A stretch of 64,000 bases of DNA from Lama guanicoe (lineage: Eukaryota), in the NCBI GenBank assembly GCA_013239625.1, contig MU055549.1, forward strand, positions 496,001 to 560,000, read 5' to 3'. Numbering within the stretch: the stretch's first letter is position 1; the number at the start of each line of letters is the position of its first letter. The notes beneath the pieces were generated by a model. That model was given only the letters and a program-made list of their open reading frames with translations, was not told the origin of the DNA and did no database searches. The translations under genes were made by a program, and so were the position numbers. Of the stretch, positions 1-64,000 are shown piece after piece.

Positions 1-1146
1 CTGGCCGACGGCCCTTCGGTTTCAAAGCCAGACAGAGCTCGGTCTGAGGGGCTGGGCGTCCCCAACCCCTCGCACAGGCCACTGCCTCACATTGGCAGCA
101 GCTGCCCCTCACGGGGACCACCCGCGTGGGGCCGTCTCGGGATCCCTGGTGAAAGTTTCCCAAACACCCAAGTCCCCCCGCCCCGGCCAGCGTCCAGGGC
201 AGCCTCTGGCCGAGGCGTGAGCCACCACGAGCCGTCGCTCTGGGGAAGCCCAGCCAGTGGCTCGCGCTCTTTGAGCTCAGGTGATGCCCTGGAGACGGTG
301 GCAGGTCAGACGGCTTTGAGCAGCTGGTGCCCAGGCTCAGGGCCACGCAGGCCCATGGGAGCCGGGCTCTTGCCAATGGCCGATTTGGATTCAGTCTTGG
401 TTCAGAAAGTGGCAGGGTAGAGCCAGCGGAACACTGACTGTGAGGACAGCCGCCCGGTGATGGGGGCAAGCACAACCTTGTCTCCAGGAGCCGAGATTGC
501 TCCTGGACGGGGAGTGAGACGGCCTCCTGCTGTGGCCCGGACAGACTGAGCCCCGGACAGACTGAGCCCCCAGGCTTTCCCGGGCTCGGGGCTCTGGGAG
601 GAGGTCTCCGGCTCCCGCCAGCCCCAGGTCCGTTCCTGCCACATCCACCTCGAACCCTCCTGGCCCGAGGAAGCAATGGGGACGGCTGGCTGGAGTGGGG
701 GCTCCTTTCCAAATCCGCCTGCCACTGGCCAAAAGGCCCAGGCTGCTTGGTCACCTTGAGACCAGCAGGTGAGGGTGACTTGGCTCCCTCTTAGGTCTCC
801 AAGACCCATGAATGAGCCGAAGCCAAGACCAGGGTGCTGACCCACCACAGAGCCGTCTCCATGCGCGCCCACCCACAGAGGGCGCAGGGGTCTCCCAGCG
901 GCAGCTCAGCACACAGGAGGGCACGCCCAGCATGCAGACAGACGCAGGCCTGCCTGCACTGCCCCTGCACCCCGTCCCTGGGCACCCACCCCAACACAGC
1001 GCCCCACCCCAACCCCTGCCACCTGGGCCATCGGGTCATCCTCGGGCCCCAAGTATCCTCGTGGCCAGTTTGCCGAGACCCCTGGAAGGAGGTCTAGGGC
1101 CGGGGGCTCTAGTAGCCGGAGGTGGCCAGGCACGTGTGCTCGGTAC

Positions 1147-1292
1147 CTGAGCAGGGGCTGCTTGGGGTACGGTGGCTGGTCTGTCCCCGGGCACAGGGGG
1201 GCCTTCTTGGTCACCTGCTTGTAGATGTTCCTGGCGGTGACTCCAATCCACAGCATGGTGGACAGCGTGGAGTAGTGCAGCACGATGCCCAC
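1147..1292 (-). CDS. ADGRA1: ADGRA1 (GPR123) internal coding exon, TM3-ICL2 ([49 protein letters not shown]); gene continues left of the window
   Basis: 146 bp exon with acceptor ctcttccccccag|GTG and donor CTCAG|gtaccg. Its phase-0 start matches the previous exon. The peptide is recognised as ADGRA1 TM3. Confidence 0.96.
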
Positions 1293-4200
1293 CTGGGGGG
1301 AAGAGGGCCAGTGAGCCCACCGCGGCACGCCTCCCCAGGTCCCAGCCGCCATGCTTCGCGTCCTTCGGGGACACCTCAATGGTGAGAGGGAGGGAGACTG
1401 GGAGGAGCCCCAGGGTTCTCGGGGCAGACGCCACCCTGCACAGGGGCCTACGGGCTCCTGGAGACATGTGGGTCCTGGAACAGGGCAGCCTCGCTGTCCT
1501 GCAGGGAGGTGGGGGCGGGGCCCGCGGGCCGTCCTGCGAGGTGAGCACACGCTCCCCGCTCACGGCCCCTGCACACGTATACACATCTGTCTCAGTGCCG
1601 GTGCCCAGCCCCGCGGTCTCCCAGACGCCCTGCAGGTGAGTGAGACGCCCTGGGGATCGGAGGCTGAGGTCCACTCCCTGCCGGGCGAGTGGCTCGTTAC
1701 TATGGAAACAGCCCAGCCGCCCATGGCCGGCGGCACTGCATTAGCTAGTTACACACTCCACACTCCTGCCTCCATCCGATCCTGAGGTTACCGTTGAAGT
1801 AACGACCTGCCACTTCAGAATGACAAGTAAAATCTGGCTGTAGATGGAAAGGATGTAAATGTTTAAGGAACACAGAGATTCTCTGAAGAAAGTAAGATTG
1901 CACCATTGTAATGATTTATCAAATCCAGAGTTCAATTTGGACCACAGGAAGGTCTGTAGTAACTGACGGGAGTGCTGTGGGGGGTGGGAGAGCCCCGGGG
2001 CCGCTGTACGGTCTCAGGTGGTTCCCCTTGTCCGGGAGGGTCCAGCCTTTCCCTCAGCCTGGCCTGGATCTCGTCACGCGGTCGTGTGTGCCTGGTGCCT
2101 TGAGGTCACCTTCTTGCCCCGGCCTGGCCGAGAGGAGGAGGCACTGGAACCGGGGGCTAGAACTCCCTGCACCCGAAAAGGAGAAAGAGGGACCGTGTGG
2201 GCCTGGCCCTCGACGGAAGCACAGTCTGACCTCCTTTCCAGGGACAGCAGAGTGGCTGCCGTCATGTGTGGATAGAAACAGAGTCGCATCCTCTGAAGGA
2301 GCCCCAGCCTCGGCCCGCAGCTGATCCGGCCCGGAAGGCGGGGGGAAGGGGCTGTGCCCTCGCCCGTTTGCTCGGAGCCTCATCAGGCTATGCAATTTGT
2401 GGATCATGAGAAGCTGTAAAGAGCAGACCTCTGTCTCCCCGACGCCACCTCGAGGCTGGACCATGGAGAGGTCGCTGGGTTACCTCCCCGGCTGCCTGGC
2501 CATCGCCTGGCCACCCAGCCCACGCTTCTGGCCCCAGGGCCAGGGCTGACGCACAGGCCTGGGTGGGGCCTCCGGGCCTCCGGGCCACCAGGCCGCCGTG
2601 TTCCTGACGTCACGTGGCTCTTCAGCACAGCTCACAGGCATCATTTTATCACCATAACAACCATCTATTCTCTGCAGCCACCAGAGCTCTGGACCACCTC
2701 TCCGACATCGCTTCCCTGCGATGCTGAGCAACACTTGGATGGGGAAGGTTGGCCGCAGGAGTCTATTCAGGCCTCAGGCGGTGGTGAGCTGTCACTTGTC
2801 ACGGCAGGGAAAGGGCTGGGGGGAAGGCTAACGGCTGCTGACGCAGAGCCACGTTTGCTGTAAGGAGCTGGCTTGCGTGCCTCTGCCTCTGGAGGCCGAG
2901 GAGCCCAGACTCTGCTGTCACCGAGCTGGAGGCCCAGGAGGCCGACGGTGTGGTTCCGGTCTGGGCCTGAGTCCAAAGGCAGGAGGCTGAGGTCTTTCTT
3001 CCTCAGGCTTTTGTTCCTCTCAGACCCTCGTGGTGGGAGGGGCCGCTGCTGGGCGCACGTGTGCCCTCCCCAGGCCACTGGATCGGATGCTCACCGCCTG
3101 CAGCCACACCCCCGCAGACCCGCCCAGGAAGCTGTTTGACCAAACGCCTGGGCACCCGTGTTTCATCAGCTCGACATGAGGTTAACTGTCAGGCCTCCCC
3201 TCTGGGTTCTAAGCTGTGCCTCCCAGGGGTCTCTCTTCTCCAGTGAGTGGTGGGTGGGCCCGGCCCACCCTCTGTGACATTAGCCGTGTCTGCAGTGGGC
3301 GGGCAGCAGGAAAGTTCACCGAGGGCTCCTGAGGTCCCTATGGCCGCTCTGCCCCCATCGCTCCTCCTGATGCGCCCGGTGGGTTACGTCTGGCCTGCGT
3401 GCCACCGGGACCACCCTGCCGGGATGCTGTTCTCCCTGCTCCGCACGGCCGGGGCCAACGCACGTCTGCGAGTGAGCGGGTGATGCCCTGCTTCCCTCAG
3501 GAGACGCAGTCGGAAAGCCAGGCCGCAGCGACACTGGGCCCGAGCCTGCTCCTCTGGTGGTCCTGAGGTTGTCACCCCGAGGGGACCGGGTGTGTCCCAC
3601 GCTAACAGGGCCCCTGCAGATCTCGCCTCTCCAGACCCCAGGCCTGCTCGGCCCCCGCCCATCACGCACTTCGGGGTCCACCCGGCCTCCAGGAGGACGC
3701 CTGGCCTCTGGGAGCCTCTGTCTGGCTGGCGGGCTGGAGGACAGCTCCCGGCTTTGGGGGAGGGGGGGGCTCCCAGGACCACAGGACTGGGAGGGGGACT
3801 GGGCCTGGCCGTACCGTCAGGATCCCAGGGCCCCTGCTGTAGAGTCCAGCACGCAGAGTGCAGACATGAAGGTGACCATGCATTTTGCTGCTTCCAGACG
3901 GCGCCGCGCCACAGCAGGCGCTCACAGAGGACAGCGAGCTGGTTTCCCGGGGCTCCCCCCATGGTGCTTCCACGCTGTCCAGAGGCTGACAGGAGCGTGT
4001 CTACCCCTCAGCATGGCGTTCAGATATGTGCTGGTGACTTTTCTGCAGGGCCCCGGGAGCGACTTCCCGATGGGATGTCAGCCCTAAGGTGGATTTGCAG
4101 GGAAGTGACGTCCCTTCTGTGTAGAGAAGCGGGGGAGGCTGGGGCAGCGGTGCTGTCTCCGGGCCTGGCTCCTGCTTGCAGGTGGAGGGTGTGTGGGCAG

Positions 4201-4576
4201 GAGCGCACACAGAGTCTTCCCCCAGGCACCCCCGGGGCACGTGCCTTTTGGCCACTGATTTCCAGGGTGAGTCGCCAGCCACTGCTGTCTGTGCAGGTGA
4301 ACAAGTCATCTCCTGGGGACAGATGGCCACCAAGGTCAGCCGGCACACGTGGGTGTCAGGTGACAGCCTGCAGCAGCCCCCACAGCTGTCAACAAACTCT
4401 TGTTGAATTTATAGCAACCAAGGCTGTAAGGGGAGTGTGTGACTTCCTAATGCAGGCAGCTGGGACACTCCCTCCAATTGCTTCAGGCAGATAGACACCC
4501 ACCAAGGCCTTGGTAAGATGCCCTGTGGTCCTTGGGCAGCCCCCACCAAGCCCCTGCCTGGGTGCTGCAGGTGTCT

Positions 4577-4943
4577 GTCCACCTGGAGGAGACTGTGCAC
4601 CTGGAGGGGATGGTCCACCTGGAGGTGACTGTCCACCTGGAGGGGATGGTCCACCTGGAGGTGACTGTCCACCTGGAGGGGATGGTCCATCTGGAGGAGA
4701 CGGTCCACCTGGAGGGGATGGTCCACCTGGAGGAGATGGTCCACCTGGAGGAGACGGTCCACCTGGAGGTGACTGTCCACCTGGAGGGGATGGTCCACCT
4801 GGAGGGATGGTCCACCTGGAGGGGATGGTCCACCTGGAGGGACAGTCCACCTGGAGGAGACTGTGCACCTGGAGGGGATGGTCCACCTGGAGGGGAACGT
4901 GCACCTGGAGGGAACTGTGCACCTGGGGGAGACAGTCCAGCTG
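4577..4943. repeat. Minisatellite/VNTR, 20 copies of an 18-bp unit (GTCCACCTGGAGGGGATG and variants) in an ADGRA1 intron
   Basis: Units counted directly: 18 of 18 bp and 2 of 17 bp, plus a trailing GTCCAGCTG. Confidence 0.95.
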
Positions 4944-5888
4944 TGGGAATATCCACTGGGCTGAGCCAAGTAAGCGGCTGGCAAGAGGCTGGAGAGAGGA
5001 GAGCCTGGGTCCCTCGGTGTCCAGCTGCAAAGGTGCGTCGGGCTGCCTGTCCTAGACTGGCAGCTGACAGAAGGGCCTCTTCTGAGCTCCATCAGGACCG
5101 AAGGGCAGTTCATACTCCCCCTCTTTTTAAAGAAAGTTCAGGCGAGGCTGAGGGGTGGGAAGAAGACCTTTCGTGGCTTGTCCTCTCCATGCCCGGAGCC
5201 AGAGCTCCCTTTTCACGCGAGTGGGAGCAGACCTCCCCAGAGCGAGCTCCGCCGCGGGCCGTGTGGGGCGGGCGCACGTGGCTGTCTGTGGCCTGGGGCC
5301 CCGTGACCTGCCAGTGACCGAGCCCCCTCCCTGACTGGGAGCTGCACTTCCGCGGGGTCTCTCCTTCTTAACCGGAGTAGAGCTGCTTTACGGCGTTGGG
5401 CCAGCGATTCAGTCACACACACACAGACTCCTTCCCGTTCTAAGTCGTCAAGGCTGCTGACTACAGCTCCCTGCGCTGTCCACGCGCACCCGTGGGTTCT
5501 TACCTGGACCGAGGGGGCAGGGGGCCCCGTCCCACGCTTCTGCCCCACAGCCTCAGCGGGAGAGGCGGGTCGTGTCCCTAGCTCTGGGTTGAGCTCCGTT
5601 TGTTGGGCAAGGAATGTCTAGTTAACATGTCACCTTACGCCTTGGAGAAAGCTGGTCCAGTTGAAAAATAAATCAAATGACATGATCGAACGCTGGGCCA
5701 AGCTGCAGACTCACACGGGGAGAAACTGCGATGCAGACCCTGGATGCGTAAACGCCCCTTCACGAGAAACACCTGAGCAACACTCAGCTGTCATCCCGCT
5801 AGCAGGGCACTTGCCACGCGCCTCCCCTTCGGTGGGAGAGCTGACGGCCCTGCAGGTCTGCAGGGAAATGAGGGCAGGCAGCACTCAC

Positions 5889-6012
5889 CGCCTGGCACAC
5901 GGTGGGGTGCTTGGTGCGGTTGATGCCGCCGGCGAACACTGAGAAGGTCAGAGCCGCGTGGAAGCAGAAGTTCAGGAGCGCGTGCCGGCCTTTCCGGCTG
6001 ATCCGGATAGCG
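5889..6012 (-). CDS. ADGRA1: ADGRA1 coding exon, ICL1-TM2-ECL1 ([42 protein letters not shown])
   Basis: 124 bp exon with acceptor ccccgcag|C and donor GCG|gtgagt. Phase 2 in and phase 0 out, consistent with both neighbouring exons. Confidence 0.96.
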
Positions 6013-6264
6013 CTGCGGGGACGGAGAGTTCGCGTCAGGACCTGGCATCTCGGGGCGCAGTGCAGGCGGGAGCCCGCTCGCCCGAGAGCCACGTCCCGTC
6101 GGTGGGGGAAGGGGCTGAGGAGCTCAGAGCCTGGCTGAGACGGGGCCGAGAGCGACACTCCGGAAAGACCAGACTGTGGGAAGGACAGACCCTGCTGGAT
6201 CCCCCTTGGTCGGTGGCCGTGGGGTGGCTTGGTGTTAAGTCCCCTGGGGAATCTGGAGCACCTG

Positions 6265-6330
6265 CCCGTGGGACAGGTGAGGACACTGAGGCCCTGAGAC
6301 CTTGGGACTTGTCCAAGGTCACAGACAGAG
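6265..6330. mobile_element. MIR SINE core fragment
   Basis: acaggtgaggacactgaggc...gacttgtccaaggtcaca resembles the MIR core. Confidence 0.6.
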
Positions 6331-7062
6331 AGGGGAGAGAGGAAAGCCACCAGCCACGCCTCCTGGTTCCTGGGACAGAGCTCTCTCCGCTCTGAGTGGA
6401 CATCTGACACCTGGTGGCTCGGACGCACTGGAACACCCCCCCACAGCCCAGCCTCTCCCTGGACTAGGATGTGCCTGTGGCGTGTCCATGTCCACGACCA
6501 CCCCGGACCCAGTGATAGCCAGACAGACTGCTTAGCCTCTGCCTGCTGCTGTCATCGCTACCCCAGCTCCTCTGTGGCCTCAGTCGCACCCAAGCCTCCT
6601 CCCCGACCCCAGCTGTGGACATGACTCTTATTGTGGACTTCACGCTGCTGGGGGCCAGCATCCCGCCTCACATTTCTCAGTGAATCTTCATGTGATGCCC
6701 TCTCCCCAGGCAGAGGTGGCCCGGGAACCAGCTCAGCAGGAAACCAGCTGGACTCTCCTCTGGACAAAGCAGAGGCAGAGCTGCCCGAAGGGCTCTGCCG
6801 GCTGCTCCAACTGCCCAGAGTGGGGCGGCCAGGGTGCCTGGCCAGTGGAGGGGGTGGACTGCAGCTGACTGACGAGAACGGGGAGGCTGGCGTGGAGGGC
6901 GTGGCTGTCCCTGAACCTTTGGCCACCCTCGGCCACTGCCAGGCTCGCGCCGGCCTGCCACCTGTGACATCCCTCCTGGGCACTTCTTGCTACGCGAGGG
7001 CAGGGGTCTCCCAGAGGGTCTGCACTGGAAGGCGGGCGTGCGTCCAGGGCAGGGCGCCTCAC

Positions 7063-7190
7063 CTGCGGTGAAGGACGTAGGTGGCGGCGGAGGCCAGCAG
7101 GCAGAGCAGCATGACGGCGGTGCAGGCGTACACCACGGGGTGCAGGAACTCCCCGGGGGCCTGGGGCAGGGAGAGGACGGCCCTCAGATC
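7063..7190 (-). CDS. ADGRA1: ADGRA1 coding exon, short N-terminus and TM1 ([43 protein letters not shown])
   Basis: 128 bp exon with acceptor tcctctccag|GAT and donor CGCAG|gtgagg. The LHPVVY motif is typical of the ADGRA family. 40 of 42 codons end in G/C. Confidence 0.96.
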
Positions 7191-7639
7191 CTGGAGAGGA
7201 CACAGAGCAGAGCGTGACCCACGTGGCCGGGTGCCTGGGCAGACCCACTGGGCTCTCCCTCGGCCCTGGGCTCTCCCTGCGTTGGTGGGAGGATTCTCGG
7301 ATCAGGTGGGGACTTGCTGGGTCTCAGCAGAGGCGGACAGTCTGTCTGGGCAGGGGAGGACGAACACTGCCCCGGTGGGTCTGCTTCGCTGCGAACGTCT
7401 TTGTGGGCTCTGACGGCAGCTCCCGAAGGACAGTGTTTCCGCTGTGCCCGGCAGCTGGCCTCTGGCCTCTGGCCTCCTTCCCACCCAGTGCCGCTGATGG
7501 AGCCTCGGGGCACCTGCGTCTGTCAGAGGCGCTCGCTCAGCTGAGGGCACGGCTGCCCCGGAGGCCTGGATGCGGCTGCAGAGGCAGCAGCTCACATCAG
7601 ACCACCCCAGGCCCCAGGTCTGAGCCTCACACCCACCGA

Positions 7640-7905
7640 CGCTCTGCTTTTAGGGACATGGCTCAGGTGGACGAGGTCACAGGACCAGCGTCCCTGTAAG
7701 AATAGGGACAGTGGGAGCTCAAACACGGAGGAAGGGCCGCGGGCCCACATGGTGGGAAGGAGCTGTCTGCACACCAAGGAACAAGACCTCAGGAGAAAGC
7801 GGCCTGCGTGCAGCTGTGCCTTGCACGTCCAGCTCCAGGACCGCAAGAAAGAAATTCCTGTGGTTTAAGCCACCTGCCGTGTGAGACTTTGTTACTGTCA
7901 CCCTT
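7640..7905 (+). mobile_element. MaLR (MLT1-type) solo LTR fragment
   Basis: ccagctccaggaccgcaagaaagaaattcctgtggtttaagccacc...gtgagactttgttac resembles the MLT1 3' end. Confidence 0.7.
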
Positions 7906-10900
7906 GGGGACAAATGCTCCCCACTGGGTGGGTGGTCTGGCTCTCGGTGCTCAGGCCAGAGGGTGAAGTCCTTGCTTGACCCCCAGCCCAGGCCCTGAAC
8001 CCCCCACTTTGCCCCCATGGCCCCTGGGGGATGTGCCTGGCTCTGGGAGGACAGGCTGGGGGCCGTGCCCACTGGTGAGGGCTGCCAGAACCCCGGTGAG
8101 GCCCCAGAGCTGCCCCCATGTTGACCATGGGGCGGGTGGTCAGGGCGGGGCCTGCCTCTGCACTGGCCCCGTCCCCAGGCCACGGCGGTGTCCAGTGCTG
8201 ACATGCCCACCCCGGGCCAAGGGCGGCTCCAGACGCACAAGCCCCAGGCAGTAGGCACAGCTGGTGGAGCCTCCAGACCGGGAATGGGGGATGGAGAGAT
8301 GGCCGGAGAGGCTGTGGCCCGTCCACGGCAGGAGGCAGAAAGCAAGCCTGTCTGAGCCCTCAAGCTGCTTTTCTCCTGAGGGACACCTGTCATTAGCCCA
8401 GCTGAGATGACACCTTGCCAGCCAGCAGGTGCGGGATGTGCTCAGAGGGAGCCGCCCACTACCCAGTGGGGCCTCGGCCCCGACTCGGCCCCGACGCAGG
8501 GACTTTGATGAGGACGGCTCTCTGTTGTCCTGGCAACGGCTGATGGAGTCCCATCACCTGGGAAAGGCCCTGAGTGACGTGGACGCCTGGGGGCTCCTCA
8601 GCGTCTGGCTGTGCAGGGGCCCGGCTGACACGCGAAGCAGGAACAGTGTCCAGTCCCAGAGTGAGCCGACGGCCAGGGAGGCGCTGGACAGCCACTCCAC
8701 AGACCTCACCACGGCCGCCCTTGTGCTTGGGGCCCGACTGCCCACGGGCTAGGAAGTCTGACTGGCAGGTGTGGACGTGCACAGACCATCAGTGATGCCC
8801 ACCCGGACACACGGGCTGTCAGTAGGACACATGCTGCTCACAGCCCAGATCCCAGGAAACCACGAGCTCAGGAGGAAAGGCAGCCTCAAGGTGACGGGGA
8901 TGCAGAGTGTCCCCAAGGGAGACCTGGAGGTTCTGCTGGCTCCAGCCGCCTGGGGAGGCATGGCCCTGGGGCAACGGGCCTGGCACGGCTTGCAAGGACG
9001 GTTTTTCCCAGCCTCACACAATGCCTGGTGGAGCCACTGCCTAGGGCGTGAAGGCCACGGGGCCCGGTCCCGCAAGCAGGAGCCTTCGCCTGGGGAGGGG
9101 GGCCCCCATGACGGGCAGAATGGCCCAGTGGAGAACAGGCATTTTGTAAGAAAGAGTGTGCAGGGCCGGAAACACAGGCTGCCCCTCATTTCTCAGGGAC
9201 GTTCAGCTCCCACTGGCGTCAGGGACACCGGGGCGTCCTGACCCCGGCACATTGCCATCAGGGTGGCAGGAAGGGGACCCGCGGCTGAGAGTCCCAGGGC
9301 ACTTTTGCACCCGTCAGGTCGAGGGCACCAGCCTCCTGTCAGATGCAACTCAAGGCGAACATCGCGGACACCGGGTCTCCTTGGTCAAGCCCTGACCGCA
9401 AGTGGCCTTTTCGCCTGTGGTTCGTCTGAGAGCCGTCGGCTGGGAGCAAGCGGGCCCAGGTCCCACAGGCGGCCACGTGTCCTGGGCCTGTGCCCGCTCT
9501 TTTCATGGAGACGATGGTTTGTTCCTCCCGTAACATCAGCTGGGTCTGAGACCCCCTGACTCTTCACAAAAGCCCACCTTGGCTTCCGGTTTCACGTCTG
9601 CACGCGAGAGCCGCTCCAGGACCGGCCGGTGCCCCGTCCTCTCACCGACCCTATCAGGACCATGTCCTCGGTGCCCCGAGGTGAAGGGCCCAGGTGTGTC
9701 CACCTTCTCGGGGTGTCGTCATTGTGGTGTGAACACTGGGGAGCTACCTCGCTGCCCCTAAAGACCGAGGTCAGACCCCTGACTCTTGTCTGGGGTGGGG
9801 GTAGGGGCAGCGGGCGGAGAGGGGTCGAGGAAAGCTAGCCCGCGCTTCCCAAGCAGCATCCCCGCAGGGACTGGACGGCCGGGGTCCCTGTGTCCGGGAG
9901 CCATCAGCACATCTGGCCCTGGGAGGGGTGTCCAGCAGCCGGACCGTGGTGGCGGGCTCACCTCCAGACGCGTCCTATCTGCCACTTCATTCACACGCAC
10001 AGACCCTCTGTCTTAAGCCAAACAAGGGTCAGAGCTGGTTTTCCTGCAGCAGGAACGCACCCTGGAGCTTCAGTGCAGGACCAGTGTTCGCACAGCCCGA
10101 GGTCTCCCCACCTCCGGGGCTCCTGCCTTCCGGTCGAGGCCCCGGTTTTGGGGCCTCACCCAGGTGAAGGGGTCCCTGGCCCCGAGTGACTGCATCCACC
10201 ATGTATGTTTTAGAAGAAACAGATTCAATTCCATTTAGCCTCCTGGTTTTTTTTTCTTTCTCTAAATTAGAGTTATCAACAGTGCTTTCTACATTTTTAG
10301 AGGTGACATTTAAAATTCAAAGTAGGTAATGCAAAACGGAGATACGTTTTATATTTTAAAGTTCACACATGTACAAGTTCCTCTTGGAAGAATCCACCCT
10401 GCAGGTGTTCCGTGGGCAAAGTCCCTGTAATGGTCCAGCACATGGTCAAACAGCATTGAGCTGACTGCCTTCTCTGGACACGACCTTCGGGGGCTGCGGG
10501 GCCGTCAGGGCTCCTGGGACCAGTGACAGGGACGGAGTGTGCAGAGGGGTCCACAGAACCCACAGACAAGCTGGGGGCGAAGGCCACCGCCAGCCTCCTT
10601 GGCGGATGGCCGCACGCCAGCTGCCGGAGCCGCAGTCCTGCCCCCGGCTGTGGGGCTGGAGCCCACGGGTCCCGTCACTTCTGCGCCCGCAGGATGGCCG
10701 GCGGGGCTGCTGTCTCCTCTGAGAAGCCCTGGCCCCGCTGTCCGTGGAGCCTGCAGGCGGGAGCGACCCACCCAGGGCAGCAGCCCCCAGGCTGGTCTGT
10801 TCCCATTTCCCCTTTTCTGTCACGTGTTATTACGATTTTCCCCAGATGTGTCCTTGCTGGTAGGCACTGCAAATCAGCTAAACCAGGATGTCAAGAAAGC

Positions 10901-13900
10901 CGAGAAGGAGGGAGGGGAGAGGTCCACTCCGGGGTCGCTCATCCGGTCAGACAAGCTCGCGTGGCCTCTTGCAGGCCGAGGTGCGGACCATCTGCGGGCG
11001 TCCCTCCCGCGCAGCGAGGCGTCCGTGCTGGGTCTGCGGGCGGCCGGGGCGGGCAGGGCTGTCCTTCCTCCCAGTCTCGTCCCAACCAGACTGACCTCGG
11101 GGGAGCCTGCAGTCCCTTGTGTGCTGTTTAATGTGGTTCCAACCTCTCGATCTGTCAACCTTCCGGGACAGTGTCCCGGGGGGAGCAGATGCAAAAGGTA
11201 AGTAATTTACTCATTTGGAGCACAAGTTACCCTAACTGGACATTTCCGTGGCTTGTTGCTGTCTTCTGAGGATGTGTGGGCCGGCTGAAGTCTGAAGAAC
11301 TTTGGAGAAAAATACATTGAGAAATATCACGGGGGTTTCCTTCCAGACGGGAGGTCACTTGCTTAAAACTGTCAACACAGACAGAGAGGAGCCATCGGGT
11401 GGGCGATAAACTCTGCGAGAGGAAGGTAGGTTTTAGAGGTTTATAGAAATTGAAATATTGGACTGAATAAAGAGCAACAAACCGGAGGAACTCCCTGAGC
11501 CTCTGAACTGGTGTCGCGGGCGGATGCGGGCGGTGGGAGCAGCAGGTTTGGCTGGGGTCCCGCTGGCTCAGACAGAGCCCCGACGCCCTGCGGGCTCCCT
11601 CCCTCCCAGACCACCCACAGCCCCGGCCTCCAGTCTCTGCCCTGCAACCTCCCTGGTCTCTCCGGGGTTTCAACTCCACTCTTGCCTTTTGAACGTGGGT
11701 GCTTCCGTGCAGAGCAGCGGCGTCCTGAGCGTGCATGTCTGTCTTTGGGGCAGGCCTGGCCTCGCGCCCTGTCCTGGTTCCGGGCCCTGCAGGACCTGGC
11801 GAAGGATGCCCTGACACACCGAGGTCAGGCCATGCCTCCTGGGCCTGGGCCACACGGAGCAAAGCCACCAGCGAGGCCATGGTGCCACTGAGGCCCCAGC
11901 ATGAGTGAGCGGGTGGGCTCACCCTCTTTCCCGAGACAGGTGTGGCAGCACCACCGACTCAGGGAAACAGCACACGGGTTTGGACGGGTTTCCCTCCGAC
12001 TCCAGAGCCTGCCACTTTGTTCCCTTGAAGAGCACTGTGCCCTGAGCTGACAGTGAGGATCACAGAAGACTATGGGGCGCAAAGCCGCTTGCATTTTGGA
12101 ACCTGCTTGAACTTGACAGCTGGCAGCACCATCGCGGGAACAGCCGTGCAGGTCAGCCCCTGACAGCAGCTGTGGTCAGTGCTGGGCGGGTGGGCGGGGG
12201 TGTGAGGCCTGGGATCTAAGGGGTGTGAGGCCTGGGCTCTGCCTGCTGGAGATGGGGCTGCAGCCCCCCAGCCCCCCGGGGCGGCGCCGGGAACTCACCA
12301 TCCTGCGGGCGCCGAGGGCACGCAGGCGGCGTGTTCAGAAGGTGCGTGGGGCACCAGCAGTCCCACAGGAAATCGCCCAGAGAGCAGCGTGGTTTCAGCT
12401 TTGGTCGTACCTGCTGGCGACCACGGCGTCTTTACAACTGGGGGCCGGAGGCGCCTTGTCCGACCACAGGGGTTGGGGCAGCTCACCACCAGGGCCAAGC
12501 GGGTGGTGGGAGTGTGGCAAGGCCAGAGCCAGCCCTGCTGGTTCTCCTCCCCTCGTGCCCCAGGGCCACGGGCAGCCGCCCAGGTGTCTACACCTCAGAC
12601 TCTCAGACGCGCTCAGGAAAGTGCTTGCAGCCGAGCTGCAGCCCACATGCCAGGCTGGGCATTCTCTGTCCTTCCGGAAAGCCTCTCCAGCGTAAGTGTT
12701 ACTTGTCAGGAATAAAAGCTCAGCGCACAGCTGAGATTCCAAACTCTCCGGGCGAGGGTAGCCCAGCTGATTCCCGCAGTCTTGACGGGCCTGCGTGGAG
12801 TGGGCTGGGGGCCGGGGTGGGGAGAGGGTGGGACGGACTCGAGGAGGAGGGCCCCCAACCGGGGCCGCCCGGCGGTTCTCATGGGAGGGCCAAAGGGTCA
12901 GACAGGAGGTGGAGACGGGGCTGATGCTGGGGAGGACAGCGCACATGCGCAGGGCCCGAGGGGCCGTGCTGGCCCCCTGCCCTGACCTCTGGCTCACCCT
13001 TCATCTGCCAGTGACAAGGACCCATTTTGCAAACGAGGATCCAAATGTGAGGATACAGAACCTCGGACACGGCTGCCCCAGAGGCCTGGACGTGCTGGGG
13101 GCAACAGGTGGCTGGCTCGGGTCACCGAGCTGGAGGTGCAGCTGGGCTGTGCCTGGAACGTGACCCTCAGGCCTCTGAGAGGCTGGCGCCGGCCCCCAGC
13201 CTGCGGGCCGGGGGGCAGCTCTGCGGGCAGCGCTGACCTCTGGCTAAAAGCTTCTCCCTTGTTTTGACATTTCAAATTGAACAAGAAGATGCACCGGTGA
13301 CTCAGAACCCCTCCTTGTGGGGAGTCGCATCTGCCCCAGCGACTCGCCGTCGTTGTCCGAGCCTCGGCCACCTTGGCCTCCCTGTCCTCCGGCCATCGGC
13401 ATTCCCCGCACGCGCTGGCCGCTGTCCCTCACACACACACGCATACACACAATGCATTATTTACAGGCGTCAGCCTTTCCGGAATCCAAGCGGGGGGGCA
13501 GCACAGGAAGTGCCCCTGCCTTCAGGACGAGCCCCCCCCGCTGCTCATGGTGGCCGCACCCCCTTCTCTGGAGAGAGACCCGACCTCCAAGCTCGGCGTC
13601 CCTGCAGCGGAAGCCCACCCACATCCCCTGCCATCAGTTCAGCCAACTTTTTGGGGGAAGGGGCCGGCAGGGCTGCGGTGGGCAGCCGCGTGTGGAGCCT
13701 AGGGGCCGGAGTGGGAGGCGCCCAGCCCGGGGCCGGAGGAAGCTTTCACAGGTCACAGCCTGGGGTGGGGGCAGGACGCCGTCTCCCGTGAAGCCAGTGA
13801 GTCAACGCTGCAGCCTGCCGGCACCTCATTAGTATGGTCTGTGAGCAGCCAGCAGAAGGTCCACTGGGCGAGGGCAGCCTGGAGCCCCAGCCCCTGCCCG

Positions 13901-13972
13901 CAGCCTGGCACGGGGCAGTTCCTGCTCCTGCCCGGGGCCCGTGCGGGGGTGGGCGGCCCCGCACGTACTCAC

Positions 13973-13975
13973 CAT
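13973..13975 (-). CDS. ADGRA1: ADGRA1 start codon (last 3 nt of exon 2)
   Basis: CTC ATG|gtgagt spliced to the 7190 acceptor gives M-DL..., matching the known MDL N-terminus of mammalian ADGRA1. Confidence 0.9.
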
Positions 13976-14165
13976 GAGCACAGAGAAGTCACTGAGGTGT
14001 GAGCAGGGGGTGGAGGTGGCGCCGCCCGCCCGGCCGATTATGTTGCACCCTTCTCCCCTCCAGCTTCCATGGCCGTCTGGAAGGTCAAGGTCCCGAACAG
14101 CGGCCACGGGGACGAGCCCCTGGCGACCGCGGTGGGGCGGGCAAGGGTGGAGAGGCCTCCCCCAT
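13976..14165 (-). pseudogene. ADGRA1: ADGRA1 exon 2 5'UTR portion, a vestigial GAIN/GPS-coding exon
   Basis: Acceptor cctgaccctgccctgtcttcgcag|AT. In frame with the ATG it reads GLVPVAAVRDLDLPDGHGSWRGEGCNIIGRAGGATSTPCSHLSDFSVLM, collinear with the GPS region of ADGRA2/ADGRA3 as recalled. Confidence 0.88.
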
Positions 14166-14830
14166 CTGCGAAGACAGGGCAGGGTCAGGTGGGGGGTCCC
14201 CCTCCGCAGGGGACCCCCAGCATGGCCGGCAGCACCTCCCAAAGTTGGCCCCCACCTTGGCTCCTCTCCACCAGCCAGCCTGTTGGAGTGTCTGTCTCGG
14301 GCCCGTCTGGGCAGGAGAGGTTCCGGGCCAACCTGGGCCTCAGGGCCTCGGAGGGACCTGGCCCACAGCCACACGCTGCGCGGGGACCCTTCCTTCCCCG
14401 TGTTTGAAACCCCACCTCTGCTCACCATCCCAGCACAAGACACTCAACCCAGTCTTGGGCTGCAAGAAACACGCACGGCCTGCCTGTCAGTTTAAATCAA
14501 GGGAGTCAACAGAGCTTGAATTAATCTCCCAGGGAACAGCCAGCCCGGGCGGACGGAAGCCTCTGCTGCCTGGACGTGGCTGGACCTCAGGGGCTGTGTC
14601 CCCCCACAGACTGAGTCCTTTGGCGGCTCCGGGCCATCAGTGGAACCCAAAGTTATCCAGAATCTGCACTCGGAACAGCAGGAATCGCCTCCCTGGCTTG
14701 GCGCCCAGGAAGCGGCCAGGGAGTGGACACCACGGCCAGTGGGCTCCGAGCTTGCCTCCCCGGGCCCTGTCGCTGCCTCACTGGGGCCCACCTGCCACAA
14801 ACCCCGGAGACGCACAGCCCAACTTCTCAC

Positions 14831-15050
14831 CTATTTTGGTGAAAACAGCTGGAGTGGCCACGGTCCTGTGCCTCCCGTTGGCGGCGAGCCGCGGTGAGTT
14901 CTCGGGTCTGGGGAGCAGTTTTCCATCCCAGAGGCAGCGCTCTGGAGCCTGCAAGTGGAGTTATCAACAGATTGCAGGACCGCAGCCCAGCGCCGGCCGG
15001 GGCTCTGCACCCCGGAGGATGAGTCAGAGCCAGGAGCAGCCGACATTCAG
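14831..15050 (-). pseudogene. ADGRA1: ADGRA1 exon 1 (5'UTR; 5' end uncertain), a vestigial GAIN exon with a frameshift
   Basis: Donor ATAG|gtgaga at 14831/14830. Reads VLQSVDNSTCRLQSAA /frameshift/ WDGKLLPRPENSPRLAANGRHRTVATPAVFTKI-G, like the recalled ADGRA3 segment DDSLYKLQLIAFRNGKLFPATGNSTNLADDGKRRTVVTPVILTKID. Confidence 0.82.
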
Positions 15051-15310
15051 TGCAATTCTCAGCAGGCAGCTTCCCGAACTCTGCGTGAGGACTGCCAGCG
15101 GCCGCTGCGCCTGCTCCCGCGGGCGGCGACGGTCAGGGACGAGGGATGGTCGGAAGCAGGAGCCGTAACCATGGGGATGGGGGAGGCGCTGATGGCGCGG
15201 CGCGGTGGCCGGCTCCCTGCGGCAGGGCCGGAATGGTTCGTCCCAGCCAGCCCGCTGCCAGCCTGCCGCCCGTCACAATGCAGAGACGATTTAAAGAGAC
15301 AACCGAAGGT
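15050..15310 (-). promoter_or_regulatory. CpG-dense putative ADGRA1 promoter/TSS region
   Basis: Dense CpG cluster directly upstream of exon 1, with an X-box-like GTAACCATGGGGAT (15165-15178) and a TTTAAA box near 15290. The TSS cannot be placed from sequence alone. Confidence 0.55.
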
Positions 15311-18300
15311 TTTGCCTTTGCTTCCAGCAGAGTCGGGCACCTCACATTAAAGCACGTCCCCGAGAGGACGCAGGAGGAGGCCTGGTGTTTTTGTTTCACT
15401 CTCAGAGGAAATCCCGTCCATCTAGGGCTCCGACAACAGACACACGAACAAGGAAATTGATTCTGGAGACGTTTTCACAGTCCTCGTATTAAAATGTTCT
15501 CAAATCCAAATACGGCCACACCGAGGTGAACACACGGGTCGGTGCCAGCGTGAGTCAGCAGGGTCCTCCTGCCAGTGTGGACGGCCTCAGCCATGCAGAA
15601 AGAGCCCCCGCAGACCCCTGCCCGGTTCAGGGTCCCAGCCCCCAGCCTGGGTGGCAGAGACCAGTGACAGGGCGTCAAGAAGAGGCAGCAGGTGGAGGGA
15701 AGGGCCCACAGTGGGGGGGGGGAGGGGGCCAAGGCCCAGCCAGCGGGACCTCTTGGTGGGGCATTCCCAGCCCTCCTGTCCCTCATCCCACCCAGTATTC
15801 CTGACGCTCCATGTCCCTGACCCTCCTGACTTTCCCGTTGCCCTTCTGTGGGCTGCTGTGATGGGTCCTGAACTTCTGACGAGGGACACGAAACCCCAAG
15901 GGGTGAAGTGACTTTCCAGTTGCCCAGAGACTGGGCATCAAGGCTGGGTGGAGACCCTCCCGCCCCAAGCCCGGCCCCGGAGTCCTGGCACTGCTCCCTC
16001 AGGGGCTGGAGGGCTCATGGAGCTCCCTGGGGACCCAGTGGGTGGTCCTGGGCAAGTGGGGTTTGGGGCAGTTGGGAAGGCCCACCCTGACCTGGGGGGC
16101 ATTCTGCTCAGACTCCCCCAGGCTGGGTGGTCCCCACGGACCCGTGCCCACCTACAGGTCCCTTCGCAGACTCCAGGGCAGGGGCACAGGTGAGCACAGG
16201 GCAGCCCCTTGCTGCCGGCAGGGGCTCCCAGCCCGGAGATGACAGAAAGACGGGCGTGAGCTGCCTGGCACGGGGCCCTGTACCGCAGCAGCAGCAGGGC
16301 ACGGAGGAGAGGCCGTGCCGGGGGCTGTCCCTCTGCCCTGTGCACAGTCTCCTGTCTGACCCTGCGCCCTCTCCCCTAGAGGCTGTGACCTGCCCTGGCC
16401 TCAGAGCAGGTGGGGGCCGGGACCAGTGGTGGCTTCTGGGAGAACTTGCAGGAGGTGTGTGCGGGTGCAGAGAGACAGGGAGGGGTGGCCTGGAGGAGCA
16501 CCCCCCGCCCAGGCCCCAGTGCTGCCCTGTGGGCCCGGGGCTGCGGCCCACAGGCCCCAAAGGCTCACCAAGACCAGACTCACCAGGGGTCCAGGGGGAT
16601 GCATGGGGGGCCTTGAGGGTTTTGGGGCCCTGGGGTCTGAGTGGGGTACACAGAGGGCCTGTGTGCTTCGGGGGTCCCCCAGAGGGGACTTCAGGCAGAC
16701 AGGCCTGTCTGACTACCACCATCCTGACCTTGCATTTGGGGGCCTGGACCTGGGGGCAGCTGGCCCCCTGGATCCCAGTGTTAGTTTGGGTAGGGGGGCG
16801 TCTCTCGGGAAGGGAAACTGGGCCTCGGGCTTTGTGAGTGGTCGGGGTGCCCAGCCCTCCTCACAGCTGCCCCGCCAGCCCCTCCTTGGGCTTGGACGAC
16901 CCGCCCCCAGGCCTCTGAGCTGCCTGCGGAGGGGATGTGGGCCCAGCGGTCCTCACGCTGCCCCACAGTGTCGAGCTCTGTACTCAGCACAGGGCTGCGC
17001 CTGCGAGGTGGGGAGACTGAGGCCGCAGCTGTCAGCTGCTTCACCGGCCCCCGTGTTAGCGGCAGAGCCAGGCTGGGGAGAGCGGCCACCGAGGCCGCCC
17101 TGGGCCTTCAGAGGCTGGCGCTGCTGGGAGCCTCAGGCCTTCTGCCTCCTGCGGTGACAGCCGCAGCTCAGAGGGCCCACAGGGACCCCTGTGGACCGGG
17201 TTGCGTCCTGGGTGTCGTGGACACTGCACCCTCCCTTTGTTGCTGGGCCTCAGGTGGCTGTGGCCAGGTGTGCCCCTGGCTGCCTTCTGCCTCGAGCCCC
17301 GTGTGGAAATAGCATCGTGGGCCCCGAGCTGTCGTCCATCAGCAAATGGAGCCTCTGCTTTCTGGAATCTGCAGCTGACCACGGGAGACAGCTTCAGTGC
17401 ACCTCTCGCCCTTTACAATCTACTGGCACACTGAAGACTCACCTTCTGAACAAGGTATTCGTGAAGCACAGGCCTCCCACTGGCACCGAGAACTCACTCC
17501 TGAAACGTGTTTGGCTTGACTTATTTCACAGCCGTAAGACAAGTGTCTAGCAGACTGCGGCTCCCGGTCCCTCGCTGCGCTGAGTCTCCACCTACCTCCT
17601 GAAGAGGCTAGTTTCTGGCACATGCAGAGCTCAGGACTCGCGGCCACAGAGGTCTTCCCAGCGCAGGCGGGGCTTGGCCATCAGGGCAGCAGCCCTGACC
17701 TCCTCTCTGCAGCCCCCAGCACTTTATGCGGCTTCCCTCTGATGGAAAGTCACTTCTGAGGCAGAGGTGACCGGCAGCTTCTGCTGGGGTGTTGGGGGTT
17801 GTGTGTGGCCGGGACAGCCGCTCAGGGGCAGCCTGGGGCTTGCAGCATGGGCCCACCTTGTCCCAACAGGAACCTCGGGCAGAGAGCCAGCTGCTGCCCC
17901 ACCCAGGCTGGAGGCTGGAGGTCCTGGTCCCCAGGCCCAGGACACGTGTGTGGAGACGAGCCAGTTTCTCTCTGCGCCTTTAGACCTCGGGAACCTGCAG
18001 GCTGCTCGTGTGAAGACTGGAATGGCCAGGGGACGATGCTGGGATCAAGGGTCGGATGGTGGATGGGGGGTCAGCTCAGGGAGATGCGGGCACTCCTTCC
18101 TTTCCCTGGACGCATGTCTGGCCCCACCTCCCCGTGCAGGAGCTCACTGAAGACGCAGCAGTGGCGGTGGGAACAGCCTCCGGCGGGCTGCTGGGTCTCA
18201 AGCTGGACTCGCCCCCTCTATGGACACTTTAGGGATCCTCGGGGCAGCTCACTTTCCGGCCGTTTCCTGGGGAGTCTGACAGCCTGAGGTGGGAGCTGTC

Positions 18301-18426
18301 TGTGCCGGATGGAGGTGGCGCCTCCAGGCTGTGTGCAGCTCGGCCCGAGAGGCTGGACACCCAGTACCCGACCCATCGTGTACTTAGCATCCGCGGCTCA
18401 TGGAGCAGAATTAAAGCTGCTCTCCT

Positions 18427-18440
18427 GTTGCCGTGGCAAC
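18427..18440. promoter_or_regulatory. RFX X-box GTTGCCGTGGCAAC
   Basis: Near-perfect palindromic X-box about 3 kb upstream of exon 1, in a relatively AT-rich patch. Confidence 0.55.
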
Positions 18441-19917
18441 CAGCCCTCCCCCCACAGCAGCATCAGTCTGAATTTGTGCAGAATGTTTCTAACAAAGATT
18501 TACACCAACAATTCACTCTGCCCTGAGGGTGGCACAGAGTCTGAGAACCAGACAGGCCGATGAACAAACTTATCATTTTCTCAATGGTGCCTTTCCTCCG
18601 TGAAGGCTCTCGGAGCCCCCAGGCTACCCCCGGTGCAACTGCCCACTGACCACTGTGACCAACGGGCAGCCTCAGGTTCTTGAGGGCCCCTCACTAACAA
18701 TGGGGTGCCTCCTCTGAGAAACATCTCAGCTGGGGGTCGGGGCACAGGGCCCTCTCTTGGCCGAGCCTGAGCAGGCCCTCCTTGGGTTCCGCAAGTTGCG
18801 GGGTCGGGCTGGGTATGGCATGGGGTGGCTCCCAGGCAGGTGAGCATGGTGCCCCGTCCCTCATCTCTCAGAGCCCCGTGCCTCCCCTGCCTCCAGGAGC
18901 TCTCAGTCCTGGACCCCTGACGTCCTGGGTGAGCCCATCAGTGGGACGCCTTGGTGACCCCGGCTCTCTGCAGTACATGAGGGGTGTGGGGTGTGGGAGC
19001 AAACACTGAGAACGCGGCCCACCGCCATTCTCTAAAGGACCAATGTCCCGTGGTGTGCCCCACAGGCAGGGCCTGCCCTTGGCACCCAGCGCGGGTGTCG
19101 CCGAGTGGAGACTCGCAGCCTCAGCCCTGGCCAGTCGGAGGATGTGTCTGAGCTTCCCTCGGAGACCAGTGACCCTGAGCTGTAAACCAGCTTCTGCCCA
19201 CTGTCACCTCTGAGGGCCCTGGGCTGCACACCCTCACGGGCAGACCTGCACACGCATGACCACCTGGTGGGGTCCCACTGACCAAGGGCCTCCTGTGGCA
19301 CCGGGTGGGGAGGACGTGCCAGCCACGGGCTCGGGCTCCGACGCGTCCCACACTCTGCCGTGGGAGCCCTCATGTGCAGCGGAGGCTTAACAGGGGCTGA
19401 TCACGTGTGCTGGTCATGCCCCACCCAGGCGTCCACTGAGAGGGACGGTGGAGCCACAGCCCTGACGCTGGCTCTGAGGGGACCAGGGGACCACAGGGAG
19501 TTCCCTCACTTCCAGGACACATCCTCTTCTGGACTCAGAGTTAATCTGGGGACGTCTGTGGACGTGTCACTGGCGTCTCCTGCTTCCACTGTCCTTCGTC
19601 AAAGCACCTCTTCCTGTCCACCTGGAGTCAGGAAAGAAGCAGGGACTTCCAGTGGTCAGGTGGTTTCAGACTTGAGGGAAGTCCAGTTTGCAGACCGGAA
19701 TCATTATGCAAAGTTGCTGTTTCATGGAAACATCCAGCCTCCTGGGACTGGAGCCGGCGTCTTGGGGGTCCCGCCAGGAGTGCAGGGTCTTGGGGAAATC
19801 CCTTCTGTGAGGGCCTTTGTCTGCTGTCCCTGCTCTGTCCGTGCGGGGACGCCACCCCCTGCTGCCTCCACCCCCGGGGCAGTGGACGCAGCGGGAAGAG
19901 GAGACAACCAGCTGGCC

Positions 19918-19938
19918 TGAGCTGTCCTTGGTGCTGCC
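19918..19938 (-). promoter_or_regulatory. Candidate REST/NRSF RE1 site (GGCAGCACCAAGGACAGCTCA)
   Basis: Both RE1 half-sites (CAGCACC and GGACAG) are present with the canonical 2-bp spacer, about 4.7 kb upstream of a neuronal gene. Confidence 0.55.
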
Positions 19939-22900
19939 GGACAGCCCTGGGCCTGGAGGCAGCGCTGGCCAGGGCCTGACCCCGCCACCCTGCCCACCGG
20001 CAGGACGAGCCCTCCTTCCTGTGTAAGCTCCTGCTCCACCGCCAGACCCGGCCCTGCCCGCCAAGGCCCTGCCTGGTCAGCCCATCCCAGCAGCCTGGCT
20101 CAGACTGGCTTCCCCGCCCCCAGTCTCCTCCTGGCTGCCTCCCGCCTGGGGCTGGCCAACGCTTCTGACGTTCTAGCCAAAGCAATTTTACCAAATTAGG
20201 TGTGGTCAAAAGCAAGTTGCCCCACCTGGAAAATCTGTTAAAATAATGATTTGTTTGAAAATTCATGTCCCAAGTCACTGGTTTTCCTAGTTTCAGCCCT
20301 TTCAGCTCCCCGCAGGACAGGCTGCCACTTTACATCTTGAAACATTTCTCTCTCTCCTTTCGAAATATCCCTAAGCCTAGAAGTAATATGAATTTCAATT
20401 TCTGATCATTTCCTGCAAGTCCTTCTTGCTTGGAGCCGTTGGAATGGCAGAGGTTGGGAGCAATCTAAGCGCCTGACACCGGGGTGGGTCGGAGGAACAG
20501 ACGCCTGCCGGTGGTAGCTGGTCAGCAGCTCTCAGCAAGGAGGCGTGCAGGCCGCCGTTCATGGACGGTGGGCGTGACGGCGTGGAAGAGCTCGCGGTGC
20601 GTGCGGGTGCGTCGGAACAACTGAGCGCCGAGGGGCGCCCCTGGTGCCACGGCCGGGCCGGAGCTGAGTCTGGTCACCTTATTCTGCGTCCGTATTTTAG
20701 ACGTTATGTTACTGACCACGTATTGTTTTTGTAAAGACAAAGCTCAATAAAATCAGTTTAAACAATAAAAAATACGAAATTTTGATAGTTGTGATATTTA
20801 GGTTTTTTCAACTAACTCCTTAGTTTACAGTTATTGGATTTGCTGCCCACAATTTGCTCACATTACAAAGCAGGGCAAGACAAGTAAAATTAGTTACAGG
20901 TCAAAAAGTTCAAGAAATAAGGAAAAAACAAATACTATGATAAAAAAAACAAAAGTAGAGAAACCCTTGAATTTTGAAAAAAAAGATTACAACTTGTGAA
21001 CACAAAGTTTTTCAAAATCCCCACGTCACTCAAACAGGCATCCAGCAAAAGCAGTGAACAGACGCTCCTGCAGGGCAGGCCTGCTGGGGGGCTCGGGGAC
21101 GCGGTGACCAGCCTGGCCCCGCCCGGGGCCACGCGGGCGGTGAGAGGCGCCTGCGAGAGGCGTGGGGCCGGTGGCGGGTGGGGCACGCAGACCCAGCACA
21201 CGCGGGCGGGCCACGCTCCCCGCTCGGCCGGCACCCCCCACCCCCCGTCAACGGCAGGACATCACTGTGGCGCTGGCCTCGCCTGCACTTTGGCCCCCCG
21301 CCACCAGGCAGGCTCGTCCATCCCAGGAGTCTACGAGAGCTAAGATCCTCGTTCATTTCAAAACACAGTTCACAGACTCCAAGTACTTGGCCAGTACGTC
21401 CACACGCGCCACAGAGCGGCAGGCGAGGGGAGACCGAGGAGAGTGTGGGCGAGTGGGAGCGGATGGAGGCTCTGGGAAGCACACGCACTCCTCGGAGCGC
21501 AAGACTGGGGGTGGACTCCGCTCTGCCCGGCAGCCCTCGGGGCCTCGGCCGCCAGCAGCACCACCGTCCTGCCTGCCCAGCTCGTCACCCACCGGAGGCT
21601 CGTCACCAGCCAGGGAAGGAGACCCCGTGCCTCCCCATCCAGCGCCTGCCCTGAAGCCTCGTTCCTCCACCCCAGCGGGCACTCACACTCCGTCCGCCGG
21701 ACTGAGGTCTCGCCCAGCCCCAGTGTCCGCCCCACCCCTCGTGGGGCATAACTCCCTTGGCACCATTTCCCTCCTCCCGCTCCCCGTGCTCCAGCCCCCA
21801 TCCCACTGCCCATCAGCCCCGGGCCCCCGGGGCCTCCCGAGGGCTCCCACCTCCTCCCCCAGCCCAGCCACCTCAGAGCTGTGGGGGACAGGGCTGGGGG
21901 CAGAGGTTCCTGGCCCCGAGGGCAGCCCCTGTGGGCATCGCTGGTGACTAGGAAGCTGCCGTCAGCCTGCTCTGTCCATCTCGTCCAGGTGGGCAGAAGT
22001 TGTCCACACGGCAGGCTCCGGCCAGGGCGATCTTTCACCCCTGCACCATGCAGGAGCCCCACTGCGGGATGCCAGACGTGGGGGTCGTGGAGGGGAAGAA
22101 AGGCGGAGTGTCCTCCCACGGGCTCGGCCCCCACTCAGCCCAGCTCCCTGAGGTTGTGGGGCGCCAGTTGTGGAGACAGCATGGCAGGGAGGGGGCTTGG
22201 CCTAGGGACACCGAGGGAGGGCCAGGCCCGGGGCCCCAGCAGAGGGGAATGAGCCTCCCCAAACCTGACCACACGCCACCCAGTGCCTCCAGTTAGAGAT
22301 TCGGGGACACACTTGTCAAGGACAGACGGGCCGACCATGGAGAATGAGCCTCTCTCCCTGCTCAGCACCCCCCGGGAGCCCCGCCCAGGCCCACGGACCC
22401 AGGACCCCTGGGCTCACCCGGGCGTGCGGGCGCAGCTCTGCAGAAAGATTCTGTTTCCCACGCTGGGCCCCTGCACCGTGCACCGCCATCCTCAGTCACT
22501 TCTGCACCACTGATAAAGCCAGCCCTCCTAATCTCCAGTTTAATAAAAGGTTGCCGATTAAGCACTTTTTTCCAAAAGTGGCTTGGACTCAGTCGGATCC
22601 ACCAAGTCGAGACTTCACGTTGACTTTCAAACCCTCCTGCCAACATCGGTCTTTCCCTTTCAATCCTGGAAAATCCTGCCTTTCCCGAGAAAGTGCACCT
22701 TGGAGTCGCCAAGGAGGTGGCGAGAGGCAGTCTCTGCCCCTGAAGCGTTCCAGGGAAGAGGAGGGCAAAGGATGGAGTTCTTTTTAGCCCCGATGAGCTG
22801 GTGATGCGGGCGTGGCCATCACGAGACGGGGGGGGGGTCCAGGCTTCCTGAACTGTGACACGCTTGACGCAGAACCCAGAGGCCTCGAGACGGACTGTGC

Positions 22901-24824
22901 CCGGGTGCGACCGGGAGCCCAGACGCGGGAACAAATGACGGTGATTCTCTCACAAAAACGCACCAGGAGAGGAAGAGACACGAACCAGCACGGCTCAGGA
23001 CTTTCAGACCCTGCTTGAAAAAATAAAAGGTGAAATTACAAGATAATCTTGAAAATGTGAACACGGGCTAAACATCTGATTAAAGACAGGCATTTTCTTG
23101 CTGTTTCGGGGGTTGGTTGTGGCGCTGTGTCTGCACTTATCGAGCGTTCCTGGGCAGAATGGTGAGTTCTGGGGTTTGCTTCCCAGCTGCCTGTGCGGGG
23201 GGGACGGACGCGGCTGTGGTGACCGCACTGGCGGCCTGGGGGCTGGGCCGTGGCCCTTGCTCCAACACGACAGGTCGTGCGTGGGAGCCGCGAGTCTGTA
23301 AAGGCCCGGCGTCTACCTGGGCGCCTGCTCTGTGGGTAGGACCCCCGTGCCACCTGGGCTCCGACCCCCCTTCTCCTTGCCGTCACGTGGCCCTTTGCCA
23401 CCTGCTGAAACGTCCCGAGGTCTGCCACGCCATCTCAGCTTCAGCCCTGGTCCCAGATGCGCCTTGCGTCCCAGGCAGACCCGCAGTAGCTCTGGGCGGG
23501 CGGCGCACAGCCGCTCCTGACGCAGTGATGTGTGGGGGGCGGCAGTGGAGGGGGCGAGATGGACACCAGACAGAGGTAAAGATCACGCAGTTCCCGGAGC
23601 CAATCTCCCCGGCGAGTCGGTGGCCCCTGCGCACTGGTTGCCTGGGGAAGTCGGGAGGTAGAGACACCTGTTTCAAGCAGCTGTGTTTCCGTGCACTTGG
23701 CCGCTGGCTGCCGTCCTGCAGACGCCCTTGTCCTGGGACCCTGCGTGCGGGGGCGGGGGGCCCAGTGGGCAGGGCCTGAGGCTGTGTTGGGGAGAAGCCC
23801 TGTGACAGACGATGCCAAGCTGGAATGAAACTGAGAAGCTTGATGTGGGAATTCTGTGAGATGCTTGTGGCCCTTTAATTCTCAACGAGGCAAAACAGCT
23901 CATGTAAACCTGATGGTTCGCCTGGGAGCCGAGGCGAGGCTCTTGTGAGGACAGCAGGCTGGGCCCCGGGGCCCCGAGTCTCCCCCGGAGGCTGCTCCTG
24001 GACCTCCTGGCTCCTCAGCACCGCTGGCTGCTGGTCACAGTCCCTCGGCCAGCTGCCCCGGCACGGCCGCCCATCCCCACCCAGGCATATTCCTCGTCCT
24101 CACGGTACAGAGAGAGACAGACGGAGGGAGGGAGGGAGAGCTGCATGCTGGGCCCTGGGGAGGTCTCACGGGAGGGACCGCTGCACTGGGCGGTTGGGCA
24201 GGGGTTTGGGAGGAGGCCCTGGAAGCACTGACTCTCTTCCCGCCCCGCAGGCTGTGGCTGGTGTCCATGCCGAGTGAGCCTCAGAAGGCCTGGGCGCTCA
24301 GGCCCCTGGGCTCGGGCTTCCCAGAAACGTTTGCTCTGGTGGAGCTGGAGCCGCTGCCTCGGCCTGGGGGCTCTCAGGAGGGGAGTCCACCCATCTGTCC
24401 CCAGGCACCCCCGTCCAGGCGATATCAAGTCATGCATCCTCACTCAGTGACACGGACGCCTGTGCGATGTGTCTGCTCAGCGGTGATGGATGCCACAAAA
24501 ACAAACACCTGGATGTCACTGTGAGTGGTTTCCATGGAGATGCATTCACCCGGCAGGCGGTCCTCCCTTCTTGAAAGGGCTGAGCCTCCCTTAGAGACTG
24601 GGGTAGGGGGTCTCGGCGTGGATCTGGAGTGCGCAGAGCGAATGGAGGAACCGATGCTTTCCAAAGTTGCTCCGAGGGCTGGCCTGAGGCTCACTCAGCA
24701 CCTGCCACCTGCTGGAGGCTGAGGGGCCAGTCAGGAAGGCCCTGCTACTGGGGGAATGAGACGAGACTGCTGCTTAAGGCTCAGAGGGAGAGCAGTGAGC
24801 CTGGGGTAAGGGGACACTCATTCT

Positions 24825-24915
24825 GGCAGGCAGGAGCAAGCAGGTAGGGCTTCCTGGAGGAGGCAGCCTTCAAGCTGTGCCTTGAAGGATGAACAGGAGT
24901 CTGCTCAGTGGAGAG
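24825..24915. mobile_element. L2 LINE fragment
   Basis: gggcttcctggaggaggcagccttcaagctgtgccttgaaggatgaacaggagt is typical of L2. Confidence 0.6.
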
Positions 24916-27475
24916 AAACTGTGAAGCCAGGGCAGGGAGCAGGCGGGGCCAGCGTGTGTGCAGAGGGGCCCAGTCCGCTTGGGGTTGTGAGCAACGACAC
25001 AGCTGAGCTGCAGGCTGGCTCACCGGGCGCTTCAAGGGACAGTGGAAAGGGAATGTCCTTGGGGGCGAAGGAAGCTGCCAACATTCTGGGCAGAGGAGCG
25101 ACAGTCAGAGCTAGCCACCTGGAGAGGGACGGAGGCTGGAGCACAGCTGGACAATGAGGCCGCGGGAATGTCGGACGGGGCGGGGGCGAGTCTGATGTGG
25201 GTGGGGGCACGCAGCAGCCCTGGCTTCGGTTCCCTGGGGTCTTGGGCCAAGAAGGATCCCCTGAGGTTCTAGCAGCCCCTATTTCACCCCAGGAACAGCT
25301 CAGGCCCCAGGCCTTCTTCCCTCCCCTGCCAGCCTTCGCCCGCCCTCAGCCCCCATGGCTCCGGCCGAACAGGCCTCCTGGATCCCTGACGCTGGCCAAC
25401 CCCAGCCCGGATGCGCCCCCACCGGCAGCCAGAGGCAGAAGGGCCGGACATCTGCTGCGGCTTCTGCAGGTGCTCCCACGGCCACGACGGCCTTTTTGCC
25501 CACGGCAGCCTGTTCCTGCCACAGCAGCACAGCGCCTGCCACAGAGACCGTGTGTCCCACAAAGTTAGAAATAATTCTGGTGGCCTTTCCAGAAGCCATG
25601 CTCCAGCGGGTCCTGTGTGCTGGCCTCTCATCCCTCGACGCTCCCTCGTGCTCGCTGGGGTCTGGGCTGGACTCTGGGCTGGACTCCAGGATGGGCTCTG
25701 CTGAACCCTGAGGCCCAGTCCAGGGATTCAGCACTCAGCCCCAGGGTGGGCAGGCAGGGAATGGAATGCGGGCTTCCTGCTCTGACCACAGCCCCCAGCT
25801 GCTTGTCCGTCCAAAGCCTGGTCCTCGGTGGACGGCCTGACTCTCCTGCGCTGGTCTGGAGTGATTTAAACATCCTCTGGCAAATGCAGTTAAAATCGCC
25901 AAGGACGTTTCTCACTGCTCTAAGACAGTCTCAGACACACACCCATCTTCTCTCTCGTGGCTCAGCAAACAACTGGGGACGGTCATGTGGGGCAGGCAGT
26001 GGCCTGAACTCCAGGTTGGTGTGGACACACCAGCGTCCAGCCTCAGACCTCCCAGGACAGCCCACTGGCCGGCCACACGGCCCTGCCTCCTGCCCGTGTG
26101 CAGCCTGCAGGCTGGAGCAGGCCTGGGCCCCATGGAGGTCATGACCTTCTCTGCCCAGGGACGGGGACGCTGCCCAGCTTGAGGCGTGAAGGACGTGGTC
26201 GGAGCCTCCCCAGAGATCTCTCTGCCTCAGGACTGCACGGAGGCCAGGCGTAAACAAATGTGTTTATTTGTTTTGGTCGGAAACAGATGAGAAGGCACCC
26301 GAGGGCTCTGCAGTAATTAAAACCTCTCAAGAGACAGCTCCAACAGCGAGAGCACCCCTCCTGTCTCCTGGTGGAACCCGAGCCTGGTTTCAGAGGGGAG
26401 ACAGGAGGGTTATCATCGCTGTGAGCATGAAGTGCCCAGAACCCGCGGCCTCGGAGAGCTCAGGGGAGCAGCCAGGGCTCGGGGCCTGCGTGGACAGGCC
26501 GTGGGCCGGGCGTGGCTCCCCCCGTCAGGAGGAAGGCTTCTCTGAGCGTCCGGCGCTGCTGGGGCTGCAAGCAGGGGTGCCCTTGTCCAAGGGCAGGAGG
26601 TCCAGAATCCAGCTGCCGGGCTGTGAGTCCCAGGGTGCCCCTGGTGCCCCACCTGCGCTCAGCGTGGTCTCCCCTCCCTCTTCCCCCGATGGTCACTCCT
26701 GAGGCCAGCCCCAGAGGACAGGGACGACAGACAAGGCGGGGACAGGGAGCCCCGAGGCCGGATCTCCACCCAGACGTCCTGAAGTGCACCCCGGTGGGGG
26801 GCGAGGGGACGGGTGGCCCTGTGGGCAGGGCTCTCATCAGCTCTACATGGTCTAGGTGGCCTGTCCACCATGCTCCCACGTCCTCCCACCGGCCGGTCCC
26901 CTCGGCCGCACTCTGATCGCCACGCACTCGGTCCCTCTGCGCGGACTGTCCTCGTGTCTGAGTGTCCGCGAAGGTCTGTCTCCCGCACTCCCGCACCGGG
27001 CCGGCTCCAGCCACGCGAACCTCCACGCCCGCTGCCTGTGCCCAGCTTCCGCACGCAGGCCCAGTGATGACCACTTCTAGAAACACCACTCAACCTGTAG
27101 TTTCTCTGCGCAAAACCAGAATTTCCACGCTGTAGCTGAGGAACTCCCGGACACGTTTGTTTCTGTAAAACTGATTTGTGTATTTCTGACACGACTTTCC
27201 TCAGAAGGCGCTGATAAACGCTCTCCGTGGGGCGTTTGCCCGGGGCTGAGCTGCAGCTCCCCTCCGCACACCAGCTGTCGGCCGGCAGGCCGCTCGGCCG
27301 GTGCCGCCGGGAAAGCTTCCTTGCAGAGACTCGGGCGTGGCCTCTGGCCGAAGGTGACGGCATGAGCAACGTTCATTTTCGTCTCCTGGGTTTCATCATC
27401 GCTTGTAGCTGCTGTTTCCCTGCGGGGTTTGAGATACAGGTTTGCTTTGTTGTATTTCAGCTGATACTTGAGTTC

Positions 27476-27608
27476 TTTTTTAATTTAATTTTGGGGGAGA
27501 GTAATTAGGTTTCTATTCGTTTTATTTTTTTTAATGGAGGTATTGGGATTGAACCCAGGACCTTGTGCATGCTAAGCGTGCGCTCTACCAGTGAGCTACA
27601 CCCTCCCC
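27476..27608 (-). mobile_element. tRNA-derived SINE of camelid Vic-1 type
   Basis: Minus strand reads GGGGAGGGTGTAGCTCACTGGTAGAGCGCACGCTTAGCATGCACAAGGTCCTGGGTTCAATCCC (A and B boxes), followed by an A-rich tract and an AAACCTAATTACTCTCCCCC tail. Confidence 0.85.
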
Positions 27609-27849
27609 ACCTGGAATGCTTAAAGGACAATTTCCCTGTGAAGCAGATCAGCAAACACCCTCCCGGGTGGTCAGTATTCACGAAGCTGGAACAAGTTCCT
27701 GGAGGAGAGACGTGGTTCGTGCTAAAATGCTGTAGAAAAACTTCCTCTTTTTGAAAGGTGAAATCACCCTTGATTCCTGGCCACCTGCCTCCTTGTCCAC
27801 TCTCCAGCCATCTGTCTCTTCATTCTTCCTCTCTCTTGTCCAGTCCTGC

Positions 27850-28030
27850 CATCCATCCAGCCGCCTGCCCCTCCACCTGGCCCTCCATCTCTCCACTGAC
27901 CCACTCACCTGCCCATCCATCCCCCTGTTCACTCATCCACCCATCCACCTGTCCGACTATGCAACCACCTGCCCATCCATCTGTGCAACCGTCCATCCAC
28001 CCACGATTCACCCACCCACCACCCACCCTT
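27850..28030. repeat. Degenerate (CCAT/CCAC)n simple repeat
   Basis: ccatccatcc/ccacccatcc periodicity visible directly. Confidence 0.75.
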
Positions 28031-28189
28031 TAGGGCCCTGCTCCCCTGTGGCCCCAGAGCACACAGACAGCTGCACCTGAGTGTGCGAGCACAGCGAGCT
28101 GTGAGCCCACGGGGACGGCACTGAGGCTGACGAACGGGAGCGCGGGCGTGGCGGGATCGGGGCTTGGAAAGGGAATGGGGCTGGTGCAT

Positions 28190-28710
28190 GATGGGACAAA
28201 CACCGAAAATCAGTAGAAATCTAGCGCTTTGAACACCACGATTAACCAACTTGACCGAATTGACGTTGACTGACCACTGACCTCGGCAGAAGGTACAGCT
28301 GTTCCGAGGACACAGCCACCCACACAGAGAGCCGCAGCACCGGCGAGTCCCCACAAGCCCAGAGGTCTGAGCCACGCGGGATGTGGAGTCTGAGGACAGC
28401 AGAGCTCAAGCAGAAACACGGGGAAAGGCGACCAGAAAATCACCCAGCGCCTGGAACGGAGCCGCACGCTTTGAGATAGCGCATGGGTCAGAGAAGGGAA
28501 AACGAAACTTAGAAGGCATTTTGAATTAAACAACAATGAGAACAACGCACCCCCACACTTGGAGAACGCAGCGGAAGTTCTCAGACGGAAAAGTGTTGCT
28601 CTAAGCGCGCGAATTAGAAATGAAGCGAGGTAGAAGCCAGTGATCTTACCTTCCAGCCAAAGAAGCTGGGAATGCAGTAAATTCAAGCAGAGGAAGGTGA
28701 GATAAGGAGA
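28190..28710 (+). mobile_element. Ancient L1M ORF2 fragment (endonuclease and adjacent region)
   Basis: gaaaatcagtag...tgaacaccacgattaaccaacttgacc; ttagaaggcattttgaattaaacaacaatgagaac; ctaagcgcgcgaattagaaa. Confidence 0.75.
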
Positions 28711-31700
28711 AGCTGGGGGAGGGGAGGGGACCCGCACGTGGTCTTGCCCAACCGGCCAGCCCGACACGCGGCTTCTCAGGGACTTTGTGGAGAGTCCTGT
28801 CTGGCAGTGAGGGGAGGGGGCTCCTCTCTGGAAGCCTCTGGGCTGCCCAGTGCTCATCCCACCTGCCCACAGCTTTAAGCTTCACAGCCAGGCGCTCGGG
28901 ACGGGGTCTTGCATAGTGGGCGGTCTGGGACCCGTCCCGAAGCAGACAGGCGGGCCTGTGAGCGTGGACAGTGTGCAGGCGAGCGCTGGGCCGTGGGGGC
29001 GGCGGCGGGTGAAGGGGCACGTCAGGCTGAAGCCCCACCTGCTAGGCCTCAGCCTGTGGCTGCCTTGCCTTCCACCCCCGACGCCGTGCGGGCCGAGGGG
29101 CCTTGGGACACCAGACTGGGCGGTGTCCCACCAGGTCCAGCCTCCCTGAGAGGACGAGGTGGCGCCGCCAGCGCCAGGGAAGCACCTTGGGCGACGTCTT
29201 AGACCCTCACTTTTCCGGTTGACCCACTTGCGCTGGGAACCCTGCCACCTGACGGTCAGAGATGAAAAGCAAACAGTTGTTAACTTGAATTTCTCCTGAA
29301 GATGTATTGACTGGCAGAGAGCCGCTTCTCTCTCGTGGGAAGCCGGCTGGTGCGGAGGCTGCTCCGCCTCTGCTCTGACTCCCGCCCCGGCTCAGACGCA
29401 GGGCGGGCACCTTGTCAGCTCAGGGAGAGCGAAAGCCCCTCGTGCGGGGCTCTGGGCGCTGAGTTAGCGCGGCTGCCACGCTCCCTGCCCCCTGCGTTGA
29501 GACAGTGCCCTCGGAGGCCCAGGTGCGCCTGTCGGGGGGCCAGGCGGGGGCCACAGGCGTGCCTCTGAGGGCGCAGAGGCCCGGGCGCGCACCAGGCAGG
29601 TTGCGCCCTTCTTCAGCCCGAAGAGGCGGGAGGCCGTGCTTCTCTCTGAGCCAGAAAAGCTCCATCCCCGAAAGCGTCAGGAAGTCAGCGGGGCCCGGCC
29701 TGATCAGCCACAGACCCAGCCAAGGGAGAGCATGGCGCCCGCCATGGAGTCTCGCTGTCCTGGGCGTCTCCGCCCTTTCTCCCCTGTGCTTTGTCCCTGG
29801 GACGCCCTTGGGGACCAGGCCAGGCCCTCTCGAGGGAAACGTGTGATCCGGGTGAGCAGAGGACTCTGCCCAGGTGGCTTCTCCTTGTCTGTGGCCGTGC
29901 AGGTGACGTGGACCAAGTCAGGCTCTGCACCCGCCCGGATTTCCCTCTGTGAGGCGAGGCTCACACCAGGCACTTGGGACCTTGATGAGGAATAAGGACA
30001 CCTTTTGTCTGGAGTGACAGCCCCTTCTCCCCCACCCGGAGCTGCAGGGACGGGTGTGGCCTCTGCTCAGCGGGGGGCGGGCCAGACTGCAGTCTTGCTC
30101 TGAGACACAAGTTGACCGTGGCTCATCCCTCACGGTCGGCTCCTCGTTGGCTCCTGGGGGCTGTCTTTCCCTGTGGGGTCCCTGCCCCACCCTCCTCTCC
30201 GCCCCACCAGCCGCTGCCGGGCACCAGGCCTGCTGGGCACAGACCACTGCAGAGTGGCCACCACTGCGGATCCCTCTCCCTGACCTCCCCCTGTGTCTGA
30301 TGGCCTTGACGGGCCCCCCGCGCCCCCGCCCTGTGGATCCACACCTGCGTGCCCAACCTCAGCAGCTCCACGCGGACACTGGGGACCCGCAGCCGCTGGC
30401 CAACGAACTCCAGGTTGGCCGGGCCAAGCAGCCGTGCGGGCAGAAGGCTGCCCTTCAGAGAGTTTCAGCCTGAAGTGCCCTCCCCTTCCTCCAGGGTCTC
30501 AGAGTCTCCAAGTGATGTGTGCGGGGAGGGAAATTATTTCAGACAAGGTTTTTGTCAAGGTCGGTATCATTTATTACACTCTCTCCAAATGAGCTCTCTC
30601 AGCTGAAAGGCTTTTTGAGGACGTCCTGAGACTCAGGCTGGCCTTGTGCGCATACATTGCCGCAGCCCCGCCGTCACCCCCTGCTGCCCTCGCTGTCACT
30701 CAGACCCCTGTGGCGTGGACAAGCAGCTCACACTACCCCCATGTGTACAGCAGGTGGCTGCTCTCTGGTGTCAACGGTTCCTATGACCTTGGGCCCCTGG
30801 GCCTATGCCCTCAAGCCCCCTGGCTCCTGGACGGGTCACCAGGGCTACGAGGCAGTGCTCGGGCCGGTTCTGCTGAGCCCCGGCCTGTCTAATGACCTGC
30901 GTGCGGTCTGACTGGCCTCTGCCCTCAGACGCAGGGGCGAGGTGGGGACAGAGCTGGCCAGTCAGCCCACAGGTCCGAGCCCCAGCCAGGGGGATTGCTG
31001 TCTGTTCTGCTCATGGGAGCTCCGGACTCCTTACTCTTCAAAGAGTGCCTGACTTGGCCTGTGCCCTCCCTGAGGCCCCACGAAGGTTAGGAGGGCCACG
31101 GCCCCTCTTGTGGCTGGCCGTGGAAACCACGGCCCCTCTCACCCTGTGGTTGGAGCGCCCTCCTGCACCTGTGTGGCCAGGCCACCATTCGAGCCAGTTC
31201 TGTGGTGAGCAGACACTTGCTGCTCTTCCCAGCTGCTGGCACCCGGCTGTGCCTCCCGGGCCGGCACACAGGCCACGCCCACGGCCACACGTCAACCTCG
31301 CGTTGGTGGTACGCTCCCACATGGCCGCTGCCTCCTCTGTGGTCCCCGCCCTCCGGCCCTGTCCTGCCCATGTTGGGGGACAGTGTCCCTGTGACCTGGT
31401 GCCACACTGGGGGTTCCTGGGGCCCCTCCTGGGAACATCATGGAGGCACACAGTCTCGGTGGTCCCGGCTGGATGCGCACGGCTGTGTCGCCCCGTGTCC
31501 CTGGGTCAGGCAGCACCCTCCTGGGCAGGGACCCCTCAGCTTTCAGTGCAGCCTCTGCAGGCTCGCGTCCTCCCTGGCCTTGGGGGCACTGGGGCAGGTT
31601 CTCAGATGCTCCCTTCATGTGGGTGTGAGGACCCGCATGGAGCAGACGCAGTCTCTGGGCCCTCATCTCACCTACTCACCCGCGACCCTCACCACAAGAG

Positions 31701-34700
31701 GCCGTGAGGCCCTCGGGCCTGGTTCCAGACTCACCAAGGAGTCCAGCGCAGGCAGTGGGCTCCTGAGACCCCCCAGCCCTGTTCCCAGGTGCCTCCTGAG
31801 GCCGGAGAGATCCGAGACCTCCACCCCTGGCTCAGAACAGGCAGCCTCTCCTGGAAGGGGCCTGGGTAGGGGGCAGGACCTCGGCCACAGCAGGCCCAGC
31901 AGAGCTGAGCCCACCCAGCCACGGGAAGACCCCTCTGGGTGCCCCTGTCTTTCTCTAACTTCTTGGCTTAATGACATGACGTGGGGCCGGCGCCTCTCGG
32001 GCCCTGGAAGCAGAGTCCGGCCAACCCCCAGCTCTGTGCTGCCTGCGAGCCTTGCCTGCTTCTTGGGTGAGGAGGCTGTCCCAGGAGAAGTGCCATCTGG
32101 GTGTTCAAGCCAGCCTCACTCCACAAAACGCAGGGCTAGGTGCGGGCCCACAGGGGACATGCCTGCAGGTGCTGCCGCCCAACACAGACTCGAGACCAAG
32201 CCTGCCCTGGGGCAGGTCAGGAAGCAAGTCAAGGCCCAGGGCAGGGTGAAGGCCCTCCTGCCCAGCCCCCGCTGTGCCAGCACGGGGCAACAGGGATGCG
32301 GGGCGTGGGGACTCGGGCGGTGAGATGCGCTGAGGGCTGCAGGGCTGGCCCCTGAGCGGGTGCAAGAGCACCTGATGTGTCTGCGCTGGGAGGCGGCCTG
32401 GGCCCTGAGCCCTGAACTGCAGGCACCCTGAGCCGATGTGGCGCTGTCTCTGCTTAGAAACGGCTGGGGCAGACCTGGGCTCGTGGGCGTTGGGTCCACG
32501 CACAGAAGCTGGTAAGAGGCACCAACTCCGACACGAGAGGCACCCTCTCTCTTCTGTCTGGCTTCACTCGGTGGCCTCCAGATGTCCACTTGAAATTGGA
32601 AAGATCTGGACAGACCAGCAGCTTGTGGGCAGCCTTGCGGGTCCAGTGGAGCCACGTGGGGACGAGGAGGGATGGGGCGGGGCTGTGCGACACCTCAGTC
32701 GCCGGAGCTCGATGACCGTCAGAGGCCGACCCTGCACGGCTTGGACAGACAGCTTTGTCCATAAACATCAGTATTGTTGTCACCATACCTCCAAGGTGCT
32801 CCTCACACGCAGACAGGCACTAGGTGAAGACGTATCCGAGGGACGGGTGCCTGCACAAGTCGCACAGAGACGCCTGTCAGGTTCAACCCACAAAGCGCCA
32901 CAGACCACTGAGAAAACGTAGGTCGTGCAACTGAAGGGCGGTGGTCACAGCCTCACCTGAAGGTTGTGGAGGTGCCGGCGGAACCAAAACTGGCCACTGG
33001 GTCCTGCAGAGAGGAAGGTGCTTCGGACACATGGCTGCGCATCGAAGGGTGTGACTAAACGAAAGCCTCGCACAGAAGTGGCTGCAGGTGTCACCCATCC
33101 TCCCTGCCGGCCCTGGACGTCCAGCGCCTGCTGCCCGGGGTTGGTCGGGCAAAACCCCAGCCCTGACAGTGAGCAGGTAGGGGGGACCTCTCAGGAGCAG
33201 AGTGTCCACGTGTGTGGCCCCTGCAGGAGCCCGGGCGGAGGCTGGCCAGAGGGCATCTGTCTTCAGCACTCACAGACCACAGGAAGGTGGTTTCTGAGAC
33301 CCTGAAGGCGCAAGGCCAGATGGAACCGTGGGAAGAACCAGATCAAACGGGAAACAGATAGAGACTTGTGTTCCTGATGGGGGACACCTCGGGGGGGCCC
33401 TGGGAGGCACCTGGGGACACCTGGGAGGGACATCCAGGGGACCCTGGGGGACACCTGGGGGTAGATACCTGAAGGGAGACCTCTGAGGGGTGACCTGCTG
33501 CTCCCCTAGAACTGGCCACCTGCTCTGAGGGCCCCATCAGATCCTCCTGGATCCACCTCCAAAGGAGAAAACCACGTCTGTGCTCTTGCCCATAAGATCC
33601 TGGGACTGCTGCTGAACTGCCACCCCTCGTCCAACCAGCCCCACTCTGTCCCCGAGGTGCCGTGGAGGTGGGCTGGGCCCCACCCCACCCGCCACGCCAG
33701 CTCCCAGGGAGCGCAGAGCAGGATCCTGACCACGGCACTGCAAATCCCATTAGCCTGGGCATCCAACTGTAAGACGCAGAAGACTTAAAAAAATTAATTT
33801 CAAGTTTTCTTCCTTGATTTGGACTCAATTTGCTAAAACCGTTTCATTTGAAGGGTCTCTTCTCATCAAAAAAAAAAAGGCTAAATGTGTCGCTGTGACG
33901 TGAACGCCTCTGTGAAGCGGGCAGGGCGCCCAGCTGGCGGGGGCGGGGGCACCCGGCACCCAGGGCAGCCGGGGCCTCCACAGCCTTGTCTGCACCAGCA
34001 CAGGTTTAATCACCATGCGTTTAACTGCGGTTTCCGAGCAGATTCAATTAACTGCTCACGACAGTTCTGAAGCCAACTCCCCGCCAGGCAAGAGGCGCCG
34101 TTAGAATCGGGTGAGGGAGCGGGTCCAGGACCACCGGGCAGAGGGCACAACGTGGGGCCAGGTGTGCCAGCCAGCGGGTCCTGGTGCTGTCGGGGCACGA
34201 GGATCGGTGCGAGTACCGGACGTGGTGGACGGGGTGGCAGGAGACGTGGCAGGTGATGGGGTAGGTGCACCTGACCAGCCTCCCTGCCCGCCAGGCACCC
34301 TCTGACCTTCGGGCACCTGCCTGGACCTCTGGGCTGTTACCAGGTGCAGGGAGACAGCGGTGGGTCCCAAGGGACCACATCCTCCAGTTGTGTTGTCTTG
34401 AGCCTGGTGAGGCCCCTGGTTTGGGAAAATCTGTTGACCTTCTTTTGCTCGATGGAGGAGAGAAAATTGCTCCTGCTCAGGGGATAGTGACCCCCCACCC
34501 AGGGCTATAAAAGGGGTGACGTCTCCTGGGTACCTGCTGTTGGACCCGCTCAGCGTGGCAGGAACACCGCTAATGGCTCAGAGCACGAGGGCACTGGAGT
34601 CGCAGTTTCTCTGCAGCCTTGGCTGAGGCCCTGCGGAGGGAGCTGCGGGGGACATGGCGGGGCGGCAGTGTTGACACCCGGGGAGAGCGAGACCACAGGA

Positions 34701-36289
34701 CGCTGGACCCTGAGCTGCGGTCCACTAGGGACACGTGGACTCCATCCTCGGGTCAGCAAGGCCAGGACGGCGTCTGGGTGCCCCCCCCACGTCCGGCTGA
34801 GTTGGTTTTTCACACTTGAGGTCTACCGTTCACAGGCTCACCACCAGACAACGCAGCGAGCCCGTGGAGAGGGAGTTTGAGTCCTGCCCTGGCTCCAGGG
34901 TCGCGTGCCAGTCACTGTGATGGTTTCACAAACTGAGGGACGCACAGGTGGATGAGAGCAGACAGGAAGTGAGCAGGCCAGGCCTCGGGGACAGTCTGGT
35001 CCCTGTGGTTGGAGCCACATGCTCGGCCTCTGGGTCAGGAGGACAGAGGACGGGTCCCTGAAGGGAGCCTGGTTCTGGCAGCAGGTGCGTCTGTGGACCC
35101 AGGACAAGGGAAGTGGCGTGGCCTCACCCCGGTGTTCGGCTGGGCTCCCCCGGCCTTCCCCCAGCCTGGCCCAGGGGCCTGCGCCCCCCAGAGCAGCCCA
35201 GCCCTCCAGGCAGCCCTCCGAGGGGAGGGGCAGAGGCGCTGCGCGTGCGGAGCGCGGGGGAGGGGCTGGGGGGTTAGACCTCCCCTTGCGCAGCTTGCTC
35301 AGGCCGGCCCTGACCTCGGGGCAGCTGGTGAGCACACATCTGCCCGGTGGAAGGAAGCGGCAGGGCCTCGCGCTGGGGCTGCGCTGACGGAGGCTGGACT
35401 GGCCCGGACGCCGCGTCCACCAGAGCCGCGGGCCAGCCATCCGGCCCCAGACCTCCCAGGCACTCAGCCTGGGGCGCCGGACCGGGAGGTGAGATCCTGT
35501 CGTTCTGTTCAGAATCTCCCAAGGCAAGAACACATCTTCTTCTCCTTACGAAGGCCACAGAGTCACCGGGGAAGAACTCGTCCACTTACAGTCTGCAGTC
35601 AGAGCGTCTGTGCCGAGCCGCCTGCCGGACATGTGTGGACGCGCGGATGGACGTGCGGATGGACAGTGACGGCTGTCTCCCCGGAAGGCAAGATCCTTTG
35701 GTCAGTTTGGCATCCAGCCCACCCACCGGCTCTGGGCTGGGGGGCCCAGGGAGAGACAGCCGGGCCACCAGAGAGAAGAGACCCACTGGAACTCTGTCCT
35801 GGATGGCGATGGGCTGGGGTCACGCTGGGGCCACGATCTGGTTATCACTGGGGGTGAAGGGCTGAGCCCATGGGAGGCTGCAGTGGATACCTCTGAGTTT
35901 GCCCAGCTCCTCTCGGGGTCAGGGTGACCCTGTCTAGGTCACACCCTGCTCTGCTGGACACCACACAGCTGACAGATTGAGCCCTGAGTCACAGAGGCTG
36001 TGGGAGGGCTGAGCGGGGGCCGTCACATGCTGCAGTGGACGGACATACAGCAACAGGAGGGTGGGCGTGGCTCTGCAACCCCAGACCCAGTGAGGGAGGG
36101 AGGCTGGTGGGAAGGGGGCCTGGGGAATGGACCTGGGGGCACTCTAAACTCTCCTGAAATATCCCACCTCAGTCACCCCTGGCCCTCAGCCCCCTCTGGT
36201 TCTCCAGCCCAAACCCAGCCCCTGCCCACCCTCCCCTTAGCCACACGTGTTCTGTCTCCTCTGTCCACTCCCAGCCAGAGACCCTGAGG

Positions 36290-36345
36290 GCAGGGCCCCC
36301 AGCAGCACCCGGAGAAGCTCAGCAAATATTTGTGAAGGAAGGAGG
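36290..36345 (+). mobile_element. L2 3' end fragment
   Basis: gaagctcagcaaatatttgtgaagga resembles the L2 terminal motif. Confidence 0.5.
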
Positions 36346-39300
36346 GGAGACAGAGAGGAGGCTTCACCCGCGGGGCCGACAGTCCCGAGGCCTCTCCAAG
36401 GGGCACCTGACCCCGACCCAGAGCCCCTGCACTGCCAACACTGGCTGCCGCCCGTGAGCCAACACAGAGCCTGAGCCCCTCAGACACACCCCGGGGTGCA
36501 GGGGAGCGGCGTCCAGGCCGGCCTCCCCGCTGACCTGCGAGCACCGTGGTTCCCCCGGAGCCTGGGCGGGAGATGTCCCTTCATCCCCAAGGGCTCCTGG
36601 TGAAGCACGGGGTGGGGAGGGTGCAGCAGAGGGGCCCTGAGAGCCTCACTTAGGGTTTGGAAAGCAGCAGAAGAGAGTGGACCCTTTCTCAGTGTCAAGC
36701 TTGAGCCCCTGCACCGCCCCACGATGTGCAGAGCCCGGAGATCTGCCGCCAACGTCCGTTCACTCAGCCCCTTCAGGTGCGACCAGCGTCTGCCCCAAAG
36801 CTGAGAAGTAATGACGCGCTCAGTGGAAGGGGAAGTTGTGCCTCCAGGTGGTCTTCAGTGTTTTGCTCTGATACACGTTTTGAAGATGTGCTAACACGTT
36901 CTGTTTGGTAGCCTTGGGTGCAGGGCTCTCAGACTCCTCGATGATTCCTCCCGTCTTCTCTCCAAGCACCTGACGCCCAAGCCCACGCCAGGAAAGGCCC
37001 CTCGTCCGAGACCTCAGCCCGGGCCATGTCTGCACACACGGCCACCGCAGGCCTGGCGGCCGCCCAGTGCACACCGAGACCCTGCAGAGCTGAGTAGCCC
37101 AGCGAACTTACTGAGGCAGAGAGGCCCCCACGGCCCCCAGCTCCATGTGGCATCTGAAATGCACACGCGGTCTCAGTGGAGCTGGCCGCCCCAGGTGTGT
37201 GGGCCTCCTGGAAGATGTGCGCACCACCCTTGGAACCCGGCCGGCTCCACAACCAAGGCTGCAGGGCAGTGGGAGGCCTGTGAGAGCAGGGGCCGGCATC
37301 GCTGTCCACGCAAGGCCGCTGGATGCCGTGGGCTCCCGTCTCCCCAGGCACAGCTGGTTTCTGGGTGCAGGGCCCAGGCGTGAGGCCTCAGAGTTCTCTG
37401 CAGGGAAAGAGGCAGCGTCTGCTCACCCACACGGACCCCCGTGACCCAGACCGCTGCCACAGACCCGTCTTCACAGACCCCTATGTCCCTGACGTCAGTC
37501 GACTTGGATCCTGCCGAGTGCCCCCGTGGAATTCTGCCCAAAGACACAGGTTCTGCCCGGCTCCCAGCCCACCTGGGGACACTGTGGCTCCTGTTCCACC
37601 CAATGGACGCGTCCCAGGACCATGGCGCAAGCCCACCCGGGGAGGAGGAGTTGAAGGAGGCCCCTCCAGGTGGATGTGCTTCAAACGCCCCCCCAACCCA
37701 TGCCTGAGGGGTCTTGCCCACCCGGGCCCCTCGCACCTTCCCTGACACTCGTTCCATCCGTGGCCAGTGCCTTCCAGGTCACCTATCATGTCTGGCTGGG
37801 CAGATGCTTGGCTCCCTCGGTCCCATGTCCCTCAGGGACAGCTGTCCGGTGTCAGCCACTTGAAGGTGGATGTGATCCGCAGGTCAGGGAGGGCTGACTG
37901 CCAAGGCCAGCTGCCACCTGGCTGGAGCCGCCTCAGTCTCTGGGTCCCGAGTCCTTCTCAGGAGATGCCCAGGCGGTGGCGGGCCGAGAGTCTGGAGGCC
38001 AGTGCCGGCCTGGGGACAGGAAGAGCAGCCGGATCCTGAAACCTCTTCCGTCTGCCCGGGTCCAGGGCCGGCAGTGGGCTTCCCGTGACCTGCTGGGGTC
38101 ATCACGGTGGCTTTCTTCCAAGCGGTGTGGATATGCTGGGGCTGGAGAGATGGCTGCTGAGGGTCAGTGGCTTCGTCCACTAACATTGCTCACTGGACTC
38201 AGCAGGGACGCCCAGTCACTCACCACAAATGCGGGGATGACCTGCATCCGCCCCGGCCTACCCCCTCGGCAGGGACATACAGAGGAATTGGGCACTTCTG
38301 GCCCTTGGCATCCGGAAGCCTCGCCGTCCACGTCCGTCCACTCTGTCCCTCATGTCTCAGCCCAGCGGCTGCCCTGGCAGGGGTGAGGCGGGGGATGCGT
38401 TTGCCTCCCGAGCCCCTGGGGTGGGAGAGGACGCAGCCCTCACCCTGGCCCTCCTCCAGCTCCAGCCCTGAGGGGCAGCTGATTAATCACGATATGCAAA
38501 TGGCCCATTTAAAAAATCAATCACACCAGGACGTTTGATTCATTATTCAAGACCTGAGTTGTGCACACAGAATTCCTAATGACACGACAAATCAAGGATC
38601 AGGGCCATTATTTGGGGTAAAAACCCGTGTTTGGATGGACAAATTGGGGCCCTCAGGCTCCGACCCTCCCTCCAGACCAGGATCTGATGTCCCCCAGTCC
38701 TGTCTCAGGGACAGAGACTTTGCTGGGCTCCAGGACTGAGCGGCCAGACGGAAGCCCAGATCCTGATTCAGGTGCCAGTCAACTGGACGAGCAGAGTCCG
38801 ACAGCACATGGGGACGCAGGGTTGGCCTGGCGGACAGGGGCAGCCCCACGTGTACCTGGGCCCTGTACCTGGGGGAGCGGGGAGGGGCCGCCTTCCTGTT
38901 GCCCCCCCTGCACCAGAGCCCGGCCTGGACCCCTACAGTGACACATCCACCCGGTGCCCTGCTCGGCCCCTCCCAGACAGTCTACAGACCAGGGGCTCGT
39001 GGTCTCTGCAAATGAAGTCAGGGAGGCCAGGGGAGCAGGTCCCCACAAAGGAGCCGCTTGCAGGCCCAGCCCTGTCCAGGCTGCAGGCCTTCAGTTTGGG
39101 GCCGGCTCGGGTCTCCTGCCGTTTGGGCTGCGTCCCCTTTCTCGGCTCAGGTCTAGGTGTCTGCCTGCTCTAACGGTCTTGTCTCAAGACCTTTGACTAA
39201 CATACACCTGTTAAAGACCCTTTTCCAAAGGAACCGTCACAGGCTTGGGGAGCGGCGCTGTGGACGTGGCCTTTGGAGGCGGCTTGTTACGTTTTATTCG

Positions 39301-42300
39301 GCGGACTTCCTGAGGACTGGAACCCAGGCGCGGCCTCTCAGATCGCCCCAAGAGACGGCTTCTAAGAGGCCGGGAGGAGCCAGGACTCGTGGGGGTTTTT
39401 ACAACAAAGACCAGGCACTCGGAACATTAAAGATGACTGTTAACGAAGAAGCCCAGACGTGTCCAGGTGAGGAACTTAGCGCTTTGCTATGTACGGGAGG
39501 GCGCAAAGGTCTGGGCTCCCTGAAATCACTCCTCTGATGGGCACCGGAGCTGCCGGTGCCGGGGCCGGTGTCGTGTGCTTTCCCGTCCTGCGTCCCCTCG
39601 GGGGCACTGCTGGGGGCGGCCGCGGAGGCCGGGCTGCCTGCTGGTCTCCATCCTGAGCCCCCTCCGCTCACTGTCGGGGTGGGGGCAGCGGCTGATGACC
39701 CGATGGCCACAGTGGCCTTTGTTTACTGATGTGGCTGCAATGTTTTTCATTCATACCACCATTCAGTCCACCACACTCTCCAGTCCTGGACCCACAGCTC
39801 CGAACGCAGGAGTGAGGTGGACGAGGAGGAGGTGGAGGGCATGGCCGATGCTGCAGCCACGGTGCCCCATGGAAATCCCACCTGGTGGAAGGGCCAGGCG
39901 AGAAGCGGCTGGGGAAGGGACGAAGTCTCTCTCCTCACCTCTCTGGAGCGCAGCTTGGGGGACCCGAGAGAAGGGAGTGAGGTGAGAAACAAGGCCCCTC
40001 TCTGGGGAACCGGAAGTGTGGGCTCCGCCTTGAGAGGCGGTGTGGGTGCGGGCCTCTGGTGGGCTGGCCGTCCCGGCCTTTCTGAGAGGAGCAAGTGGGG
40101 TGACTCACAGCAGCGGAGGGTGAGTGAGAGGACACCTCATTCTAACTGGGGGTTCATTTCTCTTATGTTTGGCGCCAAATAGCACTCCTCTGAGGGTAAC
40201 ATCACGCTGAATTAACACGCGTGCTGAAAGGTCAGTGCTCCGTGCCAGTCACAAAGCTTTATCGCTGCGCCCGGGGTGCAGCCCGTGGGGGCACGAGTTG
40301 CGTTCACCCGGCAGGCGGAGTCCGTGGAGCCTAGAGCCCAGGACCCGGCCCTCAGCATGACCTCCTCTCCACGCCCCCCAAGTCTGTGCGGGACCCCCAG
40401 CGCGCAGGTCCACGAAGCCAGTCTCTGCGTCCTCCCGTCACCTGGCACGGTCGGCCTTGAATAACCGGGGAAGGCTCCTCCCTTCCCACCCAGGCAGGGC
40501 CGCCCGCCGGGGGCCCAGGGCTCTGCCACCCGCTTGGCTGCTCCCCCAGGGCTCCGCAGACACCCGGCACAGCTCAGGGGCCCGGAATCCAGGGGCCACG
40601 TGACCGCGAAGGCCTCTGGGACACGCCTCGGGGGCCTGGAAGAGCGGCGCTCCTGACGCCTCGTGGTGACCAGCCGGGTCGCCAGCATCACGGCTCTTTA
40701 CCTCAGGAAAGGAGAGACTCCTCTCAGGGTATGCCAGCTGCCTTCTAATTTCCCCCTAAAGGGCTTTCGTAGACCCGGGCGTCCCACAGGGGATTCTTAA
40801 TCCAAACGCTGCTGTGAAGACTTGGGCCGAGGTTCCCTTGGAAGTGGTTGGTTCCTGGCTGAGGGAGGACCCAGCCTGGCGCTCTGGGCCGGGGCTGCCT
40901 GCACCGCGGGGCCTCACCAGCTATGACGATGCTGCGAAGGGCGTGCTAGGCGTCTCCGTCTCAGGCAAACTCTGGCCCGTGCGGAGCCCGTGTGCGGAGA
41001 GCGGGTGGCCCCACGCGCCTGGGTCGCTGCACGGCGGGGTGCCGGTGAAAACCCCCCACGCAGGAAACACGCTAATCTGCCTGAAATCGCGGGGGGGCTC
41101 CCACTGCCCCAGACGGTGGGTCGGTACTCCCGGCACGAGGTGCTCAGCTCGTGTCTCTTCCTTCCGTCTGGAATCTGCTTTGACCTGAGGATTTGAGACC
41201 CTTCTTGGAAAAAGAAGACGCCCTCTCTTAGCTCGAGTTACTGCAAGTTTTTCCTCCTTACTTTCCCCCACTTTTGGAGCGGGCCCTGCCGATGAAACTC
41301 CGCGGCGTAACACCGTCGCTCTATCCTAAATATAATTTTAAATGTTATATGTTGGCAGAAATGGAAAGTTTATCATAAAAGGTTTTCCTGAAATAGTTTG
41401 AAACTGCATTTACTTGCGACTAAATCGATTAAACTTTCATCAGCTTGATTGAAACTCTCAAATTTTAAATTTCCCTTAGACTGGGTACAAGAGAGCTCGC
41501 GCCTCCCCTCCATAAATATTAAACATTAATGCGTTTCTTAAAACAATAAGTTCTCTCTACACAAAAAAACATGTTTAGTCTGTTAAAAATTTATATGCCA
41601 AATAATTTTAAAGCCTCCTTCTTGGCGTTGGTTGGCTGTCCTTACAGCAAACTTCAAGGCTCGTTGAGTTAACGCGTTCACTTCAGTGCAAATCTGCCTG
41701 CGGCCGCTGAGCCCACCACGAGCGTCTGACAGCTGTCTGTGCGTCTCCTTACAAACGTCACCCTCTCATCTGAGCAGTGAAAAAAGCAGCCCCTGGAAGG
41801 GAAAGGCGGGTGTCAGGCCCCTCCCCGCTGTGGAGGAGGAGGGGGCTGCTCTGTCCAGGGGGCCCGGGGTGAAGGGAGGACCCCCAGCCCAGCCTCGCCC
41901 CCAGGACGCGCGTGGCCCTGGAGGTTTGTCCACAGGCCGTGGGCTCTGCGTTTACTTGATTGTCTCACTTCCCTGTATTTTTAACTGTCATGACCTAACT
42001 GTTTTTGTGAAGCATGACACACTCTCCTAAGCAGGAAAAATCCAAGGTGCACAGAAAACCACCAAGAAAGGAAAAAACGCACCCAGATCCAGCCCCTCCA
42101 TGCAGATGCCTCTTTGCGGGTATTTATGGCTAGAAGGACAGAAATCATGCTTGAAAACTGGGAAAATATGTACATGGTGTTTTAACACAACACGCCCAAC
42201 TAATTCTACTTGCCCTTGACCAGAGTCCACTGACGTGAACCTGGAGGAACAGAACATGTAGCAAAGTCTCCTTCCCGTCACAGACGCTTCCAGGGTCCCC

Positions 42301-42304
42301 CGTA

Positions 42305-42435
42305 GCCCGGATCTCACCCCGGGCTGCACACAGAGCCCTGGGGACCCTCAGGGACCCTCACTCACCTGGCCTGAGGTGCCCTCAGACACTTTAAAAGCTC
42401 CCGGGTGATTTTAACGAGCAGCCAAGGCTGAAGAA
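42305..42435. mobile_element. MER5A-like hAT-Charlie MITE
   Basis: ggctgcaca... and tttaaaagctcccgggtgattttaacgagcagccaaggctga. Confidence 0.65.
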
Positions 42436-45400
42436 GAAATGCCACGTGCCGTTAGTGGTTAGAATGGCCGAGCTGAAGGCATCGCAGTGTTTCCGCGCAC
42501 TGACGGCCCCAAGTGCCTCCTCGGCCCCGGTGTGTGCGTTACTGTCACTGTGGCTCCCAGGACTGGCGGCGCACCTTGGCTGTAAAGGCCCCTGAGCCCT
42601 TCAGCCCCACCCGCAACCCTGTCCGGCTTGTTGGCTCAAGTCGGTCACTGCAGGGCTTTCCGGAGGGGTTCTGGGGGGTGACCACCTGGGCACCTCCACC
42701 GTCTTCCCGTTACCTGGAGACTCAGCCCGGGGTAACGCCCTCTGACCTCGGCATCCAGGGTGTGTCCGTGGCCTGTTGGTTACGGAAAGTCCGGATTTCC
42801 CTTCCTCCATGCGACTTGACCTTTGTACTTGGAGATTCGAAAGTTCTGTCCTGACTCTGAAACCCAAGGCCTCTGCGGGACCCGCCGTGGTTGACCCCCG
42901 CCCCGGGTTACCTGGGACCTGAGGACGGTCTCGGCCATTTTCCATTCCGGCATCTCCTCTCTGTTTGCTCCGCCTCCTCCTCCTCTGGTGACCGGGGCCT
43001 CGTCCCACCTTGGGTGGCTTCTTCACGCCACCGGCCACACTCCTGGCTTCTTCCGGTCTCAGAGGCTTCCCTGCGGTTTCCCCTGTGGTCGCTGTCTCTT
43101 CCCTTCTGCCTTGGCCCCATGACCGCCCCCTCGTCCTCTGTGAGGGTCTCCCCTCTCTGCGTGGAGAGGCTGCGGCCACCCAGGGTCTGAGGCTCTGTCT
43201 GGAGATCGCTTCTCCTGCGCCTCCGGTTTGTGCTCCGACCTGGGCCGCGAGTCCTCCCCTGCCCACCGCGGGCCCCCACCCCCAGACCCTCCTGAAGCCG
43301 CTGTCCCCTCGGGGCTGTTCGCTGGAGGAGCTGGGAGGACGGGCGGCCCCCAGCCTTCTAGGCGATGTCCCCTCTCCACCCGGGCCGCTTCTTCGTCCCA
43401 GCCAGGCCGTCCAGCCCACAGGACCCCCTCACCCGCCAGCTCCAGGCAGCCTCCCCTGGCTGGCGTGTTTGTGGTCCTGCACCCGCAGCTCCTTGGCCCC
43501 TCCTGGGTGTGGACCCCTCCTCCTCCGCCAGGGTCTGCCTAGACCCTTGAGCCCAAATTCTGATCAACGGAGCAGGTCCCTACCATTCGGGCGTGCAGCC
43601 TGCTGTGGACACACCAGGGCCCAGCCCGGGGGCCCAGGCAGCCGAGGCCCTGACCCCCGAGTTTCCACCCGTGTCTGGTGCGACCGCTGGTCTGGGGCAG
43701 AGACAGCGGTCCCACACGGCGGCAGGAGTTTCTGTTGTTTTGTAGTCTCCATCGAGGCTCAAGCGGAAAGGGCAGGTGCATGCCTGATGCCCGCAGGTCG
43801 GGGCGTCGCACAGCCTCAGGAGCGCCCCCGCCCACTGTCAGGGAGCTGCGCGTGGGGTGACCTGACTTCTGCCGGACAGGTGCCCTCAGCTCGCAGGGGG
43901 TCCCGTCCTGGGGACGAGGGTGCGGTTTTTCTCCAGGCGGAGTTAGGAGGGTCTGAGTGGAGACCCCACCAGGAAAGGACACACGGACGCTGACGGAAGG
44001 TGAACACTGGAAATCACTTCACTCCACGTCCACCGACGCGCTCTAGAAGCTGCTACAGGATTGCTATAAATTAGTAGAAAGGATTAACGCTCAAGCTCCA
44101 AATCCTCTTAGCCGGAGGCTCACAGTAATAGGATACACAGGTGAGTGTCCATGCACGTGGGGACTTCTCAGCTCTCCACGCCGAGGGAGCACGGGGTGGC
44201 ACAGAATTCCTCAGGGAAAGTGTCCCCTCCAGGTGTGGGACGGATGGTGCTGGGAGCAGAGCATGCCGGAGACAGGCATCGCAGGACAGACAAGGCTGCT
44301 GACCGCCCCGCGGGGCTGCGCCTCTGGGCAAAGTGGACTTGGGCTGCCTGCCTCCCGACCCGCGCCCTGAGCAGGGGCCCACACTCCAGTCTTCCCATCC
44401 CTCCCCGCAGAAGGGAGGCCTCCCTTGGGTTAGCGAGCTGCCTCCTGCTCTCTGCCATCCCGGCCCACCCAGCCCTCCTCTCTCGTCGGAGCCCCGGGGC
44501 TCCCTGAGGCCCTGCTGGTGGAACGTCCCACAGGAGAGCAGGCGCTGGGTCTTCTGCAGCCGGCGAGTCCCTTCACGCCCAGGAAGCGGGCGAGGAAGGA
44601 GGGCACCCACACCCAGCTGTGCCCCAGACGCCGGGGGAGCAGAGCCGATGGGCCCTTCACCTAGAGGAGCGCCTCCCGCCCACGTCCTTAGACGGTCGTG
44701 CCTCCGGGGATGGCACGGGTCAGCCCAGGCGGGTCGGCAGGGGAAGCATGGGCGCGAGGGGGCACTGCCCCGTCAGTGGTCCAGCCGCTCAGTTAGCGCC
44801 GCCCCTGGGCTGCCGGGCCTCCCGTCCCCGCCTCTTTCTGTCAGAGTCCCCGACCGCGGGTCCTCCTTCCCCGGCAGAGCCCAGCCTGGGCCGCAGTCAC
44901 GTGGTCCTGACGCACAGCCTTAGAAGCCCACGGAGGCAGCGGGCTTTCTGGCGGCTTTGGGCGGCAGTGGAGCAGACCCCGGGAGGCGGCATTGGTGATG
45001 AGGGATGCGGCCTCCCCGCCCTGTGTCCCTCACACAGGGCGGTATGTCCTGGGCTTTCATCAGAAGCCGCAGGCGTTTCAGCAAACCTTTGGCTTTAAAG
45101 CGAAGAAGTGACATTTACCGGCTCCGATTCGAGAGCTCCCAGGGTTTCTGGGCGATTGTGCTGCTCTCGACGCTGGCTCAGATGACGGGCTTCTAAAGTT
45201 TTATTTTTAACCAGAACATCCAGCCCCTGGGATTGGGGGCCGGGTGAGGGGCCGGATCCCTCCTGAAGAGTCACGTTGGTCCAAAGTCCGGCCTTCAGCG
45301 GCCTCCACGAGCATCACGCGGCCTGCCTGTCACTGGAGGGGCATGAGGATGTGGTCTCCACGGCGGCACCTTACAGACGCCCCAGCGACTCGGGTGTGGG

Positions 45401-48400
45401 GCCCTGGGGCTTCTGATCAGCGGGGCGGCCACGTGTGGAGCTGACAGTGGCCTCAAAGGATGCTCGCAGGTTCTGGAACTGGAACTGGGACATTAGAGAC
45501 CACAGATGTGACACAAATGGGGTGGGGACGAGGAATCTCTGACATCCGTGGGGAGACTCCAGCCACAGGCCCGGCCCAGCCTCACCGTGGGAGGGTGTGG
45601 CCGCATACGCCTGAGAGGCTGCAGGAGACCACCCCCTGCGTCTCCCTGTGCAGCCGCGTCTCACGCTCAGGCCCGGCACGTGGCTGGTGGTCTGGCTGGC
45701 TTGTGGCCCGTGTGTCAGAGGCGAGGGAACACTGGCTCCAGGCTGGAGAGGGGCCTCTGTCCGTGAGCCGGGCCTGGGGGCCCAGCTCAGTATTTTCCGC
45801 AGTTTTCACTGCAGAAAAAGGGGTGAGGCTGGTCTGCAGGTCTGACTTTCCTATGTTTTATTTAAGAAACTTAATTATTCACCAGGCCTTGGGCCCCCAG
45901 CATCGGGGGCTGTGCAGCCTGGACTGCCCCCGCCCTGCGTTCCGAGACCCCCGCCCCTCCCGACCCAGGGTCAGGGGAGGGGAGCGGCAGCTTCTCAGCT
46001 CGGGATCCTCCTGCAGGCCTTTCTCGGGGGGCGGGGAGGGACACCAACACCATCCTGCAGCCCAGCCGGTCGGCTCAGCCTGGCGGTGAGCACCACCGAA
46101 TGGCCCCCAGAAACCCTGTCCCGGGAAGCATTTCATTTGTTCAGGGGACCGTGCTCTGGCCTGGAGCCAGCCCGGCGTTCCCCGAGAGCGTGTGTTCGGC
46201 GCGTCTGCCGCAGCTGCTGGGGCTTTGCTCAGGACGCCTCCCGCGGCCGTCACGCTGGCACTCACCCGATCTGTGTGCTTGACAGCTTGCTGAGCGGCCT
46301 GCCAGGCCCGTGCCACTAACGTGGGCCATCACGTAAGCCCTGGAGGAGCCCATGGGGGCAGCACAGGCACCGCCCGTGAGGTTGGGACCAGCCACAGGGC
46401 GCTGCTCCCTCTCAGGTCTGCGCGGCGGGATCGGGGGCCACGTGGGGGCCAGGCCGGTACACCCACGCAGACTCGTCTGGCTGGGGGAGAAGCCGGAGGC
46501 TGAGACACGTCCTAAAATCTCCACGTGCCCCCAACCCCCACTGTGGCCCCTGAGGCAGCTGGCCTCTGTGCATTTCCCCCAAGCCGCACAAAATTTCAGC
46601 AGATTCTTCCCAAATGAACTGTCGTCCGACGCAGGACAAGCTAATCTGACGACGTCTGATTGTTTGATCAGATGCGGGTGGGGAATCGGGGGGAGGAGGC
46701 TCCCCCACCCCCAGCTCTGGCTGACGGGCTGGTGGATTGCTCGCGGAAGTCACTGTCAAGCTCAGAGTAAAGACAATTTTAGCTGCCAGAAACCCGAGGT
46801 CGCTCCAGTGGCACGTGAGCATCTGGGTTTGTAGGTGCTGGTTCAGAACCTGACTCTGTAGGGGCCCATTTTTGTCCTGAGCCTTGGCACCTGCAGCTGC
46901 AGTCCTCACAGCCAGAATCCCGAGGGCGGCCGAAGGTCCATCCACACCTGCTCAGTACACGTGAGCCAGACGCTTCCAGAGTCACCGGCCCTCCTCTGGA
47001 AGAGCTCCAGAGAAACACACTTAGTTAACCGATACATGTTCCTAACTCACAAGACAGTGCAGTCCGGGTGCCGGGGTGGGGAGCGTGTCTGCACCCCAAG
47101 GGGACAAGGCGCTGCTCTGGCCACGGAGCTTGGTGTGAGCCCAGTGGGACCCTGTGCACGTCTGCGCGTGACAGACGTCAGTTTGGAGAGGAGCTCAGAG
47201 TGGAAAGGACCTCTCCTGGTGGGTCTCAGGGGGCAGCCTGGACAGAGCCAGATGGACCCCGTGGGCTCCCTGGCTGCTCTGCAGAGGGAGGGGCGGTGCC
47301 CCCGCAGAGTCGCCCCCAGAGCTGGGCCGCCCCTCCCCGGGGCGATGGGTCAGGACAAAGCGCCTCCTGATGCTCCACTCGTGAACCGTTTCTGTGTGAG
47401 GCCGAGTTGTAGCGTGGACGCGGCTGATGGGGTCATAGACTGCACCTGGCTGGACGACGTGAAGCGTGGCTTGGAGGAGACGACGGGCTGCCACCAGGCC
47501 CTCTCGGGACTGACGATGGGGACAGAGCCCCTCCCCTGCTCTGCGGCTGGAATGGCTCTCCCACCGGGGCCGTCCTCTGCGTCTGGAGGGGCAGGCGTCT
47601 CCCAGATGTCCCAGCCGTACACTCGGCGCGGCCCCTTCCAGAGCCCCCTCGGCCAGGCCCCGTGCCTCCCTGACCACCTGGAAGCAGCCCCAGCGCCACC
47701 CGCCCTTCTCCTGGTCCACGTTCCTGCTTGCCCCTCACCCGCACCCCGTCCCTCCCAGGCGGGCTGCTGGGGCCAGGCTGGTGGAGGGTCCTGGCTGGCC
47801 CACTGCACGACCACGTTCAGACCCGAGCTTCAGGTGGTCTGGGTCACACCGCTCCCCGGGGGCCAGTCTGGGCTTTGGTTGGCTTTCTGGGAGTCAAACA
47901 CGCCCCCCTGGGAGGACTGCCAGGTGGAGGTGTTCCACCCCCAGCTTATCACGGACGCCGGAAGATGGCCCTCTGCCCTCCCCAGTCCCTGGGACTGCAC
48001 GGCCACTGATGTCTGCAAGTCCCAGCTACCAGGGACACACCCCCTCGTCCCATCTGGGCCACGGTGACTTCTGTACACGTGACAGGAAGGGACGGTGGGG
48101 CTTCTACTAAGGGTCTGAGGCGCCTGGGGCAGCAGGCTGCCCATATGGGCAGGAGGCGAGTCCACATCCTGGTGCCTGACTGGCTGAGGGGGCAGCCAGC
48201 CCTGGATTCTCGGGCCTCAGAGCAGCTCTGACCCCCACTGGGTGGCCGGTGACACTGGGCTGCTGTCCTCTTGGGCAGGGCCCGGCTCCACCCCTCGCCC
48301 CCGTGCGGTGCCTCACAAGGTACACAGAGCCCACAGCCCCTTCCAGTGCAGGGAGCAGGAGGGGCCGTCTGATTCCGTTCCTCCAGCTGCTGGCTGTGTG

Positions 48401-49168
48401 ATCCGGGGTGAGCCGCGAGCCCACAGCAGTAGGAAGCCCCTGTCCCCACGAGGGGCCGACACGCGGTCTCCGAGCCCAGGACCCAGCAGGACGGAGGGCG
48501 GAAGCGTGGTGGGAAGGGGCCCGAGGACCCTTGGCAAATCTGGTGCCGGCCTCGGGAGGGGTCCACGTGCGGCGTGGAAGGCCACGGCCTAGACTGGGCA
48601 GGAAGGGTCCCAGGTGTGCGGTGCACAGTCACACCACATGAAAAAGAAAGCGTTTCAGACTCAAAACAGCCTTCACCTTTTATCTAAATCTATAAAAAAA
48701 AAAGTGTTTTTTTCATATGTTCAGAAAGAGCGTCTTGCTGGGGCAGCCTCAGCTGTCATTAGACATTAAACTGTCAGAATGAAGCCCCAGACTTGTAGCT
48801 CAGTAAACTGCACCGAACAAAAAGAAACCACAGGGCCCCCACACAGATTTTACAGAAGCAAAATGGTATTTTTTTCAGAGAAGAAAAATCCTGCCATTAA
48901 AAACCCACCCTGCGTAAACCACAGGATTGAAAATGAGATCACTGGTCTGGGCTTCCGTGGGGGCAGAGGGCCCTGCAGGCCGAGCCCACCTACGAGAGTC
49001 CTGGGGGAACCTCCCTGCGCCCCTGCTCGGCCTGTGCTCTGGTCCTGGCAGCTGGACGAGCAGACTCCAGGGTGAGCTGCCCTGCGGGGTCAGCTGAGAA
49101 GCCCAGCTCCCGGGTGGGTGCTGGGGGCAAAGCGCTCAGACAGCTGCAGGGGCTGTGTGCGTGAGGGT

Positions 49169-49250
49169 ATGCATGTGTGTGCACATGGGAGCATGCATGT
49201 GTGTGCATGCACATGTGCATGTGTGCACCAGTGCATGTGCATGCATGCGG
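49169..49250. repeat. (TG/TGCA)n alternating purine-pyrimidine microsatellite
   Basis: atgcatgtgtgtgcacatg... visible directly. Confidence 0.85.
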
Positions 49251-50129
49251 GTGGGGTGCAGTGGGAGCAGAGCACTCACTGGAGGCTCGCTGCACACGGG
49301 CCCTGGGGCTAACCTCAGTAGGTCCGCTCACGGCGCGGCACGGGGGCGCCCCTCGTGAGGGCTCCTGTCCCAAGGGACCCCGGGTCGTTTCTACCAGGAC
49401 AGCAGGCAGCCGGGCGGCCTGTCAGAAGCAAACTCATTTTCCTGGGTTGTCCTCGTCCTTGGAGGCGAGGGCTGCCCGGCTGGCCCCAGAGGAGTCACTG
49501 AAACGGCAAGCGTGGCTCACTCAGAGAGCATTTGGCAGCAGGGCAGGGACGGGATGGGCTCAGCTCAGACCTCAAACGTCTCTGGTCAAGCTGTCTGGGT
49601 CTTCTGGGAGGGTAAAAACTGGCGAGAGGCCCCTGGGGAACTGTGGGGCTGAGGGCCTGGACACCGGGGTGAGGAGGGTGGGCATCTTGGTTGAGGGCAG
49701 GATCACAGGGGTCAGGGAGTGGGCACGTGGCGGGGGTCTTGGGGTCACAGGGTCTAGGATGAGCCCACCCCCTAGGGTGGACATGGAGTACACGGGGGTC
49801 ACTGTCCAGCTCGGGGCCACCCGAGCTCCACCCCTTGGCCCTGGAGGGACCCGTGCATGTGAGGTCTCCTCAGTCCGGGCTGCCTGTCCTGGCACACACA
49901 AGAAGGGTCCCAGAGTTAGAGCCTGCCCTGCTCCTCGCGCCCAGGCTGGAGGCTGCAGCCCGTCCGGACAGGCTCTGCGTGGGTGGCCGCGGGTCTGGGA
50001 CCCCTAGTCGTGCTCTGGCCTTGTGTACAAACCCTGAGCCCCGGCTCCCGACCTTCCCTGCAGGAGGGGCCTCTGGCTCATGGGTAGAATTGCCGGCCAT
50101 CTGCAGCCCTGGGGCAGCGGGAGGCGCTT

Positions 50130-50240
50130 GGCCTCTCCTGCCTCAGTTTCCCTGCTGTCAGACAGGATCATGGAATCTCCAAGTTTGTGGTTCCGGGAGG
50201 CCCCTCGGGGTGATGGACACTCAGTGTTTAGCACAATTGA
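50130..50240. mobile_element. MIR fragment
   Basis: gcctcagtttccctgctgtcagacaggatcat...gtgtttagcaca. Confidence 0.55.
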
Positions 50241-51656
50241 GGGAAGGCAGGACCCTCTCTTCTGCATTTTTCCAAAAAGCGAGCCTGAACACACTTGTCT
50301 CAGCTGACGGGGCCTCCCTGGCAGCCAGGCCTGCGGGCTTGGGGAGGAGCTGGGACGCTGGGGTCAGTCCTGGGAGGCTGTGTTTACAGGCAGGGGAGGC
50401 TGAGCCCTTTCCTCAGGGTCTGTCCCTTTGGGCCCCCTTAGCGTCACGAGGTGCAGACCCCGCCTGGACCCCGCCCGCAAAGCCCAGGAGGCCCTCGGTG
50501 CCTGGCCCTGGGCCGGATCCCCTGTCGGAGTCGGAACTCCTTACATAACCGGGAACAGCCACTGCAGTGAGATGCTGCTTTAATTAACTAGGAAGACGTC
50601 CTGCCCTGAACCTCAGTAAACACTTTGTCAGCAGCGACACCGACACCCTCTGGTGGGCGGCACCCCCTCTTGTCTGGGGAACGTAGCATCGCGGCTCAGT
50701 CTGCGTGTTCTCCACGGGCTCGCTCTCTGCGGGGCTCTGGGCTGCAGACCTGTGACGTCTGGGCTGGGGGCCTCAGTGAGAACTGCAGCGGAGATAAGAA
50801 CACTGCCCGTCCCCGGCCCGTCTCCTTGCCTGTAGAGCCCTGCCCCGCGAGCCCGGGGGTCTGGGCCTTTTGAACCCCGGCCTCCACTCCTTGTCTGGCA
50901 CCGACATCGACACGGCTGGCGACTTTCCTTCACCACGACCCGGGGTCGGGAGACTGTGTGCGGGTGAGTTTCACTCAGTAACAAGCGGGGAGCAGGCACA
51001 GGGTGGGGGCACCTGCGGAGCTGGCCCTGCCCAGCAGCCTGGTGAATAAAACCCCTAAAATGCAGGACAGACGCCCACATCTTCCAAACCCGCAGAAGAC
51101 AGACGCGCTGGGGGCCAGCGCCGAGCCAGGCTGCTAGGACGGCCTCCACGTCAGGCAGGGCTCCAGGGAGGGACGGAGCTCGAGGGCCCCTCCCTCTCCT
51201 GCTCGGCCCACGTTTACAGTGGGTCCTCCGTCAGCGCCAAGACCCCAGCCCGACGGGCCTCTCACGGTCTGACCCCAAATGTCACGTCCCGTGGCGGGGG
51301 CACAGTTCTCAGAGCTGCTGACAGGCCCAGGACCTCTCAGAAGCCGACAGCTGTGCTGTGCAGCGGCCCCTTGGAGTGAACACGCTTGTCCCTTCATCCC
51401 TGGAAGAAAGAATGATACAGTGTCCACCCTGGCCGTGGGGTCAGAGCTGACCGGAGGGCCCTCTGCTCCTCCGTGCCCAGCCCCCGGCCCCAGCCCCCAG
51501 CCTGTGACCACCCAGTGGTCTGAGTGTGTGTCCTGGGCTGCTGAGGGTGGTGGCCACCCCAACAGTGACCTGCCTCTCATTTCTGGTTTTGCTCCCATAC
51601 ATGTGGGGCGGCTGTCCTGGGCGCTCCCTGTGGCCCTGCCTCATGGGGCTGTTGCA

Positions 51657-51825
51657 AAGAGTTGCCAGATTTAGCGGCTAAAAAGAGGGTGCCCAGTTCA
51701 ATCTGAATTTCAGATAAACATTATTTTGGTATAAGTATGTCCCAAATACGGCAAGGGACAAACTAAAAAAAGTCATTCTCTGTTCATCTGAAATTCAAAT
51801 TTGACGGCATCCTCCTTTCCGGCCT
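51657..51825. mobile_element. MER53 palindromic MITE
   Basis: gttgccagatttagc...gcccagttcaatctgaatttcagataaac...gtataagtatgtccca...gggaca...tcatctgaaattcaaatttga; the internal inverted symmetry is visible. Confidence 0.85.
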
Positions 51826-53119
51826 CGTCACGTGTGAGGACAGGTGTGCGGTGCCTGCCCGACGCTGTGAGGACAGGCGTGTGGGGCCCGCCCGACGCTG
51901 TGAGGGCTTTGCCAAGGGCTTGGGGAGCGGGCCTGGCCCGCTAGTCACTCTTTCAGGCCCTTTGTTGACAACGCTCTTCTCCGCGGACACGCGCTACCGC
52001 CTCTTGAAGGACTTGGTGGCCCCGAGGCATGGTCTCCTGGACACTCAGTGCCCGGTGCCTCCCATTGCTACACCCTCCTGCAGACGGGCGTTGGGGGTCC
52101 TGCCGTGCCCTGGCCGGCCCCCTGAACCGGGTCACCAGCGCCCGCGTCACTGCGCCCTAGGCTCCCTGACACACATCCCCGTTCCTCCACTGGCTCTTGC
52201 CTCGCTGGTGCTGGGGCTGGAGCAAGACCCCGGGAGGACACGGTTGTTGGGGGACGGTGGCAGCCGCAGGGGGCATGGGGGAGTGAGCCCGGTCACACCA
52301 AGAGCCTGCGGGGGGACGGGTGCGAAAGGAAGCAGGTGTGTCTTTACTGGGCCTCAGGCCAGCACCGGGGACCTGCGGGCCAGCCAGGTGGACGGGAGGG
52401 GGGGCACAACCCGCCAGGCCAGCCGGCTTAGGCCCCTCCACCCGGCCTGCAGGTCAGGAGAGAGGCTGAGCCTGGGGACACCATGGAGGCCGCAGCCACG
52501 GCCCCTGTGCTGCCCGTGGGTGCCGGCGGCAGCGACCCCGAGACTGTGGCCCTCTGCTGCTTCTGTTTCTCCTGGAATCTCATCTTCCTGCCCCTCCACC
52601 AGCCTCCCTGGACGAGGCTCAATAGCCAAGCAGACGAGCTCCTTGTCGGTTTTGTGAAAAGGCCTGTTTCAGGCTGGGAGCTCCGCAAACACCCACAGGC
52701 CGGCTCCTGTATACAGTGGTGCTCCGCGTCCGCACCGCCGCCACGGCCCGGGCTCCCAGGCCGCCCGCGATGGAGGGGCTGCAGCCACCCTGAGCAGACC
52801 TGGGCTGAGGCCCACCTGCCGGCCTGTGCCCGGGACACAGCTTCCTCCTGCAACAAGGTGACTCCCAGCGGACATGAGGGGCAGTCATGGGCCCAGTGCT
52901 CTCTCTGGCCTGTTCCAGTCGCACTGGAGCCGCGGGAAAGACCAGGTCACAGAGCGCATTTGGGCAAAGGGCAGTTCCTGCTGGAGGGGCACGGGGTGGG
53001 GCAGCTGCAGCATGTGCTCTGTGCTTTCACGCCGCACTGCGTGCGAGCTCCATGAACGAGGGGCTGGCCTCTGGGGTTTTCTTCTATACTCGGCGCTACA
53101 TGATTTTTTGAATTATGCA

Positions 53120-53237
53120 ATTTCTTTCAGTCGAAGTAGTCAGTTCACAATGTTGCACCAGTTTCTGGTGCACAGCGTCATGTTCCAGTCCTGTACATAC
53201 AGACATACACTCTTCTTCATGTTCTTTTTCATTAGAC
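53120..53237 (-). mobile_element. L1 extreme 3' end (antisense)
   Basis: gaagtagtcagttcacaatgttgcaccagtttctggtgcacagc is the reverse complement of an artiodactyl-type L1 3' terminus. Confidence 0.7.
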
Positions 53238-53415
53238 GGTGAGAATGTAAACTGGCGCAGCCACCATGGAAAACAGTCTGGAGGCTCCTTATAAAAACTA
53301 CAAACAGACTTGCCCTAGGATCCAGCAGTCCCACTCCTGGGCGTATATCCGGAGGGAACTCTAATTCGAAAAGACACCTGCACCCCCATGTTCACAGCGC
53401 CACGGTTTACACGCA
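53238..53415 (+). mobile_element. L1 ORF2 C-terminal fragment
   Basis: gtgagaatgtaaactggcgcagccaccatggaaaacag...gatccagcagtcccactcctgggcgtatatcc...aaagacacctgcacccccatgttcacagc. Confidence 0.85.
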
Positions 53416-55599
53416 CCTTCGGCCAAGGAAACGCAATTATGAAGGAGCGGCGAGGGCCACCCTGGGGGACGCGTCCTGCTGCAACCACTCCAGCCACGTC
53501 GCGTCGCCGGCTGCTCCAGGCAGTGCGCAGCTGGCACAAGCCCCAAGAGCAGCCGGCCCCGGGAAATGCCGCCGTCGCTGGGCGGACAGACGGCGTCAAC
53601 CCCCGTGTCGCCGAGAGACCAAGTACTCCGTTCTGACCTCCGGGAGCAGACGCTGTCCAGGTGTCCGAGGAGCCACGGCCCTGACCCAGGGAGGCTGTCG
53701 CCACTGACGCGACGCCTCCACGGAACCCACACCCTGATGCACAATTAAAGGCGTCACTTGCCGGAGCAACCGGAGTCGACCCAGGAATAGAAAACCGCGT
53801 CGAGTTTTAGCAACGGCTGCAAACCAGTTACGGGATGATGTATTAGATTCATTAAATCTAAAAGCCCAGATTTAAAAAATTATTTGTTTCAGACGTCAGG
53901 GTGTTTTCTACATAATTCAGGAGCTAACGATCTGGTTGCACTGGAACTTCTCATGAAAACATTAAATGTGTTTTGGTTCCGAGCATGTCCTTCCTTCACA
54001 GGCTGCGTCCGACCCCCGCTGTTTTAACCCTTCCCTTCCCGCCTTCATCTTCGTGTTCCGTGCTCGCTGAGTTTCTCCTCTTTCCTCTGCGGCCCTTCCA
54101 CAGGAGGGCCCCATCCTCACGTCAGTTTGTGCAGGGTCCCCTGCGAGGGGACGGGGGAGGGGTGGGGGGAGATGCTCAGAGCAGCCCTGGGGCCCGGGCA
54201 GCCATCCGGGGTGGGACGGTCCCCGTGGTGGGAAAACAAAAGAGGTCAAATGCTCTGCTGTTCAGAACCGCCACGCACGGGGCCTGAGAAATTCCCTGCT
54301 CCCTGTGAGCTGTCAGGTCTGTTTAAACAGCAGCAAAATAACATCATCGACGGAATAACAACACAGAACAATTGAACCTGGCGGCTGGCGTAGAAAGGAG
54401 GGACGCGCTGTGGACCAGCAACCTCCCCTCGGCTGAGACAGCGGCTCCTGTCCAGGCGAACGTCTTGGACCCAGGAACCCGGCGCCCCCATACCTGCAGG
54501 ACACCGGGTGGGGGACGCAAGGTGCTCACTGACCACAGGCCGGCCTGAGCCTCACCCGAGACACAGAGCAGATCCTGGGAACGGCCGGCACGCTGGACGT
54601 GGAGCAACTGCCAAGACGCGAACCTTCTGGCCTCACCACCGCCCCCGGGACCAGATGCTGCCCGGGCCCTGAGGCAGAGGAGCTGCTGCTGCCCTGGACG
54701 CCGTGCAGACCGGGGCCTGCCCGGAGGAAGGGGGTCCTGCCAGTGGGGCTGGCGCTGCAGGGGAGGCAGCTGGCCTGACACGTACGTAGGAAGAAGCCAG
54801 TTGCGCGGCCTGTGAGATCGGCCGCCACAGGCTGCCCATTTCAGGCAGGAGCCTGGGGTGACCACAGGGCTGTGATTATTGACCACAGGTCCTATTTCAG
54901 GGCGGCGCAGCCACACGGTGTCACCGATGGCCCCTCGGGGACCGTCTGGCCCTGTGGGTGGGTAGGCTGAGGCACGCGGAGGGCAGGCAGCTTCCCGAGG
55001 CGTAGCCAGGCAGGGTTGGCTCAGGGCTGGGCTGGGTGGCGTCCAGCATCAGGGCAGCTGAGCTGGTCTGCAGGGGCCCCCAGGCCGTCTCCAGTGTGGG
55101 TCTGAGATGTAACGTCTTCTGGGGTGGCGCTGGGCTGAGCAGGGGTCCAGGGCAGGGCCAGGCCACAGCGAGTCTTCCTTCTGGTCCTTGGGGCTCATAG
55201 GCAACCCGGGAGCATGGTCTCCGCTGAGTCCCCAGGGGAGGTGGGTGTGCAGACTGTCACGTCTGCTGACACAGGTGGACTGCAGTTAGTCCCCCCTCCC
55301 TGGGCCACCTGGGAACTGCTGACTGAGGGGGCATTTCAGGTCGGGCTGTAGCATTGAGGTAGGAGCGCTGGGGTTTGCGCCAGATCCGAGGTGCAGGCAT
55401 CATAACCTTAGAGGTTGACGTGGACATAATGGACCTGTGAAGGGACTGTGATGAGTGACATCTGTGAGGGCCGGGCTCAGGTGAGGGGAGGGAGAGGAGT
55501 GGGGGAGGGAGGAGGGGGCACAGGGGTGTGAGCTGCAGAAGCACCAGGCCACGTTCCACTGGGACCACCACTGTCAGCAGCACCTGAAGGCTGTCCTGG

Positions 55600-55746
55600 C
55601 ACGTGTGCCCGTGTGTGCACATGTATGCGCGTGTGTGGAGGTGTGCGTGTATGTGCGTGCACATGTGTGGACGTGTGTGGACGTGTGCGTGTATGTGTGT
55701 GCATGTGTGTGTATGTGTGTGTGTGCACGTGTTTGCACGTGTGTGG
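55600..55746. repeat. Degenerate (TG)n microsatellite
   Basis: gtgtgtgcacatgtatgcgcgtgtgtgg... visible directly. Confidence 0.9.
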
Positions 55747-56049
55747 ATGCAGCTGCAGCAAAGGTGCTGGGTGGACAGGACACCAGCCATTCTGGGAAAC
55801 CCATTTCACTCTGAACACAGAGGCTGATCTGTGAGGTGTCCCCCTCATCCCCAATCGTGTGTACATCAAAGGTGTGACTGTCACCGTTTGGGGGGAGAGG
55901 CTGTATTTCAGTAAAAATGCCCACTGACTGGCTGGCCGATGTCGGGTTGCTCCTGTCTGGGCTCAGTGGTCGGCTCACCGGCTCCCGGGCCAGTCCTGCC
56001 ATCGGGGACTGAGCCGCCCTCAAGGTGCCACGTTCCCCGGCAGCTCCGC

Positions 56050-56260
56050 TCCCCGTGGTTTGGGTTTGCCTTCCCCCAATTAGCGACGTGAGCGCCTTTT
56101 CCTGTGTTTATTTCTCACTACGTACCTTCTCTACTGAGTCGTAGGAGGTCCTCGTCCTCCACTGGGGCTGCGTGGACGCGTCTCTCCATCTTCTGAGGAG
56201 CAGAAGTTCTGATGCTGATGAAGCCGATTTGTTGATCTCTCCCTTTGCTGGTTTTTACCC
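56050..56260 (-). mobile_element. Ancient L1M fragment (antisense)
   Basis: gtggtttgggtttgccttccccc...gagcgccttttcctgtgtttatt...gaggagcagaagttctgatgctgatgaagccgatttg. Confidence 0.65.
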
Positions 56261-56760
56261 CTTGATCCCTACGAACCTGTGCGTGGTTCCTGCGGCGCCC
56301 TCTCCCCGTGCTTTCGTGTAGGCGCTGTGTGGTTCCAGCGTGCGTGTCTGGGGCCACGACCCGTTTCCAGCCCGGCTTCCCAGAGCCGCTCGTGTGAAGA
56401 CGGACTCCCCCCATGGTGCGGGCTGGCGTCTTGTGGCCGCCGTCCTCTGAAAGTGTCCCTTCCTTCCCGCCTGCCGCCGTCTGTCACCCATCGGGCACAT
56501 CTCCTGAAGAGTCTGCACAGCTTAAAGGAGATTCACTCAATAAAAAACAGTTAAATTCTTAAAACAAGACATAAAGACCAAGGAAGTGTGAGGCCGTGAG
56601 ATGAGGGCAGGGCAGACGGGGTTCGGGGTAACAGCTGAAGTTCCACAGGCACCGTCCAGGTGACGTAGGAAGGGAGAGGCTCTTTCTCGGGGGACGGGAG
56701 GCCTCACAAAGCAGCGCCCAGCGTGTGACGCAGACCTTCCCCAGCCTGTAGCATCCTGCA

Positions 56761-56791
56761 NNNNNNNNNNNNNNNNNNNNNNNNNNNNNNN
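56761..56791. other. Assembly gap (31 N)
   Basis: Run of n characters. Confidence 0.99.
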
Positions 56792-59759
56792 GGTGGGTCC
56801 CAACCCCGGGACGGCGGTGCACGGACAGACCCCATGAGGCTGTCTCTCGGCTCCCCGGCTCCCAGCCAGGGGCGTTGGGGGACATGACTGGTCTTCCAGC
56901 TTCCAGAGGGTCTCCCTCGGGTTTAGAATGGACACAGGATCCTGAGGGGCTGGTCACTCCCCGACTGCCCTCCGTCAGCCCCGTGCTGCCCACCCCGCCC
57001 TGGAGGTGCAGAGCTGTGTGGACCCTCCAGCCACGGCCGGAGGGAGTGGTGAGCACGGGGCTGGAGGAGGAAACCCCTCACTGGACGCACTGGAGGGGCC
57101 GCTCCCTGCATCTGCCCCACTGAGCTGCCCCAGCTGCCCATTCCAGGCAAACCAAGACCTTGGCTGGGCCCAGAGACACTGGGCAGGTCTGGTCTGGGCC
57201 GCGTGAGGCCCTTGGGGCCCCCGCACCCTCGATGCCTCGGCGGAGCTCCCGGCCCAGTGGCAGCGCCACGCCCCACACGGGTGTGTCCCACTGGCCCCGA
57301 GGGCGGGTTTTATGGAAAACCTCAGGAGTAATGCACAGGAGAGAAGGAACAATTCTAGTTTACTGAACAATTCATTTTCTTGGGCAAAAGCCTTGCAGGA
57401 AAGGTAAGGGAATTTGGTGAAGGTGCTTCTAGCAATGGCCTCCTCAGAGGTGATGTGGGGCCCCCCGGAGAGCCCGCCCCACACAGGCTGCTGCTCCCAC
57501 AGTGGGAGGAACAGCTGCCACCTCCTGGGATTTGCCAGCTCTCAGCGCAGGAATCTCAGGGCCACTTGCAGACTGGTGAGCCCCGCTCCCTGGTGGGGGT
57601 TGCGCTGCCCCCACCCTGGGTGCGGGGGCCAAGTGTTGGGGGAAGTGTCCTCACACTCGGGCTCTGTCCAGAGACCCTCCTACTGCGCTCTGTCCCAACC
57701 CTGGGGCCCCGTGGGCAGGCAAGGCTCACCGTGTTCCAGTGCAGAGGGACCCCGCGCTTGGTCTGACCCTCTGCTCCCGCTGTCTCGACGGTCTTCATCA
57801 TTTTTCAACAAGGTCTCACATTTTCATCTTGCACCAAACCCTGAAAATTAAGCAGCCAGCCCTACTGGAAGGTCAGAGGGCCTGTCCTCCGGCCAGCGGG
57901 GCGTGGTGAGGGGAGAGACAGTGGGGGCGGGTGTGTGGGCAGGCTGGGCTGCAGGCACCCTCGACAGCAGCCCCTCCCTGCAGCTCTGTCACCACCCTGA
58001 GGAATCAGGGGACAGGAACTGCTCCAAGCTCCTCCGTCTGGCCAAGCGTGGGGCCTGGGCCGGCGTTCACGTCTCTCCAGAGCACAGACCCTGCACCTGT
58101 GGGAGGTGGGGGGCTCCCTGGTGCCACACGGTCAGGGCCCTGTCCATCTATCCCTGGGCCGGGGCCAGATCCCTGCCTGGCACATGGCGGCCTCAGGACA
58201 CCACTGCTGGATCTGGGGATGGTTGAAGCCGAGGGCCCTTGAAGGGGGACACAGGAAGGTCAGCCTGGCGGCCTCGTGCCTGTGCCCCTCCTGGCCCGCA
58301 CCGCCCGCACCGCCGCACTGGAAAATGTCCGTTGTCACAGCTGCTTTTCATGTATAACTAGTTTAGAATCAACTGTCAAAAGTGACTCCTACACCTAGGC
58401 TGTCAAAAGCCTTCAGCCCCAGGAAACTCTCAGCGAGCAACCCCACGTCCGTGCTATCGGCACTTTTCACCAGGAGGTTTCTTTGTTTCTGCTCCGAGGC
58501 AAAAATGATCCTTTACAAACCTCCCTCAAAAATGTTTTGAAAGCAGAGCCTATGAAATGCACACCCAGAGAAAACCGGAAACAAAACAGAAACGAAGAGA
58601 CCACGGCCGAGCGGCACCCGCTCTCTCCCTGAAGACCCGGGGTCGTTTCCTCCTGGGCCGCGCCGGTGAGGACACGTGCTCCAGCACGACTCAGGCCGAT
58701 TAACGCTCAGGCTCCACAGCTGCGAACGCCCGGGAGGGGCCCCGGCTCGCCTGCTCGCCCAGGTGCTCTCGGGCTCTGGAGGCAGAGAAGGCGGGTGGGG
58801 GGTCCTCCTACGGGAAGACCCTCAAGTATCAGCCTCGGGTCGAGGGGCTTCAGGCCGCAGGGACGAAACTGTGGAGGGCGTCAGGGTCTTGGAGACGTCG
58901 GCGAAGCGGGGCCAAAACCCTCACAAGTACGCGATGTTAGGAGGAGATTATTTTCCATGAACAACCTGGATACACTCAGCAAACCAGGCTGGACTCTGAC
59001 CTTCGTTTGGTTTGGGAGGGTCAGCGGCTGGTGGCAGACACGGGGGCCACGCTGGGTGGCTGAACCGTCCTTCCTCCAGAGAGCTTGGGGGCCACACCCA
59101 CTTGCTGCCAGAGGGCCCAGATGCTGGGGCAGAGCCCGAGTCACTCCGCTTGGCAGGGACCCGGCACACCCTCTGGTGTTGGCGTCGCGTCCTGGCCTGG
59201 AGCTCTAGGCGGGGACGTTGCTCTTGTCCCGAGACCCACACGCGGGCCAGTTTGGCCCTGGTCTGGACGGGGAGGCAAAGTAAAGGGACCCTAAGAGCTT
59301 CCACACTGTATGTTGGTGTGAGGCTGTTTACAGAGAGGATCGAAATTCACCTGTTGTGCTCAGCTCTGGGTGAGGACGACCCCAGGCTGCTCTTCGGCCA
59401 CCCCCCAGCCCTGCCCACCGCCTACCCCCCAGCCCTGTCCACCGCCTTGGGCTTATCTAGGTGATCTGACCATCTGGAGCCTCTGGATCCCAAAGTACCC
59501 TTGCTGGAGAACATTGGATGCTGGTGACCCAGCCCAGAGGACACAGGCCAGACCTTGGCCTGGTGACCCGTGGAAGCCCGGTTCCTGTGGCCACTCAGCT
59601 ACTGCGGGGCTAAAACTGCACACATCAGAGCTGCAGATTCACAGAGCCCGAGACGGGGTGTGGGGGGGCATCAGCGAGGGAACCTGGAGGAAGGGAGGGA
59701 CACTGCGAGTGACGGACAGACCTTGCAGAAGTGGACAGACAGTGTGGAAGCACAGAGAC

Positions 59760-60910
59760 ACGTCCTGGAAAGGAGCAGAGTTGGAGGACCCACGCTTCCC
59801 GATTTAAACCCTAACTGCAAAGCCACGCTTGTCCAGACCCTGGTTCTGGCACAAGGACACACGCACGGATCAGTGGGGCGGAGCTGGGAGTCCAGAAATA
59901 GACCCTCACGTTCACCGTCAGCTGATTTGCAGCAGAGGCACACGAGTAATTCACTGGGGAGCGGACAGTCGTCTCAACATGTGATGTGGGGGCAGCGGAC
60001 AGCCACATGCAAAGAGACAGATCTATTTAAACAAGATGGGCTTGATCAGAATGGACCAGAGGCCTGAACAAAAGAACTAAAATTATAAACCTCCTAGAGG
60101 AAAACAGAGGAGTAACACCTCGTGCCTTGGGTCAGGCAATGATTTCTTAGAAACAACACATAAGCACAGCAATTAAAGAAAACACTGATGGATTAGATTT
60201 CAAAAAACACCGTAATGAAAATGAAAAGGACAAGCCACAGAGGAAAGGGAATATTTGAAATCATACGTCTGATAAGGAACTGCATCCAGAACATATAAGG
60301 AGCTCTTACGACTCAGTGATGGTACGACAACCCAGAGAGTGGGTGAAACGTTGAAGGGACGTCCCATCAGAGAAGACGAAGGAATGGCCGGTAAGTGCTC
60401 TACAGACGCCCCCACGGGGCAGGGCGAGCCGTGAGTCGGAGCCACGGGCCGCAGACGCCCTGGGAGGGGTGCGCGGAGGGAGACAGACGCTGACGGCGCC
60501 GGGAGGCTCGGGGAGCCTGGCGCCCGCCCAGGCTGATGGTGGGAGCAGAGGTGCTGCAGCCGCTTGGGAAAGCCGTCCGGAGGCACCCTAAAAGCTCCCA
60601 CCAGGCTCCCCTTCTGACCACAGCTCCACTCCCGGAAATCTGTCCGAGAGGAAGGAAGGCGCACGTCACACGCAGACCCGTGCCGTGGTCCCAGCAGAAA
60701 GCAGGAGCCACGCGGTGTCCGCACCGACGAGGGGTCCATCGCACGGGGGGCGTTCGGGCCCCGGACACATGGACGGGCCCTGAAGCACGGTGCTCGGGGA
60801 GAGAAGCCCCCGCCGTGTGACCCCATTTCTAAAAAGCACGTCGACCAGACAAGCCCCCGAGACAGGAAGTGGGCTCACGCTCACCGGGCTGGTGGGCAGG
60901 GGCTTGCCTG
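59760..60910 (+). mobile_element. Ancient L1M (L1MB-like) ORF2 3' part and 3'UTR, strongly GC-shifted
   Basis: gagttggaggacccacgcttcccgattt; gtccagaaatagaccc; aaacctcctagaggaaaac; ggcaatgatttcttag; tctgataagga; cagctccactccc. Confidence 0.85.
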
Positions 60911-61107
60911 CCAGGGGTGTGGAGGGGCCCTGCAGGGAGCCCTGGGGGGAGAGGGCCCCCGGGCCCCCTCTCCCACCCTCCACCCTGACCGACCATGGCT
61001 TCTCCCCCTCCGGGTCCAGGCCAGGCCCTGCACAACGGCTGTTTACTGCACAAATGAGCCAGAAATTCTCGATGGAAACAACAAACACACAAAGTCAGGG
61101 TGTGCGG

Positions 61108-61291
61108 GACACAGAGACAGACAGAGAGAAACAGGGAGACAGAGACAGAGAGAAACAGGGAGACAGAGAGAAACAGGGACACAGAGACAGAGAGAAACAG
61201 GGACACAGAGAAACAGGGAGACAGAGAGAAACGGGGAGACAGAGACAGAGAGAAACAGGGAGACAGAGAGAAACAGGGAGACAGAGACAGA
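61108..61291. repeat. Purine-rich tandem repeat (GAGACAGAGAGAAACAGG)n variants
   Basis: 18/24-bp periodicity visible directly. Confidence 0.92.
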
Positions 61292-64000
61292 ACGAGCAAG
61301 CCACGAAGGCCCACCTCGGCGCCGTCCCCTGCTGCCCAACACGTTTCTCCCCGTTCTGTCCTCAGGCCGAGACCCCGTGACAAACACTTACGTCTCCACA
61401 CAGGTCTCCCTGAAACAGCTGCGGGCTTGTCTCCTCCCTTGGTGTCCACTGTTAGCTGGACCCCCTGGAGCTATGTTTCCCCCAGAGGACTGACAGCCTG
61501 AAACCCCCTTAGAACTGAAGTGAGGGCTCCGAGTGGCCCCCTCGTTTAGGGGCGGCCAGGGTGGGAGCTCAGCTGCCCCAAGTCCACTTCTCCTTCTTCC
61601 GTAAACGTGGTGTCCCCTTTCCTTGTTCTCAGAGTATCTTTCGGGGTCCCGCTTCCCGCCTGGGGTCTGCCTCTGGGCAGTGCCCTCACTGGGGGCGGCA
61701 GCCGCCCCCACGTGGACCGGCGGCCCCTCGCAGGCTGCGCAGCAGGCGCCCGGGGAGCTCCTGGGCCTGCCGGCCCCTCTGCGAAGAACCTGGGGCGGGG
61801 CGCGTGGGGCCCTCCTGCTGGCAGTGCCCCCCCGCCCCCCTGGCTGGCCCCTTCGGCAATTTCCTGCCAGAGGAAGTGGCCCGGGCAGAGGACCACAGCC
61901 CGCGGGTGAGCCTCACACACCTCCCCTCCCCACACCTTGGGGTTTTAGAGACAGACCTCTGCTCCCTCGGGTTTCTCTGTTCCAAGTAATCTAAGCAAAT
62001 TTAGCGGCATGTCACCAGGCCTCCTCGCCTCTTCTCAGTGTGTTGGAGTTTGGGTTCTTGGTTCTGCCCAAGAAACCAGGGTGTGAGGGGCTCCCGCCTG
62101 CAGCGGGCCTGGTGCCCACACAGGCCGTCCCCGTGGATGCGGAGGGGACACGTGACATGGGTGTGCAGGGGTCTGGAAACGTGACTTCCACCTGCAGCTG
62201 CCCCTGTGTCCCAGACCGAGGGTTGTGGGTGGACACCGTGCAGAGCCCAGAGCAGGGGTCGGCGGGGCTGTGGTCTGAGAAGCTCGGCTCGGTGGGGCCA
62301 GAGTGTGCGCCCCGCAGGTCAGAGAGCGTCCCTGGACGCAGGGGTGCAGGCAGGTCTAGCTTGGTGCCCAGCAGGCAGGCAGCCCCACCAAGGGCAGGGT
62401 GTCGGCCCTGCGGGGCTCATGCGGGTCCAGGGTGGTCACATCTTTCCTGAGGGGGTTGGCCGGGCAGGAGCCGCCCCTGCCCACCCGTCGCGGGGCTCAG
62501 GTCAGCTGTGTCCAGATCGGGGCTGCTGCTCCAGGGCCCAGCATTGGAGCAAAGGGGCCCACTTCCCACCTGCTCCTCGGAATCTCAGGGGCACCCTGGC
62601 CTGAAGCTGAGTGGCGGCTCTGTGAGCAGGGGTCCCGGCCGCTCGCTGCAGTGGCTCCTGAGACCCGCCCACCGCGGCCTGGGGCCCCGCTTGCTCCGAA
62701 ACACGTTGGAGGGTTCTGTCGGCAGACAGAAACATTCCCAGACAGCCGCCACGGCCGGCGCTTGGTCCGAACGCCTGCTGGACCTCAGTTCTGACCCCGG
62801 GATGGGGTCTGCTGGACACGCCGCTCAGGCAGGGGTCATCCGCGCTGGGCCGTGAGGACGGAGCTTCAGCAGCCCGCGGGGCTCCCGCATCTGAGGGTCA
62901 AAGGGAGACCAGTGTCACTGTGTGTGCTTTGCGAAGATCTCAGGACGAGGTGGGACGTCCTGAGGGAAAGCAGCTCGCCAACACGCTTCCCGACATGGCG
63001 GCCCCTCTCCCCGCTGAAGCCCGCTGGGTTTTTTCCGTTTTTTTTCTTTTTCTGATGACAAGCACTAAGTTGCCCATCTCTATCCATGGGTCCTTATTTT
63101 GGGAAACTTAACCACAGCTGCCGTGATTGGGAACAATTCTTCATCTGATTACAATCTGCGCGGCTTTGTTCCCGCGAGCTCTCCCCGCCCACTGGAGCAC
63201 CTGCCCCCGGCCGTCAGGCCCCGCGCGCCTCCCCTCTGACCCCTCTGACCCCACACACCTGGGGTCGGGTTTGCACGGGGTCCCTTGGGCTTCTCTCCTG
63301 GAAGCTGTGGTCTCCGGGGTGGGCAGGAAGGAGATGCCCCCGCCGCCCCTAGCTCTGGGCCGGACTCTGCGGTCACCCGGGCCCCTGGAATCCTCCCATC
63401 TGTGCCCTGGCCTCCGGTTCACAGCCTGGGTCTCACGGCCGTCCCCGCCCTGCATGAGGCCCCGAGGCCCCCAGTCCCTGTGCCCAGAAGCCTGGCCTTG
63501 ACCCCAGCCCCCCCCAGCCCCCCTCTGAGCAGCTTCCCAGCCAGGCCACCTCAGCCCCCACCTGTCCCCAAGGGACTGGAAGTCACTGCAACAGCCGTCT
63601 GCGGGCTGGGCGCAGGCAGGGCGTAGCGAGGCCCTGGTGGGTGAGCGAGTCTGGGTTGAACAGAGGAGGATGCCACCCCCCAGAGAAGGGAGAGAGACCC
63701 TGTCGCCCCTCCCCTGGCAGAGCCCAGGGCGGCTGAGTGGGCAGCACTGGGCTCCTTCCCAGGCTGGAACCCACAGGGCTCAGCCGTCCTTTGCCAGAAA
63801 TGTGAGCTGAGGCAGGGGCTTCCAGGGAGACGCAGCCCCCCAGGTGGCGGGGGCACAGTTGGCCAGCTCATCTGGGCCCCAGGGGGTGCTGTGGGGTGGG
63901 GTCCCTGAGCCCCCACTGCTGGTGAGTTGGCCAAGGTGGGGGCCAGGCCCAGTGGTCCCTGTGCACGAGGCCAGCCACCAGACACACCCAGGGGCTCACA

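What the first reader, a model, noticed from the sequence alone, without database searches (positions are those of the whole stretch)
13973..14125. Fossil GPS motif with an H-L/S cleavage consensus, in frame, in the 5'UTR of the GAIN-less receptor ADGRA1
Seen: the exon that supplies only the ATG reads, in the receptor frame and without stops, GLVPVAAVRDLDLPDGHGSWRGEGCNIIGRAGGATSTPCSHLSDFSVLM, then splices to DL...LHPVVY (TM1). Established: GPS motifs end in W-x3-GC...C-x-H-L/(S,T)-x-F-x-V-L-M; ADGRA3 as recalled has VAARWDFDLLNGQGGWKSDGCHILYSDENITTIQCYSLSNYAVLM-DL; mammalian ADGRA1 is described as lacking GAIN/GPS. Inference: the GAIN C-terminus was not deleted but demoted to UTR. Translation was reset to the Met of the Stachel-type SDFSVLM, so the receptor is made directly as a C-terminal-fragment-like protein without its tethered-agonist core. 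The first GPS Trp is now Arg (CGG), which indicates decay.
Basis: partly seen in the sequence, partly recalled or inferred. Interest (0 to 1): 0.92.

Follow-up and report, generated by a model that had tools for sequence, protein, structure and literature searches.

The report
Fossil GAIN exon in ADGRA1 leader
The exon that gives this camelid's ADGRA1 receptor its start codon is a decayed leftover of the last exon of the extracellular GAIN/GPS domain that platypus, marsupials, birds, frogs and fish still have, which shows how the one "GAIN-less" adhesion receptor lost that domain.

Summary
Pfam scores it 26.9 bits against a cut-off of 22.5, and a profile of 34 long ADGRA1 ectodomains gives E 8e-15. 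The window is camelid ADGRA1: three of its exons are 100% identical to the alpaca model, which starts M-DLRAV.

The exon is the orthologue of the last ectodomain exon of long ADGRA1, with both splice sites kept. The exon upstream (at least 15164-14831) is a second fossil, as the scan's note s1-859687 also proposed. One frameshift in each exon and a 15-nt deletion break the old frame. Nothing of the LRR, Ig, HRM or GAIN-A parts is detectable in the 49 kb upstream.

Contigs from a close relative show the two exons spliced together. No in-frame AUG precedes the terminal ATG, which is the seventh (P7') residue of the old tethered agonist.

Three corrections:
- The H-L-S triad is a camelid-specific change from H-F-S, not an ancestral cleavage site.
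- The splice from 13973 to 7190 rests on annotation and orthology only. One contig joins 13973 to another exon at 11412.
- Short models from the same Met exist outside placentals.

No paper describing the relic was found. It is a neat but not revolutionary piece of gene archaeology.

The parts
13973..14165 (-). Exon 2 of the ADGRA1 leader. It is the orthologue of the last ectodomain (GAIN subdomain B / GPS) exon of long ADGRA1, and only its last codon is now coding.
   Evidence: AG acceptor and GTGAGT donor. Spliced to exon 1 in contigs of a close relative. The boundaries match the ..KI|DG.. and ..AVLM|DLK.. junctions of long orthologues.
13973..14122 (-). GPS-homologous segment in the receptor frame (QGLVPVAAVRDLDL...CSHLSDFSVLM).
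   Evidence: Pfam GPS 26.9 bits. tblastn with platypus E 1e-12. Profile HMM E 8e-15, positions 536-585 of 585.
13973..13975 (-). ATG: the Met at position P7' of the ancestral tethered agonist, now the initiation codon of the short receptor.
   Evidence: The alpaca model P0115 starts M+DLRAV and is 100% identical to the window exons. No in-frame AUG lies upstream. The Met aligns with AVLM of the long forms.
13991..13999 (-). His-Leu-Ser codons, which look like a cleavage triad.
   Evidence: Orthologues read H-F-G, H-F-S, H-H-N or H-W-G, and the whale fossil reads H-F-S, so the Leu is derived.
14093..14095 (-). CGG (Arg) where the first GPS Trp stood.
   Evidence: Whale, P0011 and cat copies still have Trp here but have lost the second Trp.
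14123..14165 (-). 5' part of exon 2. The old frame (D-G-G-G-L-S-T-L-A-R-P-T-A-V-A-R-G) enters from exon 1, carries a 15-nt deletion, and is shifted by one base against the GPS frame near 14117-14122.
   Evidence: Reading against DGCSFGNLTSPLTIGLRHFARGVDP of P0003. There is a net 16-nt deficit relative to platypus. The position of the shift is inferred.
14166..14830 (-). Intron between the two fossil exons (665 nt, GT..AG).
   Evidence: A joint skipping 665 nt in a 507-nt contig of run X6, supported by loose ends in X2 and X8.
14831..15164 (-). Exon 1 of the leader. Its 3' 160 nt (14992-14832) are the fossil of the penultimate ectodomain exon, read in two frames (VLQSVDNSTCRLQ; DGKLLPRPENSPRLAANGRHRTVATPAVFTKI). 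The 5' end is not mapped.
   Evidence: tblastn E 2.7e-8. Profile HMM E 3.5e-8 and 0.02, positions 462-522. Contigs reach 15143 and 15164. Frames.
7063..7190 (-). TM1 exon ([26 protein letters not shown]...), the ancestral and annotated splice partner of 13973.
   Evidence: 100% identical to P0115. The junction itself is inferred and was not seen in reads.
11384..11412 (-). Start of an alternative exon that follows donor 13973 in one contig of a relative. Read from the exon-2 ATG it ends in a stop.
   Evidence: Loose end located (1 mismatch, 0 expected by chance). AG acceptor and sequence.
14800..15600 (.). CpG-richer patch over exon 1 and the 450 nt upstream of it; a candidate promoter of the short transcript.
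   Evidence: CpG observed/expected is 0.72-0.80 here against 0.05-0.46 further upstream. The promoter role is an inference only.

Best explanation
Exon 14165-13973 (minus strand) is the surviving copy of the last ectodomain exon of an ancestral long ADGRA1 (LRR-Ig-HRM-GAIN-7TM). That exon encoded the end of GAIN subdomain B: the GPS motif and the tethered-agonist strand. Platypus, koala, birds, lizards, frogs and fish still have the long form, whereas placental models have only the 7TM part.

In this camelid the exon and the one before it (at least 15164-14831) are no longer protein-coding. One frameshift in each, plus a 15-nt deletion, break the old frame. Key GPS residues have decayed. No upstream domain exon is detectable in the window.

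Both exons are still transcribed and spliced as the 5' leader of the short mRNA. The only codon of the old frame still translated is its last one, ATG. This is the P7' Met of the ancestral Stachel. It is the first in-frame AUG and is spliced to the TM1 exon.

The receptor is therefore made like a C-terminal fragment that lacks P1'-P6' of the tethered agonist. The GPS-like letters, including H-L-S, do nothing now. The exon works as a leader exon that carries the start codon, a donor site and several upstream AUGs.

Shown here: the homology, the frame breaks, the exon 1-exon 2 splice, and the absence of an upstream in-frame AUG. Inferred: use of the 13973-7190 junction, the position of the promoter, and when the ectodomain was lost.
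For: - Homology: Pfam GPS above its cut-off. The best matches among 1.84 billion proteins are ADGRA1 GAIN C-termini. A profile of 34 long orthologues hits only 14122-13973 (8e-15), 14927-14814 (3.5e-8) and 14992-14942 (0.02), collinear with profile positions 462-585. tblastn agrees.
- Gene identity: P0115, the alpaca ADGRA1 model, is 100% identical to exons 7190-7065, 6017-5886 and about 1290-1143, and starts M-DLRAV.
- Distribution: placental models are 515-577 aa with 7tm_2 only. Platypus, koala, bird, frog, lizard and fish models have Ig, HRM and GAIN-region (PF26588/PF16489) matches. All but koala also reach the Pfam GPS model.
- Decay: the frames differ between exon 1 and the GPS segment. 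Different lineages lost different key residues: Trp1 in alpaca, Trp2 in whale, P0011 and cats, and the C-x-H region in cats. Pfam GPS scores are 35-40 bits for living forms, 26.9 for alpaca, 15.9 for P0011, and none for whale or cat.
- Transcription: contigs of a close relative join 15143..14831 to 14165..13972 across a GT..AG intron.
- Start codon: after a stop at about 15135 there is no in-frame AUG before 13975.
- Rate: exon 2 differs from the relative at the intron rate (5/193 against 10/358, p = 1; 3 non-synonymous and 2 synonymous changes in the GPS frame).
- Literature: ADGRA1 is described as the only aGPCR without a GAIN domain (PMC13178472, bioRxiv 10.1101/2022.07.14.500097), while 84 ADGRA1 homologues in 47 species have one (PMC11697300).
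Against: - No read or contig here shows 13973 joined to 7190. The one contig that runs past the donor joins 11412 instead.
- No RNA of the window's own species was obtained: run X23 gave nothing.
- The 5' end of the transcript is not mapped.
Neutrality therefore rests on five substitutions and on protein-level comparison.
- Fossil copies were seen only in Laurasiatheria (camelid, whale, cats). The tenrec comparison was not significant, and rodent models start MTQW-DLK, which is unexplained.
- Long-form exons might lie beyond the window's 49 kb of upstream sequence.
Confidence: 0.85

Rival explanations
1. The two fossil exons survive not as neutral debris but because they were exapted as a regulatory 5' leader, with upstream AUGs/uORFs, promoter-proximal elements and the alternative non-productive exon at 11412 tuning how much receptor is made. 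This supplements the best explanation and does not exclude it.
For: Four upstream AUGs precede the main AUG, one of them in a strong context (GCCATGG at 14070). The main AUG sits in a weak context. Exon 1 is nearly invariant between the window and its relative (0/313 and 1/334) while introns differ at 10/358 (p = 0.012). An alternative exon after the same donor gives a stop.
Against: Exon 2, which holds the GPS relic, changes at the intron rate. The counts are small and come from one species pair. In cats the 15046 AUG is in frame with the receptor, so the uORF layout is not conserved. No expression or translation data were obtained.
Confidence: 0.3
2. The short form was not created in placentals. 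An internal promoter already produced a Stachel-less receptor from this same Met in earlier vertebrates, and placentals merely lost the long form.
For: Models starting MDLK/MDFK at the same Met exist for a marsupial (P0121), a bird (P0131, isoform X2), a salamander (P0140) and a lungfish (P0157), alongside long forms in related species. Teleosts have a widespread short model with its own first exon, MFTEEWDSLDWE-DLKK.
Against: These are automatic gene models. A 5'-incomplete transcript, or giant introns in lungfish and salamander, would yield exactly this protein, because the GPS exon holds no other Met. No transcript evidence was examined.
Confidence: 0.35
3. The GPS segment is still translated, either as part of a long GAIN-bearing isoform or as an N-terminal extension of the short receptor, as annotated for cats (692-699 aa).
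For: The frame is open through exon 2 and 100 codons of exon 1. Felid RefSeq-type models include it as coding sequence.
Against: The frame has no AUG in this species, and an open frame is expected by chance at 68% G+C (p = 0.29). The frame read in exon 1 is not the ancestral one. The frameshifted reading is shared with whale and cats, so it is not an assembly error. No upstream domain exons and no signal peptide were found. The alpaca model starts at the terminal Met. A GPS strand without the rest of the GAIN fold cannot cleave itself (established knowledge of GAIN domains).
Confidence: 0.04
4. The resemblance to a GPS motif is a chance product of a G+C-rich open frame.
For: Long open frames are common here.
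Against: E-values are 1e-12 to 8e-15 against orthologues. The segment is collinear with a second fossil exon. Exon boundaries are identical to those of long ADGRA1, and the exon sits directly upstream of the TM1 exon.
Confidence: 0.01

Closest known systems
Long-form ADGRA1 of non-placental vertebrates (platypus P0054, koala P0052, birds P0067, Anolis P0063, frogs P0049, fish P0082)
   Same: Same gene. The exon junctions ..KI|DG.. and ..AVLM|DLK.. are the same. Identity over the GPS exon is 50-54%, and the TM1 exon follows directly.
   Different: There the exon is coding and sits inside an ectodomain with Ig, HRM and GAIN-region matches, plus LRRs in bird and frog. Here the frame is broken, Trp1 is lost, the upstream exons are undetectable, and only the last codon is translated.
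ADGRA2 (GPR124) and ADGRA3 (GPR125), the paralogues
   Same: Same subfamily. The literature describes LRR, Ig, HRM and GPS/GAIN domains for both (PMC2386866, PMC2571103, PMC13178472).
   Different: They keep their ectodomains in mammals. I did not fetch their sequences, so the recalled ADGRA3 string is untested.
N-terminally truncated or CTF-only isoforms of other adhesion GPCRs, made from internal promoters (transcript surveys such as PMC11039983)
   Same: The receptor starts after the cleavage site, from a transcript that begins inside the former ectodomain-coding region.
   Different: In placental ADGRA1 this is the only form. The start lies inside the Stachel (P7'), so the agonist core is absent, and the leader exons are decayed coding exons.
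Laboratory CTF-deltaTA constructs of adhesion GPCRs (bioRxiv 10.1101/2022.07.14.500097)
   Same: Those constructs begin right after P7'. Natural placental ADGRA1 begins at P7'.
   Different: ADGRA1 is a natural, fixed state. Removing the remaining short N-terminus does not change basal G-protein activation in mouse ADGRA1 (PMC13178472).

Membership tests
GPS motif (Pfam PF01825) | Profile score at or above the curated gathering score | tested here: met
   26.9 bits against 22.5, E 6.8e-6, profile positions 10-45 of 45.
GPS motif (Pfam PF01825) | Both conserved Trp and the Cys residues of the ADGRA1-type motif present | tested here: not met
   Trp1 is Arg (CGG, 14093-14095). Trp2, the G-C Cys and the C-x-H Cys are kept.
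GPS motif (Pfam PF01825) | His-Leu-Ser/Thr at the cleavage position | tested here: met
   The letters H-L-S are at 13991-13999. The Leu is derived: orthologues and other placental fossils have Phe, His, Trp or Tyr there, and +1 is Gly in platypus, koala, Anolis and frogs.
Functional GAIN domain | GPS lies in one reading frame with complete subdomains A and B | tested here: not met
   There are frameshifts in both fossil exons. Profile positions 1-461 have no match in the window.
Functional GAIN domain | The segment is translated | tested here: not met
   No in-frame AUG lies between the stop near 15135 and 13975. The alpaca model starts at the terminal Met. No ribosome or peptide data were available.
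Fossil (UTR-ised) coding exon of a live gene | Orthologous and collinear with a coding exon of outgroups, with the same boundaries | tested here: met
Fossil (UTR-ised) coding exon of a live gene | Still transcribed and spliced | tested here: met
   The exon 1-exon 2 joint is seen in contigs of a close relative, and donor 13973 is used (to 11412). This was not shown in the window's own species.
Fossil (UTR-ised) coding exon of a live gene | Evolves without protein-level constraint (dN/dS near 1, frame-breaking indels, lineage-specific loss of key residues) | tested here: inconclusive
   Frame breaks and lineage-specific losses are seen. The rate equals the intron rate, but on only five changes. 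DNA of other mammals was unavailable.
ADGRA1 (gene identity) | Coding exons match an annotated ADGRA1 | tested here: met
   100% identity to P0115 (Vicugna pacos ADGRA1) over three exons.
CTF-only isoform from an internal promoter | Transcription starts inside the former ectodomain-coding region | tested here: inconclusive
   Contigs extend to 15164, about 120 nt beyond the inferred ancestral acceptor near 15040. A CpG-richer patch spans 14800-15600. No 5'-end data were available.

The most novel reading that the evidence does not exclude
Placental ADGRA1 is an ancient Stachel-less short isoform that became fixed. An internal promoter and the P7' Met start already existed before the ectodomain was lost. 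Placentals then lost the long form, and the last two GAIN exons persist because they are the leader of that short mRNA and now act in translational control. This would make ADGRA1 a natural experiment on what an adhesion GPCR does once its tethered agonist is removed for good.
Probability: 0.3. Interest if true: 0.6.

Novelty: new member of a known kind. Interest (0 to 1): 0.45.

Why it matters
ADGRA1 is cited throughout the adhesion-GPCR field as the only member without a GAIN domain and tethered agonist. The papers I could read say only that it 'likely lost' these features.

The relic shows concretely how that happened. The last two ectodomain exons were kept as the mRNA leader, and the initiator Met is residue P7' of the old agonist. 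The natural protein is therefore equivalent to the agonist-deleted constructs used in the laboratory.

This dates the loss to after the marsupial split. It explains why some gene models, such as those for cats, carry spurious N-terminal extensions. It also suggests a direct test: ask whether the placental 7TM still responds to the P1'-P7' sequence that monotreme or bird ADGRA1 keeps.

The finding is of moderate interest. It changes no mechanism of receptor signalling, and the existence of long orthologues was already known.

Tried and rejected
I could not fetch DNA of whale, horse, rodent, armadillo or marsupial loci, so there is no dN/dS, no indel-phase statistics and no check of the rodent MTQW start.
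- The search for homologous proteins with the 64-aa exon gave no candidates. That search sees only proteins of 35-112 aa, so the blank means little.
- Run X23, RNA of the window's species, laid nothing. It is probably not brain tissue.
- The read laying limit of 6,000 letters could not span 13973-7190, so that junction stayed untested.
- Tenrec model against exon 2 in three frames: the best frame was reached by 21 of 500 shuffles, which is not significant.
- tblastn and a profile HMM found no LRR, Ig, HRM or GAIN-A remnant at 15200-64000. All other hits were low-complexity Pro/Gly/Arg matches.
- Rfam found nothing at 5000-20000.
- Lagerstrom et al. 2007 (PubMed 17212699), the one paper most likely to mention a remnant, is not held.
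Exons were translated and searched one at a time.
- Rejected readings: chance ORF; assembly-error frameshifts (the shifted reading is shared with whale and cats); H-L-S as an ancestral cleavage site.

Full report
**What is in the sequence.**
On the minus strand, an exon runs from 14165 to 13973. An AG precedes it and GTGAGT follows it. The next coding exon starts at 7190 with [21 protein letters not shown], the first transmembrane helix. An open frame of 64 codons is not remarkable at this base composition, with an expected probability of 0.29. The case therefore rests on homology.

**Is it a GPS motif?**
- Pfam's GPS model matches residues 29-63 at E 6.8e-6 and 26.9 bits, above the curated 22.5.
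- Against PDB sequences the best match is the GPS of ADGRE5, at E 2.2e-5.
- Against 1.84 billion representative proteins, the best hit is a gray-whale ORF holding the same exon (69% identity, E 2e-18). Next come C-terminal GAIN fragments of bird, frog and fish ADGRA1 at about 4e-9.
- tblastn with platypus ADGRA1 gives 54% identity over 50 residues, E 1e-12.
- A profile built from the ectodomains of 34 long ADGRA1 orthologues gives E 8e-15 for 14122-13973, covering profile positions 536-585 of 585.

**Which gene and species.**
The alpaca ADGRA1 model P0115 (567 aa) is 100% identical to window exons 7190-7065, 6017-5886 and about 1290-1143. It begins [19 protein letters not shown]. The window is therefore a camelid ADGRA1 locus. 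The remaining 3' exons lie beyond position 1.

**Who has the long form.**
A search with a felid ADGRA1 model returned 436 relatives.
- Placental models are 515-577 aa and carry only the 7tm_2 domain. Nearly all start MDLK.., while murid-type rodents start MTQWDLK...
- Platypus (1142 aa), koala (1147 aa), birds, Anolis, frogs and fish have models with Ig, HRM and GAIN-region matches, plus LRRs in bird and frog models. All but koala also reach the Pfam GPS model.
- In all of them the ectodomain ends ..NFAVLM and joins DLK/DFK...EFLHPVVY.

The window's exon is thus the orthologue of the last ectodomain exon. The donor directly after ATG and the acceptor in ..KI|DG.. are at the same positions as in birds and fish.

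**A second fossil, and the breaks.**
The companion note of this scan (s1-859687) proposed that the upstream exon is also a GAIN relic. It is.
- 14927-14832 reads DGKLLPRPENSPRLAANGRHRTVATPAVFTKI, against NGKLFPSTGNSSNLADHGRRRTVTTPAVFAKI in platypus.
- 14980-14942 reads VLQSVDNSTCRLQ, against VWQSVDNSSCRLQ in platypus. The HSP set scores E 2.7e-8 by tblastn. The profile gives 3.5e-8 and 0.02.
- These two pieces are in different frames. The 14 nt between them replace 15 nt in the ancestor.
- The old frame enters exon 2 as D-G-G-G-L-S-T-L-A-R-P-T-A-V-A-R-G, against DGCSFGNLTSPLTIGLRHFARG in a bird. It lacks five codons and then slips by one base near 14117-14122 into the GPS frame. The exact position is my reading.
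- Whale and cat copies give the same shifted reading, WGRPLHPHPPH and WGQPRDPHPPH. The break is therefore old and not an assembly error.

**What is missing.**
The profile and tblastn find nothing for profile positions 1-461 (LRR, Ig, HRM, GAIN subdomain A) anywhere in 15200-64000. Whether those exons were deleted, lie further upstream or decayed earlier cannot be decided from this window.

**Decay pattern.**
In the alignment:
- the alpaca copy has lost the first Trp (Arg, CGG) but keeps the second Trp, the G-C Cys and C-S-H;
- the whale copy and a related unnamed ORF (P0011) keep the first Trp but have lost the second;
- cats have lost the second Trp and scrambled the C-x-H region.

Pfam GPS scores fall from 35-40 bits in living long forms to 26.9 (alpaca), 15.9 (P0011) and nothing (whale, cat). 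Different lineages losing different key residues is what relaxed constraint after a common loss predicts.

Between the window and a close relative (coded organism A), exon 2 differs at 5 of 193 positions. Intron pieces differ at 10 of 358 (p = 1). In the GPS frame, three of the five changes are non-synonymous and two are synonymous. This is consistent with neutrality, but the numbers are small.

**The H-L-S triad.**
The letters are there (13991-13999). The same position reads:
- H-F-G in frogs, Anolis and platypus;
- H-W-G in koala;
- H-F-S in birds;
- H-H-N in most fish;
- H-F-S in the whale and P0011 fossils.

The Leu is therefore a late Phe-to-Leu change in the camelid line, inside sequence that was already untranslated. 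It is not evidence that ADGRA1 once cleaved itself. With Gly at +1, most long forms lack the nucleophile.

**Is it really leader sequence?**
Contigs from three studies of organism A lie on the two exons and not on most of the intron.
- One 507-nt contig joins 15143..14831 to 14165..13972, skipping 665 nt with GT..AG ends.
- Two other contigs carry matching loose ends.

The exons are therefore transcribed and spliced together in a close relative. Nothing was recovered from the one usable RNA run of the window's own species.

In the receptor frame, exon 1 has a stop near 15135 and then no ATG. Exon 2 has none until its last codon. That ATG is thus the first in-frame AUG. Four other AUGs in other frames precede it, at 15046, 14926, 14165 and 14070, the last in a strong context. 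In cats, indels put the 15046 AUG in frame, which explains the 692-699 aa felid models with a 133-aa extension.

Contigs reach 15164, about 120 nt beyond where the ancestral acceptor should lie. A CpG-richer patch spans 14800-15600. This fits a transcription start in the former intron, but no 5'-end data exist.

**The junction to TM1.**
I could not span 13973-7190 within the 6,000-letter limit.

The one contig that continues past the donor joins 29 letters that map to 11412-11384, right after an AG acceptor. This is an alternative exon. Read from the exon-2 ATG, it ends in a stop whichever donor it uses, so that isoform cannot encode the receptor from this AUG.

The other contigs stop exactly at 13972/13973, as assemblies do at a branch point. 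The 13973-7190 junction is supported indirectly:
- the alpaca model needs an exon ending in ATG joined to 7190;
- cat models contain ..AGLM|DLKTVLS;
- the junction is the ancestral AVLM|DLK junction.

I rate it likely but not shown.

**Mechanism.**
The tethered agonist of adhesion GPCRs is taken as residues P1'-P7' after the cleavage site (bioRxiv 10.1101/2022.07.14.500097). In long ADGRA1 these are [G/S]-N-F-A-V-L-M. Placental ADGRA1 starts at that Met, so it lacks P1'-P6' and keeps only the linker to TM1. It is a natural equivalent of the agonist-deleted C-terminal fragment. Deleting the remaining 22 N-terminal residues of mouse ADGRA1 does not change basal G-protein activation (PMC13178472), which agrees with this view.

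**Is the 'reset' new?**
Models beginning at the same Met are annotated in a marsupial, a bird, a salamander and a lungfish. Teleosts have a widespread short model with its own first exon. These may reflect a real old internal promoter or merely incomplete models. I give the old-isoform reading about one chance in three.

**Known or new.**
The papers I could read state that ADGRA1 lacks the GAIN domain or 'likely lost' its N-terminal features (PMC13178472, PMC2386866, PMC2571103, PMC13604961). One notes that 84 ADGRA1 homologues in 47 species do have a GAIN domain (PMC11697300). None describes remnants in the mammalian leader. Lagerstrom et al. 2007 is not held, so I cannot rule out an earlier mention.

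Coding exons surviving as untranslated exons, and truncated receptor isoforms from internal promoters, are known kinds of event. This is a new, instructive example of them.

**Limits.**
- Fossil copies were seen only in Laurasiatheria.
- The tenrec comparison was not significant.

Noticed in passing
window 11231-11412 (minus strand): An alternative exon lies after donor 13973. Its acceptor at 11412 is shown by one contig of a relative. A possible donor GG|GTAACT at 11231 would make it 182 nt. Inclusion puts a stop in the frame of the exon-2 ATG, so it looks like a non-productive or regulatory isoform.
   Followed up: partly
window 14831-15164: Exon 1 is almost invariant between the window and its close relative (0/313 and 1/334 differences). 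Exon 2 and the introns differ by 2.6-2.8% (p = 0.012 against introns). This hints at constraint on the first leader exon or its promoter.
   Followed up: partly
window 4577-4943: An 18-nt minisatellite (20.5 copies, 84% matches) lies in the intron between the exons at 6017-5886 and about 1290-1143. It gives long Pro/Gly-rich ORFs on both strands that pollute protein searches.
   Followed up: no
P0099 (Ambystoma mexicanum ADGRA1 isoform X2) and P0140 (Pleurodeles waltl): The axolotl model's GPS region looks decayed (Trp1 to Leu, G-C Cys to Arg, no Pfam GPS hit). The newt model starts at the same Met as placentals. This may be an independent loss of the GAIN domain in salamanders.
   Followed up: no
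P0132-P0134, P0139, P0141, P0147-P0149 (frog, bird, eel, sturgeon models): These isoforms join the LRR-Ig-HRM and early GAIN part straight to DLK..TM1, skipping the exons that encode the GPS. They would be a GPS-less long form in non-mammals.
   Followed up: no
P0055 and P0060 (murid and jerboa ADGRA1 models): Myomorph rodents start MTQW-DLK or ..EW-DLK instead of M-DLK, so their first coding exon ends differently. Whether it derives from the fossil exon could not be checked. The mouse protein used in functional work has this start.
   Followed up: no
P0052 (koala ADGRA1 isoform X3): The koala long model has no Pfam GPS hit at E up to 1 although it keeps both Trp and both Cys. Its site reads H-W-G. 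This may be relaxed constraint already in marsupials, or just divergence.
   Followed up: no
P0126 (Tenrec ecaudatus model) against window 14123-14165: The tenrec N-terminal extension reads SSLARPVPLSLRRSAWGLSP. This resembles the ancestral frame of the 5' part of exon 2 and seems to keep the five codons that the alpaca lacks. The match was not significant on shuffling (21 of 500).
   Followed up: partly

What the first reader, a model, noticed from the sequence alone, without database searches (positions are those of the whole stretch)
14140..15050. Exon 1 is a second fossil GAIN exon, and its splice to exon 2 rebuilds TKI-D-G
Seen: exon 1 ends TTC ACC AAA ATA G|gtgaga and exon 2 begins cag|AT GGG, so splicing gives F-T-K-I-D-G. 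Upstream it reads DGKLLPRPENSPRLAANGRHRTVATPAVFTKI, and one frame over VLQSVDNSTCRLQSAA. Recalled ADGRA3: DDSLYKLQLIAFRNGKLFPATGNSTNLADDGKRRTVVTPVILTKIDG. At least two frameshifts break the ancestral frame: one near 14930, and one near 14115-14125 where the junction frame runs on to TAA at 14038 instead of into the GPS. Inference: a new promoter arose in or just before an internal GAIN exon, truncating an LRR-Ig-HormR-GAIN ectodomain, while two coding exons and their intron were exapted as 5'UTR.
Basis: partly seen in the sequence, partly recalled or inferred. Interest (0 to 1): 0.88.

Follow-up and report, generated by a model that had tools for sequence, protein, structure and literature searches.

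The report
Second fossil GAIN exon, ADGRA1 leader
The first, non-coding exon of this mammal's ADGRA1 gene is the decayed remnant of a coding exon of the extracellular GAIN domain, which platypus, birds, frogs and fish still use, so it shows how the one adhesion receptor without that domain lost it.

Summary

- **Gene and splice:** the gene is ADGRA1 (GPR123) on the minus strand. Exon 1 ends ...ATA G|gtgaga at 14831 and exon 2 starts cag|AT GGG at 14165. RNA contigs from two studies of a closely related organism carry exactly this joint.
- **Homology:** a profile of 18 ADGRA1 ectodomains scores 25.2 bits on 14927-14829 and 7.2 bits on 14986-14942. It scores 40.9 bits on the GPS exon. Everything else in the window scores 0.7 bits or less, and the best of 30 shuffles is 6.2.
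- **Closest relatives:** the fossil is closest to ADGRA1 of platypus and birds (20/32 and 10-11 of 11-13 residues), not to ADGRA3 or ADGRA2.
- **Frameshifts:** the old frame is broken by a net 1-nt loss at 14941-14928 and a net 16-nt loss near 14122-14120. A lynx gene model shows the same frame relations.
- **Dating:** platypus and echidna keep a long LRR-Ig-HRM-GAIN ADGRA1, so the loss came after the monotreme split.
- **Limits:** no other ectodomain fossil lies in the 49 kb upstream. Whether the promoter is new or an old internal one was not tested.
- **Earlier work:** this scan already reported the neighbouring GPS exon (s1-859686). The papers I searched describe neither fossil.

The parts
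14831..15143 (-). Exon 1 as transcribed. This is the minimum extent; the true start is not defined.
   Evidence: RNA contigs X4 (14831-15143) and X3 (14831-15117) are joined to exon 2. A local CpG o/e peak of 0.81-0.83 lies at 15000-15499.
14942..14986 (-). Fossil piece A (AAVLQSVDNSTCRLQ). It corresponds to GAIN subdomain-B residues 611-625 of bird and turtle ADGRA1.
   Evidence: HMM 7.2 bits at profile positions 610-624. Identity is 10/11 to bird, 11/13 to platypus and 11/12 to gar.
14928..14941 (-). Frameshift 1. There are 14 nt where orthologues have 15 nt (five codons, F-I-V-F-R), a net loss of 1 nt.
   Evidence: Profile positions 625-629 are unmatched between the two collinear hits, which lie in different frames.
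14832..14927 (-). Fossil piece B (DGKLLP...RTVATPAVFTKI). It corresponds to residues 631-662 of bird ADGRA1 and 475-506 of platypus ADGRA1.
   Evidence: HMM 25.2 bits. Identity is 20/32 to platypus, bird and caecilian ADGRA1, 16/32 to ADGRA3 and 10/32 to ADGRA2.
14166..14830 (-). Intron 1 (665 nt, GT..AG), taken to be the ancestral phase-1 intron between the last two GAIN exons.
   Evidence: The joint 14831->14165 is present in contigs of X3 and X4. Two fish gene models break right after FTK(L/I): one reads G-K-R, as expected from G|GTAAG read-through (P0211), and one skips on with E (P0040).
14123..14165 (-). Start of exon 2 in the junction frame: D-G, then a weakly recognisable linker.
   Evidence: The split codon is GAT. 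D-G follows this motif in 178 of 182 homologues. The linker alone is not significant: 7/15 to gar and 4/14 to caecilian.
14120..14122 (-). Site of frameshift 2. From D-G to the W of G-G-W there are 107 nt here against 123 nt in tetrapod orthologues, a net loss of 16 nt.
   Evidence: The frame changes between the junction frame and the GPS frame. Codon counts come from orthologues.
13976..14122 (-). Fossil GPS part of exon 2, ending in the present start codon ATG (13978-13976). It is the subject of the sibling finding.
   Evidence: Pfam GPS E 6.5e-6, 27 bits, cutoff 22.5. HMM 40.9 bits. Identity is 26/49 to platypus and bird.
7066..7190 (-). Exon 3 ([15 protein letters not shown]...; TM1). Its ends are approximate.
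   Evidence: Motif search. tblastn E 1e-15 to orthologues.

Best explanation
Exon 1 of this ADGRA1 gene contains the remnant of the second-to-last coding exon of the ancestral GAIN domain, and exon 2 is the remnant of the last one, the GPS exon. The recognisable part of exon 1 is 14986-14832.

In the ancestor the two exons were read in one frame across a phase-1 intron (...F-A/T-K-I | D-G-C...). They continued across a phase-0 intron (...A-V-L-M | D-L-K...) into the 7TM exons.

In the lineage leading to placental mammals, transcription came to start just upstream of this exon, the upstream LRR-Ig-HRM-GAIN-A exons dropped out of the message, and the two exons stopped being translated. They then picked up a net 1-nt and a net 16-nt loss.

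Their splice sites stayed in use, so they survive as a spliced 5' leader. Translation now starts at the Met codon that used to end the GPS/tethered-agonist strand.

Shown here: the homology, its statistics, the frameshifts, use of the splice, intact long ADGRA1 in monotremes and non-mammals, and the exon boundary after ...VLM in orthologues. Inferred: the order of events, the origin of the promoter, and that the main ORF starts at 13978.
For: Sequence and frames.

Statistics:
- HMM scores of 25.2 and 7.2 bits on exon 1 and 40.9 bits on exon 2. The rest of the window scores 0.7 or less and shuffles reach at most 6.2.
- tblastn E 5e-8 and 5e-12 with the bird protein.

Orthology:
- The pieces score highest against ADGRA1 of platypus, bird, turtle, caecilian and gar. 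They score lower against ADGRA3 and much lower against ADGRA2.
- They carry tetrapod states such as RTVATPAVF and K-I, where fish have RSVSTPVAF and K-L.
- They are collinear and in order with the TM1-TM3 exons.

Placement in GAIN: in the bird protein, Pfam puts HRM at 350-403, GPS at 687-731 and 7tm_2 from 755. The fossil matches 611-662, which falls in GAIN subdomain B (domain layout per PMC3321182).

Splice use: contigs of X3 and X4 carry the joint and show no indels over the frameshift sites.

Exon boundaries in orthologues:
- P0110 against P0071, and P0236, place the 5' boundary before N-(A/S/T)-V-A-V-A-S.
- P0211 and P0040 break after FTK(L/I).
- Many isoforms break after VLM.

Dating:
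- Platypus has a 1142-aa ADGRA1 and echidna a 1302-aa one, with a GAIN region aligning at 100% coverage.
- The lynx model P0043 reads both exons with the same frame relations as here.
Against: - Pfam finds nothing in the exon-1 frames. This is weak evidence, because Pfam also finds no GAIN family in the intact bird and platypus proteins apart from the GPS motif.
- The 5' third of the old exon (about 15037-14987) and the linker after D-G are not recognisable on their own.
- The RNA evidence comes from assembled contigs of a related organism, not raw reads of this one. The X3 contig runs on into what looks like intron 2, so it may derive from partly processed RNA.
- No upstream ectodomain fossil was found. 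If decay were simply neutral, one might expect some within 49 kb.
Confidence: 0.9

Rival explanations
1. The promoter is not new. ADGRA1 already had an internal promoter at or near this exon in non-mammalian vertebrates, giving N-terminally truncated isoforms. The placental lineage merely lost the long form, and the fossil exons are what is left of the short transcript's first exons.
For: - A Solea ADGRA1 model (P0236, 813 aa) starts with a private first exon spliced onto exactly this exon.
- Denticeps Ensembl isoforms P0113 and P0114 start at or just before M-DLKK, with no GAIN.
- Several frog and bird models of 881-886 aa begin inside the GAIN region.
- A survey of human transcripts reports 6 different 5' start exons for ADGRA1 (PMC11039983).
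Against: - These are automatic gene models, and some may simply be incomplete.
- Here exon 1 is the old exon extended at its 5' end into the former intron (contigs reach 15143), not a separate upstream exon as in Solea.
- No transcription-start data were available.
Confidence: 0.3
2. The exons are still coding here. A longer ADGRA1 isoform with a partial GAIN domain is made, and the apparent frameshifts are assembly errors or are bypassed.
For: - The frame that leads into the GPS frame is open through most of exon 1.
- A lynx annotation (P0043) translates both exons as an N-terminal extension.
Against: - RNA contigs from a related organism agree with the window over both frameshift sites, without indels.
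- The open frame in exon 1 is not the GAIN frame and has no ATG.
- The only ATG-started ORFs in the leader end in stops at 14833-14831, 14087-14085 and 14040-14038.
- The lynx extension is an out-of-frame reading of the fossil. It reads CNLLITPLA where the GAIN frame reads LQSVDNSTC.
Confidence: 0.03
3. The similarity is chance in GC-rich DNA, or the piece was copied in from a paralogue (ADGRA3 or ADGRA2).
For: - The window is 60-66% G+C, which yields long open frames and many weak tblastn hits.
Against: - The exon-1 score is about four times the best score in 30 shuffles.
- The two pieces are collinear, 14 nt apart, and sit directly upstream of the GPS exon in the right order.
- ADGRA1 orthologues score higher than ADGRA3 or ADGRA2: 95-96 against 80 and 40 for piece B, and 142-149 against 74 and 56 for the GPS piece.
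Confidence: 0.01

Closest known systems
GAIN domain of full-length ADGRA1 in monotremes, sauropsids, amphibians and fish (for example platypus XP_028917167 = P0284, echidna XP_038600312 = P0321, stork-cluster bird P0248)
   Same: It is the same gene and the same two exons, with 55-85% residue identity piece by piece. The D-G after the junction and the ...VLM|DL... boundary into TM1 are also shared.
   Different: Here the frame is broken twice, there is no in-frame start, the upstream exons are missing from the message and from 49 kb of upstream DNA, and the sequence serves as leader.
Fossil GPS exon of the same gene (sibling finding s1-859686, exon 2)
   Same: It belongs to the same transcript, has the same origin, and has decayed to a similar degree (26/49 against 20/32 identity to platypus).
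   Different: Exon 2 still passes Pfam's GPS threshold and supplies the start codon. Exon 1 has no Pfam match and lies wholly in the leader.
N-terminally truncated adhesion-GPCR isoforms from internal promoters (transcript surveys such as PMC11039983)
   Same: A transcript that starts inside the ectodomain-coding part of the gene and yields a receptor without adhesion domains.
   Different: In other adhesion GPCRs the long form coexists with the short one. Here the long form is gone and the former coding exons have decayed.
Human and mouse ADGRA1/GPR123, described as the only adhesion GPCR without GAIN or GPS (PMC12922695, PMC13178472, PMC9856511)
   Same: The protein predicted here is of the same kind: it starts [15 protein letters not shown] just before TM1.
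   Different: Those papers say the domain is absent or 'likely lost'. None that I could search describes remnants of it in the leader.

Membership tests
Remnant of an ADGRA1 GAIN-domain coding exon | Significant similarity to the GAIN subdomain-B segment of intact ADGRA1 proteins | tested here: met
   HMM scores of 25.2 and 7.2 bits, against a window background of 0.7 or less and a shuffle maximum of 6.2. tblastn E 5e-8.
Remnant of an ADGRA1 GAIN-domain coding exon | Orthology: closer to ADGRA1 than to ADGRA2 or ADGRA3, and collinear with the gene's GPS and 7TM exons | tested here: met
   Pairwise scores and identities. The order of hits on the minus strand runs 14986 > 14927 > 14122 > 7196 > 6014 > 1334.
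Remnant of an ADGRA1 GAIN-domain coding exon | Same intron position and phase as in intact orthologues or paralogues (after ...K-I/L, phase 1) | tested here: inconclusive
   The evidence is indirect. P0211 reads FTKL then G-K-R, as a G|GTAAG read-through would. P0040 skips on after LTKI with E.
Remnant of an ADGRA1 GAIN-domain coding exon | Falls inside the GAIN domain of the intact protein | tested here: met
   It matches bird residues 611-662, between HRM (350-403) and the GPS motif (687-731). GAIN spans about 320 residues ending with the GPS motif (PMC3321182).
Functional GAIN domain | Uninterrupted reading frame joined to the 7TM domain | tested here: not met
   Net 1-nt and 16-nt losses; no in-frame ATG; GAIN subdomain A and everything upstream are absent.
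Functional GAIN domain | Pfam or other curated domain match | tested here: not met
   There is no Pfam hit for the exon-1 frames at E up to 10. The test is weak: apart from the GPS motif, the intact bird and platypus proteins also get no GAIN-family hit.
5' untranslated leader exon | Transcribed, spliced to the next exon, and upstream of the start codon | tested here: met
   The joint is present in RNA contigs of two studies. All ATG-started frames in it stop before 13978. The transcription start and the start codon were not measured.

The most novel reading that the evidence does not exclude
A GAIN-less ADGRA1 may not be a mammalian invention. An internal promoter next to this exon, and a short receptor starting at the Met that ends the GPS strand, may already exist in fish, frogs and birds beside the long form. 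In that case placental mammals only discarded the long form. The receptor's tethered-agonist-independent mode would then be ancient and could be tested in non-mammals.
Probability: 0.25. Interest if true: 0.6.

Novelty: new member of a known kind. Interest (0 to 1): 0.5.

Why it matters
ADGRA1 is cited throughout the field as the single adhesion GPCR without a GAIN domain, and so without the tethered-agonist mechanism. Papers say only that the domain was "likely lost".

Two consecutive fossil exons, their retained intron and their shared frameshifts turn that statement into a concrete, datable event:
- Monotremes still have the long receptor.
- A felid and this species share the broken frames.
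- The present protein starts at the last residue of the old GPS strand.

This gives a clean natural experiment for how an adhesion GPCR works after losing its ectodomain. It also gives simple markers, the two frameshifts, for placing the loss on the mammalian tree. More generally, it is a clear example of coding exons surviving as a spliced 5' leader.

Tried and rejected
- **Pfam on the exon-1 frames:** no hit.
- **PDB sequence search with a 7TM exon:** no ADGRA structure, only a weak ADGRG1 match.
- **Further ectodomain fossils in 15200-64000:** tblastn with eight full-length proteins and a profile HMM found none.
- **Signal-peptide/LRRNT-like match at 26046-25924:** E 0.058 with the turtle protein, but only -0.8 bits with the profile, which is the noise level. 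Rejected.
- **Possible old acceptor at 15059-15058:** it lies 20 nt too far upstream, so I dropped it.
- **X3 contig beyond 13973:** its loose end is not exon 3. It starts GTGAGT like intron 2 and then diverges, so it says nothing about the exon 2-3 joint.
- **Joint 13892/15024 in X1 and X6:** 15 foreign letters and sides of only 18-21 nt. I treated it as unrelated.
- **Rfam and repeat scans of 13800-15600:** nothing.
- **Marsupial state:** no therian protein of 716-2280 aa appeared among the top 120 hits of the bird query. Shorter models are excluded by the tool's length filter, so this says little.
- **Spliced model:** Exons were searched one by one by reference. The only join was local: in one script the split-codon residue D was put in front of the exon-2 junction-frame peptide for pairwise alignment.
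- **Lagerström 2007 (J Neurochem):** the paper on GPR123 evolution is not held in the library.

Full report
**What is there.** On the minus strand the window holds the 5' part of an ADGRA1 (GPR123) gene. The exons, with approximate ends for exons 3-5, are:

| Exon | Coordinates | Content |
|---|---|---|
| 1 | 15143 or beyond, to 14831 | leader |
| 2 | 14165-13976 | leader, ends CTC ATG\|gtgagt |
| 3 | about 7190-7066 | [15 protein letters not shown]... and TM1 |
| 4 | about 6012-5886 | 7TM |
| 5 | about 1292-1146 | 7TM |

DGKLLP...RTVATPAVFTKI lies at 14927-14832 and AAVLQSVDNSTCRLQ lies at 14986-14942, one frame over. The junction frame ends at TAA 14040-14038.

**Is the splice real?** I laid contigs of four RNA runs on 13000-17000. 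Contigs from X3 (793 nt) and X4 (507 nt) skip 14830-14166 with GT..AG ends on the gene's strand. Both runs are from organism A and come from two different studies. The contigs extend exon 1 to 15117 and 15143, and they show no insertion or deletion in either exon.

They differ from the window at 0 of 313 bases in exon 1 and 5 of 193 in exon 2. They therefore come from a close relative, not from the sequenced animal. They are assembled contigs, so they show that the joined form exists, but not its level or its start.

**Is exon 1 homologous to a GAIN exon?** Pfam sees nothing in the exon-1 frames, though it finds the GPS motif in exon 2 (E 6.5e-6, 27 bits). I therefore collected real relatives.

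A search of the 50%-identity protein library with the TM3 exon gave long family members. Cluster look-ups and three word-index searches named them. Full-length ADGRA1 with LRR, Ig, HRM, GAIN/GPS and 7TM turns up in:
- teleosts, gar, sturgeon, bichir, sharks and chimaera;
- frogs and caecilians;
- lizards, snakes, turtles, alligator and birds;
- platypus (1142 aa, an N-terminally partial model) and echidna (1302 aa).

Pfam on the bird protein gives LRR 73-173, I-set 237-330, HRM 350-403, GPS 687-731 and 7tm_2 from 755.

tblastn of these proteins against the window hits 14927-14832 and 14986-14942 in two frames (combined E 5e-8 with bird). It also hits the GPS exon (E 5e-12) and exons 3-5, all in gene order.

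A profile HMM of 18 ADGRA1 ectodomains, run against every open stretch of all six frames, gave these scores:

| Target | Score (bits) |
|---|---|
| GPS exon, 14122-13973 | 40.9 |
| 14927-14829 | 25.2 |
| 14986-14942 | 7.2 |
| Any other stretch of the window | 0.7 or less |
| Best of 30 dinucleotide-preserving shuffles of the window | 6.2 (mean 2.2) |

The matched residues are bird 611-662. They lie directly before the GPS motif, inside GAIN subdomain B (domain definition from PMC3321182).

**Which gene does it descend from?** Piece B has 20/32 identities to ADGRA1 of platypus, bird and caecilian, 16/32 to gar ADGRA1 and to a cichlid ADGRA3, and 10/32 to an ADGRA2. The GPS piece scores 142-149 against ADGRA1, 74 against ADGRA3 and 56 against ADGRA2.

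The fossil also carries tetrapod states of ADGRA1: RTVATPAVF and K-I, where fish have RSVSTPVAF and K-L. So it is the orthologous exon of this very gene.

**The breaks.** There are two.
- Between ...C-R-L-Q (ends 14942) and D-G-K-L (starts 14927) there are 14 nt. All orthologues have five codons there (F-I-V-F-R). This is a net loss of 1 nt.
- From the D of D-G to the W of G-G-W, tetrapods have 41 codons (123 nt). The window has 107 nt, a net loss of 16 nt. The change of frame falls at about 14122-14120.

Inside the four pieces there is no stop codon, but in DNA of 65% G+C that means little. The linker after D-G is only faintly recognisable (7/15 to gar), and the 5' third of the old exon (about 15037-14987) is not recognisable at all.

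**Intron positions.** I used irregular gene models instead.
- **5' edge of the exon:** a loach isoform that skips upstream exons (P0110 against P0071) and a sole model with a private first exon (P0236) both resume at N-(S/T)-V/L-A-V/I-A-S.
- **3' edge of the exon:** a pikeperch ADGRA1 isoform (P0211) reads ...FTKL and then G-K-R-K. That is what reading through a donor G|GTAAGA in phase 1 gives. An ADGRA3-like model (P0040) jumps after ...LTKI to a later exon with E (G|AR).
- **D-G after the junction:** D-G follows the motif in 178 of 182 homologues.
- **The next intron:** this is well documented. After ...AVLM, several models read V-S (GTx AGx read-through) and several skip to VGIVLHYS. Some teleost isoforms use a downstream acceptor.

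So the second boundary is shown in orthologues. The TKI|DG boundary is supported only indirectly.

**When was the domain lost?** Both monotremes keep the long form, so the loss is younger than the monotreme split. A lynx annotation (P0043) translates both exons out of frame. Its peptide matches the window's third frame (CNLLITPLA..., WKTAP......NR|WG...) with only in-frame length differences of 15 nt and 12 nt. The frame relations across both breaks are therefore the same in a felid and in this animal.

The closest named fragment to the TM3 exon is from a gray whale (96%). If so, the breaks predate the split between carnivores and even-toed ungulates.

That note (s1-859686) also says marsupials keep the domain. 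I could not test this: no therian protein of 716-2280 aa was among the top 120 hits of the bird query, and shorter models were filtered out by length.

Identity of the fossil to platypus is about 61% over 94 residues, while bird and platypus keep about 82% overall (76-91% by segment). This fits relaxed constraint since the loss.

**What is missing.** No other ectodomain remnant lies between 15200 and 64000. The weak N-terminal match at 26046-25924 is at noise level. The upstream exons were either deleted or lie further away.

**The promoter.** Exon 1 reaches at least 100 nt beyond the old exon's 5' edge, and CpG o/e peaks at 15000-15499. This fits a start site in the former intron. Whether that promoter is new is open, because fish, frog and bird annotations include short forms that start at or near this exon.

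**Literature.**
- Reviews and primary papers call ADGRA1 the only adhesion GPCR lacking GAIN or GPS, or say the domain was likely lost (PMC12922695, PMC13178472, PMC12059339, PMC9856511).
- One paper counts 84 ADGRA1 homologues with a GAIN domain in 47 species, fish plus some birds and a crocodile (PMC11697300).
- No paper I could search mentions remnants in the leader, or the monotreme state.
- Lagerström 2007 is not held.

**Verdict.** It is a new example of a known kind of event: coding exons surviving as a spliced leader after N-terminal truncation. It is of moderate interest, mainly to the adhesion-GPCR field.

Noticed in passing
window 15046-14831, 14165-14085, 14070-14038 (minus strand): The leader holds three upstream ORFs. 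One has 71 codons from ATG 15046, and its TAG is the last three bases of exon 1. One has 26 codons and starts with the first three bases of exon 2. One has 10 codons and ends at TAA 14040-14038. The main ATG (13978) has a weak -3 base (C).
   Followed up: partly
window 14831-15143 compared with its flanks: RNA contigs of the related organism A differ from the window at 0 of 313 bases in exon 1. They differ at 5 of 193 in exon 2, about 1.8% in intron 1 and 3-4.6% further out. Exon 1 looks more conserved than its surroundings, perhaps because it lies next to the promoter.
   Followed up: partly
proteins P0203, P0206, P0210, P0212-P0218 and others (teleost ADGRA1): Many teleost isoforms read ...AVLM|VLSFPPYP or ...AVLM|KVLSFPPY. 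They lack D-L-K(-K) right after the GPS strand, as if an alternative acceptor trims the tethered-agonist region.
   Followed up: no
proteins P0254 (barn owl), P0270 and P0282 (lizards): Annotated isoforms join ...AVLM directly to VGIVLHYS, skipping the TM1 and TM2 exons.
   Followed up: no
window 13999-13976 compared with orthologues: The fossil GPS keeps C-S-H-L|S, close to the classical cleavage consensus. Birds, turtles and alligator have S-T-H-F|S without that cysteine, and platypus has C-T-H-F|G.
   Followed up: no
window about 4400-5110: A proline/glycine-rich minisatellite. It reads as repeated PGGPSPPGG and HLEGMV units in several frames on both strands, and lies inside an ADGRA1 intron.
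   Followed up: no
window 13872-13892 and 15024-15041: Contigs of X1 (980 nt) and X6 (328 nt) touch these two short stretches with 15 other letters between them and long unlike tails. The origin is unknown and is probably an unrelated transcript sharing short words.
   Followed up: no
window 56761-56791: A run of 31 N, left as it is.
   Followed up: no
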